Shown: positions 1 to 64,000, counted from the first letter of the stretch. The stretch: 64,000 nucleotides of DNA from Thermotogota bacterium (GCA_051748045.1 JBNJGY010000002.1:63701-127700), one strand, 5' to 3'. Translations and numbers: made by a program. Notes: generated from the sequence alone by a model not told the origin.

Positions 1-2
1 TT

Positions 3-68
3 AATGATGGGGTGTTTGGTAGAGTAACGCTTGAATCACCAGATGATTATGAACAAATTAAAATATAG
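3..68 (+). CDS. C-terminal end of an upstream CDS truncated by the window edge (NDGVFGRVTLESPDDYEQIKI*)
   Basis: Open frame from position 3 to TAG at 66-68, overlapping the start of the next gene; product not identifiable. Confidence 0.5.
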   Translation, partial: NDGVFGRVTLESPDDYEQIKI

Positions 69-942
69 TATTTTGATATTGTTATTTTTTTCAAATATTG
101 TTTTTTCTTATAAAATATTTTCTAATGGGTTATATTTTAAAGATTTTATAGAGAATAAAATTAAATACTCTAGAGAAATAAAAATAGTTACCTATAGTAT
201 TGACGAAACAATAACGAAATCTCTTTTGAGCAAAAACCATCATATTATAGCAGATTCTTCAGGAGTGAAAACTAAAGACAAATTAAATATACAAAAAGTC
301 ACCGCCCCTAATACAGGGATACAACATGAAAAATTCTATATATTTGATGATGAATCTGTTATTTTTGGTACAGGAAATATGACATATAGTGGAATAATTG
401 GAGATAAAAATATTTTTGTTTATACTGAAGATAAAGAGATTGTTAATGTTTTTAAAAAAGAATTCTACAATTTGAGCTCAAAGAAATATAAACCTTCTTT
501 AGAGAAAAAACTAAATAATACAGAAATTGGAGATTTTTCTTTTTATTCAACTCCCAATAATAAAATATACAAAGTTATTCAAAAAGAAATTCGAAAAGCA
601 AAAAATAAAATAGATATATTTGCTTTTTCATTAACAGATCCATTTTTAGTTTATGAAATTGAAAAAGCAGCTTCTAAAGATATAGAAATTAATTTATATT
701 TTGATGATTGGAATATTTATTATTCTGAAGCAGTCAATCATTTAAAAGGAATAAATAAAGTTAGCTATGATGATCTTCATGCAAAAATTATAATTTTAGA
801 TGAAAAAAGAATAATATTAGGAAGCTATAATTTTACATACAAAGCTAGAAATACAAATTATGAACTGTTAACGATTGTAGATAATAAAGCAATAAGTGAA
901 ATTGTAAAATCTATGTTAATAGAGGAGGAAATAATAAAATGA
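49..942 (+). CDS. Phospholipase D superfamily protein (two HKD domains), probably exported nuclease/phospholipase
   Basis: HEKFYIFD...GTGN and HAKIIILD...GSYN motifs; N-terminal hydrophobic signal; start uncertain (ATG 43 or 49). Confidence 0.8.
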   Translation: MNKLKYSILILLFFSNIVFSYKIFSNGLYFKDFIENKIKYSREIKIVTYSIDETITKSLLSKNHHIIADSSGVKTKDKLNIQKVTAPNTGIQHEKFYIFDDESVIFGTGNMTYSGIIGDKNIFVYTEDKEIVNVFKKEFYNLSSKKYKPSLEKKLNNTEIGDFSFYSTPNNKIYKVIQKEIRKAKNKIDIFAFSLTDPFLVYEIEKAASKDIEINLYFDDWNIYYSEAVNHLKGINKVSYDDLHAKIIILDEKRIILGSYNFTYKARNTNYELLTIVDNKAISEIVKSMLIEEEIIK

Positions 943-2666
943 AAATGAGAATTTCTTTAGCTCAGATGAATGCGAGAGTTGGGGATTACAAATACAATTA
1001 TGATAAAATAATTTATTTTATCGAAAAAGCAATAAAAGAAAATTCGGATATTGTTTTGTTTCCTGAATTAACTCTAAACGGATATCCACCTGAGGATTTG
1101 ATTTTAAAAACTCAATTTTTAAGAGAATCAAAGGAATATACAAAGAAAATAATAAATTATTCAAGAGATAAAGACATAACAATAATCTTTGGGGCTGTTG
1201 ATTGGGATATTGAATCATATAATAGCGCTTATGTTGTTTATGATGGGAAGGTAATAACAGATTACAGAAAAATGTTTTTACCTAATTATTCAGTGTTTGA
1301 TGAAAAAAGGTATTTTACCAACGGAAAAGATGTAGAGATTTTCCAGATAGATGATGTTAAATTAGGTGTGAATATCTGTGAAGATATATGGGTTCCTAAT
1401 GGTCCTGCACTTGCTTTAGCTCAAAATGGAGTGAATGTTATATTAAATTTATCTGCATCGCCTTATCATAAAAATAAAAATATTAGCAAATTAGAAATGC
1501 TTAAAACAAGAGCATCAGAATTATCTAGTTGGCTAATATATACAAATCATGTTGGAGGGCAAGATGAAGTAGTTTTTGATGGTGGAAGTGTTATTATCAA
1601 TCCATATGGTGAGGTAAAATTAAAAGCTCCTTTGTTTGAAGAAGGTTTATATACAGCAGATATAGATCCTTATGAGACTACTAGAGCAAATTTAAGAGAA
1701 GGAAAAAGAAAACATTATAGTCACAATAATTATACAACAAATAAAATACATAAAATGGAATATAATAAAAAAAATAATAGAAGGAAAATAGAAAAAGTTG
1801 ATAATTATTGGTTTGAAGAAATAGAACAAACTTACAATGCTATAAAATTAGGGTTAACTGATTATTTACAAAAAAATAATTTTGAAAAAGTTTGTTTTGG
1901 ATTAAGTGGGGGTATTGATTCTGCATTAATTGCTGCAATTGCTTCTGATGCTTTAGGAAAAGAAAATGTTTTAGGTATAATGATGCCTTCAATGTACTCA
2001 TCCAAAGGAAGTGTAAATGATTCAATTAAATTGGCCAAAAATTACGGTTTTAAAACTGTAGAAATCCCTATTAAAGATATTTTTGATAATTTTTCATCAA
2101 ACTTAAAAAATGTAATGTCTGAAATAAAAAGCTTAACACAAGAAAACATTCAAGCAAGATTAAGAGGAACTATAGTTATGAGTTTTTCGAATAATTATGG
2201 TTATTTAGCTCTTGCAACAAGTAATAAAAGTGAATCAGCTGTGGGTTATTCTACTTTATACGGAGACATGGTTGGGGGATTTTCACCTATAAAAGATTTA
2301 TATAAAACTGAAGTATATAAAATGGCAAACTTCATAAACAAGAAAAACGGATATGATATAATTCCAAGGGAAATTATTGACAAAGCTCCATCTGCGGAAT
2401 TAAAACCAGATCAAAAAGACCAAGATAGCTTGCCTGAATATGATCTTTTAGATAGAATATTGTTTAATTACATCGATAGAGAAATGTCTTTTGATGAATT
2501 AATTGAAGATTTTGATGAACCAATAGTTAGAGAAATAATAAAAAAGGTTGATATAAATGAATTTAAAAGAAGACAGTCAGCTCCTGGAATAAAATTAACA
2601 GAAAGATCTTTTGGTAAGGATAGAAGAATGCCTATTACAAATGGGTTTAAAATTTGGATGAGATGA
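939..2666 (+). CDS. nadE: Glutamine-dependent NAD+ synthetase
   Basis: N-terminal nitrilase domain (FPEL, K..LPNY.VFDEKRYF, ICED) fused to synthetase domain (GLSGGIDS, ENIQARLR, GYSTLYGD, PSAEL). Confidence 0.95.
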   Translation: MKMRISLAQMNARVGDYKYNYDKIIYFIEKAIKENSDIVLFPELTLNGYPPEDLILKTQFLRESKEYTKKIINYSRDKDITIIFGAVDWDIESYNSAYVVYDGKVITDYRKMFLPNYSVFDEKRYFTNGKDVEIFQIDDVKLGVNICEDIWVPNGPALALAQNGVNVILNLSASPYHKNKNISKLEMLKTRASELSSWLIYTNHVGGQDEVVFDGGSVIINPYGEVKLKAPLFEEGLYTADIDPYETTRANLREGKRKHYSHNNYTTNKIHKMEYNKKNNRRKIEKVDNYWFEEIEQTYNAIKLGLTDYLQKNNFEKVCFGLSGGIDSALIAAIASDALGKENVLGIMMPSMYSSKGSVNDSIKLAKNYGFKTVEIPIKDIFDNFSSNLKNVMSEIKSLTQENIQARLRGTIVMSFSNNYGYLALATSNKSESAVGYSTLYGDMVGGFSPIKDLYKTEVYKMANFINKKNGYDIIPREIIDKAPSAELKPDQKDQDSLPEYDLLDRILFNYIDREMSFDELIEDFDEPIVREIIKKVDINEFKRRQSAPGIKLTERSFGKDRRMPITNGFKIWMR

Positions 2667-2669
2667 GGT

Positions 2670-3392
2670 ATGGCAATGGATAAAATAGATAAAAAAGAAA
2701 AATTATTTACTTTTCAAAATTTTGCTATAATATTATCATTAATGGCTTTTATATATCTTATTGCCTTTTTCTTGTGGAATACCTATGAACAAACTCTTAG
2801 AAATCAATATTATCATCCTTATATAAAAATTAACGATAGTAATTACATAAGGTTAAAAAGTACAGAGTATGAAGATAAAAATACTTCTATCTCAATTGAA
2901 AAAACAAATTTGGAATACCGATATATTTTTAAATCTGATAAAGGGCAGACAACAATAAAAACTTTTGATCCAAGATTCTATTTTTATGAAAATCAATATT
3001 TTTCAGCTTTAGGTTATCCTTCTTATGATTTTAGGGGGATGGAGTTTTCAATTTTATTTAAAGATGGTGAAGAAATAAAATATGTTGTAGTGCCTAATGA
3101 GAAAATTTTAGACGAGATTGAAGAAATAACAAATAACCTTTTAAATCAAAATATTATTTTAATTAACAAAGTTTTAAAAGAAAATAATTATGTTGAAAAT
3201 AAAGATAATATAATTAGTATAAAAAAAGGGAATATATCTTTCAATATAGAGAAAAAAGAAATAAAAAAAATTACTAGCTCAGATAATTATGATTATTTTT
3301 ATACTTTACTTGTAGATGGCTTTGAAAAGATATACATTGTTCCAAAAAATGAAAAACATAATTTGATAGAATTGATAATCATAAAAAAATAA
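2670..3392 (+). CDS. Hypothetical protein with single N-terminal transmembrane helix
   Basis: 240-aa ORF, GAGG RBS, hydrophobic segment FAIILSLMAFIYLIAFFLW. Confidence 0.7.
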   Translation: MAMDKIDKKEKLFTFQNFAIILSLMAFIYLIAFFLWNTYEQTLRNQYYHPYIKINDSNYIRLKSTEYEDKNTSISIEKTNLEYRYIFKSDKGQTTIKTFDPRFYFYENQYFSALGYPSYDFRGMEFSILFKDGEEIKYVVVPNEKILDEIEEITNNLLNQNIILINKVLKENNYVENKDNIISIKKGNISFNIEKKEIKKITSSDNYDYFYTLLVDGFEKIYIVPKNEKHNLIELIIIKK

Positions 3393-3416
3393 CTGCTTAA
3401 ACGCAGTTATTTTTTT
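3383..3416 (+). terminator. Intrinsic terminator
   Basis: AAAAAAATAACTGC-TTAAAC-GCAGTTATTTTTTT hairpin with T tail. Confidence 0.8.
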
Positions 3417-3496
3417 AATTCCTATGATTAATACAGAAATATTATGAAAATGATTAAAGGTTTAACATAAACTTGGGAAACCACAAGTATTTATGT

Positions 3497-3525
3497 TTGA
3501 ATTTAAATAATTGAAAATGTAGAAT
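3497..3525 (+). promoter_or_regulatory. Sigma70-type promoter for aminotransferase-glmL
   Basis: TTGAAT-17 nt-TAGAAT upstream of AGGAGGT RBS. Confidence 0.55.
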
Positions 3526-3572
3526 ATTATAGTGAAAAAAATTTCAAGAAAAAAATTTCAAGGAGGTATTAT

Positions 3573-4724
3573 ATGAATTTATCAGAAAAAATAAAATCCG
3601 TAGAACCATCAATAACATTAGCATTAAATGCAAAGGCAATAGAATTAGAACAAAAAGGTGAAGACATAATAAAACTAACTGCAGGAGAACCGGATTTCAA
3701 TACACCTGAAGAAATAGTAGAAGCTGCTTATACTGCATTGAAGGAAGGAAAAACAAAATATACTGCATCAAGTGGAATAATAGAATTGAGAGAAAAGATA
3801 GCAAAATATATTTCAAAAAGGACAAATAATGAATATGGACCTAAAAATGTTGTTGCAACAAACGGAGGTAAACAAGCACTTTTTAATGTACTTATGGCTA
3901 TAACTAATCCTGGAGATGAAATAATGGTTTTAGACCCATCATGGGTTAGTTATGAAGCTCAAATAAAAATGACAGGAGGAGAACCAGTTCATGTTCCACT
4001 TGATTTTGAAAATGGATTCCAACCAGATAAAAATAAAATAGAAAGATATATAACTCCAAGGACAAAAGCAATTTTAATAAATTCTCCTAACAATCCAACT
4101 GGAATGATATATAGCAAAGAAGCATTAAAAGATATCGCTGATATTGCAAAAGCAAATGAATTATTAGTTATAAGTGATGAAGTCTATGAACTTTTGGTAT
4201 ATGATGGAACACATTATTCAATCTCTTCATTTGAAGGAATGAAAGAAAGAACAGTTATAATAAATGCTTTTTCTAAAACTTGGGCTATGACAGGTTGGAG
4301 AATTGGTTATGCAGTGGGGCCCGAAGAATTAATGTCACAAATAGGCAAAATACAATCACACTCTACATCAAATGTTTCTACTCCAACTCAATATGCAGCG
4401 TTAAAAGCTTTTGATGTTGATGTTTACCCTATGTTCCAAGAGTTTAAAAAGAGAAGAGATTATGTAGCAAGTAGACTAGATAAAATGACTCTTAAATTCA
4501 ATAAGCCTAAAGGAGCTTTTTATTTCTTTATATCGGTCGATGAATTTGGTTACAATGATAAAGAATTTGCTGAAAAATTATTATCAGATGTTGGACTGGC
4601 TGTAGTACCAGGATCTGGATTTTACAAAAAAGGATTCATAAGAATTTCTTTTGCAACCTCTCAAGAAAATTTAGAAAAAGCTTTAAATAGATTAGAAAAA
4701 TTTATAGAAAAATTCAGAGGGTGA
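3573..4724 (+). CDS. aspC: Aspartate/class I-II PLP-dependent aminotransferase
   Basis: GEPDF, NSPNNPTG, DEVY, SKTWAMTGWRIG (PLP lysine), GAFY motifs. Confidence 0.9.
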   Translation: MNLSEKIKSVEPSITLALNAKAIELEQKGEDIIKLTAGEPDFNTPEEIVEAAYTALKEGKTKYTASSGIIELREKIAKYISKRTNNEYGPKNVVATNGGKQALFNVLMAITNPGDEIMVLDPSWVSYEAQIKMTGGEPVHVPLDFENGFQPDKNKIERYITPRTKAILINSPNNPTGMIYSKEALKDIADIAKANELLVISDEVYELLVYDGTHYSISSFEGMKERTVIINAFSKTWAMTGWRIGYAVGPEELMSQIGKIQSHSTSNVSTPTQYAALKAFDVDVYPMFQEFKKRRDYVASRLDKMTLKFNKPKGAFYFFISVDEFGYNDKEFAEKLLSDVGLAVVPGSGFYKKGFIRISFATSQENLEKALNRLEKFIEKFRG

Positions 4725-4729
4725 TTTAA

Positions 4730-6085
4730 TTGAAATTTGATTTACTGGTTGCTGAAATTGGAAGTACCACTACAGTTGTTACTGCTTTTGATAATATAAC
4801 AACTAAAACTCCTAAAGTTATCGGCCAAGCTGAACATTATACTACTGTAAAAGAAGGCGATGTAACTATAGGAATTTTTAATGCTATAAAAAGGTTGGAA
4901 AACAAATTAAAAGAAAAAATAAAGTGGGAAAAGTTTATAGCTAGTTCATCAGCAGCTGGTGGGTTAAAAATAACAGTACATGGTTTAGTTTATGATATGA
5001 CAGTTAGAGCTGCGAGAGAAGCTGCTTTAGGAGCTGGCGGGGTTCTGAAATATGTCACTTCAGGTAAAATGAGAAAAAGACATTTAGATAATATACAAAA
5101 ATTCGATCCTAAAATGATTCTTTTGGCTGGAGGAGTCGATTATGGAGAAGAAGATACAATACTTCATAATGCTGAACTAATATCTGATATGGATATAAAT
5201 GTTCCGATTGTGTATGCTGGTAATTCTAATGTTGCAGAAGAAGCTAAAGAAATATTAGAAGAAAAAGGAAAACAGGTAATTATTACAGAAAATGTATATC
5301 CAAAGGTAGATCAATTAAATGTACAACCTGCGAGAAGAATAATCCAAGAGTTATTCTCAAAAAATATTATTCATGCACCTGGAATGGAAAAAATATATGA
5401 TATAGTAGATGAAGAAATAATTCCAACTCCTGGATCTGTAATGTTGACCTCTGAACTTTTAGCTGAGGAATATGATGATGTATTAGTAGTAGATATTGGT
5501 GGTGCTACAACAGATGTTGATTCAGTAACTGAAGGAGAACCAGAAATACAAAAAATACTTTTATCCCCAGAACCTGTAAGCAAAAGAACGGTTGAAGGAG
5601 ATATGGGATTATTTGTAAATGCAGAAAATGTTTATGATATGTTGGATAAAAAAGAATTAGAAAATCAATTTCCAAATCATGATGAATTAATAAAAAAGAT
5701 GAATCCCTATCCTGGAAATGAAGAAATGGAAAATTTTACAGCTCATATGGCTAGAAAGTGTTTTTCTGAGTCTATTATTAGGCATTCAGGTTCCATAAAA
5801 TATTTATTTGGGCCAAATGGTAGACAAAAAATAGCCCAAGGAAAAGATTTAACAGCTATAAAATATATTTTTGGAACTGGTGGGATACTAACTCGATCAA
5901 GACATAGAGATTTTATCATGAATTCAATAAAAGAATTAGATAGACCTAATAAATTAGTTCCTGGCAAAAAAGTTAAATTAGCTTATGACAAATACTATAT
6001 ATTTGCTGCACTGGGAGTTTTATCCACAGTCGATAAACAAGCAGCAAAAAATATTTTACTTCAGGATATTGAATGGATAGACTAA
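4730..6085 (+). CDS. GlmL/MutL-like (glutamate mutase L family) ASKHA ATPase, putative B12-aminomutase reactivating factor
   Basis: AEIGSTTT, SSSAAGGL, GGVDYGE, PTPG, VDIGGATTDVDS, RTVEGDMG, GTGG motifs typical of GlmL family. Confidence 0.8.
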   Translation: MKFDLLVAEIGSTTTVVTAFDNITTKTPKVIGQAEHYTTVKEGDVTIGIFNAIKRLENKLKEKIKWEKFIASSSAAGGLKITVHGLVYDMTVRAAREAALGAGGVLKYVTSGKMRKRHLDNIQKFDPKMILLAGGVDYGEEDTILHNAELISDMDINVPIVYAGNSNVAEEAKEILEEKGKQVIITENVYPKVDQLNVQPARRIIQELFSKNIIHAPGMEKIYDIVDEEIIPTPGSVMLTSELLAEEYDDVLVVDIGGATTDVDSVTEGEPEIQKILLSPEPVSKRTVEGDMGLFVNAENVYDMLDKKELENQFPNHDELIKKMNPYPGNEEMENFTAHMARKCFSESIIRHSGSIKYLFGPNGRQKIAQGKDLTAIKYIFGTGGILTRSRHRDFIMNSIKELDRPNKLVPGKKVKLAYDKYYIFAALGVLSTVDKQAAKNILLQDIEWID

Positions 6086-6118
6086 AGAAGAAGAGGCATT
6101 CGCCTCTTCTTTTATTTT
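6084..6118. terminator. Bidirectional intrinsic terminator between convergent glmL-like and nfo
   Basis: AGAAGAGGC-ATTC-GCCTCTTCT stem flanked by A/T runs. Confidence 0.8.
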
Positions 6119-6963
6119 AATAATTCATTTAATTTTTTAATTTCATTTTTGTGAGTATCATCATCACCAGGTGTTTCCAGTATAAAAGGAATTTCTTTCA
6201 GCTTTTGATTATTTATTATATTTCTGATACCTTTTTCACCAATATAACCTTTCCCTATATTGGCGTGTCTATCTTTTCCTTCATTTAATTTTGACTTTGA
6301 ATCGTTTAAATGAATAAATTTTAAATTATTATAACCAAAATTATCATCCATTTTTTTTAAAAGAATATCTACATCTTCTTCATTTCTCAAATCATAATTA
6401 CTATCAAACCCATGACAAGTATCGTAAACAAAACTTAAGTATTCGTTATGTTTATAACTCTCGAAAATTTTTCCAATTTGTTCTAATTTATATCCAAAAT
6501 TATTTCCTTTTTCAGAAGAGTTTTCAAGGCAAATATTTAGATTCAAATCTACAGAATTATAAACTTCGTTTAATGCTTCAACAATTCTATTTAATGCATA
6601 ATCTTCGCCTTTGCCTAAATGAGAACCACAATGTATATTATAATGTTTAATTCCTAATTTTTGGACTGCATTTATTTCTTCTACCATGCTTTTAATAGAT
6701 TTTTCCCAAGTATCTTCTTTTGGTGAGGCTAAATTAATTAAATAATTAGAATGAACTAATATTTTATCCATAGATATAGAGTATCTTTTCATATTTTTTT
6801 TAAAAGTGTTTACCGTACTATTGTCAATATTTGGAGATTTCCATGTTCTTGGGGATTTAACGAAAATTTGAAAAGTATTTCCATTAATATTTGAAATTGC
6901 CTCTGGTACATTTTCAATACCATTAGATATTTTCATATGTGCTCCAAAATAAATAATCATCAT
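6112..6963 (-). CDS. nfo: Endonuclease IV (deoxyribonuclease IV)
   Basis: GAH, QIF.KSPR.W, H..YLINLAS, H.GS, LEN, DTCH, HLNDSK, DRHANIG.G, ILETP metal ligands. Confidence 0.93.
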   Translation of the reverse strand: MMIIYFGAHMKISNGIENVPEAISNINGNTFQIFVKSPRTWKSPNIDNSTVNTFKKNMKRYSISMDKILVHSNYLINLASPKEDTWEKSIKSMVEEINAVQKLGIKHYNIHCGSHLGKGEDYALNRIVEALNEVYNSVDLNLNICLENSSEKGNNFGYKLEQIGKIFESYKHNEYLSFVYDTCHGFDSNYDLRNEEDVDILLKKMDDNFGYNNLKFIHLNDSKSKLNEGKDRHANIGKGYIGEKGIRNIINNQKLKEIPFILETPGDDDTHKNEIKKLNELLK

Positions 6964-6975
6964 CTCCTTTTATAT

Positions 6976-7005
6976 AAAAAAACTCCAGTATATATACTGG
7001 AGTTT
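6976..7005 (-). terminator. Terminator of the tRNA operon
   Basis: AAACTCCAGTA-TATA-TACTGGAGTTT stem, T run on minus strand directly after tRNA-Phe. Confidence 0.8.
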
Positions 7006-7006
7006 G

Positions 7007-7082
<76 letters not shown>

Positions 7083-7095
7083 ATAAATAAAAAAA

Positions 7096-7170
7096 TGGTG
7101 GGCGCTGCAGGGATTGAACCTACGACCCTCTGCTTGTAAGGCAGATGCTCTCCCGCTGAGCTAAGCGCCC
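7096..7170 (-). tRNA. tRNA-Val (TAC)
   Basis: GGGCGCTTAGCTCAG...TCTGC-CTTACAA-GCAGA...GGTTCAATCC...GCGCCCACCA, 75 nt. Confidence 0.95.
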
Positions 7171-7182
7171 ACTTTTAAGTGG

Positions 7183-7258
7183 TGGCGCCCCCAACCAGAT
7201 TCGAACTGGTGTCTTTGGCGTGAAAGGCCAATGTCCTAGGCCTCTAGACGATGGGGGC
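7183..7258 (-). tRNA. tRNA-Glu (TTC)
   Basis: GCCCCCATCGTCTAGAGGCCTAGGACA-TTGGC-CTTTCAC-GCCAA...GTTCGAAT...GGGGGCGCCA, 76 nt. Confidence 0.95.
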
Positions 7259-7279
7259 ATCAGTTGATAACCGAAGTAA

Positions 7280-7308
7280 ATAATACCATAGATTATCTCA
7301 GCTGTCAA
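7280..7308 (-). promoter_or_regulatory. Sigma70 promoter of tRNA operon
   Basis: Minus strand TTGACA-17 nt-TATTAT with TGn extension. Confidence 0.75.
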
Positions 7309-7342
7309 GCAGTTCATATTATATTAATTAAAATAATATAAT

Positions 7343-8230
7343 TTAGTAAATTAACTCTCTAGCATTTTTTAAGTCTTTATTCATTGCTTCTATTAACTTT
7401 TTCTCATCATCAAATTTAACTTCATCTCTCATAAAATCTAAAATTTCAATTTTCACATGTTTATTATATATATCTTGATCAAAATCTAAAAAGAATACTT
7501 CAACTTTTGGGATTTTTTTATTTTCAAAATAAGTTGGTCTTACTCCAACATTCATCAATCCCCAATATTTTTTATCCATACTTTCTATTTTTCCTTTAAC
7601 TAGATAAACACCATATTTCGGGAAAATTATATCTTCTTTATATCTAATATCAATATTTGCAGTAGGGAATCCTAATTTTTTACCTATGTGTCTATCTTCA
7701 TACACAGGACCTTCTAAAGTCCAAGTTTTTTCAAGCATCTTGTTAGTAAGTTGAATATCTCCTTTTTTAATAGCGTTTCTAATCATCGTAGAACTAATTC
7801 TACTACCTTTATTTTTTAAATCGTGTAAAATATTAACATTTATCCCGTATTCATTAGCATGCTTTAATAAAAATGAAGTATTTCCGACAGCACCTCTTCC
7901 AAATTTAAAATCTTCTCCACATACAATAGATTTTACGTTTCTTTTTTTTAAAATCTCTAAATAATCATAATGAGTTATGTTCCAAACGTTCTCCATATCT
8001 ATAATTTCTACTTCTATGCCTAGTTTTTTTATAAAGTTTTTTCTTTCCCAAGAAGGATAGATTAATCCTTTAAAACCATTTACATATTGACTTATAGGGT
8101 ATCTTAACATAATAGAGAGAGGTTTTAAATTATTCTTTTTTGCATTTTCTATATTTTTATTTAGTATGTATTTATGTCCCTTGTGAACTCCATCAAAAGT
8201 TCCGACAGCTACAGAATACAATTTTTTCAC
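7343..8230 (-). CDS. ribF: Bifunctional riboflavin kinase/FAD synthetase
   Basis: GTFDGVHKGH, GEDFKFG, ISSTMIR, LGFPTAN, GVY, NVGVRPT motifs. Confidence 0.95.
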   Translation of the reverse strand: MKKLYSVAVGTFDGVHKGHKYILNKNIENAKKNNLKPLSIMLRYPISQYVNGFKGLIYPSWERKNFIKKLGIEVEIIDMENVWNITHYDYLEILKKRNVKSIVCGEDFKFGRGAVGNTSFLLKHANEYGINVNILHDLKNKGSRISSTMIRNAIKKGDIQLTNKMLEKTWTLEGPVYEDRHIGKKLGFPTANIDIRYKEDIIFPKYGVYLVKGKIESMDKKYWGLMNVGVRPTYFENKKIPKVEVFFLDFDQDIYNKHVKIEILDFMRDEVKFDDEKKLIEAMNKDLKNARELIY

Positions 8231-9162
8231 CTCTGGTTAAAAATCTTATACAGTTTTGCAACTCTTTCAAAACTCTCACTATTTTTTTTCAAAAGAGTAT
8301 TCATATATTTTGAAGTTCTTTCAGTTTTAGCAAATCCAATAAACTTATCTTCTTCATTAAAAATTTTTATAAATTCACCCTTTTTGAAGTTGTACTTTGT
8401 ATCCATTATATTATTAATATAAACATGAATTCCATTTTCAATTTTATAACCATATTTAACTTTTATTTCAGGCATTTCTAAATAATCAGTTGGATCTAAT
8501 AACTTATCATAACTAATATTTTCTGGTTTAATAGATTTTTTTAATTCGAATTTTTCAATTGCGGTTCTTTTTAGTTTTTTAGTTACAGCACCGCAGCCAA
8601 GATTATACCCTATATCCATAATTAAACTCCTTATGTAGGTTCCTGAAGAAACTTCTACATCAAATTCGAAAGTTTGGTTATCAATATTAATGTTTTCTAT
8701 TTTTTTTATATGAACTTCTTTTGGAGGTAAATTAATGATTTTACCTTGTCTTGCATATTCATACAATCTCTTACCCTTGTATCTTCTGGCGGAATATGCG
8801 GGTGGAATTTGTTGGGAATAACCTACGAAACTATTTATTGTTTTGAAAAGTAAATTTTTTTGATTTTCAGTTACAATATTTTTTTCTTTTATGGTTCCAG
8901 TCATATCGTATGTATCTGTTATGATACCAAGCTCTGCTATTACATGGTATGTTTTATATGAATTTTGAAAAAACTCAATGAATTTAGTACCTTGATTAAC
9001 TGCTAAAACCATAACTCCTTCTGCAAACGGATCTAATGTTCCTGTGTGACCTATTTTTTTTGTTTGAAGCTCTTTTCTTGCTATATCAACTAAATCATGT
9101 GATGTAATATTCTTGGGTTTCTCAATATTCAAAAAACCTGATTTATTCATCAGTTTTATCAT
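8227..9162 (-). CDS. truB: tRNA pseudouridine(55) synthase
   Basis: KP..ITSHD, GHTGTLDPFAEG, QIPPAYSA, SGTYIRSL. Confidence 0.95.
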   Translation of the reverse strand: MIKLMNKSGFLNIEKPKNITSHDLVDIARKELQTKKIGHTGTLDPFAEGVMVLAVNQGTKFIEFFQNSYKTYHVIAELGIITDTYDMTGTIKEKNIVTENQKNLLFKTINSFVGYSQQIPPAYSARRYKGKRLYEYARQGKIINLPPKEVHIKKIENINIDNQTFEFDVEVSSGTYIRSLIMDIGYNLGCGAVTKKLKRTAIEKFELKKSIKPENISYDKLLDPTDYLEMPEIKVKYGYKIENGIHVYINNIMDTKYNFKKGEFIKIFNEEDKFIGFAKTERTSKYMNTLLKKNSESFERVAKLYKIFNQR

Positions 9163-9523
9163 CCTTGTTATCCTCTTCTTGTTGACTATATTCTACTTTA
9201 TCAAGCAATTCATGTACTTTAACACTGGCTTGAAGACCTTTGTCAATATGGAACCTTACTTCAGGTACTTTAAACATTCTAATATTTTCAGCTATCACTT
9301 TTCTGAAGAAACCTTGAGCTTTATTTAATTTTTTTACAATTTTTTCAATATCTCCATCAAGAGCTGAAACATAAACATCTACATAAGATTTATCTTTTGC
9401 TAACTTAACATGATTTGTGTTAATCATATGACCACGTACTTCAGGATCTCTTAAGGAGTAATATGATTTATTGAATAATTTCATAATTTCTGATTCGATC
9501 ATTTTTTTTCTGAACTCAGACAT
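9143..9523 (-). CDS. rbfA: 30S ribosome-binding factor A
   Basis: LRDP, KDKSYVDVYVS, A.GFFR, R.FKVPEVRF.D; position upstream of truB; ATG 9523 fits GGAGGT spacing. Confidence 0.9.
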   Translation of the reverse strand: MSEFRKKMIESEIMKLFNKSYYSLRDPEVRGHMINTNHVKLAKDKSYVDVYVSALDGDIEKIVKKLNKAQGFFRKVIAENIRMFKVPEVRFHIDKGLQASVKVHELLDKVEYSQQEEDNKDDKTDE

Positions 9524-10409
9524 TTTCATCTACCTCCATATCATCTACTATTCCGTCTATATTCATAAATTCCTCTGATTCATCAATTTTTTTCTTCAAA
9601 GCTTCTACATAATTAAAATACTTCTTAGGATTTAATCCGAGGTTATTCCAAGAATTCGTATCAGGAACTTCTATTCCAAAATTCCCAGAATATCCATAAT
9701 AAAGGGTATTTGTTGTGATGTTTGCTATATGAATAATTTGAACTATCATTTTCGAGTTATCGTCAGTTAAATTATCTACTGAGTCATGAAACCCTGCAGA
9801 ATTAATAATTAAATCAGATAATCCCCATTGTTTAAATAGTAATTTTCCTATAGATTCATGTGAATAAGATTCCAATAGTTCTTCAGCTTTTTTAAAACTT
9901 ATTTTTTTGTGATTGGCGACTTTTATAATCATTTCGAAAGATTCTGGCATAATATTAGACATTGCAATTTTCCCTAAATCATGTAACAAACCAGCTAAAA
10001 ATGCTTCTTCTCTTTCTGGAAAATTAATAGTTTTAGCCAATAATTCTGCACCTATAGCTGTTGCCATGAGATGAGTCCAAAATTTTTTTGTGTTGAAAAA
10101 ATCATATTCATTCCTAAAAAAGTTTTTAACAGTGAATATGCTCATTGCTAGATTTCTAACAGTTTTAAATCCTAATATATTAATTGCTTGAGATAATTTT
10201 GTTATTTTTCTAGGTAATGCATAATATGCTGAATTAGACAGCTTTAAAATTTTTGCACTAAGAGATGGGGATTCCAAAACAGCTGCATTCAAGTCTTTTA
10301 CACTCGAGTTAGGATCAGAAGCAATATTTATAATTCTTTGGACTATAAAATCTGGTGTTGGTAATTCTTCAATTTTTTTTGATATAACTGAAATTGAAAC
10401 TTTACTCAT
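9516..10409 (-). CDS. HDOD domain signal-transduction protein
   Basis: LPT, SPSLSAKILKLSNSAYY, AINILG, FWTH, AFLAGLLHDLGK, H..IG..L...W.L. Confidence 0.9.
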   Translation of the reverse strand: MSKVSISVISKKIEELPTPDFIVQRIINIASDPNSSVKDLNAAVLESPSLSAKILKLSNSAYYALPRKITKLSQAINILGFKTVRNLAMSIFTVKNFFRNEYDFFNTKKFWTHLMATAIGAELLAKTINFPEREEAFLAGLLHDLGKIAMSNIMPESFEMIIKVANHKKISFKKAEELLESYSHESIGKLLFKQWGLSDLIINSAGFHDSVDNLTDDNSKMIVQIIHIANITTNTLYYGYSGNFGIEVPDTNSWNNLGLNPKKYFNYVEALKKKIDESEEFMNIDGIVDDMEVDENV

Positions 10410-11874
10410 TTTCAACACCTCTTGGAATTGTTAATGTAAAAGTAGATCCTTCTCCAAGTTCTGTATCTAGCTCAATAGTTCCATCATGTAATTCAACCAT
10501 ATCTTTAACTATAGATAAACCTACACCTGTCCCTTGTATTTCATAAGTTAATGAAGTATCTGATCTATAAAACTTATCAAATATTTTTTCTTTATCTTCT
10601 GATTTTATACCTATACTATTGTCTTTTATTTTAATAATTATATTATTATCATTTATTTCTGTAGTTATTTTAACGAACTTATTATTTTTTTCATTATCAG
10701 AATATTTAATTGCATTTTGAATTAAATTAAATATTACTTGTCTCATTCTTGTTCTATCCATAAAAACTTCAATAGGTTCTTCGTTTTCAAATTCAACATC
10801 AACTTTGTTATTATTAGCGAATTCTTCTAAGGTATTACAGATTTCTTGTATTAATTCATTAATATTGAAATTAGTTTTTTCTAAATTTAAAGTTTTTAAC
10901 TCTAATTTTGAAAAATCTAAAAGATCATTTAAAAGGCGGCTAAGATGGTTTGTTTCACTTTGTATAGTTTTAAAAAACTCTATTAATGTCTCATTGTCAA
11001 GCATCTCATAAGAGTCTATAATAGTATCAGAGTAAGCTTTTATTGCTGAGAGTGGTGTTCTCAATTCATGAGACATCATAGATAAGAATTCCATTTTCAT
11101 CTTGTCAATTTTTTTCATCTTTTCTAGTTCTTTTGTGCCACTTATATCCCTTATGACTAAAAGAACATTTTTTTCATTTTCAAATTCAAGAAAATTAGAA
11201 TCAATGGAATAAAACTTATCCTCAATTTCTTTTTCTTCAGATTGGTTTTTTTCTGTATCTAAAGTTCTTTGAATAATAGAGTTTAATTTTTCTTGTAATA
11301 CCTCATCAAGATTATCGTATTTCTCATTTTTAAAATTAATATCTTTGTTTTCTGAAAATACAACTATAGAATCATTAGTTGAATTCAAAATGCTATTTAG
11401 AAAATTCTTATTTTTTTCTATGATAAAATTTTTATTTAATATTTTATCATATAGAACTAAGTTCTCAAATAAATTTCCTGTCATGAAAGATATAATTCTG
11501 AAAAGCATCATCATTTCATTAGAAAAATCATCTTTTTTAGTTATTGCGGTATAAACAAAGTGTTTAGTATTTAAACTAAAAACAGGTACAAAAATGTATG
11601 AAAAATTCTCTTCTGGGAAGATAGAGACATCCAAATTATTATTTGACCATATAACCATGTCTTCTATATCTGAGTTATAAGATGTTTTAAATATCTCATG
11701 TACTTTTTCATCTTTAGAAATTTTAAAGAAAAACTCTTTATCAATATCAATAATTCCATTTGATATTTTTGATAAAGTTTTATAAGCTGAGTCTAAATCA
11801 TTAACTTTTGATATTTCCATTATAATATTAGATAAATTAGAATAGAAAGATGATTCTTTAACTTTTTCAACCAT
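10402..11874 (-). CDS. Sensor histidine kinase, HK853-like (GAF/PAS-like N-terminus, HisKA, HATPase)
   Basis: H-box SHELRTPLSAIKAY, N-box NLIQNAIKYS, G2 GTGVGL; motifs resemble T. maritima HK853 as recalled. Confidence 0.9.
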   Translation of the reverse strand: MVEKVKESSFYSNLSNIIMEISKVNDLDSAYKTLSKISNGIIDIDKEFFFKISKDEKVHEIFKTSYNSDIEDMVIWSNNNLDVSIFPEENFSYIFVPVFSLNTKHFVYTAITKKDDFSNEMMMLFRIISFMTGNLFENLVLYDKILNKNFIIEKNKNFLNSILNSTNDSIVVFSENKDINFKNEKYDNLDEVLQEKLNSIIQRTLDTEKNQSEEKEIEDKFYSIDSNFLEFENEKNVLLVIRDISGTKELEKMKKIDKMKMEFLSMMSHELRTPLSAIKAYSDTIIDSYEMLDNETLIEFFKTIQSETNHLSRLLNDLLDFSKLELKTLNLEKTNFNINELIQEICNTLEEFANNNKVDVEFENEEPIEVFMDRTRMRQVIFNLIQNAIKYSDNEKNNKFVKITTEINDNNIIIKIKDNSIGIKSEDKEKIFDKFYRSDTSLTYEIQGTGVGLSIVKDMVELHDGTIELDTELGEGSTFTLTIPRGVENE

Positions 11875-12031
11875 AGTAAACCCCTTCTTATAGATTAATC
11901 CATTTAATTATACCTTATAGAATGATTAATACAAAATAAATTCATTTAATCATTAATTGAATTTTTTAATGAATATCACTTTCACTGTCAAATGATATAA
12001 TTGTATGAGATAGAAAAAGGAGGTTCAAAAA

Positions 12032-13381
12032 ATGAAAATAGATATGAAAATTGATGTTAAAAAACTAATAGATAATAATCAACTAAAAATTTTAAAAGAT
12101 ATTTTAAAAGATCAAGAACCTGCTTATATTGTAGAAATGATAGAAGAAATCGAAGCAGAAGATAAAGTTATTATTTTTAGACTTTTACAAAAGGACACTG
12201 CTGCTCTTGTATTTTCCGAACTTGAAAAAGATGATCAAAAAATATTGTTATCTCTTTTTAAGGAGGAAAAGATAAAAGAAATTGTGACCAATCTAGATCC
12301 AGATGATAGAACAGATTTATTTGAAGAACTTCCAGCCAACGTAGTAAAAAAGCTTTTAGCCTATTTATCTCCTGAAGAAAGAAGACAAGCTCAAATTCTT
12401 TTAAACTATCCAGAAGATTCAGCAGGTAGAATAATGACACCTGACCTTTTTGATCTAAGAGAAAAATCTACCTCAGGAGCTGCCTTGAAAAAAATTAAAG
12501 AGAAAGGAAAAAGAGCAGAAACAATTTATACTCTTTTTGTTATTGATGAAAACAGAAAACTAACTGGGGTTGTTGAATTAGATGAGATAATTTTTTCTGA
12601 AGAATCTAAATTAATACAAGAAATAATGAATGATGATCCTCTTTATGTCAGTGTTTATGATACAGGAGAAGAAGCAGCGATGATTATGAGAGATTATGAT
12701 TTATTAGCTCTACCAGTAGTGGACTCAGAAAAGAGATTAGTGGGAATTATAACAGTTGACGATATTATAGACATTATTGAAGAATCTGCAACAGAAGATA
12801 TACAAAAAATGGCTGCTGTAAATGCGACAGATACTTCATATCTTCACACTTCAATATGGAAATTAGTGAAAAGTAGGGTTGTGTGGTTGATTATGCTTCT
12901 TTTACTTGAAAGTATGGCTGTATTTATTATTGATAGCTTTTCAGCTGTGTTGCAAAAAATAACAATTCTAGCAGCATTTATACCTACTATAAATGCTATG
13001 GGAGGTAACACTGGTAGCCAAATGTCTGCTGTAATAATTAGATCTATGGCTTTAGGAGAATTAGATAAAGATGATATAAAAAAAGTGTTAAAAAAAGAAA
13101 TATTTGTTGGAACAATAATAGCCTTAATATTATCAGTAGTTATGGGTTTAAGAGCTTTTGTAAACACTCAAAATACTTCTATAATATTGGCATTATCCTC
13201 TTCTTTGATTGTTGTAGTTTTGGTATCAAACTTTCTTGGTTCTGTGTTACCTTTTTTTGCAAAAAAATTTAAAGTAGACCCAGCTTTAATTTCTGGTCCT
13301 CTTATCTCAACAATCATGGATGTTATTAGTATGGCAGTTTATTTTTCTGTTTCTATGTATTTTTTAAAAGACATGCTTTAA
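12032..13381 (+). CDS. mgtE: Magnesium transporter MgtE
   Basis: MgtE_N domain, YPEDSAGRIMT, two CBS domains, GGNTGSQ, DPALISGPLISTIMD. Confidence 0.95.
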   Translation: MKIDMKIDVKKLIDNNQLKILKDILKDQEPAYIVEMIEEIEAEDKVIIFRLLQKDTAALVFSELEKDDQKILLSLFKEEKIKEIVTNLDPDDRTDLFEELPANVVKKLLAYLSPEERRQAQILLNYPEDSAGRIMTPDLFDLREKSTSGAALKKIKEKGKRAETIYTLFVIDENRKLTGVVELDEIIFSEESKLIQEIMNDDPLYVSVYDTGEEAAMIMRDYDLLALPVVDSEKRLVGIITVDDIIDIIEESATEDIQKMAAVNATDTSYLHTSIWKLVKSRVVWLIMLLLLESMAVFIIDSFSAVLQKITILAAFIPTINAMGGNTGSQMSAVIIRSMALGELDKDDIKKVLKKEIFVGTIIALILSVVMGLRAFVNTQNTSIILALSSSLIVVVLVSNFLGSVLPFFAKKFKVDPALISGPLISTIMDVISMAVYFSVSMYFLKDML

Positions 13382-13387
13382 AATATG

Positions 13388-13420
13388 ATGAAGAAAGATG
13401 TAAATCTTTCTTCATTTATT
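13388..13420 (+). terminator. Intrinsic terminator after mgtE
   Basis: ATGAAGAAAGAT-GTAA-ATCTTTCTTCAT stem then TTATT. Confidence 0.65.
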
Positions 13421-13607
13421 ATTAATTAAAGATTTTTATATTAATATATTAATAACAGAAAATAATTAAAACCATGTTTAAATAGTTAAAAAGTGAAAAT
13501 TTTCATTAAATATTTACTTTTTTAAAAATAATACATTAAAATAAAAAAGTTAAAATTTATTAGTGAAAAAAATAACCAATAATAAATTAGTCTTGGAGTT
13601 GATTCTA

Positions 13608-13883
13608 TTGATAGAAATTTATGTCTGTATGGGAAGTGCATGCTATTTAAAAGGATCTAGAGATATTGTAGATATTTTGAATCGTATGATAAAAAAATAT
13701 GAATTGAAAACAAGAGTTAAACTTAAAGGATCTTTTTGTTTGGGACCATGTAATCAGGGAGTAGTAATAAAAGTAGGAGATAGATATTTTAAAAAAATGA
13801 ATACAGAAAATACTATGAAAATATTTAAAGAGAAGATTTATCCTTATATTTTAGAAATTGAAGAGAGTGGTTATCATGAATAA
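13608..13883 (+). CDS. Thioredoxin-like [2Fe-2S] ferredoxin (HfsA/NuoE-like)
   Basis: C-x4-C (CMGSAC) ... C-x3-C (CLGPC); TTG start at 13608 after GGAG. Confidence 0.85.
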   Translation: MIEIYVCMGSACYLKGSRDIVDILNRMIKKYELKTRVKLKGSFCLGPCNQGVVIKVGDRYFKKMNTENTMKIFKEKIYPYILEIEESGYHE

Positions 13884-14379
13884 TTTATCAAAAAATGTTT
13901 GGGAATTAATAATGGATTACGATCCTAATGGAATAATGGCAGTTGATGAGGAATTTACTATAAAACTTGTAAATCCATCATTTGCAAAAATGTTTTATCT
14001 TCAAGGAAAAGATATCATAGGTAGGTCAGTTTTTGAGTTTTTTAATGATTTTGATGATTATAGAGAAATAATGGAGGATGAAGAAAAAATATTAAAAAAA
14101 ATTCATACTTATAAAAATTATGGCTTAACTGTTTCTGAAGTAACTTTTAGAATTAAAGATGAAAATTTAATTGTTAAAATATTTCACGACATAACAGACC
14201 AAGTCGAAAAAGAAAAAGAACTGAAATATTTGAAATTGCATATAATTGAAGAAGTACAAAAAATCGTTGACAAACAGATGAAAACCGGTCAAGAAATTGC
14301 GTCTATACTAGGAGAAACAACAGCAGAAACAAAGGCTACTTTAGTAAAACTACTTGATATTTTAAAAAAAGAAAACTAA
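13876..14379 (+). CDS. PAS domain protein with HydS/HfsB-type C-terminal tail (no hydrogenase domain)
   Basis: DPNGIMAVD...VNPSF..MF...IIGR PAS motif; tail VDKQM...QEIAS.LGETTAETK. Confidence 0.8.
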   Translation: MNNLSKNVWELIMDYDPNGIMAVDEEFTIKLVNPSFAKMFYLQGKDIIGRSVFEFFNDFDDYREIMEDEEKILKKIHTYKNYGLTVSEVTFRIKDENLIVKIFHDITDQVEKEKELKYLKLHIIEEVQKIVDKQMKTGQEIASILGETTAETKATLVKLLDILKKEN

Positions 14380-14393
14380 AAGGAAGGTTAAAG

Positions 14394-15557
14394 ATGATAT
14401 CTTCAGTTATATATAAAAAAAGTTTAAATAAATTTGGCGAAGAAGTTTGCGGAGATAATTTTCAATTAAGTAAAACTTCAAATTCAAAAATAGCCGTTTT
14501 ATCTGATGGATTAGGTAGCGGAATAAAAGCTAGTATCTTATCAATTTTAACAACAGAAATTATTTCAACAATGTTTAAAAAAGGTGTAGAAGTAGAAGAA
14601 ATTTATCATACAATTGCAAAAACTCTTCCTGTTTGTAAAATAAGAGGAATGGCGTATTCAACTTTTTCAATTGTACAAGTTTTTAAAGATGGAAAAATTA
14701 AAATAGTTAATTACGATAATCCTGTACCAATTGTAATTAGAGATGGTGAATTATACTGGCCAAAATATCAAAAAAAAGTTATTAATGGCAAGGCTGTTAA
14801 TATTTCTAATTTTTATCTTGAACCAGATGATTTTGTTTTTGTTTTTTCTGATGGAATAGTTCATGCGGGTTTAGGTAATATGATGGATTTTGGTTGGGGA
14901 ATAGAAAATATTTCTGCTTATATAAAAAGACTTTATAGAAGGACAAGAGATATAAAATATATGGTAGATAATCTAGTAGAGTTGACAAAAAGTTATTATG
15001 GCTCACAGCCTGGTGATGATTCTAGTGTTGTAGGGTTTAAAATAACAGAAAAACCAACTGCAATTATTTTTACAGGGCCTCCTTTGGATCCAAAACAAGA
15101 TAAGTTTTATGTTCAAAAATTTATTGAGAATGAAGGTAAGAAAATTGTTTGTGGAGGTACTACTAGTAACATAGTATCAAGAATAATAGATGAAGAAATT
15201 GAAATAAATTTCAATATAAATTCAAAAAGTGAAATTCCTCCTTATGGGAGTATGAAAGGTGTAGACCTAGTTACAGAGGGAGTATTAACACTAAAAGGAT
15301 TAAATAATTTGCTTGGTAAATGTAAAAATAATATGTTTGAGATAGATATAGAAGATAAAAACCTAGATGCTTCAGAAAAAATGTTTATAACACTAAGAGA
15401 TTGTGATGAAATAACATTATTGGTAGGCAGAAAAGTAAATGTTTTTTATCATAACCCAGCATTACCTTTTGATATGTCTATTAGATCAAATCTTATAAGG
15501 GACATCAAATCAAATTTAAAAAGAGTGGGAAAAGAAGTTAAAGTAGAGTATTGTTGA
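14394..15557 (+). CDS. SpoIIE/PP2C-family Ser/Thr protein phosphatase (HfsC-like)
   Basis: CGD, LSDGLGSGIKA, YSTF, SDG..HAG, GDD, TGPP, CGGTT, DLVTEG motifs. Confidence 0.88.
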   Translation: MISSVIYKKSLNKFGEEVCGDNFQLSKTSNSKIAVLSDGLGSGIKASILSILTTEIISTMFKKGVEVEEIYHTIAKTLPVCKIRGMAYSTFSIVQVFKDGKIKIVNYDNPVPIVIRDGELYWPKYQKKVINGKAVNISNFYLEPDDFVFVFSDGIVHAGLGNMMDFGWGIENISAYIKRLYRRTRDIKYMVDNLVELTKSYYGSQPGDDSSVVGFKITEKPTAIIFTGPPLDPKQDKFYVQKFIENEGKKIVCGGTTSNIVSRIIDEEIEINFNINSKSEIPPYGSMKGVDLVTEGVLTLKGLNNLLGKCKNNMFEIDIEDKNLDASEKMFITLRDCDEITLLVGRKVNVFYHNPALPFDMSIRSNLIRDIKSNLKRVGKEVKVEYC

Positions 15558-15570
15558 GGAGAGTGAAAAA

Positions 15571-15813
15571 ATGAAAATAGAAATATGTGTAGGTACAACC
15601 TGCCATTTAATGGGTTCATCTAGTATAATAGAGGCTTTGGAAGATATAGAAGAAAAAATAAAAGATAAAATTGAAATAAAATATACTACTTGTTTTGAAC
15701 TATGTCATGGTCAAATGAAGCCACCAATTATAAAAATAGATAACAAATTCTATGAAGATATAAATCCTGAAAAGATAAAAATGATAGTTAGAAATAAAAT
15801 AGGGAATGATTGA
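15571..15813 (+). CDS. Small thioredoxin-like [2Fe-2S] ferredoxin
   Basis: CVGTTCHLMG and CFELC cysteine pattern. Confidence 0.82.
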   Translation: MKIEICVGTTCHLMGSSSIIEALEDIEEKIKDKIEIKYTTCFELCHGQMKPPIIKIDNKFYEDINPEKIKMIVRNKIGND

Positions 15814-17240
15814 AAATGAGAAATTTTGTTTTCAATGAAATAATGAAATTAAAAAGGCAAACTTTGATAGAAATGTCTAGGTTATTAGAAAAAAATGAAT
15901 TAAAAAAAAGTTTATTTTTATTACCAAAAAAAATGTTACCTGGGCCTGAAGGCACTTATAGAGATTCTGTATATCATGAAAGAGAAGTGTTAAAACAGAG
16001 GATAAAATTATTTTTAGGACTTGATTATGAGAAATCAAAAAATCTGGAACTATTTCAAATTTCGGAACATCTGGATGAAATTTTAGAAGGGAAATCAGAA
16101 TTATTAGATAAAGAGAAAAAAATACACATAATAAAAGAAGGATGTGATTCTTGTCCTTCAGGTAGGTATTATATAACAGATCTTTGTAGAAACTGTGTAG
16201 CTCATTCTTGTATGAATTCTTGTCCTAAAGATGCGATCTCTTTTAATAATGGAAGAGCTTCAATAAATGCTGAAAAATGTATAGGCTGTGGATTATGTGA
16301 ACAATCTTGTAATTACTTTGCCATAATGAAATTAGAGAGACCTTGTGAAGTATCTTGTTCAGTAGATGCAATAGAAAAAGATGAAACAAATGCTGCAGAA
16401 ATAAATTATGAAAAATGTGTCGCTTGTGGTTCTTGTTATATCTCATGTCCATTTGGCGCAGTTGAAACAACGTCTTCTCTTATCAAAGTGTTATATAATT
16501 TGAAAAAAACTAAAAAGAAAAATATTGCTTTAATAGCTCCTTCTATTGTTTCGCAGTTTGGACCAAAAGTAACAATTGGAAAGATAAAAAAAGCTTTAAA
16601 AAAAATAGGTTTTGATGAATCAATTGAAGTAGCGATAGGAGCAGATATGATTGCAAAAGAAGAAGCTGAATATTTAAAAAATGCTAATAATTTAATCACA
16701 ACATCATGTTGCCCAGCTTTTGTTGAATATATTAAAAAATATAAACCTGATTTTATTGACAAAATATCCCCTTCCTTATCTCCAATGACACATTTAGCAA
16801 AATATTTAAGAAAAGAGTATAAAGATTTAGAGTTGACATTTATTGGTCCTTGCATTGCAAAAGAAAAAGAAAATTATATATATGGTGAAGTTGATAATAT
16901 TTTAACCTTTGAAGAAGTTGGCATTCTTTTTATTACAAAAAATATTGAGCCATCTAATTGTGAAGAAGAAGAATTGAAAGGAAGCTATGAAGGTTGGAAT
17001 TTTGCCGCAAGTGGCGGTGTAACTAAAGCGTTAAAAGAATATATAGATGATAATATTAAAGATATTCAAATGAATGGCTTAAAAGAAGCTGATAAGATTT
17101 TTAAAGAATTAGAAAAAGAGGATTATGATTTGTTGGAAGGAATGGCATGTGAAGGTGGATGTATTTGTGGACCAGGGATAATAAACAACCCTAGAGTTGC
17201 AAAAAGGAAATTATCTAATTTAAATATAAAAATAAAATAA
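15810..17240 (+). CDS. Monomeric [FeFe]-hydrogenase with ferredoxin-type 4Fe-4S domains (HfsD/group B-like)
   Basis: H-cluster motifs L1 TSCCP, L2 GPCIAKEKE, L3 EGMACEGGCICG; several CxxCxxCxxxC motifs. Confidence 0.9.
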   Translation: MKMRNFVFNEIMKLKRQTLIEMSRLLEKNELKKSLFLLPKKMLPGPEGTYRDSVYHEREVLKQRIKLFLGLDYEKSKNLELFQISEHLDEILEGKSELLDKEKKIHIIKEGCDSCPSGRYYITDLCRNCVAHSCMNSCPKDAISFNNGRASINAEKCIGCGLCEQSCNYFAIMKLERPCEVSCSVDAIEKDETNAAEINYEKCVACGSCYISCPFGAVETTSSLIKVLYNLKKTKKKNIALIAPSIVSQFGPKVTIGKIKKALKKIGFDESIEVAIGADMIAKEEAEYLKNANNLITTSCCPAFVEYIKKYKPDFIDKISPSLSPMTHLAKYLRKEYKDLELTFIGPCIAKEKENYIYGEVDNILTFEEVGILFITKNIEPSNCEEEELKGSYEGWNFAASGGVTKALKEYIDDNIKDIQMNGLKEADKIFKELEKEDYDLLEGMACEGGCICGPGIINNPRVAKRKLSNLNIKIK

Positions 17241-17261
17241 GATAAGATAAGATAAGATAAG
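17237..17261 (+). repeat. Pentanucleotide microsatellite (ATAAG)x5
   Basis: Five exact copies starting in the hydrogenase stop codon. Confidence 0.9.
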
Positions 17262-17267
17262 TCCTTT

Positions 17268-17370
17268 TAATATGATACCTCCAAAGTAGAAATGTAGTTA
17301 AAAAAAATTACAAAACTGCTTTGGAGGTATAATTATTAATTCTTATGTCTATTTGATATGAAGCTGTTCA
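17268..17370. mobile_element. Putative non-autonomous IS3-family-like miniature element/remnant
   Basis: Left end TAATATGATACCTCCAAAGTAGAAA with internal hairpin to CTGCTTTGGAGGTAT; right end TGTCTATTTGATATGAAGCTGTTCA; no transposase. Confidence 0.5.
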
Positions 17371-17378
17371 ATAAGCTC

Positions 17379-17843
17379 TTATTTTATGTATATTTCCATT
17401 TTTTCATTAGTAGATAAAATAACATTTCCTTTTTCCTTCATTACAAATAAATCACCTGGAGTTAGTTCAGTTGATTCACCATTAGCTGTGACATTAATTC
17501 CTCCAGCTTGTACGTATATTTTTTCAACTTCCTTTTCAATAGTTCCTTCAGTTTTTACTAAATTCCATTCTTTAACTTTAAGTTCTCTTAAATGGTCTTC
17601 TTCTGGAAATTTTATTAAAAAGAAGTTATCAAATTCGATTTCTTTTGTTTGATCTTTAAAAAATAAATCATTAGGATTTTCTAAAGCTTTATTCAAACCG
17701 CCTAAGGTATCTCCTAAAAGTTCATAATAATTTGAAATAGTTTTTTCATCATATTTACTACTTAAAAAATTATCTAAATCATCAAAATCAGCATCGGGAT
17801 GCTGTTCTAAAAAATTCTCTACATCTTTTATAACTTTTTCCAC
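17379..17843 (-). CDS. Hypothetical protein with degenerate C-terminal cupin (DUF861/TM1112-like) domain
   Basis: P...LRELKVKEW...E.IYVQAG...V...G....L.PGDL pattern; GTG start after AGGAGG. Confidence 0.6.
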   Translation of the reverse strand: MEKVIKDVENFLEQHPDADFDDLDNFLSSKYDEKTISNYYELLGDTLGGLNKALENPNDLFFKDQTKEIEFDNFFLIKFPEEDHLRELKVKEWNLVKTEGTIEKEVEKIYVQAGGINVTANGESTELTPGDLFVMKEKGNVILSTNEKMEIYIK

Positions 17844-17861
17844 AAAAATACCTCCTAAAGG

Positions 17862-18164
17862 TTAAAGCTGCATTCTCATAATTTCTTTATAAGAATCTAT
17901 GATTTTTCCTGTAACTTCTGATGTTAACTGTAATGATAAAGAGGCTTTTTCTGCAGCTATTATTACTTGATGAACATCATTAATCTTTCCAGTTGAATAA
18001 TCAACAGCAGCTTTATCTGCACTCTTTTGAAGGTTATTAACATCATTAATTGCATCTTTTAACATGTTTGAAAAATCAACATTTGCATTTTCTTGAGTCT
18101 TAGAAGTGGGGATACTTTTATTAACTCCTGATACATTTTGAATTCCGTTGATTTTATCTATCAA
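17862..18164 (-). CDS. fliE: Flagellar hook-basal body protein FliE
   Basis: FS.MLKDAINDVN.LQ, DVHQV.IA.EKA, YKEIMRMQL. Confidence 0.93.
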   Translation of the reverse strand: MIDKINGIQNVSGVNKSIPTSKTQENANVDFSNMLKDAINDVNNLQKSADKAAVDYSTGKINDVHQVIIAAEKASLSLQLTSEVTGKIIDSYKEIMRMQL

Positions 18165-18179
18165 TATGGTTCACCTCCA

Positions 18180-18602
18180 TTATTTCCCTATACTTAATGC
18201 TGAATTATACATAGATTTTGCTGAGTTTATTACTGCAGCATTAGAATCATAAGCTCTTTGAGCTGACATCATATCTACCATTTCATTTAGTGCATTCACA
18301 TTAGGCATTCTAACATATCCTTCTTCATTAGCATCTGGGTGTTCAGGATTATATACTAATTTGAAAGGAGAAGAATCTTCTTGGATTGAATTGACTTTTA
18401 CCCCACCAAATTCAGATTTTGTTTTTCCAAGTTCTCCATTTAATACCTCTTGAAAAGTAACGATTTTTCTTCTATATGGATCTCCATTTTCAGTTCTTGT
18501 TGTATCAGTATTAGCTAAATTTTGTGATATGACATTTAATCTAAATCTTTCTGCTGACATTCCTGAAGAGGATATATTGATACTTTTAAATAAGCCTTCC
18601 AT
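18180..18602 (-). CDS. flgC: Flagellar basal-body rod protein FlgC
   Basis: SGM.AERFRL..ISQNLAN, PYRRK, Y.PEHPDA, MPNVN, SAQRAY. Confidence 0.95.
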   Translation of the reverse strand: MEGLFKSINISSSGMSAERFRLNVISQNLANTDTTRTENGDPYRRKIVTFQEVLNGELGKTKSEFGGVKVNSIQEDSSPFKLVYNPEHPDANEEGYVRMPNVNALNEMVDMMSAQRAYDSNAAVINSAKSMYNSALSIGK

Positions 18603-19000
18603 TATCTAACACTCCTTATAGCTGTACTATATCTGTTTATAGCATAAGTCATCATTCTAGACAAACCATTATACTTCAATGTGTTTTGTACCATATCTGA
18701 AACCTCTGCATCGATATCAACATTATTACCATCATTTCTTAATGAAGTATTGTCTTGTGTTTTTACTTCACCTTGAACTTTTTTATAACTTAATGTATTA
18801 TTTAAATGACGATCTTTAGTTGTTTTTAATTTCAATTCATTATTGTCACCTAATGCTTTTGCTAGTTCTTCTTCAAAAGCTACTGTTTTTCTTTTATAAT
18901 TAGGGGTATTATAATTTGCGATGTTTTGGGAAATTGTTTGCTGCTTTTTTAAAGAAGCATCCATGGCTTTTGGCAAAACATCAAAATTTATATCAAACAT
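18602..19000 (-). CDS. flgB: Flagellar basal-body rod protein FlgB
   Basis: NIANYNTPNYKR, RNDGNNVDID.E. Confidence 0.95.
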   Translation of the reverse strand: MFDINFDVLPKAMDASLKKQQTISQNIANYNTPNYKRKTVAFEEELAKALGDNNELKLKTTKDRHLNNTLSYKKVQGEVKTQDNTSLRNDGNNVDIDAEVSDMVQNTLKYNGLSRMMTYAINRYSTAIRSVR

Positions 19001-19065
19001 ATTTTATCCCTCCTGTTATTATTATTCTTTAAAAAATTTAAAAAATCCTTAAATGGGGGAACATT

Positions 19066-20097
19066 ATGAAAAAAATATTTTTAATTGGTTATTATGGTTT
19101 TAAAAATTATGGAGACGATTTATTATTCAAAACCTTAATTAAAGTTTTTGAAGAAATAGATTTCAAAGGTAAAATAGTTATTCCAGCAGAAGAGTTGCCA
19201 GATTATAATTCAAACAACAATTTTTTCATAGAAAAAATCAATAGGTATGATATATTGAACATCAATCATCATATTAAAAGTTCAGATCTAGTTATTTATG
19301 GTGGGGGTAATTTATTCCAAACAGAAACATCTTTAAAAAGTTTTTTTTATTATTTTCATATTGCTAAACAAGCAATAAAAAACAATAAAAAATTGCTTTT
19401 TTTATCACAAGGATTTGGACCAGTAAAAAATAAAATAGCAAAACCAAGATTAAAAAAAGTTGTAAATTATGAAAATTTAATTGGAGTATATAGAGATGAT
19501 ACATCTTATAAATATGCTAAAAATTTTAATAAAAACTCATATTTAGGCGTTGACATAGGTCCTTACTATTTTAATGATACCCCTATTAAGAAAAAAAATA
19601 AAATATCTTTATGTTTGAAAAATGAATACTACGACATAAAGAATTTAATAAATTTTTTATCAATATTTAATGATTACGAAGTTTCCACTCTTGTGATTAA
19701 CTCAAATCAAGATGCAATTATGAACTATTATATGGTAGAAGAGATAAGAGAGAAAACAGATTTAAATGCTGTTTTCCCTTTTAAAGATTTCGAAAAAATT
19801 ATAGAAGAAATTAAAAGTTCAAAGATTGTTATATCAGATAGATTGCATTCATCTATTACAGCTGCTTATTTTGAAAGTGAGTTTTTTACTTATAATAGTT
19901 CTAAAAATAAAAGGGTTTTAAAAACTATTGACAAAAGTTATGATTTTTTTTATAGGGATCTTATGGATATACCATTCCTTTTTTCAGATAAAGAAGCTAA
20001 AAATTATAATTTTAATGAGTATGGGAAAATATATAAAAATAAGTTAGAAGAATCAATAATTATGACAAAAGAAATTATTCAAAACGCCTTACTATAA
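19066..20097 (+). CDS. Polysaccharide pyruvyl transferase (CsaB family)
   Basis: GYYGFKNYGDD, GGGNLFQ.ETS.KS, QGFGP, RD, RLHS motifs. Confidence 0.85.
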   Translation: MKKIFLIGYYGFKNYGDDLLFKTLIKVFEEIDFKGKIVIPAEELPDYNSNNNFFIEKINRYDILNINHHIKSSDLVIYGGGNLFQTETSLKSFFYYFHIAKQAIKNNKKLLFLSQGFGPVKNKIAKPRLKKVVNYENLIGVYRDDTSYKYAKNFNKNSYLGVDIGPYYFNDTPIKKKNKISLCLKNEYYDIKNLINFLSIFNDYEVSTLVINSNQDAIMNYYMVEEIREKTDLNAVFPFKDFEKIIEEIKSSKIVISDRLHSSITAAYFESEFFTYNSSKNKRVLKTIDKSYDFFYRDLMDIPFLFSDKEAKNYNFNEYGKIYKNKLEESIIMTKEIIQNALL

Positions 20098-21103
20098 GCA
20101 ATTTTCTATCTTCAGTACTCAAAATTAAAACTACATTATTATCTGGTGCTTCAATATCTATTGGATATTTTCCCACTGACAATTCTTGGTATATTTTTTT
20201 GTCTTTTATTACATACAGTTTGTTTTCGATGTGTGAAATAGCATAGATATATTCTTTGTTAGGAGAAATAGCAAAATCTCTAATGGGAACATCTAATAAG
20301 ATTTCTTTTCTATTTTTTTCTATGTCATAAAGATATAACCCTGAATTTAAAGAATTGATCAAAAGTTTTTCTTTATAAACTTCCATATTAGTAGTATAGT
20401 TATTAATGTGGATCAGGAATTCTTGCGTAGATAATAAATTTTTATAAATATTTCCTTCATAATAATTCAAAATATATTCAATTCCATCTTTCATTACAAT
20501 ATCGATTGGATGCTTAATGTTTTTGTAATTTAATATGTAAGTATTGTTTGCTGGTTTTAAAAATAGGATATTGGAATTGAATTTTGAATTCTCGTAATTT
20601 TCAATTAATGGTATATATAATTTTTTTTCATCTTTAATGATTAGAGGACTAACAACAGAGTGATTTATAGAATTTAATATGTTTAAATTACTATCTAATA
20701 TGTAAACTCTATTAGGGTTTGTTGAGGTTATATATATATTGCCTTCAAATAATTCAATATTTGTTGGCTTTGATTCTAATCTAATAGAGTCAATAACTTT
20801 ATCTTTTCTTAATTTATATACAGTTTTTGTGTAATTGTCAATAATGAAAAAGAAATGACCATCATAAATACCACCTAAAGGAATAACAGCATCCTTAAAA
20901 ACAAATTTTTCTTCTGAATAAAAATCTATAATGTCAACTTGTCCATCGTAATCAGGTATTATCACATAATTCTGATTATAAGAAATATAATTAGTTCTGG
21001 TACCTACATCCTGCCTTCCAGTAATAATAAAAGTATCCTTTGGAAAAATAAGAGTCGTCATTAGTGCTAATATTATTGTAATTATAATTTTTTTAAGATT
21101 TAT
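20075..21103 (-). CDS. Secreted YncE/YVTN-like beta-propeller protein
   Basis: Propeller-like repeats ending VGKYPIDI; frame extends upstream of ATG 21061 to ATA 21103 with GGAGGT RBS and signal peptide. Confidence 0.65.
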   Translation of the reverse strand: MNLKKIIITIILALMTTLIFPKDTFIITGRQDVGTRTNYISYNQNYVIIPDYDGQVDIIDFYSEEKFVFKDAVIPLGGIYDGHFFFIIDNYTKTVYKLRKDKVIDSIRLESKPTNIELFEGNIYITSTNPNRVYILDSNLNILNSINHSVVSPLIIKDEKKLYIPLIENYENSKFNSNILFLKPANNTYILNYKNIKHPIDIVMKDGIEYILNYYEGNIYKNLLSTQEFLIHINNYTTNMEVYKEKLLINSLNSGLYLYDIEKNRKEILLDVPIRDFAISPNKEYIYAISHIENKLYVIKDKKIYQELSVGKYPIDIEAPDNNVVLILSTEDRKLLIVRRFE

Positions 21104-21182
21104 AATAATACCTCCTTTTTAGAATTTCATCATTATTTTATCACATGACCATTAAAAAATAAATAATCAGCTAAAATAAGTT

Positions 21183-21211
21183 TTGTAAAATATAACTATA
21201 TGTAGTATAAT
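21183..21211 (+). promoter_or_regulatory. Sigma70 promoter for udk operon
   Basis: TTGTAA-17 nt-TATAAT. Confidence 0.65.
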
Positions 21212-21244
21212 ATGTCAGAAAAAGTCAAAAAGAGGTGAAGCTTA

Positions 21245-21871
21245 TTGGTCCTCGTTGCTATAGTTGGTGGAAGTGGTTCTGGGAAGACAAGTGTTACGAA
21301 AAATATTGTAGATCATTTTGGTGAAAGAGCTTCAATGCTTAATATGGATGATTATTATAAAGATTTACCTCCACAGGTTAATCCATATGAATTTAATTTT
21401 GATGATCCTAAAGCCTTTGATTTTTCACTTTTGAGAGATCATTTGAAAGCATTGAAAGAAGGCAAACAAATAGAAATGCCTGTTTATAATATGGTTACAT
21501 TCAGAAGAGAAGAGGGTGTTACTAGAACGTTTAAACCAAATGATTTAATTTTGGTAGAGGGTATATTTACTCTTCATGATGATAAAATAGCTAATATGTT
21601 TGATTTTTCGGTTTATATCGATGCCCCTTCAGATGAAAGACTCATTAGAAGGATAGAAAGAGACACAATAGAAAGAGGAAGAACTGTTGAAAGCATTTTA
21701 TCTCAATATAGAAAATTTGTTGCTCCATCCTTTAAATCATTTATAGAACCCCAAAAATTCAAATGTGATATAGTTTTACCAGAAGGTGTAAATAACATAA
21801 AAGGAATGAATATTATAAAAAATGCAATAGAAAGGATGCTTGAAACAAAATCACAGGAGGGAGATCAATGA
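21245..21871 (+). CDS. udk: Uridine kinase
   Basis: GGSGSGKT P-loop, DDYYK, NFDDP.AFD, VEGI, RRIERD..ERGR, FIEP.K. Confidence 0.93.
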   Translation: MVLVAIVGGSGSGKTSVTKNIVDHFGERASMLNMDDYYKDLPPQVNPYEFNFDDPKAFDFSLLRDHLKALKEGKQIEMPVYNMVTFRREEGVTRTFKPNDLILVEGIFTLHDDKIANMFDFSVYIDAPSDERLIRRIERDTIERGRTVESILSQYRKFVAPSFKSFIEPQKFKCDIVLPEGVNNIKGMNIIKNAIERMLETKSQEGDQ

Positions 21872-23823
21872 AAAAAAGTCTAATATTTTTGCTGATAATA
21901 TTAACAAGTATAGCCGCATTATCTTTTAATGTGAACAAGGTAAAAGATTTATATACATCTTTCATAGACGAATACTCTAATTTAGATGAATATATTTTAG
22001 AAGGAAGAGAAGGAGAATTAGAGGATTTTGCAACAAAATTAGATAATTTAGGTGCTTATAGATTCTACAGAAATATAATGATAGGAACAGCAGAATACAC
22101 AGATAGACCTTCTAATATACAAAGGTATTTATCAGATTTACATGGCTTATTAGAGTTTGAATCTCCAGAGGAAAGGTTGGCTTATGCGGGTTTTTTAGGA
22201 TATATTCAATCTCAGTTATCAGGAGAAAGATTATCTAGAGAAACGATTAGATCCTTACCAGCTTATTTTACAACAGTTCAAGATTATAAGAACAATTTAG
22301 AAAATGATGCTTTAACATATATGGGGAATGTCGTTGCTTATGCTTTAGGAATATTTGATGAATCTCCATATAAAGATATAAAAAGATATGATTCTGATGC
22401 AGAAATTTCTAATAAAGATTATTATTTCTACGAAGGAGAACCACAAGATAATTATGATGAAATAATAACAGAAAATAAAGAAACTTTAAATGAAGAAATT
22501 CAGAAACTTTACGATGAAGAATTAACTGGCCAAGATTTAGAATTTGCAATTGATGATATTTCTTATATGTTTATAGGAGAAATAAATGATTTGGTTGATC
22601 AACAAGTTCAAGAATCTTTAAATATGTTTGTTGAGGAAGGCGATAAGGCATTTGCTTTTGGCAATTTTAGATGGCTAATATATTTAGTGGTTATTCTTTT
22701 GGTTTTCTTTATGTTTAGAAAATTATTAACTCCAGTATTTTTAGCTATATATTCTTTTGAAATTATTTATTTAATTTTTATATTCAATCCGATACAAGAT
22801 TTAATAAGTTCTTTTATTTATGGTTCTTATGTTATATTAGCAACTGCAATCTTTTTTATAGCTTCATTATTAAAAGCTTTTGGAAGAGATGTTCATATAT
22901 ATGAGAGGTTTAAAAATATTGTAGTTTTCATTTCTATAATATTGATTATTACTTTACCAACATATTCATTTTATGATTTAATGATGCAGAATAACTCAGA
23001 GTTTAAAGATTCAGTATTTGAGAATCAGCTATTAAATGACACTATTGTTTATAGTCATTCTCCTTCTCAAAGAACAATAAATTCTTTGAAATCTGATTTA
23101 GGTACTGAATATTCTGCAATTAGAGATATTTATAATTCAGAATTTAGAAACTTTCTTGAAGCATCATTTGAAAATAATATTTATCAAGAAATTTATGCTG
23201 ATGATTTAGAAATAGATGTGATTATTAATAGAGAGGGTTTAAGCTATAAAAATGTAGATGATTATAGAAGCTCTGCTAATTCATATGCTAACTCTATAAA
23301 TGAAGTCCTTGACAGCGCAGAATTGAGAATTAGTAGAATTGAAGGGAATTTTAGTGCTTTAGAAGTAAATATTGAGAATGTTTTGAAATATTCAAGTGAC
23401 GGATTCGAACAAAAATTTAAGAATCAAGTGGAAAATTTTTTTGAAACAAGTTCTGTTTTAAAAGATATTGATATTAGTTCTTATTTTAATGTAGAAAAAC
23501 TTGAAAGCATAGATCTAAAATTATATAATACAGTTTATGGAACAATTATATTAGTTATCTTTTTATTTTCTCTACTATTATATGTTATCTTTGAAAACAA
23601 AATTATAAAAATATTTACTACTGTAGGTATGGTAATAGCTTCGATTATGGCATTTATTACCCCTCAAATAATTACTGTTATACCTCAGTTAAAATATCCA
23701 TTATTGTATTCAGAAGATTATTCTGTTAATATGATAATAGGAGGATTAATGTTATTAATAACTATTTTAATTCAAATAAAAAAAGAAAAAGATCTCAGTG
23801 AACAATTAGATAAGGAAAATTAA
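21868..23823 (+). CDS. Hypothetical multi-pass membrane protein with two large extracytoplasmic domains
   Basis: Signal peptide, soluble domain, ~4 TM, second soluble domain, ~3 TM. Confidence 0.75.
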   Translation: MKKSLIFLLIILTSIAALSFNVNKVKDLYTSFIDEYSNLDEYILEGREGELEDFATKLDNLGAYRFYRNIMIGTAEYTDRPSNIQRYLSDLHGLLEFESPEERLAYAGFLGYIQSQLSGERLSRETIRSLPAYFTTVQDYKNNLENDALTYMGNVVAYALGIFDESPYKDIKRYDSDAEISNKDYYFYEGEPQDNYDEIITENKETLNEEIQKLYDEELTGQDLEFAIDDISYMFIGEINDLVDQQVQESLNMFVEEGDKAFAFGNFRWLIYLVVILLVFFMFRKLLTPVFLAIYSFEIIYLIFIFNPIQDLISSFIYGSYVILATAIFFIASLLKAFGRDVHIYERFKNIVVFISIILIITLPTYSFYDLMMQNNSEFKDSVFENQLLNDTIVYSHSPSQRTINSLKSDLGTEYSAIRDIYNSEFRNFLEASFENNIYQEIYADDLEIDVIINREGLSYKNVDDYRSSANSYANSINEVLDSAELRISRIEGNFSALEVNIENVLKYSSDGFEQKFKNQVENFFETSSVLKDIDISSYFNVEKLESIDLKLYNTVYGTIILVIFLFSLLLYVIFENKIIKIFTTVGMVIASIMAFITPQIITVIPQLKYPLLYSEDYSVNMIIGGLMLLITILIQIKKEKDLSEQLDKEN

Positions 23824-23864
23824 TTCCTTAATCAATTATTAATCAAAAGGGGAGGTAGTAAATT

Positions 23865-24962
23865 ATGAAAAAGTTAGCTGTTTTAGCTTTAGTTTTAACA
23901 CTTATAGTTAGTTCTTTCGCTTTAAAAGCGATCATGGTTACAGATACCGGTGGTTTAGGAGACAAATCTTTCAATGACGGTACTTGGAGAGGTATGCTTC
24001 AAGCAGAAGAAGAACTTAATGCAGAAGTTGACTACATAGTTTCAAAAGAACAAACTGATTACGTAAGTAACCTTACAAATGCTGCTCAAGAGGCAGACGT
24101 TGTTGTTGGTGTTGGATTTTTAATGGCAGATGCATTATTTAATGTAGCTCCACAATTCCCAGATACAAGATTCATAGGAATTGATATATCTCCATCAGAA
24201 GGTCAAACAGTTCCTAGCAATTTAGCTCTTTATATCTTTAAAGAAGAACAAACAACATTCTTAGCAGGATATTTAGCAGCTTCAATGACAAAAACTGGCA
24301 CATTAGGTTATGTCGGTGGAATTGAAATACCACCTGTTGTAAGATTGGAATTAGGATACAGAGCAGGGGTAAAAGCATATAACCAAATTCACAATACAAA
24401 TATAGAAGTTATTACAGGATATTCTGGCGGATTCGGAGAACCTGCAAAGGGTAAACAAATGGCCATGTCTCAATATGAACAAGGAGCAGACATTATATTC
24501 CATGCTGCCGGCGCAACTGGAAACGGTGTTATAGATGCTTCAAGAGAAGTAGGGGCAGAACACTTAGACTTATCTACTGATGCTAATTTAAAAGAAGTTA
24601 TAGATGCTTATTACAATAAAGGTTCAGGATATTTTTCAATTGGTGTTGACTCAGACCAAGATTATTTAGCTCCTGGATATGTATTAGCTTCTGCAATGAA
24701 AAGAGTAGACCAAGCAGCTTTCTTAGGTATTAGATCAGCTAGATCAGCAAGAGCCTTTCAATCAGGTTTAAATGTACTTGGTTTTAATCAAGATGGTGTA
24801 GGTTTATCACCTATGAAATATACAAAAGGTTTAGTTCCATCAAACATTTTTGCTGAATTATCATATTTAAGATCAATTGTAGAAACAGACGAATTAGTAA
24901 TTCCTGATACAAGAGATAAATTTGGTGTATTTGACGCATCAGATGTTGAATTTCCATTCTGA
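23865..24962 (+). CDS. BMP family ABC transporter substrate-binding protein (nucleoside)
   Basis: TD.GGLGDKSFN, F.EEQ..FLAG, GAD.IFHAAG.TG.GV, IGVDSDQ, S.MKRVD. Confidence 0.92.
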   Translation: MKKLAVLALVLTLIVSSFALKAIMVTDTGGLGDKSFNDGTWRGMLQAEEELNAEVDYIVSKEQTDYVSNLTNAAQEADVVVGVGFLMADALFNVAPQFPDTRFIGIDISPSEGQTVPSNLALYIFKEEQTTFLAGYLAASMTKTGTLGYVGGIEIPPVVRLELGYRAGVKAYNQIHNTNIEVITGYSGGFGEPAKGKQMAMSQYEQGADIIFHAAGATGNGVIDASREVGAEHLDLSTDANLKEVIDAYYNKGSGYFSIGVDSDQDYLAPGYVLASAMKRVDQAAFLGIRSARSARAFQSGLNVLGFNQDGVGLSPMKYTKGLVPSNIFAELSYLRSIVETDELVIPDTRDKFGVFDASDVEFPF

Positions 24963-24977
24963 TAAAATATTAATTAT

Positions 24978-25005
24978 AGGGATAGGTTAGCCCTATCCCT
25001 TTTTT
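24978..25005 (+). terminator. Intra-operon terminator/stabilising hairpin after BMP gene
   Basis: AGGGATAGG-TTAGC-CCTATCCCT-TTTTT. Confidence 0.8.
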
Positions 25006-25060
25006 AAAATATTTTTTTGAATATTTTAAAAAAGGGATGAAATATACAGGAGGTGTAACA

Positions 25061-26644
25061 ATGTCATCAAATCCTGATGTTAATATAAAGGATTACGCTG
25101 TTTATATGGATAGCATTACAAAACAGTTTCCAAAGGTATTGGCCAATGATAAAGTTGATTTAAAAGTAAAAAAAGGAGAAATACACGCTCTTATAGGAGA
25201 AAACGGAGCAGGTAAGTCGACTTTAATGAATCAATTATATGGTCTTTTCGAACCAACTTCTGGAGAAATATATATATCTGGAGAAAAAGTAGATATTGAT
25301 GGTCCAAAAGAAGCAATCAAAAAAGGTATAGGAATGGTACATCAACATTTTATGTTAGTAGATAATTTAACAGTTACTGAAAATGTTATTTTAGGTTCTG
25401 AAGAAACTAAAGCTGGAAAACTTGATTTAAAAAAAGCTAGAAAAGAAGTAAAAGAATTATCAGAGCGTTATGGTCTTAAGGTTGATGTTGATGCAAATAT
25501 TGAAGATATCCCTGTAGGTATGCAACAAAGAGTTGAAATTATAAAAACCCTTTATAGAGGAGCAGATATATTAATTCTTGATGAGCCAACTGCAGTTTTA
25601 ACGCCTCAAGAAATAGACGAAATATTTGAGATAATGAACAAGTTAAGAGATGATGGAAAAACAATAATTTTTATTTCTCATAAATTAAATGAAGTTATGA
25701 AAATATCTGATAATGTTACTGTTATGAGGCTCGGGAAAGTAACGGGGGACGTTAGTATAAAGGAAACAGATGAAAAACAACTTGCTAATATGATGGTTGG
25801 AAGAGAAGTTGTTTTAAGGGTAGATAAAAAAGAAAAAAAACCTGGGGATGTTTTTGTAAAAATTGAAAATCTTAAAGTTAGAGATAATAGAAATTTAAAA
25901 GCAGTTAGAGGAATAAATTTAGAGGTTAAAAAAGGTGAAATCTTGGGTGTTGCAGGTGTTGCAGGAAATGGTCAATCAGAGTTGGTTGAAGCTTTGACAG
26001 GCTTAAGGCAAATAGAAAGTGGAAAATATTATTATCAAGGAATTGATGTAACAAATTATAATGTTAAAGAATTAAGAGAAATGAGAGTAACACATATACC
26101 TGAAGATAGATATAAATATGCAATGATTCAAGAATATCCTAATTATTATAATTTGATCATGGGAAGACATGATAAAGAACCTTTTGCTTATAGGGGGTTT
26201 TTGGATCATGATAAAATATATAATTATGCTGAAAAATTAGTTAAAAATTTTGATGTAAGGCCAGCAGATATAAACCAAAATACAGGGACTCTTTCTGGAG
26301 GAAACCAACAAAAAGTTGTTATCGCTAGAGAAGTAGCAGCTGACCCTGAATTTATTGTTATTGCTCAACCTACAAGAGGGCTAGATGTAGGAGCAATAGA
26401 ATATGTTCACAATGAAATTCTTAATTTAAGAGACAAAAATGTAGCAATTCTTTTAGTTTCAATGGAATTAGAAGAAGTTTTATCTCTAAGTGATAGAATA
26501 ATCGTGATGTATGAAGGACAAATAATGGGTGAAGTAAAACCAGAAGAAGTTACTGTTGAGGAAATGGGTTTAATGATGGCAGGAAAGAAAATCAAAGATA
26601 TAAAAATGGCTTCAGAATTAGAGTCTCATGGAGGCGATAAATGA
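25061..26644 (+). CDS. Nucleoside/sugar ABC transporter ATP-binding protein (CUT2, duplicated ABC)
   Basis: GENGAGKST, VHQHF, LDEPT, LSGGNQQK, QPTRGLDVG; ATG 25061 after AGGAGGT. Confidence 0.93.
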   Translation: MSSNPDVNIKDYAVYMDSITKQFPKVLANDKVDLKVKKGEIHALIGENGAGKSTLMNQLYGLFEPTSGEIYISGEKVDIDGPKEAIKKGIGMVHQHFMLVDNLTVTENVILGSEETKAGKLDLKKARKEVKELSERYGLKVDVDANIEDIPVGMQQRVEIIKTLYRGADILILDEPTAVLTPQEIDEIFEIMNKLRDDGKTIIFISHKLNEVMKISDNVTVMRLGKVTGDVSIKETDEKQLANMMVGREVVLRVDKKEKKPGDVFVKIENLKVRDNRNLKAVRGINLEVKKGEILGVAGVAGNGQSELVEALTGLRQIESGKYYYQGIDVTNYNVKELREMRVTHIPEDRYKYAMIQEYPNYYNLIMGRHDKEPFAYRGFLDHDKIYNYAEKLVKNFDVRPADINQNTGTLSGGNQQKVVIAREVAADPEFIVIAQPTRGLDVGAIEYVHNEILNLRDKNVAILLVSMELEEVLSLSDRIIVMYEGQIMGEVKPEEVTVEEMGLMMAGKKIKDIKMASELESHGGDK

Positions 26645-27723
26645 TGGCTTCAAATATAAAAAATAATAAATGGATGCCTTTTTTAGTTCCTTTATTGGCA
26701 GTTGTATTTTCATTAGTTATTGCCGCTATAATAATATTGTTAATAGGAGAAAATCCTATAACTGCTTATATAGAAATGTTTAAAGGAGCTGTAGGTTCAA
26801 GATTATCATGGGCTGATAATATTACAAAAATGACAAGTTTGCTTCTTACTGGTTTGGCAGTAGGATTTGGCTTTAGAGCAGGTGTTTTTAATATAGGGGC
26901 TGAAGGTCAAATGGCAGTTGGAGGAATCATGGCGGTTTTTGTAGGAATCAACATGGGGAATGTTCCTTCAGTGATAGCTATTCCTTTGACTTTAGCAGCT
27001 GGTATTGTTGGTGGGGCAATTTGGGCATCAATTGCTGGGTTCTTAAAGGCAAAAACTGGTGCTCATGAAGTTATTTCAACAATTATGTTGAACTGGGTTG
27101 CTTATCATTTGAGCAATTATCTTGTAGCTGGACCTTTAGCAGTTGGTCAAGGAGTACCCAAATCACCTGAAATATCAGAAAGTGCACAATTACCACCTTT
27201 AATTACTGTGCAAGCATCTACAGTTCCGTCTGGAATTTTAGTTGCATTAGTTGCAGCTGTTATCGTTTATATTATTTTACAAAAAACAACTTTAGGTTAT
27301 GAACTTAAAGCTGTTGGTTATAATCCATATGCAGCAGAATATGGTGGTATTTCAATTAGTAAAAATATTGTGTTAACTATGGGGATATCAGGTGGTTTAG
27401 CAGGTTTAGCAGGAGCAGTAGAAGTTATGGGTGTTTATCATAGAATTTTTGGAGCTTTCACGGGTGACAGAGGTTTTGATGGTATTACTATAGCTTTGAT
27501 TGGTCAAAATAATCCAATTGGAATTATTTTTTCTGCCTTCTTAATTTCATCACTTAGAGCGGGGTCAAATTCAATGCAAAGTGTTGGAATACCTGATGAT
27601 ATAGTAACTATCATACAAGGTATTATTATATTATTTGTTGCTGGAAATAGAATCATAAAAACTTTGATCGTTAAGATGCAAAAAAATCAAAAACCTTCTC
27701 TTGAGGGTGGTGAAGATAAATGA
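26641..27723 (+). CDS. Nucleoside ABC transporter permease 1
   Basis: FNIGAEGQ, HEVISTIMLN, G.ELKAVG.NP.AA.YGG, GFDGI.IAL. Confidence 0.92.
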   Translation: MMASNIKNNKWMPFLVPLLAVVFSLVIAAIIILLIGENPITAYIEMFKGAVGSRLSWADNITKMTSLLLTGLAVGFGFRAGVFNIGAEGQMAVGGIMAVFVGINMGNVPSVIAIPLTLAAGIVGGAIWASIAGFLKAKTGAHEVISTIMLNWVAYHLSNYLVAGPLAVGQGVPKSPEISESAQLPPLITVQASTVPSGILVALVAAVIVYIILQKTTLGYELKAVGYNPYAAEYGGISISKNIVLTMGISGGLAGLAGAVEVMGVYHRIFGAFTGDRGFDGITIALIGQNNPIGIIFSAFLISSLRAGSNSMQSVGIPDDIVTIIQGIIILFVAGNRIIKTLIVKMQKNQKPSLEGGEDK

Positions 27724-28670
27724 ATTGGATAGGCGCGATATTTGAATCATTAACATCTCCTCTGTTTTATAAACTGACTATATTGTCTGCTTTACCTTTA
27801 GTTTTTGCAGCAATAGGGGGAGTATTTACAGAAAAGACAGGTGTAGTTAATATTGCATTAGAAGGTATTATCAAAATGGGAGCATTCACTTCTATTGCTT
27901 TTACTTATGCAACAGGAAATATATGGATTGGATTATTTGCTGGTATAGTATCTGGTATGATACTTGCTGGAATACATGCTTATTTTTCTATAGAATGGGC
28001 TGCAAATCAAATAGTTTCAGCGACCGCTATAATAATTCTATCCCAGGGTATTGTGGGTTTCTTGATGGAACCAGTTTTTGGACAGCAAGGACAAAGTGAT
28101 TTTGTTTCAAAAATACCAAATGTGAAAATTGATTTCATAAGAGAAATACCTTTTATAGGAGATATCTTTGGAAATATATCTTTATTTTTCTACATAGCAA
28201 TTGGTGTAATAATTGGATCATGGTTTTTAATATATAAAACTCCTTTAGGTCTTAGAATGAGAGCAGTTGGAGAAAATCCAAAAGCTGCTGATACATTAGG
28301 TATAAGTGTAAAAGGCATAAGATATTTCGGTGTAGTTATGTCAGGTGTTATGGCTTCACTGGGAGGTATTTACTTAGCTTTAGGTGACTTAGGGCAATTC
28401 CAGGAAGAAATGCCTGCAGGTAAAGGTTTCATTGCTTTAGCAGCAATGATTTTAGGTAACTGGAATCCTGTTGGGGCTATGTGGGCTGCGCTTTTATTTG
28501 GAGCCTCTGAAGCTATGAATATTCAACTTCAGACATTATTAGAATTACCTTCAGCAGCAAAAGCTTTATTGAATTTATTACCGTTTGTATTAACTCTAAT
28601 AGTCGTCGGTGGATTTGTTGGAAAAACAAGACCTCCAGCAGCAAGTGGAGAACCATACGAAAAAGAATAA
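27720..28670 (+). CDS. Nucleoside ABC transporter permease 2
   Basis: E..GVVNIALEG, GLRMRAVGENP.AA, G.GFIALAA.ILG.W.P. Confidence 0.92.
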   Translation: MNWIGAIFESLTSPLFYKLTILSALPLVFAAIGGVFTEKTGVVNIALEGIIKMGAFTSIAFTYATGNIWIGLFAGIVSGMILAGIHAYFSIEWAANQIVSATAIIILSQGIVGFLMEPVFGQQGQSDFVSKIPNVKIDFIREIPFIGDIFGNISLFFYIAIGVIIGSWFLIYKTPLGLRMRAVGENPKAADTLGISVKGIRYFGVVMSGVMASLGGIYLALGDLGQFQEEMPAGKGFIALAAMILGNWNPVGAMWAALLFGASEAMNIQLQTLLELPSAAKALLNLLPFVLTLIVVGGFVGKTRPPAASGEPYEKE

Positions 28671-28676
28671 TTATAT

Positions 28677-28703
28677 GCCCGCTTTTATATAAGCGGGTTT
28701 TTT
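28677..28703 (+). terminator. Intrinsic terminator
   Basis: GCCCGCTT-TTATAT-AAGCGGGT-TTTTT. Confidence 0.8.
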
Positions 28704-28738
28704 AAATTTATATATATTTTTAAGGTTTCAATGATAAA

Positions 28739-29425
28739 GTGAAGTTGGTGAGAAAAGTGATTGATTTTGATTTATACTATTATAATAAATTCAAAAACAT
28801 TATAGGTCTAGATGAAGCTGGAAGAGGACCTTTAGCAGGACCAGTTTTTACAGCTGGAGTTTTTATAGATAGTCTAGATGATTTAAAATTGATATCAAAA
28901 GTTGGGTCTGACTCAAAAAGAATATCAGAAAAAGAAAGAGAAAAAAGATTTGATTTTATAATTTCCAATTTTCAATACGATATTTATTATTCAGATGAAT
29001 CTATTATAGATGAAATAAATATTTTTAAAGCGACGAATTTATCAATGATAAAAAATATAAAAAATATTAACATAAATGACCCTTTTATAATGGTTGATGG
29101 CAAGAATTTTAACTTTAATGAGAGTTTTGAATGTATCATAAAAGGAGATGAAAAGTCGCATTTGATAGGTAGTGCATCTATTCTTGCTAAGGTATCAAGA
29201 GATAAATATATGAAAAAGTTAGATGAAAAATATCCTAAATATGAGTTTGAGAGGCATAAAGGTTATCCAACTAAAAAGCATATAGAAAACATTTTAAAGA
29301 ATGGAATAATAAAAGATCACAGAATAACTTTTAATCCTATAAAAAGATTTCTTTTAGAGGATAAAATATATTATAATAGAGATGTTTTTTCTAAATATAG
29401 GTTACTTAAAATAGGTATATTATAA
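28739..29425 (+). CDS. rnhB: Ribonuclease HII
   Basis: GLDEAGRGPLAGPV, DSK, VDG, KGD, ASILAKVSRD, HKGYPT. Confidence 0.95.
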   Translation: MKLVRKVIDFDLYYYNKFKNIIGLDEAGRGPLAGPVFTAGVFIDSLDDLKLISKVGSDSKRISEKEREKRFDFIISNFQYDIYYSDESIIDEINIFKATNLSMIKNIKNININDPFIMVDGKNFNFNESFECIIKGDEKSHLIGSASILAKVSRDKYMKKLDEKYPKYEFERHKGYPTKKHIENILKNGIIKDHRITFNPIKRFLLEDKIYYNRDVFSKYRLLKIGIL

Positions 29426-29442
29426 GGAGGCATTTTTTAAAA

Positions 29443-30144
29443 GTGAATGATAATTATTCAAAAAAATTTTTAGAGTTGCTTAAAATAATGCAGACACTAC
29501 GTGGTGAGAATGGTTGTCCATGGGATAAAAAACAAACTCATAAAACCTTGAGACCTTATGTGATAGAGGAAGCATATGAAGTTGCACATACAATTGATAA
29601 GGAAGATTTAGATGAACTAACTGACGAATTAGGAGATTTGCTCTTACAGGTAATTTTTCATTCACAAATCGCAAAAGAAAATAATGAGTTTGATATTGGA
29701 GATGTTTTAGATAAAATAAATTCAAAAATGGTAAGAAGACATCCGCATGTTTTTAAAGAAGATGGAGAATATAGCTATGAAAGATGGGAAGAAATAAAAG
29801 CAAAAGAAAAGAAGAAAAAATCGTTTTCTATGATTGGAGAAATAAAAAAAAGTCAACCTTCCTTAATACAGTTAAGAAGGTTATTAGAAAATATTCAAGA
29901 AAATGGGATCAAACTTTTTAGTGATTCAGAAAAATTAAAAAAACTTTTTATAGAATCTATAAAAAACGAAGACACGGATAAAATTATATTATATTTTTAT
30001 ATATATTTTATGAACAAAGATCTAGATTTAGAAAAAGAAATTTCACAAACAACAAAAAAACTTTATAATAGTTTTACAGATTTGGAAAATAAAGAAAAAA
30101 AAGAATTATATTTTTTTGAAAAAATTATAGAAGAAAATTTTTAA
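29443..30144 (+). CDS. mazG: MazG-family nucleoside triphosphate pyrophosphohydrolase
   Basis: LR...GCPWD..QT, EEAYE, ELGDLLLQVIFH, RRHPHVF; second domain poorly conserved. Confidence 0.85.
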   Translation: MNDNYSKKFLELLKIMQTLRGENGCPWDKKQTHKTLRPYVIEEAYEVAHTIDKEDLDELTDELGDLLLQVIFHSQIAKENNEFDIGDVLDKINSKMVRRHPHVFKEDGEYSYERWEEIKAKEKKKKSFSMIGEIKKSQPSLIQLRRLLENIQENGIKLFSDSEKLKKLFIESIKNEDTDKIILYFYIYFMNKDLDLEKEISQTTKKLYNSFTDLENKEKKELYFFEKIIEENF

Positions 30145-30163
30145 TAAACAAGGAGGAAGTATT

Positions 30164-31174
30164 GTGAGAAAAATTCTATTAATATTTTTACTATTAACAA
30201 TGTCTATTTTTTTATTTTCTTTAGATGTTCAACATGAAGAACTATCTGAAGATTTATCAATGATTGTGAATGAAGATGAAATTTCTTCAGAGGTTTTTAA
30301 GGCTAAGACAGGTGTTGTTTCCTTATTGAGCACAATAAAAAATACTAATGAAGATTTTTTTCAAACTTTAACAAATACAGCTACAGGATTAGATTTATTG
30401 AATACCTACAATAAAAGAAAGGCACTTGAATTTTCTGGTAATGTTCTTTTTATTCAGTTTGTTGAAGAAAAAGGCATTGAATTGAATAGAGAAACACTAA
30501 AGGAAAGTATAAATTCTCAATTTAATAATATTTTAAATGAAAGTGAATTATCAGAAGAAGATTTATCAAATTATTTAGGATCAAAGGGTTATACATCTAA
30601 AAAGGCTTATTTAGATGAACAGTATTATAATGCTCTTTATGAGAAGGCTATTCAAAGTTATTATGAACAAAAATCAAAAGAATATGATATTACAGAAGAG
30701 GAAATTCAGAAAGAATATAATGAAAATGAGAATTTATATGTAAGACCTCCTCAAGCGGAAATATCAATTATTAGATTTTCTAACTCAGATGAAGCAAGTC
30801 TCACATATAACAAAATCAGTCAAGGTTATTATAGCTTTGAAGAAGTTTTTGAGCAAAAACAATCTGAAGGTAATTCTGATAACATTAATATTAAACTTAA
30901 TGTTCAGCAAAATGAATTTATAGATGAAGTTAAAAATAATGCTCCTGGTTATATATCAAAACCACAAGAGATAAGTGAAAATGAATGGATTCTTATTAAA
31001 ATATTAAAAAAATCTCCCGAGAAAGAGTTGGATTTAGAAGAAGCAAAAAATCAAATAATATTTAACCTAAGAGATAAAAAGGCTAAAGATTATTTTGATA
31101 AAATATTACCAGAAGAGTTTGAAGAATTTAAAAATAATTCAACTCTTATTCTAAATAAGAGTTTATTCTATTAA
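30164..31174 (+). CDS. Exported SurA/PrsA-like foldase (parvulin-type PPIase domain)
   Basis: Signal peptide; IT.EEIQ..YNEN...Y; G.ISKP.....W..IK; LEEAK..I pattern. Confidence 0.7.
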   Translation: MRKILLIFLLLTMSIFLFSLDVQHEELSEDLSMIVNEDEISSEVFKAKTGVVSLLSTIKNTNEDFFQTLTNTATGLDLLNTYNKRKALEFSGNVLFIQFVEEKGIELNRETLKESINSQFNNILNESELSEEDLSNYLGSKGYTSKKAYLDEQYYNALYEKAIQSYYEQKSKEYDITEEEIQKEYNENENLYVRPPQAEISIIRFSNSDEASLTYNKISQGYYSFEEVFEQKQSEGNSDNINIKLNVQQNEFIDEVKNNAPGYISKPQEISENEWILIKILKKSPEKELDLEEAKNQIIFNLRDKKAKDYFDKILPEEFEEFKNNSTLILNKSLFY

Positions 31175-31187
31175 GGAGGTTTTTTGA

Positions 31188-31493
31188 ATGCCAAAGGTAA
31201 CAGAAGAACAAGTTATAAAAGCTCTAGAAAATGTTTACGATATGGAAATAGGATTTGATGTTGTTTCATTAGGCCTAATATATAACGTTGATATAGATGA
31301 TAATAATAACGTTCATGTTGATATGACTTTAACAACACCAATGTGTCCTTTAGCTGGGATGATGGTTGAAGATGCAAAAAGCAAGGTAAGCCAAGTAGAA
31401 GGTATAAATGAAGTAGATGTTGAACTAACTTTTGATCCTCCATGGGATCCTTCTAAAGCAAGTGAAGAAGTTAGAAGATTATTAGGGATATAA
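31188..31493 (+). CDS. DUF59/SufT-like metal-sulfur cluster assembly factor
   Basis: V.D.EI..DVV.LGLIY, MTLTTPMCP, LTFDPPW. Confidence 0.92.
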   Translation: MPKVTEEQVIKALENVYDMEIGFDVVSLGLIYNVDIDDNNNVHVDMTLTTPMCPLAGMMVEDAKSKVSQVEGINEVDVELTFDPPWDPSKASEEVRRLLGI

Positions 31494-32290
31494 TGAACTC
31501 AATAGAATATATAAATAAAATTAGAAGGGATTATAACATTCCTTCTAATTTTATTTTAAAAACAATTTCTAATTATTTGTCTAAAGATTTTTTAGATATA
31601 AAATATAATAAATATGATTTATTGGAAAAAGATGTTATTTTATTAAATAAAGTTTTAATAGATGATTTTCCAATTGAATATGCTATAAATAAAACAAACT
31701 TTTTGGGTCATGAGTTTTATGTAGATGAAAATGTTTTAATTCCAAGAACAGAAACAGAAGATCTGGTTTTAATTTCTGAAAGAATAATTAAACAAAAAGA
31801 ATTTAAAAATATTTTAGATTTAGCAACTGGTAGTGGAGTCATTGGGATATCATTAAAACTCAGAAACCCTAGCCTAAATGTTCATATTTCAGATATATCA
31901 CAAAAGGCATTAAAAGTAGCAATAAAGAATTTTCAAAAATATAATTTAATTATTAATCATTATAAAGCTAATATATTAGAAGGCTTAGAACATTTAATTT
32001 ATAAAATAGATTTTTTCGTTTGTAATCCACCATATGTAGAAAGAAAAAAAGAGTTTTTGAATTCTTCTATTAGATATGAGCCTGAAATAGCTCTTTATGC
32101 TGGCGAAGAAGGTCAAGACTTTTTTAAAGAATTTGTAAAATTTAAAGATATACTAATTAACAAAACAATGATATTTGAAACAACTGAATTTAATTATGAG
32201 AAAACTTCAAGAATTTTATCAGAATTGGGTAAAATAGAAATTATAAAAGATTCTTTTGGTAAAAATAGATTTATTTTAGTCAAAACTTAA
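31493..32290 (+). CDS. prmC: Release factor glutamine methyltransferase
   Basis: P..Y, VLIPR.ETE, DLATGSG, NPPY, EP..AL. Confidence 0.88.
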   Translation: MNSIEYINKIRRDYNIPSNFILKTISNYLSKDFLDIKYNKYDLLEKDVILLNKVLIDDFPIEYAINKTNFLGHEFYVDENVLIPRTETEDLVLISERIIKQKEFKNILDLATGSGVIGISLKLRNPSLNVHISDISQKALKVAIKNFQKYNLIINHYKANILEGLEHLIYKIDFFVCNPPYVERKKEFLNSSIRYEPEIALYAGEEGQDFFKEFVKFKDILINKTMIFETTEFNYEKTSRILSELGKIEIIKDSFGKNRFILVKT

Positions 32291-33576
32291 ATAGGTTTTT
32301 TTATATTGAAATGGTTATGATAATCAGGAGCAGGAGAAATAAATGATGCTATAAATCCTAATATTGGGAAAATCATCATCAAAAGCATAATTTGTGTATA
32401 TCCATTGAAAATATCAAAAGCAAACCCAAAAGGAAGAGGACCTAATGAAGAACCTATTACCATTGTAGTCATAGCTACTCCTCTTATACTACCCAAATGC
32501 TTTCTTCCGAAATAATTAGGCCATAATACCCCTGTACTAACAGAATCAAAAGCCATAAATATTCCATGAGAAAGTGAATAAAATAATAAAATCATTTGAG
32601 ATTCACTAAAAGTTATGATAATCATTGCTATTAATAAAAAAAGATAATTAAAAGCTTTCACGATATTTATTTTAAATTTATCTGATATATATCCTGCTAG
32701 AAAAGTGAAAGGGAATTGTATCATAGCAGCTAAACTCAAAAGAAAAGCAGCATATGTTGAACTGAATCCTTTTTCTTGTATAATTGAAACAATATGAAAA
32801 GTAATTCCTGTATTAATCATAGAAGGAATAATCATACAAAATAACATGAACCAAAAGACTCTTGTTTTCATAGATTCTTTCAAAGTCCAAGAGTGTTCAT
32901 CTTTAAAATCATCAGTTTTTTTCTCTTTTAATTTTTTTAGTTTTTGTTTTGAATGCATATTATCTGGTAGATAACCAACATTTTCAGGTTTATTTCTGAT
33001 TAAAAACCAACCTAATGGTGCCATTAATACTATTAACAATATACTCCAAAATCTCCAAGTAAAATTAGCTCCAGAAGTTAATATAAGTTGATTGTTTAGA
33101 GAAGGTATCAAAGCTGAACCAATTACTCCTCCTAAACCCATTAACGATAAAGCAAGTCCTCTTCTTTTAATAAACCATTGAGGTATTAATGTTTGAGGTA
33201 ATAAGGTCATAGAACCTTGCCCAAATAATCTTAAAAAGAAAAATCCAATAACTAACATTATTGGATTAAAAACAAAACTCATCCATAAACTTGTTAAACC
33301 TAATGCAGATGCTATAATTACCACCATAGTTCTATGCCCTTTTTTGTCTATCAATCTACCTATAAAAGGTAAAACAAATCCAGCAGCTAGTGTAGCTGAA
33401 GAATAAAACGTAGAAATTAGAGACCTGCTCCAACCAAACTTTTCAATATAATAGTTTATAAAAATAGATACGCTGAATGTTTGACCAGGACCTGAAAAAA
33501 ACAATCCCATACCACCAATAAAAACAATAAACCATCCATAAAAAAATGGAGTTTTTAAAATAAACTTATTTTTCAT
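32287..33576 (-). CDS. MFS transporter
   Basis: ~12 TM segments, GRLIDKKG MFS motif, YFGRKHLGSI; ATG 33576 after GGAGG. Confidence 0.9.
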   Translation of the reverse strand: MKNKFILKTPFFYGWFIVFIGGMGLFFSGPGQTFSVSIFINYYIEKFGWSRSLISTFYSSATLAAGFVLPFIGRLIDKKGHRTMVVIIASALGLTSLWMSFVFNPIMLVIGFFFLRLFGQGSMTLLPQTLIPQWFIKRRGLALSLMGLGGVIGSALIPSLNNQLILTSGANFTWRFWSILLIVLMAPLGWFLIRNKPENVGYLPDNMHSKQKLKKLKEKKTDDFKDEHSWTLKESMKTRVFWFMLFCMIIPSMINTGITFHIVSIIQEKGFSSTYAAFLLSLAAMIQFPFTFLAGYISDKFKINIVKAFNYLFLLIAMIIITFSESQMILLFYSLSHGIFMAFDSVSTGVLWPNYFGRKHLGSIRGVAMTTMVIGSSLGPLPFGFAFDIFNGYTQIMLLMMIFPILGFIASFISPAPDYHNHFNIKKPI

Positions 33577-33599
33577 AAAAACCTCCCATAGCATATTAA

Positions 33600-33633
33600 A
33601 AAAATATTTACAGAATAAACTGTAAATATTTTT
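33600..33633 (-). terminator. Intrinsic terminator
   Basis: AAAAATATTTACAG-AATAAA-CTGTAAATATTTTT. Confidence 0.65.
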
Positions 33634-34228
33634 ATTTGTTATATAAATTTTTAACTAGAATGACTTCTCCAATACCAATTTTCATATTTTTTGCTATTTC
33701 ATCTGGAGTTTTTCCTTGGTTCAACAGTCTTCTAATTTTTTCTGTTTTTGTTTCTTCTTTTTTTGAAAACAATTCTTGGGTCTCAGGGCTTTCTTGATCA
33801 AGAATTTCCTCATTTTCATTTTTTGTGATATTTTCTTCTTCATCAATCTTTTCTATAAATTCTACTTTTTCAGGAATATTCTCTTTATTTTTTTTGTTAT
33901 TTTTTGATACATTGTAATTTATGTTCATTTTTTGAATATTATTTATTTTATCTTCGATTGCATTTAGTTGTGAATAAGCGTTATCAATTGAACTTTCTAA
34001 ATCATGTAAAACATCATCGGCAATTTTTATTTTATTATCAAGCAATCTCATTTTATCAGTAGTAATTTTTCTAAATTTAGTCATTATATTTGTAGTATCT
34101 TCATCAATATTTAATAATTTCTCATCTTGTATATCGTTAGTTTTTTTTGCAATTTTAATCATATAAATTAGATTAATCAAACCAATAAAAATTGCTAAAA
34201 TTGATATGATTATAAATGGCAAGGTCAT
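33632..34228 (-). CDS. Membrane-anchored coiled-coil protein with C-terminal HTH-like motif (DUF6115-like)
   Basis: N-terminal TM; C-terminal G....EIAK.M.IG.GEV.L. Confidence 0.65.
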   Translation of the reverse strand: MTLPFIIISILAIFIGLINLIYMIKIAKKTNDIQDEKLLNIDEDTTNIMTKFRKITTDKMRLLDNKIKIADDVLHDLESSIDNAYSQLNAIEDKINNIQKMNINYNVSKNNKKNKENIPEKVEFIEKIDEEENITKNENEEILDQESPETQELFSKKEETKTEKIRRLLNQGKTPDEIAKNMKIGIGEVILVKNLYNK

Positions 34229-34241
34229 TTTAAAATCCCCT

Positions 34242-34850
34242 TTAGTAAGTTATATCAAACACAATTCTTGGGAAGTCAATTTGTTCTTCTTGTTCATAAA
34301 TAACAAAATTTTCTCCTCGTTGAGATGGTTGAGGCACTATAGAACGTATTGTCCAATTTTCAGGATATTCAATAACAATACTATCTTTAACATTTAAAGG
34401 TTGACCAGGTAGAGAAAATTCTATTGTAGAACTATTTAATCTTTCAGTGAATCCCATAACTGTAACGGTTTCTTCTATAGATAAATTTGGATTTGCAGTT
34501 GACATAGTGGACTCATAAGATATGACTTCAAATTCTCTATTTACATTTTGCATTATTTCAGAAAAATTATCTACATATGCTTCCTCTTTTTCTTGATCAG
34601 GAGTGTTAAAGTTATCAATTAATTTATCAAAAGAATTTTCATCTTCTGCTTTCATAGTTATGTTTGTATTAATAGCTACAGATTGATCATCGTTAATTTG
34701 GAATATCGTGTTTGAGCTTTGAATATCATATTTAGCTCTTAAAGAATTTGCCATAAAGAATTGAAATATCGTCAATCCTCCTAAAAATATCAGTGTGATA
34801 AGAATAAAATTTGAATTAGTTTTTCTTTTTGGTCCTTTGTTTTCTGGCAT
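34242..34850 (-). CDS. Membrane-anchored hypothetical protein (DUF4897-like)
   Basis: N-terminal TM; P..W.I.S..PQP motif; ATG 34850 after GAGGAGG. Confidence 0.55.
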   Translation of the reverse strand: MPENKGPKRKTNSNFILITLIFLGGLTIFQFFMANSLRAKYDIQSSNTIFQINDDQSVAINTNITMKAEDENSFDKLIDNFNTPDQEKEEAYVDNFSEIMQNVNREFEVISYESTMSTANPNLSIEETVTVMGFTERLNSSTIEFSLPGQPLNVKDSIVIEYPENWTIRSIVPQPSQRGENFVIYEQEEQIDFPRIVFDITY

Positions 34851-34969
34851 TAAAATCCTCCTCAAAATTATGATTATATTAATTCTATGATATTATACCA
34901 TATAAGATAAAAAATGTGATAGAATATTCATTGATAGCAGTTTACAATATTTCGTATAGGGGGATTCGT

Positions 34970-35635
34970 ATGGAAATACAAGAAAATTCAATGATGATAT
35001 CATTTGACCTGTTTTCCGGGCCATTTGAAAAGCTTGTTGAACTCATAAAAGAAAAGGAAATTCCCATAAGGAGTATACCACTAGCAAATATATGTAAAAT
35101 ATTCAATAAATATATGCATGAAAATTTAGAAAAACTTAATAATATTTCTGAATACATGCATTTATCAGGCTATCTAACTTATTTAAAGTCAAAAGATCTT
35201 TTACCTAACTCAGATAAAAGTCAAAAGTTTAAAAGAGAGAAAAATATGTTTTACTCTTTAGTAGAAGATTTTGATCTTATTAAAAAGACTAAAAAAATTA
35301 TAAAAAATGATTTTGGCACACCTTCAAAAAAATATGTTAGGATAAAAAATCATGCTGATTTTAATAAAGAAAAAGTTCAAGACCAACTAGATATTTTTTT
35401 GAAAGATTTTATAAATGAACATAAAACTTTGGAAATTATAAAAGAATTATATTCTGTAGAAGAAGCTATGCAGAGGATTAATGAAGAAAAACAATTCGAT
35501 TTATTAAAACTGTATACAATTTCTCAAAAGAATAAATTAAAATTTATAGTTATGTTTTTAGCCGCGTTAACTTTAGTTAGAAATGATATGTATGTATATG
35601 AGAATGGTTATTTTATAAGGAATGTGGAGGAATAA
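34970..35635 (+). CDS. scpA: Segregation and condensation protein A (divergent)
   Basis: FSGPFE.LV.LI, L.YLKS..LLP, FLAAL.L; adjacent to scpB-rluB. Confidence 0.75.
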   Translation: MEIQENSMMISFDLFSGPFEKLVELIKEKEIPIRSIPLANICKIFNKYMHENLEKLNNISEYMHLSGYLTYLKSKDLLPNSDKSQKFKREKNMFYSLVEDFDLIKKTKKIIKNDFGTPSKKYVRIKNHADFNKEKVQDQLDIFLKDFINEHKTLEIIKELYSVEEAMQRINEEKQFDLLKLYTISQKNKLKFIVMFLAALTLVRNDMYVYENGYFIRNVEE

Positions 35636-35637
35636 AG

Positions 35638-36183
35638 ATGGATATGAAATTTCAAATTGTTGAAGCTTTAATTCTTTCTAAAAATAATGGAATTAGTTTG
35701 AATGAAATAATAAAAAGAACAAATTATGAAGAAGATGAAATAAAAAAAATAATCAATGAGATTCAACTACATTATATAAATGAAGAACACGGAATTGAAT
35801 TAGGGAGATTTCAAAATAAATTTAGATTTGAAATAAAAACCGAAATAAAAAAACTAATTACTGCAAAACCTAAAAAAATGGAATTAACAGATACTCAATT
35901 TGAAGTATTGACTATTTTATTTTTAAATGGAGCGTCAAGAGGAGTTGAAATAGAAAAATCAAGAGGAAAGAACTCATATTCTCAAATAAAAAAACTTAGA
36001 GAATACGGATTAGTTAAAAAAGTAAAAAGAAAAAATACTCAGAATAGCTATTTGTATGATTTATCCGATAAATTTTATGAATGGATACCTGAAACAACTT
36101 TGAAGAAATTGGAGGAAATTAAGAATGCTAACAGTACAGAAAGCACTACAGACATTGGGGATGAGCAGAAGGAAAGCAGCTGA
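35638..36183 (+). CDS. scpB: Segregation and condensation protein B (divergent)
   Basis: VEALI, GIEL, LT..Q.EVL.I, IE..RG. Confidence 0.75.
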   Translation: MDMKFQIVEALILSKNNGISLNEIIKRTNYEEDEIKKIINEIQLHYINEEHGIELGRFQNKFRFEIKTEIKKLITAKPKKMELTDTQFEVLTILFLNGASRGVEIEKSRGKNSYSQIKKLREYGLVKKVKRKNTQNSYLYDLSDKFYEWIPETTLKKLEEIKNANSTESTTDIGDEQKESS

Positions 36184-36865
36184 TTATATAAAAGATAAAG
36201 GTGTAAAAGTAAATGGAAAACTTGTAAAAGAACCTTGGTTTGAAATAGAATATGGTGATGATTTAGAATTTGATGGGCTAAAACATAAATTTGAAAAAAT
36301 AAAAGAAAAAAAAGAAGATAAGGTTTATTATTTGTTGAATAAACCAAAAGAAGTTTTGTGTGCTATGGAAGATCCATTTGGGAGAAAAACAATAAAAGAT
36401 ATGATAAAAAATAAAATTCGAGAAAAAAATGTTTTTCATGTTGGAAGACTTGACTATAATACATCAGGGATAATATTATTGACAAATGATGGTGATTTAG
36501 CAAATTACTTGCTTCATCCAAAATACAAAGTTGAGAAAATATACGATGTATTAGTAATGGGACATCCAAAAAAAGAAGAGTTAAAACAATTAGAAAGTGG
36601 CATTGAAATAGAAGGTGGAGTTAAAACTCAACCAGCAAAAATAGAAAAAGTAAAGAAAAAAGGTAATAATCATCAAGTTGTCATTAAAATTACTGAAGGT
36701 AGAAAAAGACAAGTAAGACTTATGTTTAAAGCTTTAGGATATACTGTTCTGAACTTAAAAAGATTGGCTTTTGGCCCATGGGAAATAAAAAGAGTGCCCA
36801 AAGAAGGAGATATTGTAAAATTAGATAATTTTGAAGTAAATAAACTTTTTAAAAAATTAAAATAA
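36125..36865 (+). CDS. rluB: 23S rRNA pseudouridine synthase (RluB/RsuA family)
   Basis: S4 domain SRRKA..I..G.V.VNG; NKP; GRLD..TSG..LLTNDG; EGRKRQVR.M. Confidence 0.88.
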   Translation: MLTVQKALQTLGMSRRKAADYIKDKGVKVNGKLVKEPWFEIEYGDDLEFDGLKHKFEKIKEKKEDKVYYLLNKPKEVLCAMEDPFGRKTIKDMIKNKIREKNVFHVGRLDYNTSGIILLTNDGDLANYLLHPKYKVEKIYDVLVMGHPKKEELKQLESGIEIEGGVKTQPAKIEKVKKKGNNHQVVIKITEGRKRQVRLMFKALGYTVLNLKRLAFGPWEIKRVPKEGDIVKLDNFEVNKLFKKLK

Positions 36866-36890
36866 AAAAAGGGGCGATTTTACTCGCCCC
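36864..36890 (-). terminator. Intrinsic terminator oriented for the minus strand
   Basis: GGGGCGA-GTAAAA-TCGCCCC-TTTTTTT on minus strand; no T tail on plus strand. Confidence 0.8.
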
Positions 36891-36937
36891 AGGTGGATGG
36901 GCCGAAAATATTTTCATATTTTCGGGGGGATGGGTAC
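36864..36937 (-). ncRNA. Candidate small regulatory RNA (~72 nt)
   Basis: Own promoter, GAAA-capped 10-bp hairpin, two CCCATCC motifs, GC-rich terminator with T7 tail. Confidence 0.6.
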
Positions 36938-36941
36938 TTTT

Positions 36942-36970
36942 ATTATAACTCACAATTATTAAATAATCAA
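36942..36970 (-). promoter_or_regulatory. Sigma70 promoter of candidate sRNA
   Basis: Minus strand TTGATT-17 nt-TATAAT. Confidence 0.7.
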
Positions 36971-37025
36971 CAATTTTTATTTAATAAAAGTTTCAAAATA
37001 ACGTTTAATGTTAAGGAGACTTAGT

Positions 37026-37784
37026 ATGTTTAAAGATGCAGAAAGAATAGTAAAAAACGCAGGAACTATACTAATTGATAATTTGAACAAAAATTATAAT
37101 ACTTATTCAAAAAAAAATAAGCATGACATAGTTACAGAAATAGATATGAAAATACAAGATTATTTAAAAGAGAATTTATCAAAATTAGATTCTACCTCAG
37201 GATTTTTAGCAGAAGAAAGAGGGCTAACAGATAAGCCTAAAGAAAAAAACTATTGGGCTATAGACCCTATAGATGGAACTGTAAATTTTTCAAGAGGATT
37301 TCCTGAAAATTGTATTTCTGTTGCTTATTTACAAGATAATATTCCTGTTTTTGGGATGATTTATTCACCTCAAATGTCTATTAGTTTTACATGTTCAAAA
37401 AATAATGGTCTTTTCATAAATGGGAAAAAACAAATACCGAAATGGTCTGAAACTATAAACGACGCGATGATTACTATAGGCGCTAATAAGAAAGAAATGA
37501 ACAAATTTATAAACGTTTTATCTGAAAAAGTCATGCGTATTAGATTAATTGGATCCGCTGCAATTATGGGAGCTTATGTAGCTTCTGGTTATGCTGATGC
37601 CTTTATTTTTTCCAAATCAAACCCTTGGGATATAGCTGCTGCTTATAGTATGATAAAAGAAACAGGTGGAGAGGTTATTGATTTTCAAGGAAATGATGTT
37701 GATATTTTTTCAAAAAGAATAATTTTTACCTCAAAATATATTAAAAAAGATATCTTACAATTACTAAAAAACATGGAGGAGTGA
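37026..37784 (+). CDS. suhB: Inositol monophosphatase family protein
   Basis: VT.ID, AEE, W.IDPIDGTVNF, GSAA, WDIAA. Confidence 0.88.
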   Translation: MFKDAERIVKNAGTILIDNLNKNYNTYSKKNKHDIVTEIDMKIQDYLKENLSKLDSTSGFLAEERGLTDKPKEKNYWAIDPIDGTVNFSRGFPENCISVAYLQDNIPVFGMIYSPQMSISFTCSKNNGLFINGKKQIPKWSETINDAMITIGANKKEMNKFINVLSEKVMRIRLIGSAAIMGAYVASGYADAFIFSKSNPWDIAAAYSMIKETGGEVIDFQGNDVDIFSKRIIFTSKYIKKDILQLLKNMEE

Positions 37785-37788
37785 TTAA

Positions 37789-38862
37789 ATGAAAGCAATT
37801 GTTTTATGTGCAGGGAAAGGAACTAGATTAAGACCTTTAACTTTTACTAATGCAAAACCTTTAATACCAATAGCAAACAAACCAACAATAATGTATTCTT
37901 TAGAAAAAATTAAATCCGCTGGAATTACAGAAATTGGTATTATCGTTAACCCAGATAATAAAAAAGACTTCGAAAATGTTCTTGGTAATGGAAATGACGT
38001 AGGAATGGAAATCACTTATATTGTACAAGAAAATCCAAAAGGACTTGCACATGCTGTAGCAATTTCTGAGGAATTTATAGGTGGCGATGATTTTCTAATG
38101 TATCTAGGAGATAATTTAGTTAATGCTGATTTAGAAGGTTTTATCCATGAGTTTAAAAACCAAAAACATGATTCTTTTGTTTTATTAACCCCTGTTGAAG
38201 ATCCAACTAGATTTGGAATCGCAGTGATGGATGATTCTAAAATTGTAAATGTTGTAGAAAAACCAAAAGATCCTCCATCAAATCTAGCTATTATAGGCGT
38301 TTATATATTTAATTCAAATGTGTTCGAAGCAATTAAAAATATAAAACCTTCTTGGCGTGGAGAATTAGAAATAACTGATGCAATTCAATGGTTAATTTCA
38401 AATAATAAGAATGTTGGTGCGCATGTAATATATGGATGGTGGAAAGATACAGGAAAACCGGAAGATTTAATTGAAGCAAATAGAACGATATTAGAGAAAA
38501 TCAAATCCAAGTCAATTGAAGGAAACGTTTATGAAAATTCAACTGTAAGAGGTAATGTAGTTATAGGTAAAGGGTCAAAAATAATTGATTCTATTATTAG
38601 AGGTCCTGCTATAATAGGAGAAAATACGACTATATCAAATGCTTATATAGGACCTTATACTTCCATAGGTAAAGAAGTTAATATTGAAGATTCCGAAATT
38701 GAAAATTCCATAATTTTAGATAGAGCTTCAATCACTTCTATTCATCCAAGAATAGACTATTCCATTATAGGTACTAATGCTAATATAATGTCAATGAAGA
38801 AAAAACCTAAGTCTATGAGGCTTGTTATAGGAGATTATGGAAAAATTGAAATCCCAAAATGA
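37789..38862 (+). CDS. Glucose-1-phosphate thymidylyltransferase (long form with left-handed beta helix)
   Basis: AG.GTRLRPLT...AKPL.P, Q..P.GLAHA, LGDN, EKP, RGELEITDA, WKDTG. Confidence 0.9.
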   Translation: MKAIVLCAGKGTRLRPLTFTNAKPLIPIANKPTIMYSLEKIKSAGITEIGIIVNPDNKKDFENVLGNGNDVGMEITYIVQENPKGLAHAVAISEEFIGGDDFLMYLGDNLVNADLEGFIHEFKNQKHDSFVLLTPVEDPTRFGIAVMDDSKIVNVVEKPKDPPSNLAIIGVYIFNSNVFEAIKNIKPSWRGELEITDAIQWLISNNKNVGAHVIYGWWKDTGKPEDLIEANRTILEKIKSKSIEGNVYENSTVRGNVVIGKGSKIIDSIIRGPAIIGENTTISNAYIGPYTSIGKEVNIEDSEIENSIILDRASITSIHPRIDYSIIGTNANIMSMKKKPKSMRLVIGDYGKIEIPK

Positions 38863-38872
38863 GGTGATTTTC

Positions 38873-40468
38873 ATGAATGATATCAAAAATCTTTGGGAAA
38901 AAATTTATGGTAAGAATGAATATGAAAAATTGAATGATTTGATAAAATTAATAGAAAATAAAAAAAACAAAATTAAATACGTACCTAAAGATAAAAATTG
39001 GCTTGAAAAGGGGATAATATACTCACTTTATGTAGACCATTTTGCAAAAAATTTTAAAGGTATGAAAGATAAAATTTATTATTTAAAAGATTTAGGTGTT
39101 AAAACAATTTGGCTACTTCCAATTTTAGAATCACCTATGCAGGATCAGGGTTTTGATATTTCTGATTATTATAAAGTAAGATCTGATTTGGGAACAAATG
39201 AAGAATTTTATGATTTGATTAATGAAATTCATAAAAATGGAATGAAGATAATATTTGATGTAGCAGTTAACCACACATCGGTTGAACATGAATATTTTAA
39301 AAATTCAAGAGAATCAAAAAATAATCCTTATAGAAATTGGTATATTTGGAATAAAGACAGGAACAAATACGACTCTACTAGAATACTCTTTAAAGGTATG
39401 ATGGAGAGTAATTGGGAATACGATGAAAAAACTGGAGAGTACTACTTTCATAGGTTTTATGATATTCAACCTGATTTAAATTATAAGAATCCAGAAGTTT
39501 TAATAGAAATGATAAATATTCTCTCTTTTTGGAAAATGAAAGGTGTAGATGGATTTAGAATGGATGCAGCTCCATTTTTATGGAAAGAAGAAGGAACTAG
39601 TTCAGAAAATCTTGAAAAAACACATCTTATTTTAAAAATTTTTAGAAAAGTTTTAGATTATATTGGTGAAGGCACAGTTTTAATCGCTGAAGCAAATCAA
39701 CCTCCAAAAGAAGTGGTTGAATACTTTGGTAAAGGAGATGAATGCCACGCAGCTTATCATTTCCCATTAATGCCTAAGGTTTATTTATCTATATCAGAAA
39801 AAAAACCAGAATATATAATGGAAGCTATATCAGAAAAAAATACTCCAAGGATTCCAGAAGGAACTCAATGGTTGGTATTTCTTAGATGTCATGATGAATT
39901 AACTCTAGAATTTGTAAAAGAAGAAGAAAGAGAGAAAATGCTAAAATATTATTTACATGATAAAAGGTGGATTTTCAGAGAAGGAGAAGGAATTTCTGGA
40001 AGATTGATGAATCTTTTTGAATTTGATATAAGAAAAATATTGTTAGCTTATTCAGCTATGTTTTCATTAAAAGGAACATTCATCAATTATTTTGGTGATG
40101 AATTTGGAATGACTAATAATGATGATTATTATAAAAGGATGAAAGAAATAACAGGTTATACTGATTCAAGATACTTCAATAGAGGTCCTTTTGATTGGAT
40201 ACTTCTAGAAAAAGCTAAAAAAGATGAAAATTCAAGAAATCATAAACTTTATAAAAATATTAAAGCCATGATTAAATCTAAAAATGAAAATGAGAATCTA
40301 TTTAATCAAAATATGCATTTAATAATAGAAGATAATGTTCTTATTTCTAAAAGAAAAACAGATAAGAAAGAAATTACTATATATAATAATTTTGATGATA
40401 AAGAAAAAAATATAGATAATTTACATTTAGACCCATATGAGTACAGATGGATAATCAAGGAGGTATAA
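38873..40468 (+). CDS. GH13 trehalose synthase (TreS)-like maltose alpha-D-glucosyltransferase
   Basis: NHTS, HRF..QPDLN, GFRMDA, EANQ, FLRCHDELTLE motifs typical of TreS subfamily. Confidence 0.8.
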   Translation: MNDIKNLWEKIYGKNEYEKLNDLIKLIENKKNKIKYVPKDKNWLEKGIIYSLYVDHFAKNFKGMKDKIYYLKDLGVKTIWLLPILESPMQDQGFDISDYYKVRSDLGTNEEFYDLINEIHKNGMKIIFDVAVNHTSVEHEYFKNSRESKNNPYRNWYIWNKDRNKYDSTRILFKGMMESNWEYDEKTGEYYFHRFYDIQPDLNYKNPEVLIEMINILSFWKMKGVDGFRMDAAPFLWKEEGTSSENLEKTHLILKIFRKVLDYIGEGTVLIAEANQPPKEVVEYFGKGDECHAAYHFPLMPKVYLSISEKKPEYIMEAISEKNTPRIPEGTQWLVFLRCHDELTLEFVKEEEREKMLKYYLHDKRWIFREGEGISGRLMNLFEFDIRKILLAYSAMFSLKGTFINYFGDEFGMTNNDDYYKRMKEITGYTDSRYFNRGPFDWILLEKAKKDENSRNHKLYKNIKAMIKSKNENENLFNQNMHLIIEDNVLISKRKTDKKEITIYNNFDDKEKNIDNLHLDPYEYRWIIKEV

Positions 40469-40469
40469 A

Positions 40470-40793
40470 ATGCCATATATAAATATGAAAGGTATGAAAG
40501 AAGATAAAGAGATTACAGCAAAAATTATAAATAAGATAAGCGAATTAACTGATAAGCCAAAAAAATATATTATGTTTTCAAATGAAGAATTAAAAGTTCA
40601 ATTCAATGATAAACCAGGTTTTATTTTTGAATATAAACAAATTGGGGAATTAGAATATGATAAAAAAATAGAAATCATCAATGAGGTTACAAAAATATTA
40701 GTAGAGAAAAACTTAAAACCTGAAGATATATATTTTACTTTTGATTTTTATTCGAGAGAAAATTGGGGTTGGAATAATAAGTTATTTGGATAA
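40470..40793 (+). CDS. MIF/phenylpyruvate tautomerase-like protein
   Basis: Pro after initiator Met, KP..YIM, QIG, IY.TF, NWGWN..F C-terminus. Confidence 0.8.
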   Translation: MPYINMKGMKEDKEITAKIINKISELTDKPKKYIMFSNEELKVQFNDKPGFIFEYKQIGELEYDKKIEIINEVTKILVEKNLKPEDIYFTFDFYSRENWGWNNKLFG

Positions 40794-40824
40794 AAAATGA
40801 AGCTTTTTAAAGCTTCATTTTTTT
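40792..40824. terminator. Bidirectional intrinsic terminator
   Basis: AAAAAATGAAGCTTT-TT-AAAGCTTCATTTTTT. Confidence 0.8.
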
Positions 40825-42188
40825 CATTCAACTCTTTTATATTTCCATTTACCTTTTTTATAGAAAACAATTCCAATAAATGTTTCCATCAAGTCTCCAA
40901 ATACATATGATAACCATATCCAAATAATAGGAAGTTCAAAAATGGAAATTGCTATAAAAAGACACGGTATTTGAACGGCCCATCTAGATATAATACTCGA
41001 TACAAATATTGGAAAATTGTATCCAGAACCTGAAAACGCAGTTGTAATTCCAAAATAATACCCAAGAAAAACAAGTCCTATAGAACCATAAATCAAAAAT
41101 TCTGTTCCATATCTTATGACTTCAACATCTTCTGTAAACAATGATAGAATATTGTCTCCAAAAAATATTACAATTATAGTAAAAATTATCATGAAAAAAG
41201 ATGATACTAAAGAAGCTATTTTTGTAGTTTTTACTGACCTTTTAATCATGTTAGCTCCTAATGATTGACCTACTACTGTACTCCCTCCCATAGAAAATCC
41301 TAATAAAGGCATAAAGGCAAATCCAAAAATTCTACCTGCAATGCCATTTGCAGCTATAGCAGAATTTCCAAAGATTGCAACAAAACTTAAAACTAAAGTA
41401 TTAGAAATATTTCTTAAAAAAACTTCAATTCCATTCGGTAGGCCTATAGTAATTAACTCTTTATCAATGTGTAAGTTTAATTTAAATAAACCTTTTAAAG
41501 AGGGTTTAATTCCTCTGATACCTGAAAAGAGTATATAAAAACCTACTAAAAAAGCAATTGATTGTGAAATTATTGTTGCTATTGCAGCTCCAAAAATTCC
41601 AAGATTAAAGCCAGGGATATTTAATAAAGGAACAGTTTCAAACATCATCAAAGGGTCTAAAATAATATTTAAAATACTAACAAAAATCATTATAAGCATA
41701 GGTGTGTAAGAATCACCAATACATCTTAGTGCTGTATTTACAGAGTAAGAAGAAAACATAATTGGTAAAAAGAATAATCTTATGTATCCATATTCTAACC
41801 CAAAATCTACTACCACATTGCTACCAAAAAGTCCCATTAATGGTTCTAGAAATATAGATAAAATAATTGCTGCCAAAGTAGCCATTATAAATTTAAAAGT
41901 AATTGTTTGCTCTATAGCTAATTTTGTTTCTTTAATATCTTTTCTTCCAAAAGCTTGAGATATTAATGAAATAGAACTAACCCCAATAATCTCGTTCAAA
42001 GATTCTATAACCCAAAATAAAGTTGTGAAAATAGTAACACCAGCTATTGCTTCGGAAGAAATTTTGCCTATCCAAAAAATATCAACTAAGTCATAAACCA
42101 TTTGAGCTGAAAATCCTATCATTGTTGGAACTGACATCATAATAAGATTTTTAAAAATATTACCTTTCGTTAAATCCCTTGTCATCAT
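40824..42188 (-). CDS. MATE family efflux transporter
   Basis: DLTKG.I, VD..WIG, NIILDP, GAAIAT, GQ.LGA. Confidence 0.92.
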   Translation of the reverse strand: MMTRDLTKGNIFKNLIMMSVPTMIGFSAQMVYDLVDIFWIGKISSEAIAGVTIFTTLFWVIESLNEIIGVSSISLISQAFGRKDIKETKLAIEQTITFKFIMATLAAIILSIFLEPLMGLFGSNVVVDFGLEYGYIRLFFLPIMFSSYSVNTALRCIGDSYTPMLIMIFVSILNIILDPLMMFETVPLLNIPGFNLGIFGAAIATIISQSIAFLVGFYILFSGIRGIKPSLKGLFKLNLHIDKELITIGLPNGIEVFLRNISNTLVLSFVAIFGNSAIAANGIAGRIFGFAFMPLLGFSMGGSTVVGQSLGANMIKRSVKTTKIASLVSSFFMIIFTIIVIFFGDNILSLFTEDVEVIRYGTEFLIYGSIGLVFLGYYFGITTAFSGSGYNFPIFVSSIISRWAVQIPCLFIAISIFELPIIWIWLSYVFGDLMETFIGIVFYKKGKWKYKRVE

Positions 42189-42206
42189 CCACCTCTAACT
42201 AGATAG

Positions 42207-42638
42207 TTACCAATTTTCAATTTCATGATTAATTGTATCTCTATCATAGTTGAATTTATAAGATCTTGGAGATACTTCATCCCCAAAAAAATCCTTTTCA
42301 ATAGTATCGTAAGTCCCAGCATTAAACTGATACTCAATTGTTTTACCTTTTGGCATTTCTAAAGTAATTGTCCACTCGTTAAAATTATTTTTTTTCATTC
42401 TGTATTCTTCATCTCCTGGGACCCAATCATTAAAATCTCCCATAACATAAATAGCACTTGAAGATATTTCAGGGTAATCACTAACTACAAAGGTAACTGA
42501 ATAAATAATATCACTTTCACCATTCTCTTCATTGTTTGAAGGGAGATCAACAGTGTTATTGTTCCCTTCCAATGCTGAACAAGATACAAATAATAGACTT
42601 GTGATAATCAAAAAAATTAAAAAAAAGGATTTTTTCAC
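42207..42638 (-). CDS. Lipoprotein with CBM20/CBM48-like starch-binding domain
   Basis: Lipobox LFVSC; VTF.V, IYVMGDFNDW.P, W...L, IEY.F; GTG 42638 after GGAGG. Confidence 0.75.
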   Translation of the reverse strand: MKKSFFLIFLIITSLLFVSCSALEGNNNTVDLPSNNEENGESDIIYSVTFVVSDYPEISSSAIYVMGDFNDWVPGDEEYRMKKNNFNEWTITLEMPKGKTIEYQFNAGTYDTIEKDFFGDEVSPRSYKFNYDRDTINHEIENW

Positions 42639-42683
42639 AAAACCCACCTCCTATATAAATTAAAGCAGATAAAAAATATTTAA

Positions 42684-44009
42684 TCAAGTTAAATTTTTCA
42701 TCCATTTTTCTTTTTTATATCTAATAAAAAACAACAAACCTTTTGAAGATTCAGATATTATCATTGCAACTATTATTCCATATAAACCATAAGATAATTT
42801 CAATCCAAGAAAATATGTTAAAGGTAATTGGATACCCCAAAAACCTATAATAGTAATCAATAAATTTGCCCAGGTGTCTCCACCAGTTCTTAAAATAAAT
42901 GGAAGAATTATATTAAATGTTTGAGCATAAATTAATACAATAATAAAATTAAGGCTATTCAATCCAAGTTTTAATGTAGACTCATCTATTTTGAATAATA
43001 AAAAAATCTGATTCTTGAATACTAATACTACAACTATGAATATTGTTGTCAAAGAAATTGACATTATAATAGCATTAACAGATTTTGCTCTTGCTTCATT
43101 AAACTTTTTCTTACCCAATTCATTTCCTAAGATTCCTACTGAAGCAGCTGCAATTGCAGTGATTGGAGTTAAAACTATCTGTTGAAAGACTTTCATGATT
43201 TCAAAAACAGCAACCTCTGATACGCCGATTAAAAAAACTAGACTAGTATGAACTACCATTGCAAATTGCCAAACAGCTCCATCAATGGACATTGGAAGTG
43301 AAATGTTCATTAATTTTTTAAATTTTGAAATATCAAAAGAAAAAATAAAAGGAATTTCTTTTTTCTTAAAATATATTATTAAAAAAGCTGTTATAAAAAT
43401 AAATTCTGATATTCTCGCTATTAAAGTTGCATAAGCTACACCTTTTACTCCCATATCAGCGACAAAAATGAAATACCAGTCACCTAAAGCATTAATACTA
43501 AGAGAAATAAAAGTCGCCAACATTGGGAAAATATTTTTTTTAATAGAAATAAAAAAGGATGACATATTCGATGATAAAAGACTGAATAAAAATGTAGGTA
43601 TTATAATCGAGAAGTATAAATTAGCTATATTAAGCGCTTCATTTTTTATGTTCATCAAACTAAGAAAATTTTTTGAATATAAATTAAAAATAATTATTAA
43701 ACTAAAACCTATTAAAACTGAAAAAGCAATAACAGTAGAAAACATTTTTGAGAAATCTTTTTTTTTCTCAGACCCTAAATACTGTGAAGAAAGAACAGTT
43801 AGACCTGCTGAAAAAGAAAAAAAGATAGTTAGAAATAAACCAAATAATTGATTTGCCCCTCCGACTCCTGCAATGGAGTTTTCTCCTAGCTGTCCAACAA
43901 AGATTTTATCTGCAATACCAAGAAACATTCTGAAAGAATTCTGAATGATTAGTGGAAAAGCTACTATTAATAGCTCTTTCATTCTTGTAAAAGATAAATA
44001 TTTATTCAT
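42684..44009 (-). CDS. MATE family efflux transporter
   Basis: D..FVGQLG, SQY.G, GV.GVA.AT.IAR, LR.GGD, W..N. Confidence 0.9.
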   Translation of the reverse strand: MNKYLSFTRMKELLIVAFPLIIQNSFRMFLGIADKIFVGQLGENSIAGVGGANQLFGLFLTIFFSFSAGLTVLSSQYLGSEKKKDFSKMFSTVIAFSVLIGFSLIIIFNLYSKNFLSLMNIKNEALNIANLYFSIIIPTFLFSLLSSNMSSFFISIKKNIFPMLATFISLSINALGDWYFIFVADMGVKGVAYATLIARISEFIFITAFLIIYFKKKEIPFIFSFDISKFKKLMNISLPMSIDGAVWQFAMVVHTSLVFLIGVSEVAVFEIMKVFQQIVLTPITAIAAASVGILGNELGKKKFNEARAKSVNAIIMSISLTTIFIVVVLVFKNQIFLLFKIDESTLKLGLNSLNFIIVLIYAQTFNIILPFILRTGGDTWANLLITIIGFWGIQLPLTYFLGLKLSYGLYGIIVAMIISESSKGLLFFIRYKKEKWMKNLT

Positions 44010-44017
44010 AAAATCAC

Positions 44018-45340
44018 CTAATTATAAAAAAAATATACTCCTGAACTCAAATAATCCTTCTTACTATATTTTTTATCATCAATTAAATTAATGAATTCTT
44101 TATTTATTATGTTACTAATTTTTTCTTTAACAAATAAAATATTTAGTTCATTATCATCAAAAATTTTAGAAAAATATAAAAAATTATTAGAAGAATTTAA
44201 ATATTTAAATTTTCCGTGTTTCATTATATCTTCTTTTTTTCTCAAATCGATTAGTTTTTTTGTATAATTATATGTATATCTATTTTCTTCATCCCATTCA
44301 TCTTCAAATTTCATAGGGATTCTTCCGCTTTCATTAAAATATTTATAAGATTTATCACCCTTGATACAAATTTCATTTCCATATTCAAGCATGAGATTAC
44401 CATTCATAACAAAAATGGTAGAAAGAGCAATTTTGAAAGCATTAAAATCATCATTATAATCAATAAATCTGGGTAAATCGTGATTTTCTATGAAATAAGT
44501 CATTTTTGCATTATCAAAATTCAACCTATCTGATTCAATTATTGCCTTATATAATAATTTGAGATCTTGTTTTTTTGTTAAGATAGCAACCAACTTTGAA
44601 TAAAAAGAAAAATCAAATAAAGATGTAAAAATGTTTTCATTTTTAAAAAATAAAAAATTTTTTATTAAGTTATGGTTTTCTTCATCATTTCCCTGATCAT
44701 CCCATATTTCTCCTAATAAAATAACATCTTTTTTTATAGTTTTCATTCTTTTGGAAAAATCAAACCAAAAAGAAGTAGGAAGCCCTAGGGCATGATCTAA
44801 TCTATATCCATCTATATTAAACTTTTTTAACCAATATTCTCCAATTTTAATTAAAAACTCCTTTGTTTGAGGGTCTGATACATCCCAAAAAAGAAATAAA
44901 GATTTCCATCTTTTTTCTTGAGGCGATTGAGGTAATTCTGTTTTTGGTTTCAGATTAAATGGAATATTTTCAAACTTATAATTTTTAGACGCATGGTTAA
45001 GTACTAAATCTAATATTACTTTTATTCCATTTTCATGAAATTTATAAATTAATTTATGTAATAAATCTTCAGATTTGTTTTTATCTTTATAGGCAATATT
45101 TTCAGAGATACTAAAATAATCTTTTGTATCATATGCATGTGTTGTTTCTGCATCATAAATAGGGCCTAGATAAACCAAATCAATACCTAATTCTTTCAAA
45201 TAATCAATTTTCTCCAAAATACCTTGCAAGTCTCCTTCTATAGAGTGTTTTTCGTGGTGAAGATAATCTTCTTTTTTATAATCATTACCCTTGAATCCAT
45301 TTTTAAAAAACTTTAAAAGAATATGATAACCGTTAAACAT
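44018..45340 (-). CDS. GH13 alpha-amylase family glycoside hydrolase (cytoplasmic, compact)
   Basis: GDLQGI.EK.DYL..LG, DLVLNH, DGYRLDH, GEIW, FIENHD catalytic regions. Confidence 0.88.
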   Translation of the reverse strand: MFNGYHILLKFFKNGFKGNDYKKEDYLHHEKHSIEGDLQGILEKIDYLKELGIDLVYLGPIYDAETTHAYDTKDYFSISENIAYKDKNKSEDLLHKLIYKFHENGIKVILDLVLNHASKNYKFENIPFNLKPKTELPQSPQEKRWKSLFLFWDVSDPQTKEFLIKIGEYWLKKFNIDGYRLDHALGLPTSFWFDFSKRMKTIKKDVILLGEIWDDQGNDEENHNLIKNFLFFKNENIFTSLFDFSFYSKLVAILTKKQDLKLLYKAIIESDRLNFDNAKMTYFIENHDLPRFIDYNDDFNAFKIALSTIFVMNGNLMLEYGNEICIKGDKSYKYFNESGRIPMKFEDEWDEENRYTYNYTKKLIDLRKKEDIMKHGKFKYLNSSNNFLYFSKIFDDNELNILFVKEKISNIINKEFINLIDDKKYSKKDYLSSGVYFFYN

Positions 45341-45343
45341 ATA

Positions 45344-45829
45344 CTATAGCTCCTTTCTTAACCTATCTAAATACTTGTATCTAATATAATTCTGAACGTT
45401 TTTAAAACTATATTTTAAAGTAAAAAATATAATAAAACCTATGATGTACCATATATTCTTAAAGAATAACTCTAATTCTGAACCATCAACAATCATAACA
45501 GAATAAAGAATGTAAGTACCAAATAGTACAGGGATAATTAATAAATATGATAATAATTTGTTTTTAATAAAATTTGAAACAGTACTTGGTACTAAAAGAA
45601 GAATAAAAAAAATCCAACCAAAAGGATCGTTCAAAAAAACAATTATAACTGAAGAAGATATTATACTCATAATTGTGTATCTTTTTTCTGTCAACATATT
45701 TATCATCATTATTGGAATTGTCGAAAAAAAAGCTATAGCAACACCAATAAATGGTATATATAGCTGTGAACTGAATAAAATAACAGTGAGAACTGTTAAA
45801 AAAGCTGTAATTGATATTTGTCTTGTCAT
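45344..45829 (-). CDS. Small integral membrane protein (DUF2232-like N-terminus)
   Basis: ~5 hydrophobic segments, YIP..G......P pattern. Confidence 0.65.
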   Translation of the reverse strand: MTRQISITAFLTVLTVILFSSQLYIPFIGVAIAFFSTIPIMMINMLTEKRYTIMSIISSSVIIVFLNDPFGWIFFILLLVPSTVSNFIKNKLLSYLLIIPVLFGTYILYSVMIVDGSELELFFKNIWYIIGFIIFFTLKYSFKNVQNYIRYKYLDRLRKEL

Positions 45830-45857
45830 TTGATACCCCTTCTTTTTATGGTAAAAT
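45830..45857 (+). promoter_or_regulatory. Possible sigma70 promoter of MarR operon
   Basis: TTGATA-16 nt-TAAAAT with TGn extension. Confidence 0.45.
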
Positions 45858-45889
45858 AATAACGTGAATACGAAAAGGAGGAAACTAAA

Positions 45890-46330
45890 TTGAAAAAAAC
45901 TTCGACGGATTTAGAAAAAACATTAAGAGATATTTGTTTCAAAATTAAAATAGAAGGAAGAAAAGTTTTGAAGAGATTTGATATTTCTTCAGCTCAATTC
46001 GATCTTCTTCAACTATTATACTTTAAAGGTGAAAAAAAGTTAAGTGATATAAGTAAGATTTTGGGTGTAACAAAAAGTACAACTACAGGTTTAATAAAAA
46101 GATTATTAAATCAAGGTTTAATTGAAAAAAAACAATCTGATGAAGATAAAAGAGTTTTTCATGTAAAGATATCTAAAAAAGGTAGTGGCATAATAGAAGA
46201 AGTTATAGAGAGACGTGTAGGATTAATTGAAAAAATAACACAAAAAATGGGAAAAGATAAAGAGTTTGTAGAAAAACTAATAGAACTAGAAAAAACACTC
46301 AATGAGGTGGTAGAAGGTGATGAACTATAA
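45890..46330 (+). CDS. MarR family transcriptional regulator
   Basis: Q..LL..L, S.TTG.IKRL...GLI, DKRV..V..S.KG. Confidence 0.9.
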   Translation: MKKTSTDLEKTLRDICFKIKIEGRKVLKRFDISSAQFDLLQLLYFKGEKKLSDISKILGVTKSTTTGLIKRLLNQGLIEKKQSDEDKRVFHVKISKKGSGIIEEVIERRVGLIEKITQKMGKDKEFVEKLIELEKTLNEVVEGDEL

Positions 46331-47954
46331 AAAATCAAGTCTATTAATTTTTTTACTTATGATATTTATTGTCAGTTTTTCTGCTACAGTAAATATTAAT
46401 GCTTTGAATGGATCAACAGTTTTTTTGAACGGTAGCATGAATAAAATAGTTTCTGGAAATGAAGTTCAGTTGGATTTAAATGAGGGTTCTTATACCATAA
46501 AAGTATCAAAAAATGGTTATACTGATTATATAGAAACTATTAACATTTCAGAGGATCAAAATTATATATTAAAAGTAGAACAAAATCCTTTGAGTAGAAT
46601 CAAGTTTAACAACAAAACTGATATTAAAGTTACATATGAATATCAAAACAAAACTTTTTCTGAAGAATTGAATTATAATAATGCATATATTGATGTTCCA
46701 TCCTCTATTACTGAAATAGATATATTTTCTGATGGTTATCAAGATGAAACTTTAGAACTAGACTTATTACCTTTTGACGAGAAAAATATAGAATTATCTT
46801 TGTTAAAAGATAATTATTTTATTTTAAAATCAAATCCTTCAAATGCAAATATTTATTCAGATAACAAGCTAATAGGAAAAACACCAATGGAAATTAGTGA
46901 TCAAATTGCTGATTCATTAACCTTGAAAAAAGAAGGTTTTATTCCTTTAGACATTGTTTATAACGGAGAAAAAACATTAGATGTTGATTTAACTAATGGT
47001 GTGAATCTTTCCATAGAAAGTGTTCCTTCAGGTGCTGCAATATATAATGGTGAAGATTTTATTGGTGTAACCCCATTTAATTCAACAGTTGAATCTGGGA
47101 AATATAATTTGAAAGTAACCTATTTAGGGTTTAATACAAAAGATTTAAATATTGATATAAACCATTCAACTTATAATAATTATAAGGTAATTTTAGAAAA
47201 TAAAATGAAGAAAATAGAGTTATTTAATTCAGAAGATGTAGAATTGAACATAGATGGAAATTATTTAGGCTCCGATATAGATATTCTATATTTAAATAAT
47301 TCTGAACATATAATGAAGATAAAAAATTCTGATAAAGTTTATTCAATAATATTATCAAAAGATATTGGCGATCATATAGATTTTAAAAATAATACGTTCA
47401 TCAATGTTATTAGTGGTGAACGAAAAACTTTTAGCATAAATTCAAAAACATATAATACACCAAAAACAATAAAACTTGACATGCTAGCCGATACTCAGTA
47501 TTTCACTTTAAATACTGTTAATAAATCATATAATCTGAAATTAAAATCAGGTAATGGTTATGATATTTTCTTAGACAACTCGTCTGCTATCTTTTTTAGT
47601 TCGAATATCAAAAATGCAAATCTCTATGTAGATGGGAATTTGTTAATGGATAAAATAATAGTTCCTACTAGAAATAAATCAGTGGCTTTAAAAAGTTCTT
47701 TTGAAAATAAAACATCTAATGAGAGTGTATCTTTAAAAGAAAATGAAACTATTATTCAAAATTTCAACATAAATAGAACTTATCCTGTAAGAATAGATAG
47801 CTCACAACCTTTTATTATAAATGATAAAAATTACACATCAACACCTTATTATGTTTATTTAAAATCAGGAGCGAATGTTGTTGAGTATAAAGGACTAAAA
47901 GTTGTATTCTTTATAGATGGACCTGAATATTTAAACTTAGATTCAATATTTTAA
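46317..47954 (+). CDS. Exported PEGA domain protein
   Basis: Signal peptide; S.P..A.IY.....IG.TP repeats; Y.IKVSK.GY. Confidence 0.85.
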   Translation: MMNYKKSSLLIFLLMIFIVSFSATVNINALNGSTVFLNGSMNKIVSGNEVQLDLNEGSYTIKVSKNGYTDYIETINISEDQNYILKVEQNPLSRIKFNNKTDIKVTYEYQNKTFSEELNYNNAYIDVPSSITEIDIFSDGYQDETLELDLLPFDEKNIELSLLKDNYFILKSNPSNANIYSDNKLIGKTPMEISDQIADSLTLKKEGFIPLDIVYNGEKTLDVDLTNGVNLSIESVPSGAAIYNGEDFIGVTPFNSTVESGKYNLKVTYLGFNTKDLNIDINHSTYNNYKVILENKMKKIELFNSEDVELNIDGNYLGSDIDILYLNNSEHIMKIKNSDKVYSIILSKDIGDHIDFKNNTFINVISGERKTFSINSKTYNTPKTIKLDMLADTQYFTLNTVNKSYNLKLKSGNGYDIFLDNSSAIFFSSNIKNANLYVDGNLLMDKIIVPTRNKSVALKSSFENKTSNESVSLKENETIIQNFNINRTYPVRIDSSQPFIINDKNYTSTPYYVYLKSGANVVEYKGLKVVFFIDGPEYLNLDSIF

Positions 47955-47969
47955 CCGGGGGTGTATTTA

Positions 47970-50003
47970 ATGAAAAAAGTATTAGTCTTACTAATAATTA
48001 CTATTAATATATTAGCCTTTTCTCAAGTTAATATAGTAGATTTGAAAACATCATCACCAGCTTATCCACATGTAGTAAGAATGGTAGATAATAATATAAT
48101 GGATATAGATAATCAAAATAGATTTAATGGTGGTACAACTGTACCAAAATACGATTTGGCGATTTTTGGCTCTAAAATGTTAGACCATTTAGAAAATAAA
48201 TATGGTGAAAAAATTTTTGAATTTGAAAATCGATTAGCAAATTTTGAAAACCAAAATTTACCTTCTAGAATAGAAAATTTAGAAAATAGTTTTTTTAATT
48301 ATGATGAAGTTATAACAAAACTTAATAATAATTATACAGATTTAAATAAAAAGGTAAACGACTTGGTAGAGATTATTACTCCAGGTACAGAAATAAATAA
48401 AGATAATGTTGCATTCAATAATATTGTAAAAAATGCTGAAAGAGTTGCTGAAGAAGCAGCAATTGATCAATTAGAAAATTTAAGGAAACAAACATTATCT
48501 ACAGTAATAGAATTTGAAAATAAATTACAAAATTTCCAAGAAGAAGTAAACAATTTAAACAGTAAATATGATAAAAGTATAGAGTATTTAAACACTATAA
48601 TAGTTTCTCGAGAAGAAGAAAGTAGAGAAGAATTGAGAAACTATGTAGATAATAAATTTTCCAATGAAATGGATGCTTTAAAAACTTCATTGAGAAATAT
48701 AGCAAATTCTGAAGTTGGTTATTTGAGAGAAGACATGCAAGATGAATTTAATGATGTTAATGGAAGGATTTCAGATATTGAAAATAATCAAGATCAATTC
48801 AATAATAATAGAATGAATTCTCTAGAATCTATGATCAATGACCTTAAAGACAAGATAAATTATCTTGAAGATTATACAGTTCCTTCTTCTCCTGTTCAAA
48901 ATGAAGAAAACTTAGAATTAAACGCTAAATATCAGTATTTAAATACACAATTAGAAAGAGTTAAAAATAATATAGATTTATTAGATGATCAAGTTTCTTT
49001 TAATAAATCATATATAGATTCATTTTCTAATAGAGAAGAAATAATTAATTCAAAAATGAGTAGTTTAAATGAAAAATATAATAATTTAGAATCTGAAATA
49101 ATTTTTATTGGTAAAAAAGTAGATAATGTTCTATATCAAATGGCCAATTTAGAAACTCCAGAATTAAATAACGAAGAACTAACTAATATGAGTGAAAGAA
49201 TTTCATCTTTAGAAAGATATATAAGTAATTTTTCTGATGAGATAAGCCAATTAAGTGTGTATTCAAAAGGATTTGAATCCATTAACAATGAAATTAGTAC
49301 TATAGAAGACCAGCTGAATAAAAACCAAGCTCAGATGAAAAATATTGAAGACACTTTTGAAACATTCAAAGCTCAAATGAACTCTATTTCTTCAATAACA
49401 GATTTTGATGAAGAATCATTAGAAAAACTTGGAGATTTGGGCAACATAGGTGTTAGAGTTTCTAATAATCAAGAAAAAATTGATAGTTTAAATAAAGAAG
49501 TTTTCCAAAATGAAAATGAAATAACTGTGTTGGAAAACAAATTAGGAGAATTAACTTCTTCTATTGAAAGTTTTGATATAAACTCTACTGAAATAAATAA
49601 TTTAAAGTCTGATATTGAAGAATTGTTTGATGAATATTATAGTATGAAAAATGAAATGCAAGATGACATCAATAAACAAGAATTTAAAAACGAAATAAAA
49701 AATGAACTTCGGTCAGAGGTTTCTAATGAGCTAATAGCAAGAGATAGAAGGATTAACAACTTAGAAAATCAATTAAATCAAATTAAACAAAATGAAGGAA
49801 ATACAAGTGATACTTCAGAAACAAGCTATTCAGATTCTGGTCTTTCAAGAAGTAATGCTGATAAAATTCAGGATTTAAACAATAAGATAGAAGAACTAGA
49901 AAAACCAGAACAATTTAAATTATGGTCAACAATAACAACTGGTTTAATAGGAGTTGGGGTTGGAGCCTTTATAACTTGGTTTGTATTATCAAGCGGTATT
50001 TAG
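47970..50003 (+). CDS. Omp-alpha-like toga spacer protein (signal peptide, SLH-like domain, long coiled coil, C-terminal hydrophobic anchor)
   Basis: DL...SPAY..V..MV...IM......F.G...V.KYDLA (SLH-like); heptad-rich body; TITTGLIGVGVGAFITWFVL anchor. Confidence 0.75.
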   Translation: MKKVLVLLIITINILAFSQVNIVDLKTSSPAYPHVVRMVDNNIMDIDNQNRFNGGTTVPKYDLAIFGSKMLDHLENKYGEKIFEFENRLANFENQNLPSRIENLENSFFNYDEVITKLNNNYTDLNKKVNDLVEIITPGTEINKDNVAFNNIVKNAERVAEEAAIDQLENLRKQTLSTVIEFENKLQNFQEEVNNLNSKYDKSIEYLNTIIVSREEESREELRNYVDNKFSNEMDALKTSLRNIANSEVGYLREDMQDEFNDVNGRISDIENNQDQFNNNRMNSLESMINDLKDKINYLEDYTVPSSPVQNEENLELNAKYQYLNTQLERVKNNIDLLDDQVSFNKSYIDSFSNREEIINSKMSSLNEKYNNLESEIIFIGKKVDNVLYQMANLETPELNNEELTNMSERISSLERYISNFSDEISQLSVYSKGFESINNEISTIEDQLNKNQAQMKNIEDTFETFKAQMNSISSITDFDEESLEKLGDLGNIGVRVSNNQEKIDSLNKEVFQNENEITVLENKLGELTSSIESFDINSTEINNLKSDIEELFDEYYSMKNEMQDDINKQEFKNEIKNELRSEVSNELIARDRRINNLENQLNQIKQNEGNTSDTSETSYSDSGLSRSNADKIQDLNNKIEELEKPEQFKLWSTITTGLIGVGVGAFITWFVLSSGI

Positions 50004-50027
50004 TAATTAAAGTGAGTTGAAATAAAT

Positions 50028-50825
50028 ATGAAAAAAGCATTGGTATTAGGAAGTGGTGGAATAAGGGGAATGGCTCATGTAGCCTTCCTGGAAGTTATGA
50101 AAGAAAAAGGTAAAAATAATTATGATATAATTACAGGTTGTTCAATAGGAGCTATGATTGGAGGGGTTTATGCATTAGATCCCTCTGTTGATTTATATAA
50201 AATTGCAGAAGAAACAATCGAGAAAAATTTGCAAAAATTGGATAAAGTATCAAAATCTATGAATTCAAAAGCCATGAATTATAGATTTCAAAGTTTTACA
50301 GGTCTTTTATCGAATTCTGGAGTTAACCCAAATGAACTAATATATGAAATATCCAAAGAATTATTTGGTAGTAAAAGATTTAGTGATTGTAAAATACCTT
50401 TTGGTGTTTTAAGCTATGATGTAGAGAGTTGTAAAAATATCGAAATAGACGAAGGGTTTTTAACGGACTCTATTATGGCTTCTGCAAATGTTCCTGGTGC
50501 TTTTGACCCTGTAAGGCTTGGTGGAATGAAATTAGTCGATGGAGGAGTTTTATCATCGCTACCTATTAATTTAGCAATAAAAATGGGGGGAGAATATATC
50601 ATAACAAATGATATTTCACCTTTAATAAAAAAAGAAGATTTTGAAAATGGTATGGAATATATGAATTATATAGATCTTTTCAAAATAAATAAAATTAATA
50701 AGATTGAAAAACAAAAATCAGATGAGAACTACAAGTTTAATATTGAAGTACCTTGGGATAATTTTGATTCTTATAAAGATATTTATAAAAAAGCTAAAGA
50801 TTATTATGGAAGTGAAATTAAATGA
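50028..50825 (+). CDS. Patatin-like phospholipase
   Basis: LGSGG.RG.AH, GCSIG nucleophile, ASANVPG.F, DGG. Confidence 0.9.
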   Translation: MKKALVLGSGGIRGMAHVAFLEVMKEKGKNNYDIITGCSIGAMIGGVYALDPSVDLYKIAEETIEKNLQKLDKVSKSMNSKAMNYRFQSFTGLLSNSGVNPNELIYEISKELFGSKRFSDCKIPFGVLSYDVESCKNIEIDEGFLTDSIMASANVPGAFDPVRLGGMKLVDGGVLSSLPINLAIKMGGEYIITNDISPLIKKEDFENGMEYMNYIDLFKINKINKIEKQKSDENYKFNIEVPWDNFDSYKDIYKKAKDYYGSEIK

Positions 50826-51598
50826 AAATACATATAGGAGGAACATTAGAAGGTATATATTGGACTTCTGGTGTAGTAGATAATCTAATAAAAAACAACA
50901 TAGACCTAGAAATATATGCAACAGGAGCTTCTTCTTTGATTGCTGTATTCTATTCAATATATAATAAAAATTTTTTTGCTAAATTAAAAGCTTTTATAAA
51001 TGATAAAGATAATCCATTACAAAATCTTATGAATACTTCAGATATGTATAAAAACAGATATTCTCAAGCGACGACATTATTTAAAATTGGAAGAAGTAAA
51101 GATGCTCTATACAAACATGATGAATTAAGAGAATTCTTTGAAGATAATTTTAATGAGTTGAAAATTTCTGATATGGATGAAAATATAAACTTTGAATTAT
51201 TCAATGTTACAAAAGAATCACCAGAATGGGCATCAAAAGATACAAAAATTGTGGATATGCTCTTAGCACAATTTTCTTATCCTCCATTTTATAAATATTA
51301 CGTTATTAATGAGGAAAAATATATACCAACATCTTATGTATCTTTCATTCCATGGAAAAATATTGAGAATTCTATTATAATAAATTTTGACATGAAAATT
51401 GATTATCCTGTACCAAATAACGGATTAGAAATTTTGTTAAATGCTTCTCATAATAGAACGAAAAAATTATTTACCTTGTTAACAAATAATAATACAGTTC
51501 TTCTTCCTGAGAACATATCTAAAGAACCATTTATGATTAATTGTTTTTTCAAGGGTCAAAAAGAGTCAGAAATTATATTGGAGGATAAAAATGAATAA
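50822..51598 (+). CDS. Degenerate patatin-like protein
   Basis: Same layout (IGG..EG, ATGASS, A..SYPPF) but GxSxG and DGG lost. Confidence 0.55.
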   Translation: MKIHIGGTLEGIYWTSGVVDNLIKNNIDLEIYATGASSLIAVFYSIYNKNFFAKLKAFINDKDNPLQNLMNTSDMYKNRYSQATTLFKIGRSKDALYKHDELREFFEDNFNELKISDMDENINFELFNVTKESPEWASKDTKIVDMLLAQFSYPPFYKYYVINEEKYIPTSYVSFIPWKNIENSIIINFDMKIDYPVPNNGLEILLNASHNRTKKLFTLLTNNNTVLLPENISKEPFMINCFFKGQKESEIILEDKNE

Positions 51599-52211
51599 AA
51601 TTTTTCTTGTTATACTTTTAACTGTATTAGCAACAATTTCTTTTAGTGAATTAATAAATGTTAAAGCTGGAGATTTTATTGGTGGAGAAGATTATAATGT
51701 CTTAAAAAATGAAGTTATGATAAAAAAAGGAGATCTTATAATTGAAACTGATTCAGCTACGATAACTTTAGTAAATGATGAATGGAGAAATCTAACCAGT
51801 TCAGAAATGAAAATATCTTCTGATACCTATAAAGCATCATCTACATCAACAGAGTTTGATTTACAAACTGAAAAAGGGACTTTAGAAGGCAACGTTGTTG
51901 CAAATATATATCTAGATGATTCAGAATTAATTATAACTACAGATGTACTTGAAATAGATAATAAAAATAAAAGTTATTCTGGGAAATCAGAAGAAATAAC
52001 AACAATATTAAAAGACAATTATGTTATAAAAGCAAAACAATTTGAATATAGCGAAAGTGAAAAAATACTTTATTTATCGGGGAACGTTTCCATTATTAAC
52101 GAAGAGAAAAAAATAGAACTGTTATCTGATAATGCTACATTCAATACTGAAACTGATGAAATGAAGGCAGAAAAAGTTGATTTAACGCTTGAAATAGAAG
52201 ATGAAGAATAG
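51591..52211 (+). CDS. Exported LptA/OstA-like beta-jellyroll protein
   Basis: Signal peptide; repeated L.GNV.I, I.TD....D motifs. Confidence 0.65.
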   Translation: MNKIFLVILLTVLATISFSELINVKAGDFIGGEDYNVLKNEVMIKKGDLIIETDSATITLVNDEWRNLTSSEMKISSDTYKASSTSTEFDLQTEKGTLEGNVVANIYLDDSELIITTDVLEIDNKNKSYSGKSEEITTILKDNYVIKAKQFEYSESEKILYLSGNVSIINEEKKIELLSDNATFNTETDEMKAEKVDLTLEIEDEE

Positions 52212-52222
52212 GAGGATATACA

Positions 52223-53497
52223 ATGCTAGATATAAAATATGTTAGAAGTAATATAGATGATGTTAAAAAGGCATTAGAAAAAAGAAATAGTGACACTAAA
52301 ATTCTTGATGAATTAATAAAATTGGATGAAAAAAGAAGAGAAATAATGCAAAAAGTTCAAGATTTAAGATCTGAAAGAAATAATATATCTAAAAATATAG
52401 CTAAATTAAAATCTGAAGGAAGACATGGTGAAGCTGATGAAATAATTAAAAGAGGGAAAATTATAGCAGATGACGTCAAAGAATTAGATTCACAATTAAA
52501 AAAAATTGAAGTTGATTACGAAATGAAATTATTATATATACCAAATATCCCTGCTCAAGAGGTTCCTTTTGGGAAAGATGAAAGTGAAAACCAAGAGATA
52601 AAAAAATGGGGAGAACCAATAAATTTCAAATTCGAGCCAAAAGCCCATTGGGATCTAGGGACAGATTTAGATATGTTAGATTTTGACAGAGGAGCAAAAT
52701 TATCAGGAGCTAGATTTACTGTAATTAAAAAAGATATTGCTAAGTTATCAAGAGCTATAAAAAACTTCATGTTGGATTTTCATACTGAAGAAAATGGATA
52801 TGTTGAGATTAATCCTCCTCATTTAGTAACAAGAGATACAATCACAGCAACAGGCCAATTACCGAAATTTGAAGAAGATCTATATAACACAAATCCAGAT
52901 GATATGTTTTTAATACCAACAGCAGAGGTAACCCTAGTTGGTTTACATAAAGATGAAGTCTTAAATAGAAGTGAACTTCCACTTAAATATACTGCATATA
53001 CCCCGTGTTACAGAAGAGAAGCAGGAAGTTATGGAAGAGATGTTAGAGGTATAATACGTCAGCATCAATTTGATAAAGTTGAGTTAGTTTGGCACGTAAG
53101 ACCTGAAGAATCAGAAAAAGCTTTAGAAAAATTGACAAAAGATGCTGAAAAAGTTTTACAGTTATTAGGACTTCCTTATAGAATGGTAAGTTTATGTACT
53201 GGTGATTTGGGTTTTGCTGCAAAAAAAACTTATGATTTAGAAGTATGGTTACCATCCTATGAAGATTACAAAGAAATTTCTTCTTGTTCAAATACAGGTG
53301 ATTTTCAAGCAAGAAGAGCTAATATAAGGTTTAGAGATGAAAAAAATAAAATGCAATTTGTTCATACATTGAATGGCTCAGGGTTAGCAGTTGGAAGAAC
53401 TCTTGTAGCCATTATGGAAAATTATCAAATGGAAGACGGTAGAATTAGAGTACCTGAAAAATTAATCCCATATATGGGTAAGGAGATTATTGGTTAA
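52223..53497 (+). CDS. serS: Serine--tRNA ligase
   Basis: MLDIK..R, IPN, TGQLPKF, LIPTAEV, RREAG..GRD.RG..RQHQF.KVE, EISSCSN..DFQARR, TLNGSGLAVGR. Confidence 0.97.
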   Translation: MLDIKYVRSNIDDVKKALEKRNSDTKILDELIKLDEKRREIMQKVQDLRSERNNISKNIAKLKSEGRHGEADEIIKRGKIIADDVKELDSQLKKIEVDYEMKLLYIPNIPAQEVPFGKDESENQEIKKWGEPINFKFEPKAHWDLGTDLDMLDFDRGAKLSGARFTVIKKDIAKLSRAIKNFMLDFHTEENGYVEINPPHLVTRDTITATGQLPKFEEDLYNTNPDDMFLIPTAEVTLVGLHKDEVLNRSELPLKYTAYTPCYRREAGSYGRDVRGIIRQHQFDKVELVWHVRPEESEKALEKLTKDAEKVLQLLGLPYRMVSLCTGDLGFAAKKTYDLEVWLPSYEDYKEISSCSNTGDFQARRANIRFRDEKNKMQFVHTLNGSGLAVGRTLVAIMENYQMEDGRIRVPEKLIPYMGKEIIG

Positions 53498-54183
53498 TGC
53501 CTAATTACTTTTTTGGTAACAAAAAAGAAGACAATATAATTTTAGGAAAAGATGAAACAGCTCATTTAAAAGTTGTAAAAAAAGAACCAGGAAATATAAT
53601 AGACGTAATAACTGGTGATGGTTATTTTTATAAAGCTGTTATAGAAAAAATTGGTAAAAAAGAATCAATTCTAAAAATAACTGAAAAAACAAAAGATGAA
53701 TCAGAATATAAACCAGAAATTTCTCTTTACTTAGGTATGAGTAAATGGGATAGAATGAGAATAATAATAGAAAAATCTGCAGAACTGCGTGTCCAAAAAT
53801 TATTTGTGTTTAAAGGACAGAAATCTCATCAAAATTATAAAAATTTAGATAAGTTTTACAAATATATAATAGAATCAATGAAGCAAACTGGATATTCGAA
53901 AACACCTCATGTAGAATTTATAGAGTTCAAAAAAATTCCTGTAAAAAATTCTTTAGTACTTGATTTTGAAGCCAACAATGATTTTAGAGAATCTATAATC
54001 AGGTTAAAAAAAAATATAAACTTGATTATAGGACCAGATGTAGGTTTTTCTAAAGATGAGAAATTATTTTTTGCTAATAATAACTTTTCAATAATTTCTC
54101 CTGGAAACACTATAATGAGATTTGAAACTGCTGCAATATATACATTAAGTGCTATAAATTTTATAAATGACAGATTAATATAA
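53497..54183 (+). CDS. rsmE: 16S rRNA m3U1498 methyltransferase
   Basis: HL.V, EK..EL.V, Q, IIGP..GFS..E, G..IMR.ETA. Confidence 0.88.
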   Translation: MPNYFFGNKKEDNIILGKDETAHLKVVKKEPGNIIDVITGDGYFYKAVIEKIGKKESILKITEKTKDESEYKPEISLYLGMSKWDRMRIIIEKSAELRVQKLFVFKGQKSHQNYKNLDKFYKYIIESMKQTGYSKTPHVEFIEFKKIPVKNSLVLDFEANNDFRESIIRLKKNINLIIGPDVGFSKDEKLFFANNNFSIISPGNTIMRFETAAIYTLSAINFINDRLI

Positions 54184-54184
54184 T

Positions 54185-54217
54185 TCGGAGCGTATAATGC
54201 TCCGATTTTATTTTTTT
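54185..54217 (+). terminator. Intrinsic terminator
   Basis: TCGGAGC-GTATAAT-GCTCCGA-TTTTATTTTTTT. Confidence 0.8.
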
Positions 54218-54325
54218 AAATCTCTTAGTATAATGTATAATTAAATGATAAAAAGAAAACAAAAAACATTGAAATTAGGATAAAATAAAATATTTATAGA
54301 ATTATTAATCATGAGGAGGAAGATC

Positions 54326-54991
54326 ATGGCTGACAAAAAAGAAAAAAAGAAGAAGTCTTCTCTAAAAACTATTTTTACTTTCTTTGTAGTAGGGTTAATA
54401 ATAGCGATTGGGTTATTAAGTATAGGGTATATTGCTTTTGAATTCAATAGAATTTCTTATTATAATTTGGATTTAAGAAATGATTGGAGAAGTTATTTAG
54501 CTTTTTTAACAAAAGATATTCCTTACTTAAATGATTTTGTGGAGTATGAATACCTTGAAATTGGGAATCCTTTAGAAAACCAGAAACAATTAGTTGACTC
54601 AAGGCTATCTGCTCTGGACAGCATGAAAGATGAAATAGAAAAAAACAAAAACGAATTAGACAAAATACAATCACAAATTTCTGAGAGCTCAGAAGAGTTA
54701 ATAACAAAACAAAGAGAAATTGACCTATTAGAAGCTGAATATCAAGAAAAAATAGCTCAATATAACGATTATCAAAATAGAATTGAGAAATTAGCTTCAT
54801 GGTTAAATTCTTCAACACCACAACAAATTGCAAATGCTTTGATACGTGATGAGGTAAGTGTTGAATTAATAGTAGACTCTTTTTATGTGATGGAGTCTAA
54901 AACAGTAGCAGAAATATTGCAAGCATTAGCAAACTTAAATCCTGAAAAAGCAGCAAAAATTATAGCTACTCTTGGTAATAGGGGAGGATAA
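54326..54991 (+). CDS. Flagellar-associated membrane-anchored coiled-coil protein (MotE/FlbB/YlxF-like)
   Basis: N-terminal TM, coiled coil, MgtE_N-like C-terminus (M....VAEIL..L...P.KAA.I); upstream of fliK. Confidence 0.65.
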   Translation: MADKKEKKKKSSLKTIFTFFVVGLIIAIGLLSIGYIAFEFNRISYYNLDLRNDWRSYLAFLTKDIPYLNDFVEYEYLEIGNPLENQKQLVDSRLSALDSMKDEIEKNKNELDKIQSQISESSEELITKQREIDLLEAEYQEKIAQYNDYQNRIEKLASWLNSSTPQQIANALIRDEVSVELIVDSFYVMESKTVAEILQALANLNPEKAAKIIATLGNRGG

Positions 54992-54992
54992 T

Positions 54993-56741
54993 ATGAAAGC
55001 TAGTTCTATTGTAGATAATGTTATTAACATTAAAAAAGATATTTCACAAGTTAATAAAAAATCAGATAATTCATTTAACAAGTTAATTGATTCAGAAACA
55101 AAGAATATAAGTAATAATTATAATAATGAAAAGAAATATGTATCTGAAGAAAAAGTTGAAGAATCAAAAACAGTTTTTAATAAAATTGATAATATAAAAA
55201 AGAGTGAAGTAAAACCAGAAGAAGTAAAAGAAATGTTATCTGAAAAATTACCTAAAAAATTAGAAAAGTTAATTAGTTTTTTGGGTTCTACTGATAAGGA
55301 AGAGATAACTGAAGAAAAGTTATCTGAATTGAAAAATTTGATTCAAAATTTAATAAAAACTCTTAAAAAAGTAAAAGAAGACGATAATCCACCACTCAAA
55401 GAACAACTAATTTCTGATTTAAAAGAAATAAATAAAAAGTTAAAAGAATTATTTCCTGATAAAGATATTAAAGTCAATTTAGTAAATTTCAAAGATAATC
55501 TATTAGTTGACATAAAAATAGATGATAAAAGTCTTGTTTTTGCTTTAGACAACAAAAAATTTAATATATATAAATATATACATAAAGAAGATATAAATAA
55601 TACTCAAAGTACTGATAAATCTAAAAAAAATAAAAATACTAAAGATTTAAGTAATATAGTAAAAGACGATAAAAAAATCGAAGATAATTCAAAAACAGAA
55701 GAAAATAACATAAAGAACAAAACTATTTTATCCTTAGTTCACGATGAAAAAAAATCTGGTGAAAACAAATCATTTGAAAATAATGACTTAGCTTTTTTAG
55801 ATAATAATGAATTTAATAAAAACTCTCTTATAAAAATTGAAGAACTAATAAGAAATTTTATAGAAAGCAAAAAAAATAATTCTTCACAAGATAAAGCAAA
55901 TAACGTGAAAATAAAATTATCTCAGATGCTAGTTAATAAAAATGATTTTATAAAATTATCAAAAAACATATCATATTTTGATCTTACTGATAGAATCAAA
56001 TCAAAAACAAATCAAGATAACAAAAAGACAAAATTAATTACTGATGAAACTAAATTAGAAAATAAAATAGAAATAAAACCATTAAAAAATAAAAAAAATA
56101 ATGATAAAAAACTCATAAATGATAATTTCATAGAAGAAAAAAATGATGGGGATATTGAAAAAAATAAAAATAAACAAAATGATGAATCAAAAATAAAGAT
56201 AAATAATGAAAATGTTGAAATAAATAAAAACAATAAATCAATTAACAATGAATCATCAAACGGAAACGTAAAAATCAATCCAACAAATAACAACTCAACA
56301 AACATTGCAACGAATAGAATATCTCAAAGCCAAGCTCAAACTATAAATCTTAGAGAATTTAATTCACATATACAAGAAATTGTTAATCAAAGAACGACTG
56401 AAAATACATTCAGAGAAATAGTTACTTTGAAAGTTAACCCACCAGATTTAGGAAATGTAGACGTTGAAATAGCAAAGAATGGAAAATCAATAAGTATTAG
56501 TATAATGACTGAAAACGAAAATGCTAAAAGTTTTATTAGTAGAACTATTCAAGCTTTAATAGGAAATTTAAGAGATCAAGGGTTCAATCCAATTAATGTA
56601 AAAGTAGAAACAGCTCCAGAACCTGATCTGATGGACACAGAAAAACAAGATGAACAAAAAAATGATCAAGATCAACAAACTGAAGAAAATAACGAAGAAA
56701 GAGAATTTGAAAATATTTTAAGAGGTGAAGAAAATGTTTAA
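54993..56741 (+). CDS. fliK: Flagellar hook-length control protein FliK
   Basis: Low-complexity K/N-rich body, C-terminal L.VNPPDLG.V.V; upstream of flgD. Confidence 0.85.
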   Translation: MKASSIVDNVINIKKDISQVNKKSDNSFNKLIDSETKNISNNYNNEKKYVSEEKVEESKTVFNKIDNIKKSEVKPEEVKEMLSEKLPKKLEKLISFLGSTDKEEITEEKLSELKNLIQNLIKTLKKVKEDDNPPLKEQLISDLKEINKKLKELFPDKDIKVNLVNFKDNLLVDIKIDDKSLVFALDNKKFNIYKYIHKEDINNTQSTDKSKKNKNTKDLSNIVKDDKKIEDNSKTEENNIKNKTILSLVHDEKKSGENKSFENNDLAFLDNNEFNKNSLIKIEELIRNFIESKKNNSSQDKANNVKIKLSQMLVNKNDFIKLSKNISYFDLTDRIKSKTNQDNKKTKLITDETKLENKIEIKPLKNKKNNDKKLINDNFIEEKNDGDIEKNKNKQNDESKIKINNENVEINKNNKSINNESSNGNVKINPTNNNSTNIATNRISQSQAQTINLREFNSHIQEIVNQRTTENTFREIVTLKVNPPDLGNVDVEIAKNGKSISISIMTENENAKSFISRTIQALIGNLRDQGFNPINVKVETAPEPDLMDTEKQDEQKNDQDQQTEENNEEREFENILRGEENV

Positions 56742-57441
56742 TGGTATAACGCCTTCTCACATATACGAATCTAGTTTTAATGCGCAAAAAGATAGAGAAA
56801 TAAAAAAAGAATTAGATAAAGATGCTTTTTTACAGCTATTAGTTACTGAATTAAAACATCAAGACCCGACCTCACCAATGGATAATAAAGAATTTATTTC
56901 CCAGATGTCTCAGTTATCTACAACAGAACAGATAACAAACATGAGTAAATCTTTTCAGAATATGGTTGATTCTCAAATGTCTCTACAAAAATTGAATGCA
57001 GCTGGACTTGTGGGGAAAAATGTAGTAGTTAAAAATAATTCTGTTAATTTACAAGACGGAATATCAGAAGGTATAATTTTCAATTTAGAAGAACAAGCGT
57101 CAGTAGGATTAGAAATTTATAATGGTAATGATGAATTAGTTTATTCAGAACAATTAGGCGGCAAGGAAGCCGGAGTCCATTCTTTTGCATGGGATGGAAG
57201 AGATAATAATGGTGTTGCTCAACAAGACGGAAAATACACTTATAAATTGCACAAAAATGTTGACGGAGAGAGAGTAGAAATAGGTGGGTTAGATGGAGGA
57301 ACAGTGAATTCAGTACAATTTTTAAACAACGAATTTTTTGTGTTGGTTAATGGCCAAAAATATCCTATTTCTGCAGTACAAGAAATTTCCGAAGCGATTG
57401 ATTCTGGTGACGAAAATAACAACAATAATGAAAACGTTTAG
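56734..57441 (+). CDS. flgD: Flagellar hook capping protein FlgD
   Basis: LDKDAFLQLLVTELKHQDPT.PMD, Q.SQLS..EQ, F.WDG.D..G.....G.Y. Confidence 0.95.
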   Translation: MFNGITPSHIYESSFNAQKDREIKKELDKDAFLQLLVTELKHQDPTSPMDNKEFISQMSQLSTTEQITNMSKSFQNMVDSQMSLQKLNAAGLVGKNVVVKNNSVNLQDGISEGIIFNLEEQASVGLEIYNGNDELVYSEQLGGKEAGVHSFAWDGRDNNGVAQQDGKYTYKLHKNVDGERVEIGGLDGGTVNSVQFLNNEFFVLVNGQKYPISAVQEISEAIDSGDENNNNNENV

Positions 57442-57453
57442 GGGGTATTATAA

Positions 57454-59604
57454 ATGTTGAGAGCAATGTACTCCGGTATAACTGGGTTGAGAAATTTCCA
57501 AACACAAATGGATGTAGTTGGTAATAACATAGCAAATGTTAATACTGTAGGATTCAAATCATCAAGAGTAACTTTTCAAACAACTCTTTTACAAACAATA
57601 AAATCAGGAAAAAGACCAGATGGACAATTAGGTGGAACTAATCCAATGGCAATTGGTCTTGGGTCACAAGTAGCGTCTATTGATAAATTAATGGGACAAG
57701 GTTCATTTCAAAATACTGGGAAAAAAACAGACCTTGCTATTCAAGGTGATGGTTTCTTTGTTTTATCAGATGGAGAAGGACAGTTTTTCACAAGAGCAGG
57801 TAACTTTACTCTTGATACTTCTGGTAATTTAGTTGATCCAAGTTCAGGTATGAAACTCCAAGGATGGAGTTCAAAGATAACAGCTGATGGACAAAGATAT
57901 GTAGATTCTAATGATCCTATAGGGGATATAAAAGTTTCAGCAGGACAAGTTATGCCTGCAAAACAAACTTCTTTTATAAAAATGGCACATAATATAAATG
58001 CTGATGTGGGTATTCAAGAAACTACATTAGTAACAAAAACAGGAATGGGTACAAATCTTCCTGTTAAATTTGCTTTCAGTAGAAACATGGAAGAAGATAA
58101 TAGAGACAGAATAGTATATGATTTTACAGCAGATCTTGAAGATTTATCAGATAGATATTCTTTTGTCCAGGAAGATGCAGGAGGAATTTCATCTTCAGAT
58201 GAATTAAATGGAATGGTTGAATTAGATGAATCGGGTAATGTATTAAACTGGATAACTTATGACGAAAGTGGATCTGCCGCATCTTCAGATAAATTATCTA
58301 TATATGATATCAAAGGTTCAATAACTGACCCAGCAACTGGAACAGATGCAACTTTTGATACAACTGCTGGTGCTGATGCAGCTTCTTTTTCTGGTAATAT
58401 AAAAATATCAAAAGCTGATGGAACTGAAGCTTTTTATGATCCTCAAAATATTTCAATAGATTGGGGAGATACAAATGCAGATGAACTTACAGTTCAGTTA
58501 GAAATAGATGGTAATATAGAAACTTTTTCTTTTGCTCCAACAGATGTTAATGGCGATGGAAATATTTCTATTAATGAATTAAACCAATCTTTATCTAATG
58601 GAGTAACTAATGCCAATAATCTAACATTATCAGGGTTGAGTGTTGTTAGTGCTTCAAGTGCTGAAACTATTGATGGGGATTTTACGGTTAATGTAACTTC
58701 AACAAAAGAGATTATTCAACCCCCAAGTGGCGGTTCGATAAGATTTACAGATTTACAAAATCCTTCAAATTTCTCAATCGCAGAATATGAAAGCCCAACA
58801 GTTTCAACTTCATCTTTAGTTTATGATTCTTTAGGTAAGGATTATAATGTATATACAAAATTTACAAAATTAGATAACAATACTTGGCATTGGAAAGCTG
58901 AGCTGGACGATGGAACACCATTAAAATTCTTAGCTCAAGATGGAACGAGAGATAATACAAGACAGGCAGAAGGTGTAATAGCTTTTGATGGAAACGGTGG
59001 AATAGCTGCAACTGATTGGAGATTAAGGGATGATGGAACCATAGACAGCAATTCAACAGATAATGACAATGGGGCAGCAGGGTTTTGGTTCGATCCTTCA
59101 GAAATGGGTGCTGCATTAAATCCTAACTCTGAACCAAGTTCTGCAGCTGGTGCAGGACCAGTTCAAATAGAAATTGATTTTAATGAAATAACACAATTCT
59201 CATCTAATCATTCTATTGCAGTGACAGAACAAGATGGAAACGCAGAAGGAACTCTTGAATCTTTCGCGATAAATGAAGTTGGAGAACTTGTTGGAACATT
59301 TACCAACGGTAGTTCAGATACTTTGGGTAAAGTTGGTATGGCTACATTTAACAATCCACAAGGACTTATGGAAACTGGAAATTCTATGTATACTCGAAGT
59401 TCAAATAGTGGACTTGCTCAAATTGGAGTAGCTGGTGTTGGAGGAAGAGGAACACTTATTCCAGGAGCTCTTGAAATGTCAAATGTTGATTTGGCTGAAG
59501 AATTTACAAACATGATAGTTGCTCAAAGAGGTTTCCAAGCAACATCTAGAATAATAACAACTTCAGATCAAATTCTACAAGAATTAGTAAATATTAAAAG
59601 ATAA
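57454..59604 (+). CDS. flgE: Flagellar hook protein FlgE with large inserted domain
   Basis: MLRAMYSG..GL, V.GNNIANVNT.GFK, DLAIQGDGFF, TRAGNF, LEMSNVDLAEEFT.MI.AQRGFQ. Confidence 0.95.
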   Translation: MLRAMYSGITGLRNFQTQMDVVGNNIANVNTVGFKSSRVTFQTTLLQTIKSGKRPDGQLGGTNPMAIGLGSQVASIDKLMGQGSFQNTGKKTDLAIQGDGFFVLSDGEGQFFTRAGNFTLDTSGNLVDPSSGMKLQGWSSKITADGQRYVDSNDPIGDIKVSAGQVMPAKQTSFIKMAHNINADVGIQETTLVTKTGMGTNLPVKFAFSRNMEEDNRDRIVYDFTADLEDLSDRYSFVQEDAGGISSSDELNGMVELDESGNVLNWITYDESGSAASSDKLSIYDIKGSITDPATGTDATFDTTAGADAASFSGNIKISKADGTEAFYDPQNISIDWGDTNADELTVQLEIDGNIETFSFAPTDVNGDGNISINELNQSLSNGVTNANNLTLSGLSVVSASSAETIDGDFTVNVTSTKEIIQPPSGGSIRFTDLQNPSNFSIAEYESPTVSTSSLVYDSLGKDYNVYTKFTKLDNNTWHWKAELDDGTPLKFLAQDGTRDNTRQAEGVIAFDGNGGIAATDWRLRDDGTIDSNSTDNDNGAAGFWFDPSEMGAALNPNSEPSSAAGAGPVQIEIDFNEITQFSSNHSIAVTEQDGNAEGTLESFAINEVGELVGTFTNGSSDTLGKVGMATFNNPQGLMETGNSMYTRSSNSGLAQIGVAGVGGRGTLIPGALEMSNVDLAEEFTNMIVAQRGFQATSRIITTSDQILQELVNIKR

Positions 59605-59621
59605 TGATTTGAGGCGATAAT

Positions 59622-59825
59622 ATGATAAATGTTAGTAAATTAAACGGTAATGAATTTATTATAAATTGTGAACAAATTGAAAAAATAGAAAGTCACCCAG
59701 ATACAACAATTACAATGATGAATGGACATGTTTATATTGTTCAACAATCTCTTGAAGAAATAAGAGAAAGAGTGATAGAATATAAACGTAGCTTTTTTAA
59801 TGTATCATCCAAAAGAGGTGAGTAA
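59622..59825 (+). CDS. flbD: Flagellar protein FlbD/SwrD
   Basis: MI.V.KLNG..F.IN...IE.IE..PDTTIT..NG. Confidence 0.9.
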   Translation: MINVSKLNGNEFIINCEQIEKIESHPDTTITMMNGHVYIVQQSLEEIRERVIEYKRSFFNVSSKRGE

Positions 59826-59828
59826 TAA

Positions 59829-60602
59829 GTGGATATTTCAAGTGTAATTGGTATAGTTTTGGCAATAGCGGCTATTGCCCTTGGTGTAGGAGCAAACATA
59901 GGAGATATTATAAATGTTCAATCAATCTTCATAACAGTTGTAGGATCTATTGGTGCAACATTTATAGCTCATGATAAAAGTAGATCTTTTAAAATGTTCA
60001 ATACAATTATAAGTGCTATAAAAATGCCCAAAGTAGATAATGTAGGTACTTTACGAACATTATATTCTTTTGCTGAAAAGGCTAGAAGAGATGGGATGAT
60101 AGCTCTTGAAGAAGATATTCAGACTGTCGAAGATGATTATATGCAAGACGGCTTAAGAGCTGCTGTAGATGGTACAGACCCAGAAGAAATAAGAAAAATA
60201 TTAGAAATAAAAATGGAAATGTCAGAAGAAGAACAAGAAAGAAATATTGCTGTATTAGATACATGGGGTGCAATTGCTCCAGCATTTGGTATGATTGGTA
60301 CATTAATAGGATTGGTTTTATTACTTAAAACTTTAAATGATCCAACAACTATTGGTCCAAAAATGTCAATAGCTTTGATTACTACATTATATGGGGCATT
60401 AATTGCTAACATTTTAGCAATTCCACCTGCAGAAAAATTAAAAAGAAGAATCGCTAACGATTTAAACCAAAAAAGAATGACTTTAGAAGGTATACTATCT
60501 ATTGTCCAAGGTGAAAATCCTAGATTGATGGAAGAAAAACTTAAAGCATTCTTAACAGATATAGAAAGAGAACAATACGAAAAAGAAAAAGGTGAAGCTT
60601 AA
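59829..60602 (+). CDS. motA: Flagellar stator protein MotA/PomA
   Basis: ARR.G..ALE, APAFGMIGTLIGLV, ALITTLYG, GENP. Confidence 0.93.
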   Translation: MDISSVIGIVLAIAAIALGVGANIGDIINVQSIFITVVGSIGATFIAHDKSRSFKMFNTIISAIKMPKVDNVGTLRTLYSFAEKARRDGMIALEEDIQTVEDDYMQDGLRAAVDGTDPEEIRKILEIKMEMSEEEQERNIAVLDTWGAIAPAFGMIGTLIGLVLLLKTLNDPTTIGPKMSIALITTLYGALIANILAIPPAEKLKRRIANDLNQKRMTLEGILSIVQGENPRLMEEKLKAFLTDIEREQYEKEKGEA

Positions 60603-60617
60603 AGCGAGGTGCCTTTT

Positions 60618-61493
60618 ATGGCTAAAAAGAAAAAACCTGAAAAAGATAAATCTGGAGATTGGATGACCACGTTCTCTGACTTGAATTCTTTGTTAATGAC
60701 TTTTTTTGTAGCATTATTTTCCATGGCTACAATATCGCCAGGGAAATTTCAACAAGCTGCAATGAGTTTTAACAATGCTTTTGATGGAGCACCACCTGGA
60801 GTTTTAGTAGGGGGTAAATCAATGTCTGAAGAACCACTAATTTCATCTAATCCAGGAATAAAAAGAGATTTATTAAAAATAGTAGAAGATGAAAATTTCA
60901 AAGGGAAAATTACTATAGAAGAAACAGATAGAGGAACTATTGTATCGTTAAGTGATATGGCTTTTTTCCAAGTTGGTAGTGCTGAATTAACAAAAGCAGC
61001 TAAAGATTTATTGTACCAAATTGGTATAATAATTCTAGAACACACAACAAATCCAATTGAAATGTATGGATATACTGATGATCTAAAAATGACTGAAAAT
61101 AATATATATCCTTCCAACTGGCATTTGGGTGCAGCTAGGGCTGCTAGTATTGCAAGATTCTTTACAGGTGAGTTAAAGGAAAGAAGAACAATAGAAAGAA
61201 TAGGCGAAATAAGAAATGGAACCTTTGATATAAATTATTTTTATGATGAAAATAGATTTTATCCTATAGCAGTTGGAGATAGAGAAATATTAAAAGATGT
61301 AGAAAATCTTCAAAATGAAATAGATTCTAGAAGATCATTAAAATCAGAAGAATTTCAAAGTGGAGAAATAACTGCAGAAGAATTTTCTGTTGCAAAAGAA
61401 AAAATAGAAGAATATTATGAACGAGAATTACAAAGACTCAGAGATTCATATAGAAAAATCGATTTACTAATTCTTAGACAGAGAATTAGATAA
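60618..61493 (+). CDS. motB: Flagellar stator protein MotB/PomB
   Basis: W.TTFSDL.SLL.TFFV.L; OmpA-like G.TD...NW.L.AARA. Confidence 0.92.
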   Translation: MAKKKKPEKDKSGDWMTTFSDLNSLLMTFFVALFSMATISPGKFQQAAMSFNNAFDGAPPGVLVGGKSMSEEPLISSNPGIKRDLLKIVEDENFKGKITIEETDRGTIVSLSDMAFFQVGSAELTKAAKDLLYQIGIIILEHTTNPIEMYGYTDDLKMTENNIYPSNWHLGAARAASIARFFTGELKERRTIERIGEIRNGTFDINYFYDENRFYPIAVGDREILKDVENLQNEIDSRRSLKSEEFQSGEITAEEFSVAKEKIEEYYERELQRLRDSYRKIDLLILRQRIR

Positions 61494-61508
61494 TAGGGGG
61501 ATTAAACT

Positions 61509-62042
61509 ATGGCTGATGAAAATGTTAATTTACCAGATGAAGAAAAAAAGAAAGGTCCTAGCCTTTTAATGATATTAATAATAACAATAGTAGTTACACT
61601 AATTGTTGCAGCGGGTACTTCATTTTTGATTTTAAATTTTCTTGGTTCTAACACTTCTTCCAGTGATGGATCTGAAAATTCAAATCAATCATTAAACTCT
61701 CCTATTATTTCAACAGTTGAAATTGTTAGAGAAGGTGCAAGATATCCTATTATGTTAAAAGGTGGTAATGATGTAGCTGTTGTTGATGCCTTAACTTTAA
61801 GAACTGGTAGTGATGATGCGAGAAATGCAATTTCTAATAATAGAATAGAAGTTTTGGAAGCAATTAGAATGATTTTCTTAAATAAAACAAGAGCAGAAGT
61901 TTCGACTTTACAAGGATTAGAATTATTAAAAAAACAAATTAGAGACTCCATTAATGAAATAATTGGATTTACCGGAGAACGTGAAAATCAAGGAGTATTA
62001 AAAGCTAATATAGTTATTTTAACAATTAGCTCTACTGAATGA
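61509..62042 (+). CDS. fliL: Flagellar basal body-associated protein FliL
   Basis: N-terminal TM; G...LK..I.D.IN; between motB and fliM. Confidence 0.85.
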   Translation: MADENVNLPDEEKKKGPSLLMILIITIVVTLIVAAGTSFLILNFLGSNTSSSDGSENSNQSLNSPIISTVEIVREGARYPIMLKGGNDVAVVDALTLRTGSDDARNAISNNRIEVLEAIRMIFLNKTRAEVSTLQGLELLKKQIRDSINEIIGFTGERENQGVLKANIVILTISSTE

Positions 62043-62051
62043 GGTGAGAAA

Positions 62052-63140
62052 ATGGCTTCTAATGAAACTTTATCCCAAGAAGAAATAGATAACTTATTAA
62101 ATTCATTTGGTGGGTCAGGTGAAGAAGGAGAACAATCCGAAGAAATTGAGACTCCCCAGATTGAAGATAAAAGTGTAAGAGAATATAATTTCAGAAGACC
62201 TGTCAAATTTTCGAGAGAACAACAAAGAACACTACAATTAATTCACGAAAATTTTGCCAGAGAAATTTCAACATATTTGTCTGGAAGGACAAGAACTTTT
62301 GTTGAAGTTAGATATGCAAGTATTGACCAGATTACTTTTTCTGAATTTCAACAGTCTTTAACAACTCCAACTTATATGGGGATCTTTTCTACAGATTTAT
62401 TATCTGGAAGCGCAATATTACAAATAGGTTTAGATATTGGTTATGTAATGATAGATAAACTGTTAGGTGGTCCTGGTATATCTATTGAAGATATGAGGTC
62501 TCCAACAGATATTGAAATGTCAATTCTTAGAAAAGAATCTTCTGTAATGTTAAGATCGCTTTCAAAAGCTTGGGCAAATATAAGTGAATTTGATGTTCAG
62601 TTGGATAAAGTTGAAACAAATCCTCAATTTGTTCAGATAGCTCCTCCAAATGAAATGACAGTACTGATAACAATGTCAATTACTGTAAGAGATGTCCAAG
62701 GGTTTATTAATATTTGTTTCCCTTCATCCACACTAGAACCAGTAAGCGACAAATTAAATACAAGAATGTGGACACAATCTTATAAATATTCAGAAAAATC
62801 AAAAGAAGATCTTAAAAAATTGATAATGTTATCAGAAATGTCATTATCTGCAGTTTTAGGTCAAACAACATTATCATTGAATGATCTTTTAAGAGTTCAA
62901 ACTGGAGATGTTCTGAGGTTGAATTCATTTTATGAAGATCCAATTAATGTAGAAATACAGGGTACTCCAGTTTATAAGTCAAAAATTGGTAAGAATAAAG
63001 GTTATTATGCAATCAAAATAGAAGAAGAAAACAAAGAACTATTAGAAAAAATAATGCTTGAACAGAGTTTACATAAAGAGTTCGATAAAGATAAAAAAGA
63101 AAAGAAAGATGAAAATGGAGGTGAAAAAGATGTTGAGTGA
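62052..63140 (+). CDS. fliM: Flagellar motor switch protein FliM
   Basis: LSQEEIDNLL, Y.F.RP.KFS, ID.LLGG.G, ETNPQFVQI, SpoA domain. Confidence 0.95.
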   Translation: MASNETLSQEEIDNLLNSFGGSGEEGEQSEEIETPQIEDKSVREYNFRRPVKFSREQQRTLQLIHENFAREISTYLSGRTRTFVEVRYASIDQITFSEFQQSLTTPTYMGIFSTDLLSGSAILQIGLDIGYVMIDKLLGGPGISIEDMRSPTDIEMSILRKESSVMLRSLSKAWANISEFDVQLDKVETNPQFVQIAPPNEMTVLITMSITVRDVQGFINICFPSSTLEPVSDKLNTRMWTQSYKYSEKSKEDLKKLIMLSEMSLSAVLGQTTLSLNDLLRVQTGDVLRLNSFYEDPINVEIQGTPVYKSKIGKNKGYYAIKIEEENKELLEKIMLEQSLHKEFDKDKKEKKDENGGEKDVE

Positions 63141-64000
63141 TGATTTTCTTAGTCAAGAAGAATTAGACTCTTTACTTAATGGTTTAAATGATGAGTCTAA
63201 TGGTGATAATAATAAAGAAAATAATAATGCTAATTCTAATATGGATAGAATAATAGATATGATGTCAGAAGTAGGAAATATAGCCATGGGTTCTGGAGCT
63301 ACTACTTTATCTACATTACTCAGAAAAAAAGTGAAAATAGAATCACCTCAAGCTAGTATAGTAAAATTTAAAGATATTGAGACTAACTTCGAAGGACAAC
63401 AATTAGTTATTACAATAGATTACAAAAAAGGTTTGGAAGGTATAAATTCATTTGTTTTGCCTGGTAATATGGCAAATATAATCTCAAATCTTATGATGGG
63501 TGGAGATGGTGAAGTGGAAGACGGTTCTGAATTAGATGAGATTTCTAAAAGTGCCGTTGGAGAAGCAATGAACCAAATGATGGGTTCAGCATCAACAGCA
63601 ATGTCAGATTTTTTGAGAACTTCTGTAGATATATCTCCACCAAATATAAATGTTTTAGATTTTTCAGAAGAGGGAACATCTTTTCCACCAATGGAAACAA
63701 AAGATAATGAAGATATTATCTCAATAAAGTTTGATATGGAGATTGATGATTTAGCTAAAACTACTTTTTGGCAATTTATTCCTTTGTCTTTTGCTAAAAC
63801 TGTGGAAGATTTGATGAAAAAGGCTATGTCAGAAGATGACGATAAGCCTCAACAACAATCGCCACAGCAACAACAAGCTCAGCAGCAACAACAACAAGCT
63901 CCACAGCAACAACAACAAGCTCCACAACAACAACAAGCTCCACAGCAACAACAACAATCGCCACAGCAACAACAACAGGCTCCGCAACAATTCAATAATG
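63130..64000 (+). CDS. fliY: Flagellar motor switch phosphatase FliY (partial, runs off window; absent from ORF track)
   Basis: MLSDDFLSQEELDSLL; CheC-like EVGNIAMG and EAMNQMMG motifs; LMMGG; open to window end. Confidence 0.9.
   Translation, partial: MLSDDFLSQEELDSLLNGLNDESNGDNNKENNNANSNMDRIIDMMSEVGNIAMGSGATTLSTLLRKKVKIESPQASIVKFKDIETNFEGQQLVITIDYKKGLEGINSFVLPGNMANIISNLMMGGDGEVEDGSELDEISKSAVGEAMNQMMGSASTAMSDFLRTSVDISPPNINVLDFSEEGTSFPPMETKDNEDIISIKFDMEIDDLAKTTFWQFIPLSFAKTVEDLMKKAMSEDDDKPQQQSPQQQQAQQQQQQAPQQQQQAPQQQQAPQQQQQSPQQQQQAPQQFNN
63847..63990 (+). repeat. Poly-Q/P tandem repeat encoding P-Q(3-5)-(A/S) units in FliY linker
   Basis: CAA/CAG runs punctuated by GCT CCA or TCG CCA. Confidence 0.9.

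Follow-up and report, generated by a model that had tools for sequence, protein, structure and literature searches.

The window, i.e., the whole stretch of DNA that was analysed, is 64 kb long and carries two + strand genes that are separated by a spacer of 160 nt, which holds the element described in this study. The upstream gene (36125 to 36865) encodes a pseudouridine synthase of the RsuA/RluB family, is the last of the series scpA-scpB-rluB and is convergent with the putative RNA unit. The downstream gene (37026 to 37784) encodes a protein of the inositol-monophosphatase family ('suhB'), is preceded by an AAGGAG ribosome-binding site and is divergent from the predicted promoter of the RNA. 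For the phosphatase, a start at 37026 is more likely, given the AAGGAG site, than one at 37008, where the open reading frame begins. The names rluB and suhB, which were used in the original prediction, hold at the level of the family and are approximate as exact gene names; the general pseudouridine-synthase model TIGR00093 is the only one that the upstream protein passes, and the downstream protein scores under every equivalog cut-off. Neither a promoter-like nor a terminator-like site was found on the + strand from 36866 to 37025.

On the minus strand, the original prediction had described a promoter, a hairpin, C-rich stretches and a terminator with a U7 tail, and a reading of the sequence finds every one of these features in its place between 36970 and 36864. 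The promoter-like site TTGATT-17-TATAAT has a score of 10/12; the -35 box TTGATT (36965 to 36970) and, after a spacer of 17 nt, the -10 box TATAAT (36942 to 36947) are both identical in the relative described below. The AT-rich stretch 5' of the -35 box (36971 to 36988) could function as an UP-like element of the promoter, or it could be regulatory DNA that is shared. From spacing only, the transcription start is predicted 5 to 7 nt past the -10 box (36935 to 36937), at either G 36937 or A 36935, and the triplet GUA at 36937-35 precedes the first C-rich stretch, CCCAUCCCC (36926 to 36934). Two C residues (36925-24) adjoin this stretch and close hairpin 1 (36902 to 36925), which is composed of the 5' arm CCGAAAAUAU (36925-16), the loop GAAA (36915-12) and the 3' arm AUAUUUUCGG (36911-02). 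Hairpin 1 is AU-rich, contains 10 perfect Watson-Crick pairs and is identical in the relative. The second C-rich stretch, CCCAUCCACCU (36891 to 36901), separates the two hairpins, and the C-rich motif takes the form CCCAUCC(C/A)CC, located in linear single strands. At 36890-36864 lies an intrinsic terminator, i.e., a GC-rich stem-loop and then a U run, in which the stem GGGGCGA/UCGCCCC (36890-36871; 7 bp with 6 GC pairs) encloses the 6-nt loop GUAAAA and is followed by U7 (36870-36864). The U tail shares 2 nt with the stop codon (TAA) of the pseudouridine-synthase gene on the + strand.

This terminator is the sole terminator-like site in 35500-38500. Under strict criteria (4 or more GC pairs and 6 or more T in 8), the 64 kb contain just 3 strong terminators, of which it is one. 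Each of the other two lies at the end of a unit in the same orientation, namely the tRNA Phe-Val-Glu cluster or an RNA methyltransferase gene; the terminator at 36890-36864 points away from both of its neighbouring genes. As the original prediction held, its T-tail faces the RNA unit and not rluB; read on the + strand, the GC hairpin is preceded by A7 and lacks a U run on its 3' side. The tRNA cluster, taken as a positive control, has the promoter TTGACA-17-TATTAT at 7308-7280 and its terminator at 7005-6980, and this layout indicates that RNA genes in this genome have such a promoter and such a terminator at their ends. The promoter hexamers by themselves are not beyond chance, with 19 promoter-like sites in 3 kb compared with 17.5 +/- 4.2 in shuffles.

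The composition of the segment differs from that of its surroundings. The peak GC content in a 60-nt window is 51.7% in this spacer, the highest value among 19 intergenic regions, and does not exceed 38.3% in the other 18 (>40 nt), in agreement with the earlier observation that the segment is richer in GC than its flanks; the GC content of the whole 64-kb window is 27.7%. The 74-nt RNA has a predicted minimum free energy of -26 kcal/mol (z = -5.61), and 0/200 shuffles fold equally well. The same two hairpins are predicted throughout the range of 37 to 80 °C, in which neither C-rich stretch is less than 95% unpaired; the unpaired probability is at least 0.97 for CCCAUCCCC over this range and at least 0.95 for CCCAUCCACCU. 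The motif CCCATCC has 2 copies in the window when both strands are counted, and both are within this element. A 7-mer that contained 5 or more C residues and was repeated arose in 452/5000 dinucleotide shuffles and in 10/5000 mononucleotide shuffles, and the twin C-rich motif, which therefore arises in 9% of the dinucleotide shuffles, is by itself weakly significant and suggestive. Because the promoter and the structured, GC-rich body share one orientation with the sole terminator in the vicinity, a standalone minus-strand unit is the best anatomical fit.

A scan of genome contigs that was queried with the phosphatase protein confirmed one locus (L001) among 77 pattern matches. L001 is a contig of the metagenome-assembled genome of an uncultured Thermotogaceae bacterium; it keeps the gene order of the window locus, and the query protein has 87% amino-acid identity. 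Over the region 29740-40958 of the window, the two sequences are 85.1% identical (9542/11,214 aligned positions). The longest perfect run, of 86 nt (36851-36936), takes in the RNA body with its terminator and extends 13 nt past the latter; the third-longest, of 49 nt (36940-36988), spans both promoter boxes with the spacer between them and a further 18 nt upstream, i.e., the AT-rich stretch. Across the whole unit, differences are observed at 36937 and 36939 only, between the -10 box and CCCAUCCCC. The alignment of the RNA is identical in 76 of 77 columns, and everything from the first C-rich stretch through the U tail, including the C-rich motifs and the hairpin whose conservation the original prediction had proposed to check, is invariant in the single relative found (1/1). 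An 85-nt perfect run at 31032-31116 was considered as a second RNA candidate and rejected; it lies inside a coding region and has no structure (z = 0.24).

The 138 columns at 36851-36988 contain 2 mismatches, the best value of all 11,118 windows of this size (mean, 21.0), and the runner-up among non-overlapping windows, which lies over the scpB/rluB overlap, contains 5. The 160-nt spacer as a whole is 96.3% identical (154/160), compared with 70.8-90.1% for the coding regions and 74.5%, 92.4% and 53.3% for the three remaining intergenic regions with a length of 30 nt or more. This pattern in the aligned sequences argues strongly for a constrained non-coding element, promoter included.

The same alignment bears on coding capacity. 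A reading as a small protein gene, or as an RNA of dual function with a peptide product, has a next to negligible probability, even though frames of 34 codons on the minus strand and 43 codons on the + strand cross the element. The start of the 34-codon frame already precedes the -10 box; its internal AUG lacks a ribosome-binding site, and the stop lies beyond the terminator. In the 43-codon frame, the 6 substitutions relative to L001 alter 4 amino acids and are distributed evenly over the codon positions, whereas the changes in real genes of the alignment are mostly at the third codon position; this frame had 0 matches when compared with 1,835,955,588 representative proteins. The small-protein reading was rejected, and the earlier statement that the segment holds no plausible ORF agrees with the positions of the starts and stops, the substitution pattern and the protein search.

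Covariation is nil in the n = 1 relative, the RNA being identical in both copies, and the 17 predicted pairs are all Watson-Crick pairs that can form on either strand. The conservation is therefore silent on which of the strands matters. CsrA-type proteins recognise GGA, and an element of a + strand mRNA, in which the hairpins and twin GGAUGGG motifs would reside in the 3' UTR of rluB or the 5' UTR of suhB and would act as a 3'-end stabiliser or as a site for an RNA-binding protein, e.g., of the CsrA type, is conceivable, if quite improbable. Both hairpins form equally well on that strand (z = -3.65 for the 145-nt spacer), conservation is equal for both strands, and GGATGGG occurs twice, 33 nt apart, with a third GGA in the suhB ribosome-binding site. 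The U7 tail and the promoter, however, make sense on the minus strand only, and neither a csrA nor an hfq gene was found within the 64-kb window. The 11-nt boxA consensus that the cited section of PMC5725501 describes for γ-proteobacterial suhB leaders was also not seen in the spacer by eye.

The element might alternatively act as DNA. The palindrome CCGAAAATAT-N4-ATATTTTCGG with its flanking CCCATCC repeats would then be the operator of a dimeric factor that controls suhB or the neighbouring operon, and this palindrome would sit beside an ordinary terminator hairpin. The geometry is suitable: the two 10-bp arms are perfect inverted copies separated by 4 bp, the direct repeats lie 33 bp apart, which corresponds to three helical turns, and the palindrome and the repeats are fully conserved in L001. 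An operator is nevertheless very doubtful: the half-site has 8 matches with at most 1 mismatch in 64 kb compared with 7.2 expected, the 2 exact ones are its own arms, there is no + strand promoter nearby to be controlled, and the U7 terminator that faces away from both genes would be left unexplained. No further copies of the hairpin half-site or of the C-rich 10-mer were found beyond chance in the 64 kb. The two copies of the element were used to build a covariance model (R1), which, searched with filters off against the window and L001, scored its own copies at ~113 bits and the next match at 15.9 bits. In blastn searches, phages gave no match, and plasmids gave 2 chance matches only, to the AT-rich promoter part. 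A dispersed repeat or mobile element, one of the outcomes that the original prediction had named as contrary to it, was rejected because the R1, motif and half-site searches show a single copy in each of the window and L001.

The main alternative concerns the relationship of the RNA to its own locus. Given the lack of a + strand promoter-like or terminator-like site between the two genes and the lack of a U run after the + strand GC hairpin, scpA-scpB-rluB may read through into suhB-rmlA. The minus-strand RNA would be perfectly complementary to the spacer of this single read-through transcript, and either this pairing or the convergent transcription as such would uncouple the two gene halves, through cleavage of the duplex, a roadblock or transcriptional interference. 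Such a cis-antisense function, which is absent from the original prediction, is consistent with the RNA 3' end abutting the rluB stop codon, with the conservation of the entire 160-nt spacer beyond the RNA body, and with the long operons reported as typical of Thermotoga maritima (3.3 genes per unit in the cited part of PMC3636130). On the other hand, suhB may have a promoter that is weak or departs from the consensus, or the transcript may end after rluB by Rho-dependent termination, and a pure antisense role leaves the two exposed single-stranded C-rich stretches unexplained. We consider antisense action as the main function to be unlikely; it may be compatible with a role in trans.

Taken as a standalone minus-strand unit, the element is tentatively assigned, with a confidence that falls a little short of even, as a non-coding RNA gene of ~72 nt whose C-rich stretches pair with G-rich ribosome-binding sites elsewhere. 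Transcription would start at the sigma-70-type promoter (36970-36942, minus strand) and end at the intrinsic terminator (36890-36864), which would give an RNA with, in order, a 5' single strand containing CCCAUCCCC, a hairpin, a single strand containing CCCAUCCACCU, and the terminator hairpin with U7. Both of the exposed C-rich stretches would base-pair with mRNAs from other loci, at their G-rich Shine-Dalgarno and start-codon regions, and this pairing would block ribosome binding in the same manner as the unpaired UCCC motifs of RsaE/RoxS. By analogy with these RNAs, pairing in trans is most likely the mode of action. We infer transcription, its strand, the 5' end, the pairing in trans and all of the targets.

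The ribosome-binding sites of the window are G-rich (e.g., GGAGG, AGGTG and GGGGG), and the complements named in the original prediction are present. GGGGGAU, which is complementary to stretch 1, occurs at 34959 (scpA) and 61496 (fliL), and AGGUGGAUG, which is complementary to CAUCCACCU of stretch 2, occurs at 42186-42194, directly before the start of the MATE gene. Against 65 initiation regions, the two C-rich stretches reach mean duplex energies of -7.4 and -7.1 kcal/mol, and internal coding windows bind more weakly (-4.0 and -3.8 kcal/mol). The means for 200 shuffled oligos of the same composition, however, are -8.3 and -7.4 kcal/mol, i.e., as strong or stronger. The top duplexes, with scpA (-16.5) and MATE (-15.9), are matched by 31.5% and 15.5% of the 200 shuffles, respectively, which bears out the caution given at the outset that such short matches could be due to chance. 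Target specificity above that of shuffled oligos was thus not found in the 65 initiation regions of the 64-kb window; the scpA, fliL and MATE complements exist, but at the level of chance. The trans anti-Shine-Dalgarno mechanism is accordingly proposed from anatomy and analogy. Of the sRNA originally predicted, the unannotated, non-coding, standalone minus-strand unit is supported, as it agrees best with the anatomy and also with the conservation, and specificity for ribosome-binding sites, being no better than that of shuffles, is not supported. In L001, the scpA site keeps its GGGGGAU core with altered flanking pairing positions, and the MATE and fliL sites fall outside the contig. Retention of the GGGGGAU core is expected of any ribosome-binding site.

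The cis and trans roles could also be combined in an RNA gene that lies convergently within a string of housekeeping genes. The RNA would then pair with the read-through transcript and insulate scpAB-rluB from suhB-rmlA, while its two CCCAUCC stretches, each complementary to a GG-AUG-GG start region, would mask G-rich sites in trans. That the element has this double duty and represents the first described family of trans anti-Shine-Dalgarno sRNAs in the Thermotogota appears unlikely.

The analogy on which the trans role of the candidate RNA is based involves RsaE and other sRNAs of Staphylococcus aureus, whose unpaired UCCC motifs are described in the cited section of PMC2790875 as binding Shine-Dalgarno sequences and blocking initiation. 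Like RsaE/RoxS, the element would be a standalone sRNA of small size that has a promoter and an intrinsic terminator of its own (both predicted here) and more than one unpaired C-rich stretch; the sequence AUCCCC in the element contains UCCC. In contrast to these RNAs, which have Bacillales hosts, the element has a Thermotogota-like host and its C-rich stretches are linear single strands rather than hairpin loops, and there is no match in sequence or structure. RsaE is also absent from the Rfam lists obtained in E-value mode up to E = 10. The two unpaired UCCC-type stretches are a resemblance to the RsaE/RoxS mode of action, not a sign of membership. The 6C sRNA of Actinobacteria similarly uses C-rich stretches that bind several mRNAs, as reported in the cited part of PMC6486639, although these are in the hairpin loops of a high-GC RNA, and the element has no Rfam match to it.

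Regulatory sRNAs are almost undescribed in the Thermotogota. The cited section of a multi-omics study of T. maritima lists 12-13 putative ncRNAs with no defined structures (PMC3636130), and this small number means that the prior for sRNA regulators in the phylum is not high; outside the well-studied phyla, an average of 1-2 annotated sRNAs per genome is given in the cited part of PMC9029176. Searches of the literature for comparable Thermotogota sRNAs yielded nothing on this element, and the main text of a 50-genome ncRNA survey makes no mention of Thermotogota, Marinitoga, Petrotoga or suhB. The element is a testable sRNA candidate, not a new principle, and as a delimited, conserved candidate of ~72 nt it is a concrete object of study in a deep-branching, probably thermophilic lineage. 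If the proposed function is correct, the theme of a C-rich seed directed against Shine-Dalgarno sequences would extend beyond the Firmicutes, Actinobacteria and α-proteobacteria and would suggest that this design has evolved convergently in AT-rich genomes whose ribosome-binding sites are strong.

Comparison with Rfam 15, which the original prediction had proposed as a check, returned no family at the element; at the gathering score, the whole 64-kb window has 3 matches, all of them tRNAs. In E-value mode (36750-37100 and 36850-36945), the best minus-strand scores are 20.6, 18.6, 18.3 and 16.3 bits, compared with gathering scores of 60, 38, 80 and 95 for the four families. The names among the weak minus-strand matches are SSRC41, SdsR/RyeB, STnc361, Ysr49 and MmgR ('suhB'), at 13-21 bits versus 38-95, and these matches, which align essentially to the terminator, are look-alikes at the level of chance. 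For the Hfq-type enterobacterial 3' modules SdsR/RyeB (18.6 bits) and Ysr49 (16.3 bits), the GC hairpin and the U tail, a 3' end typical of sRNAs, align with the element, but only this terminator does so, and the gathering scores are 38 and 95, respectively.

The remaining name, MmgR/SuhB sRNA (RF00519), is that of the α-proteobacterial αr8 family, a trans sRNA of ~77 nt that resembles the element in having an anti-Shine-Dalgarno motif and a terminator, according to the cited portions of PMC7143759 and bioRxiv 10.64898/2025.12.09.693200; anti-Shine-Dalgarno motifs are ascribed in the former to both the MmgR and the AbcR sRNAs of α-proteobacteria. MmgR differs in belonging to another phylum and in the CU-rich nature of its anti-Shine-Dalgarno motif, and the element is a non-member. 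Membership was rejected at 13.4 bits versus a gathering score of 41 (E = 0.87 in the 96-nt search), and the alignment to RF00519 covers essentially the terminator and the U tail. RF00519 happens to carry the name of the gene that neighbours the element here, suhB.

The open reading frame (ORF) of the inositol-monophosphatase-family protein ("suhB") has its first ATG at position 37008. The motif AAGGAG, however, precedes the ATG at 37026 at a normal distance and not that at 37008; judged from this sequence context, 37026 is probably the true start of the phosphatase gene, which would give the spacer between "rluB" and "suhB", where the candidate small RNA lies, a length of 160 nt.

The nearest genome among the species representatives, i.e., the metagenome-assembled genome of an uncultured Thermotogaceae bacterium that carries the related locus L001, shares a DNA identity of only approximately 85% with the window. 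The scan of the species-representative collection with the phosphatase as the query protein returned no 100% match, and the species of the window therefore seems to be absent from this collection.

The second-longest run without a mismatch between the window and L001 comprises 85 nt (31032-31116) and falls within the 3' part of the PPIase-like gene (30164-31174); because it is located inside coding sequence, the identity extends to the third codon positions. Folding predicts no RNA structure for this run (folding energy relative to shuffled sequence, z = 0.24). Among the 138-column windows in which mismatches to L001 were counted, the 59-nt overlap (36125-36183) between the scpB ORF (35638-36183) and the pseudouridine-synthase ORF, which starts at 36125 and has a GGAGG ribosome-binding site, ranks second in conservation, with 5 mismatches.

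The positive control was the tRNA Phe-Val-Glu unit, which occupies a compact stretch of the minus strand (6980-7308); its promoter (TTGACA-17-TATTAT with TG) is close to the consensus, and it ends in an 11-bp terminator.

A 296-codon ORF on the minus strand (20075-20965) begins with GTG and has neither a ribosome-binding site nor a Pfam match. It adjoins the longest spacer in the window (20966-21244; 279 nt), where the local GC content reaches 37%. The region 20075-21244 may contain a wrong gene call or some unannotated feature. The spacer with the lowest GC content in the window, only 14%, is the 226-nt intergenic region at 13382-13607, which is flanked by genes for an MgtE-type transporter and a thioredoxin-like ferredoxin.
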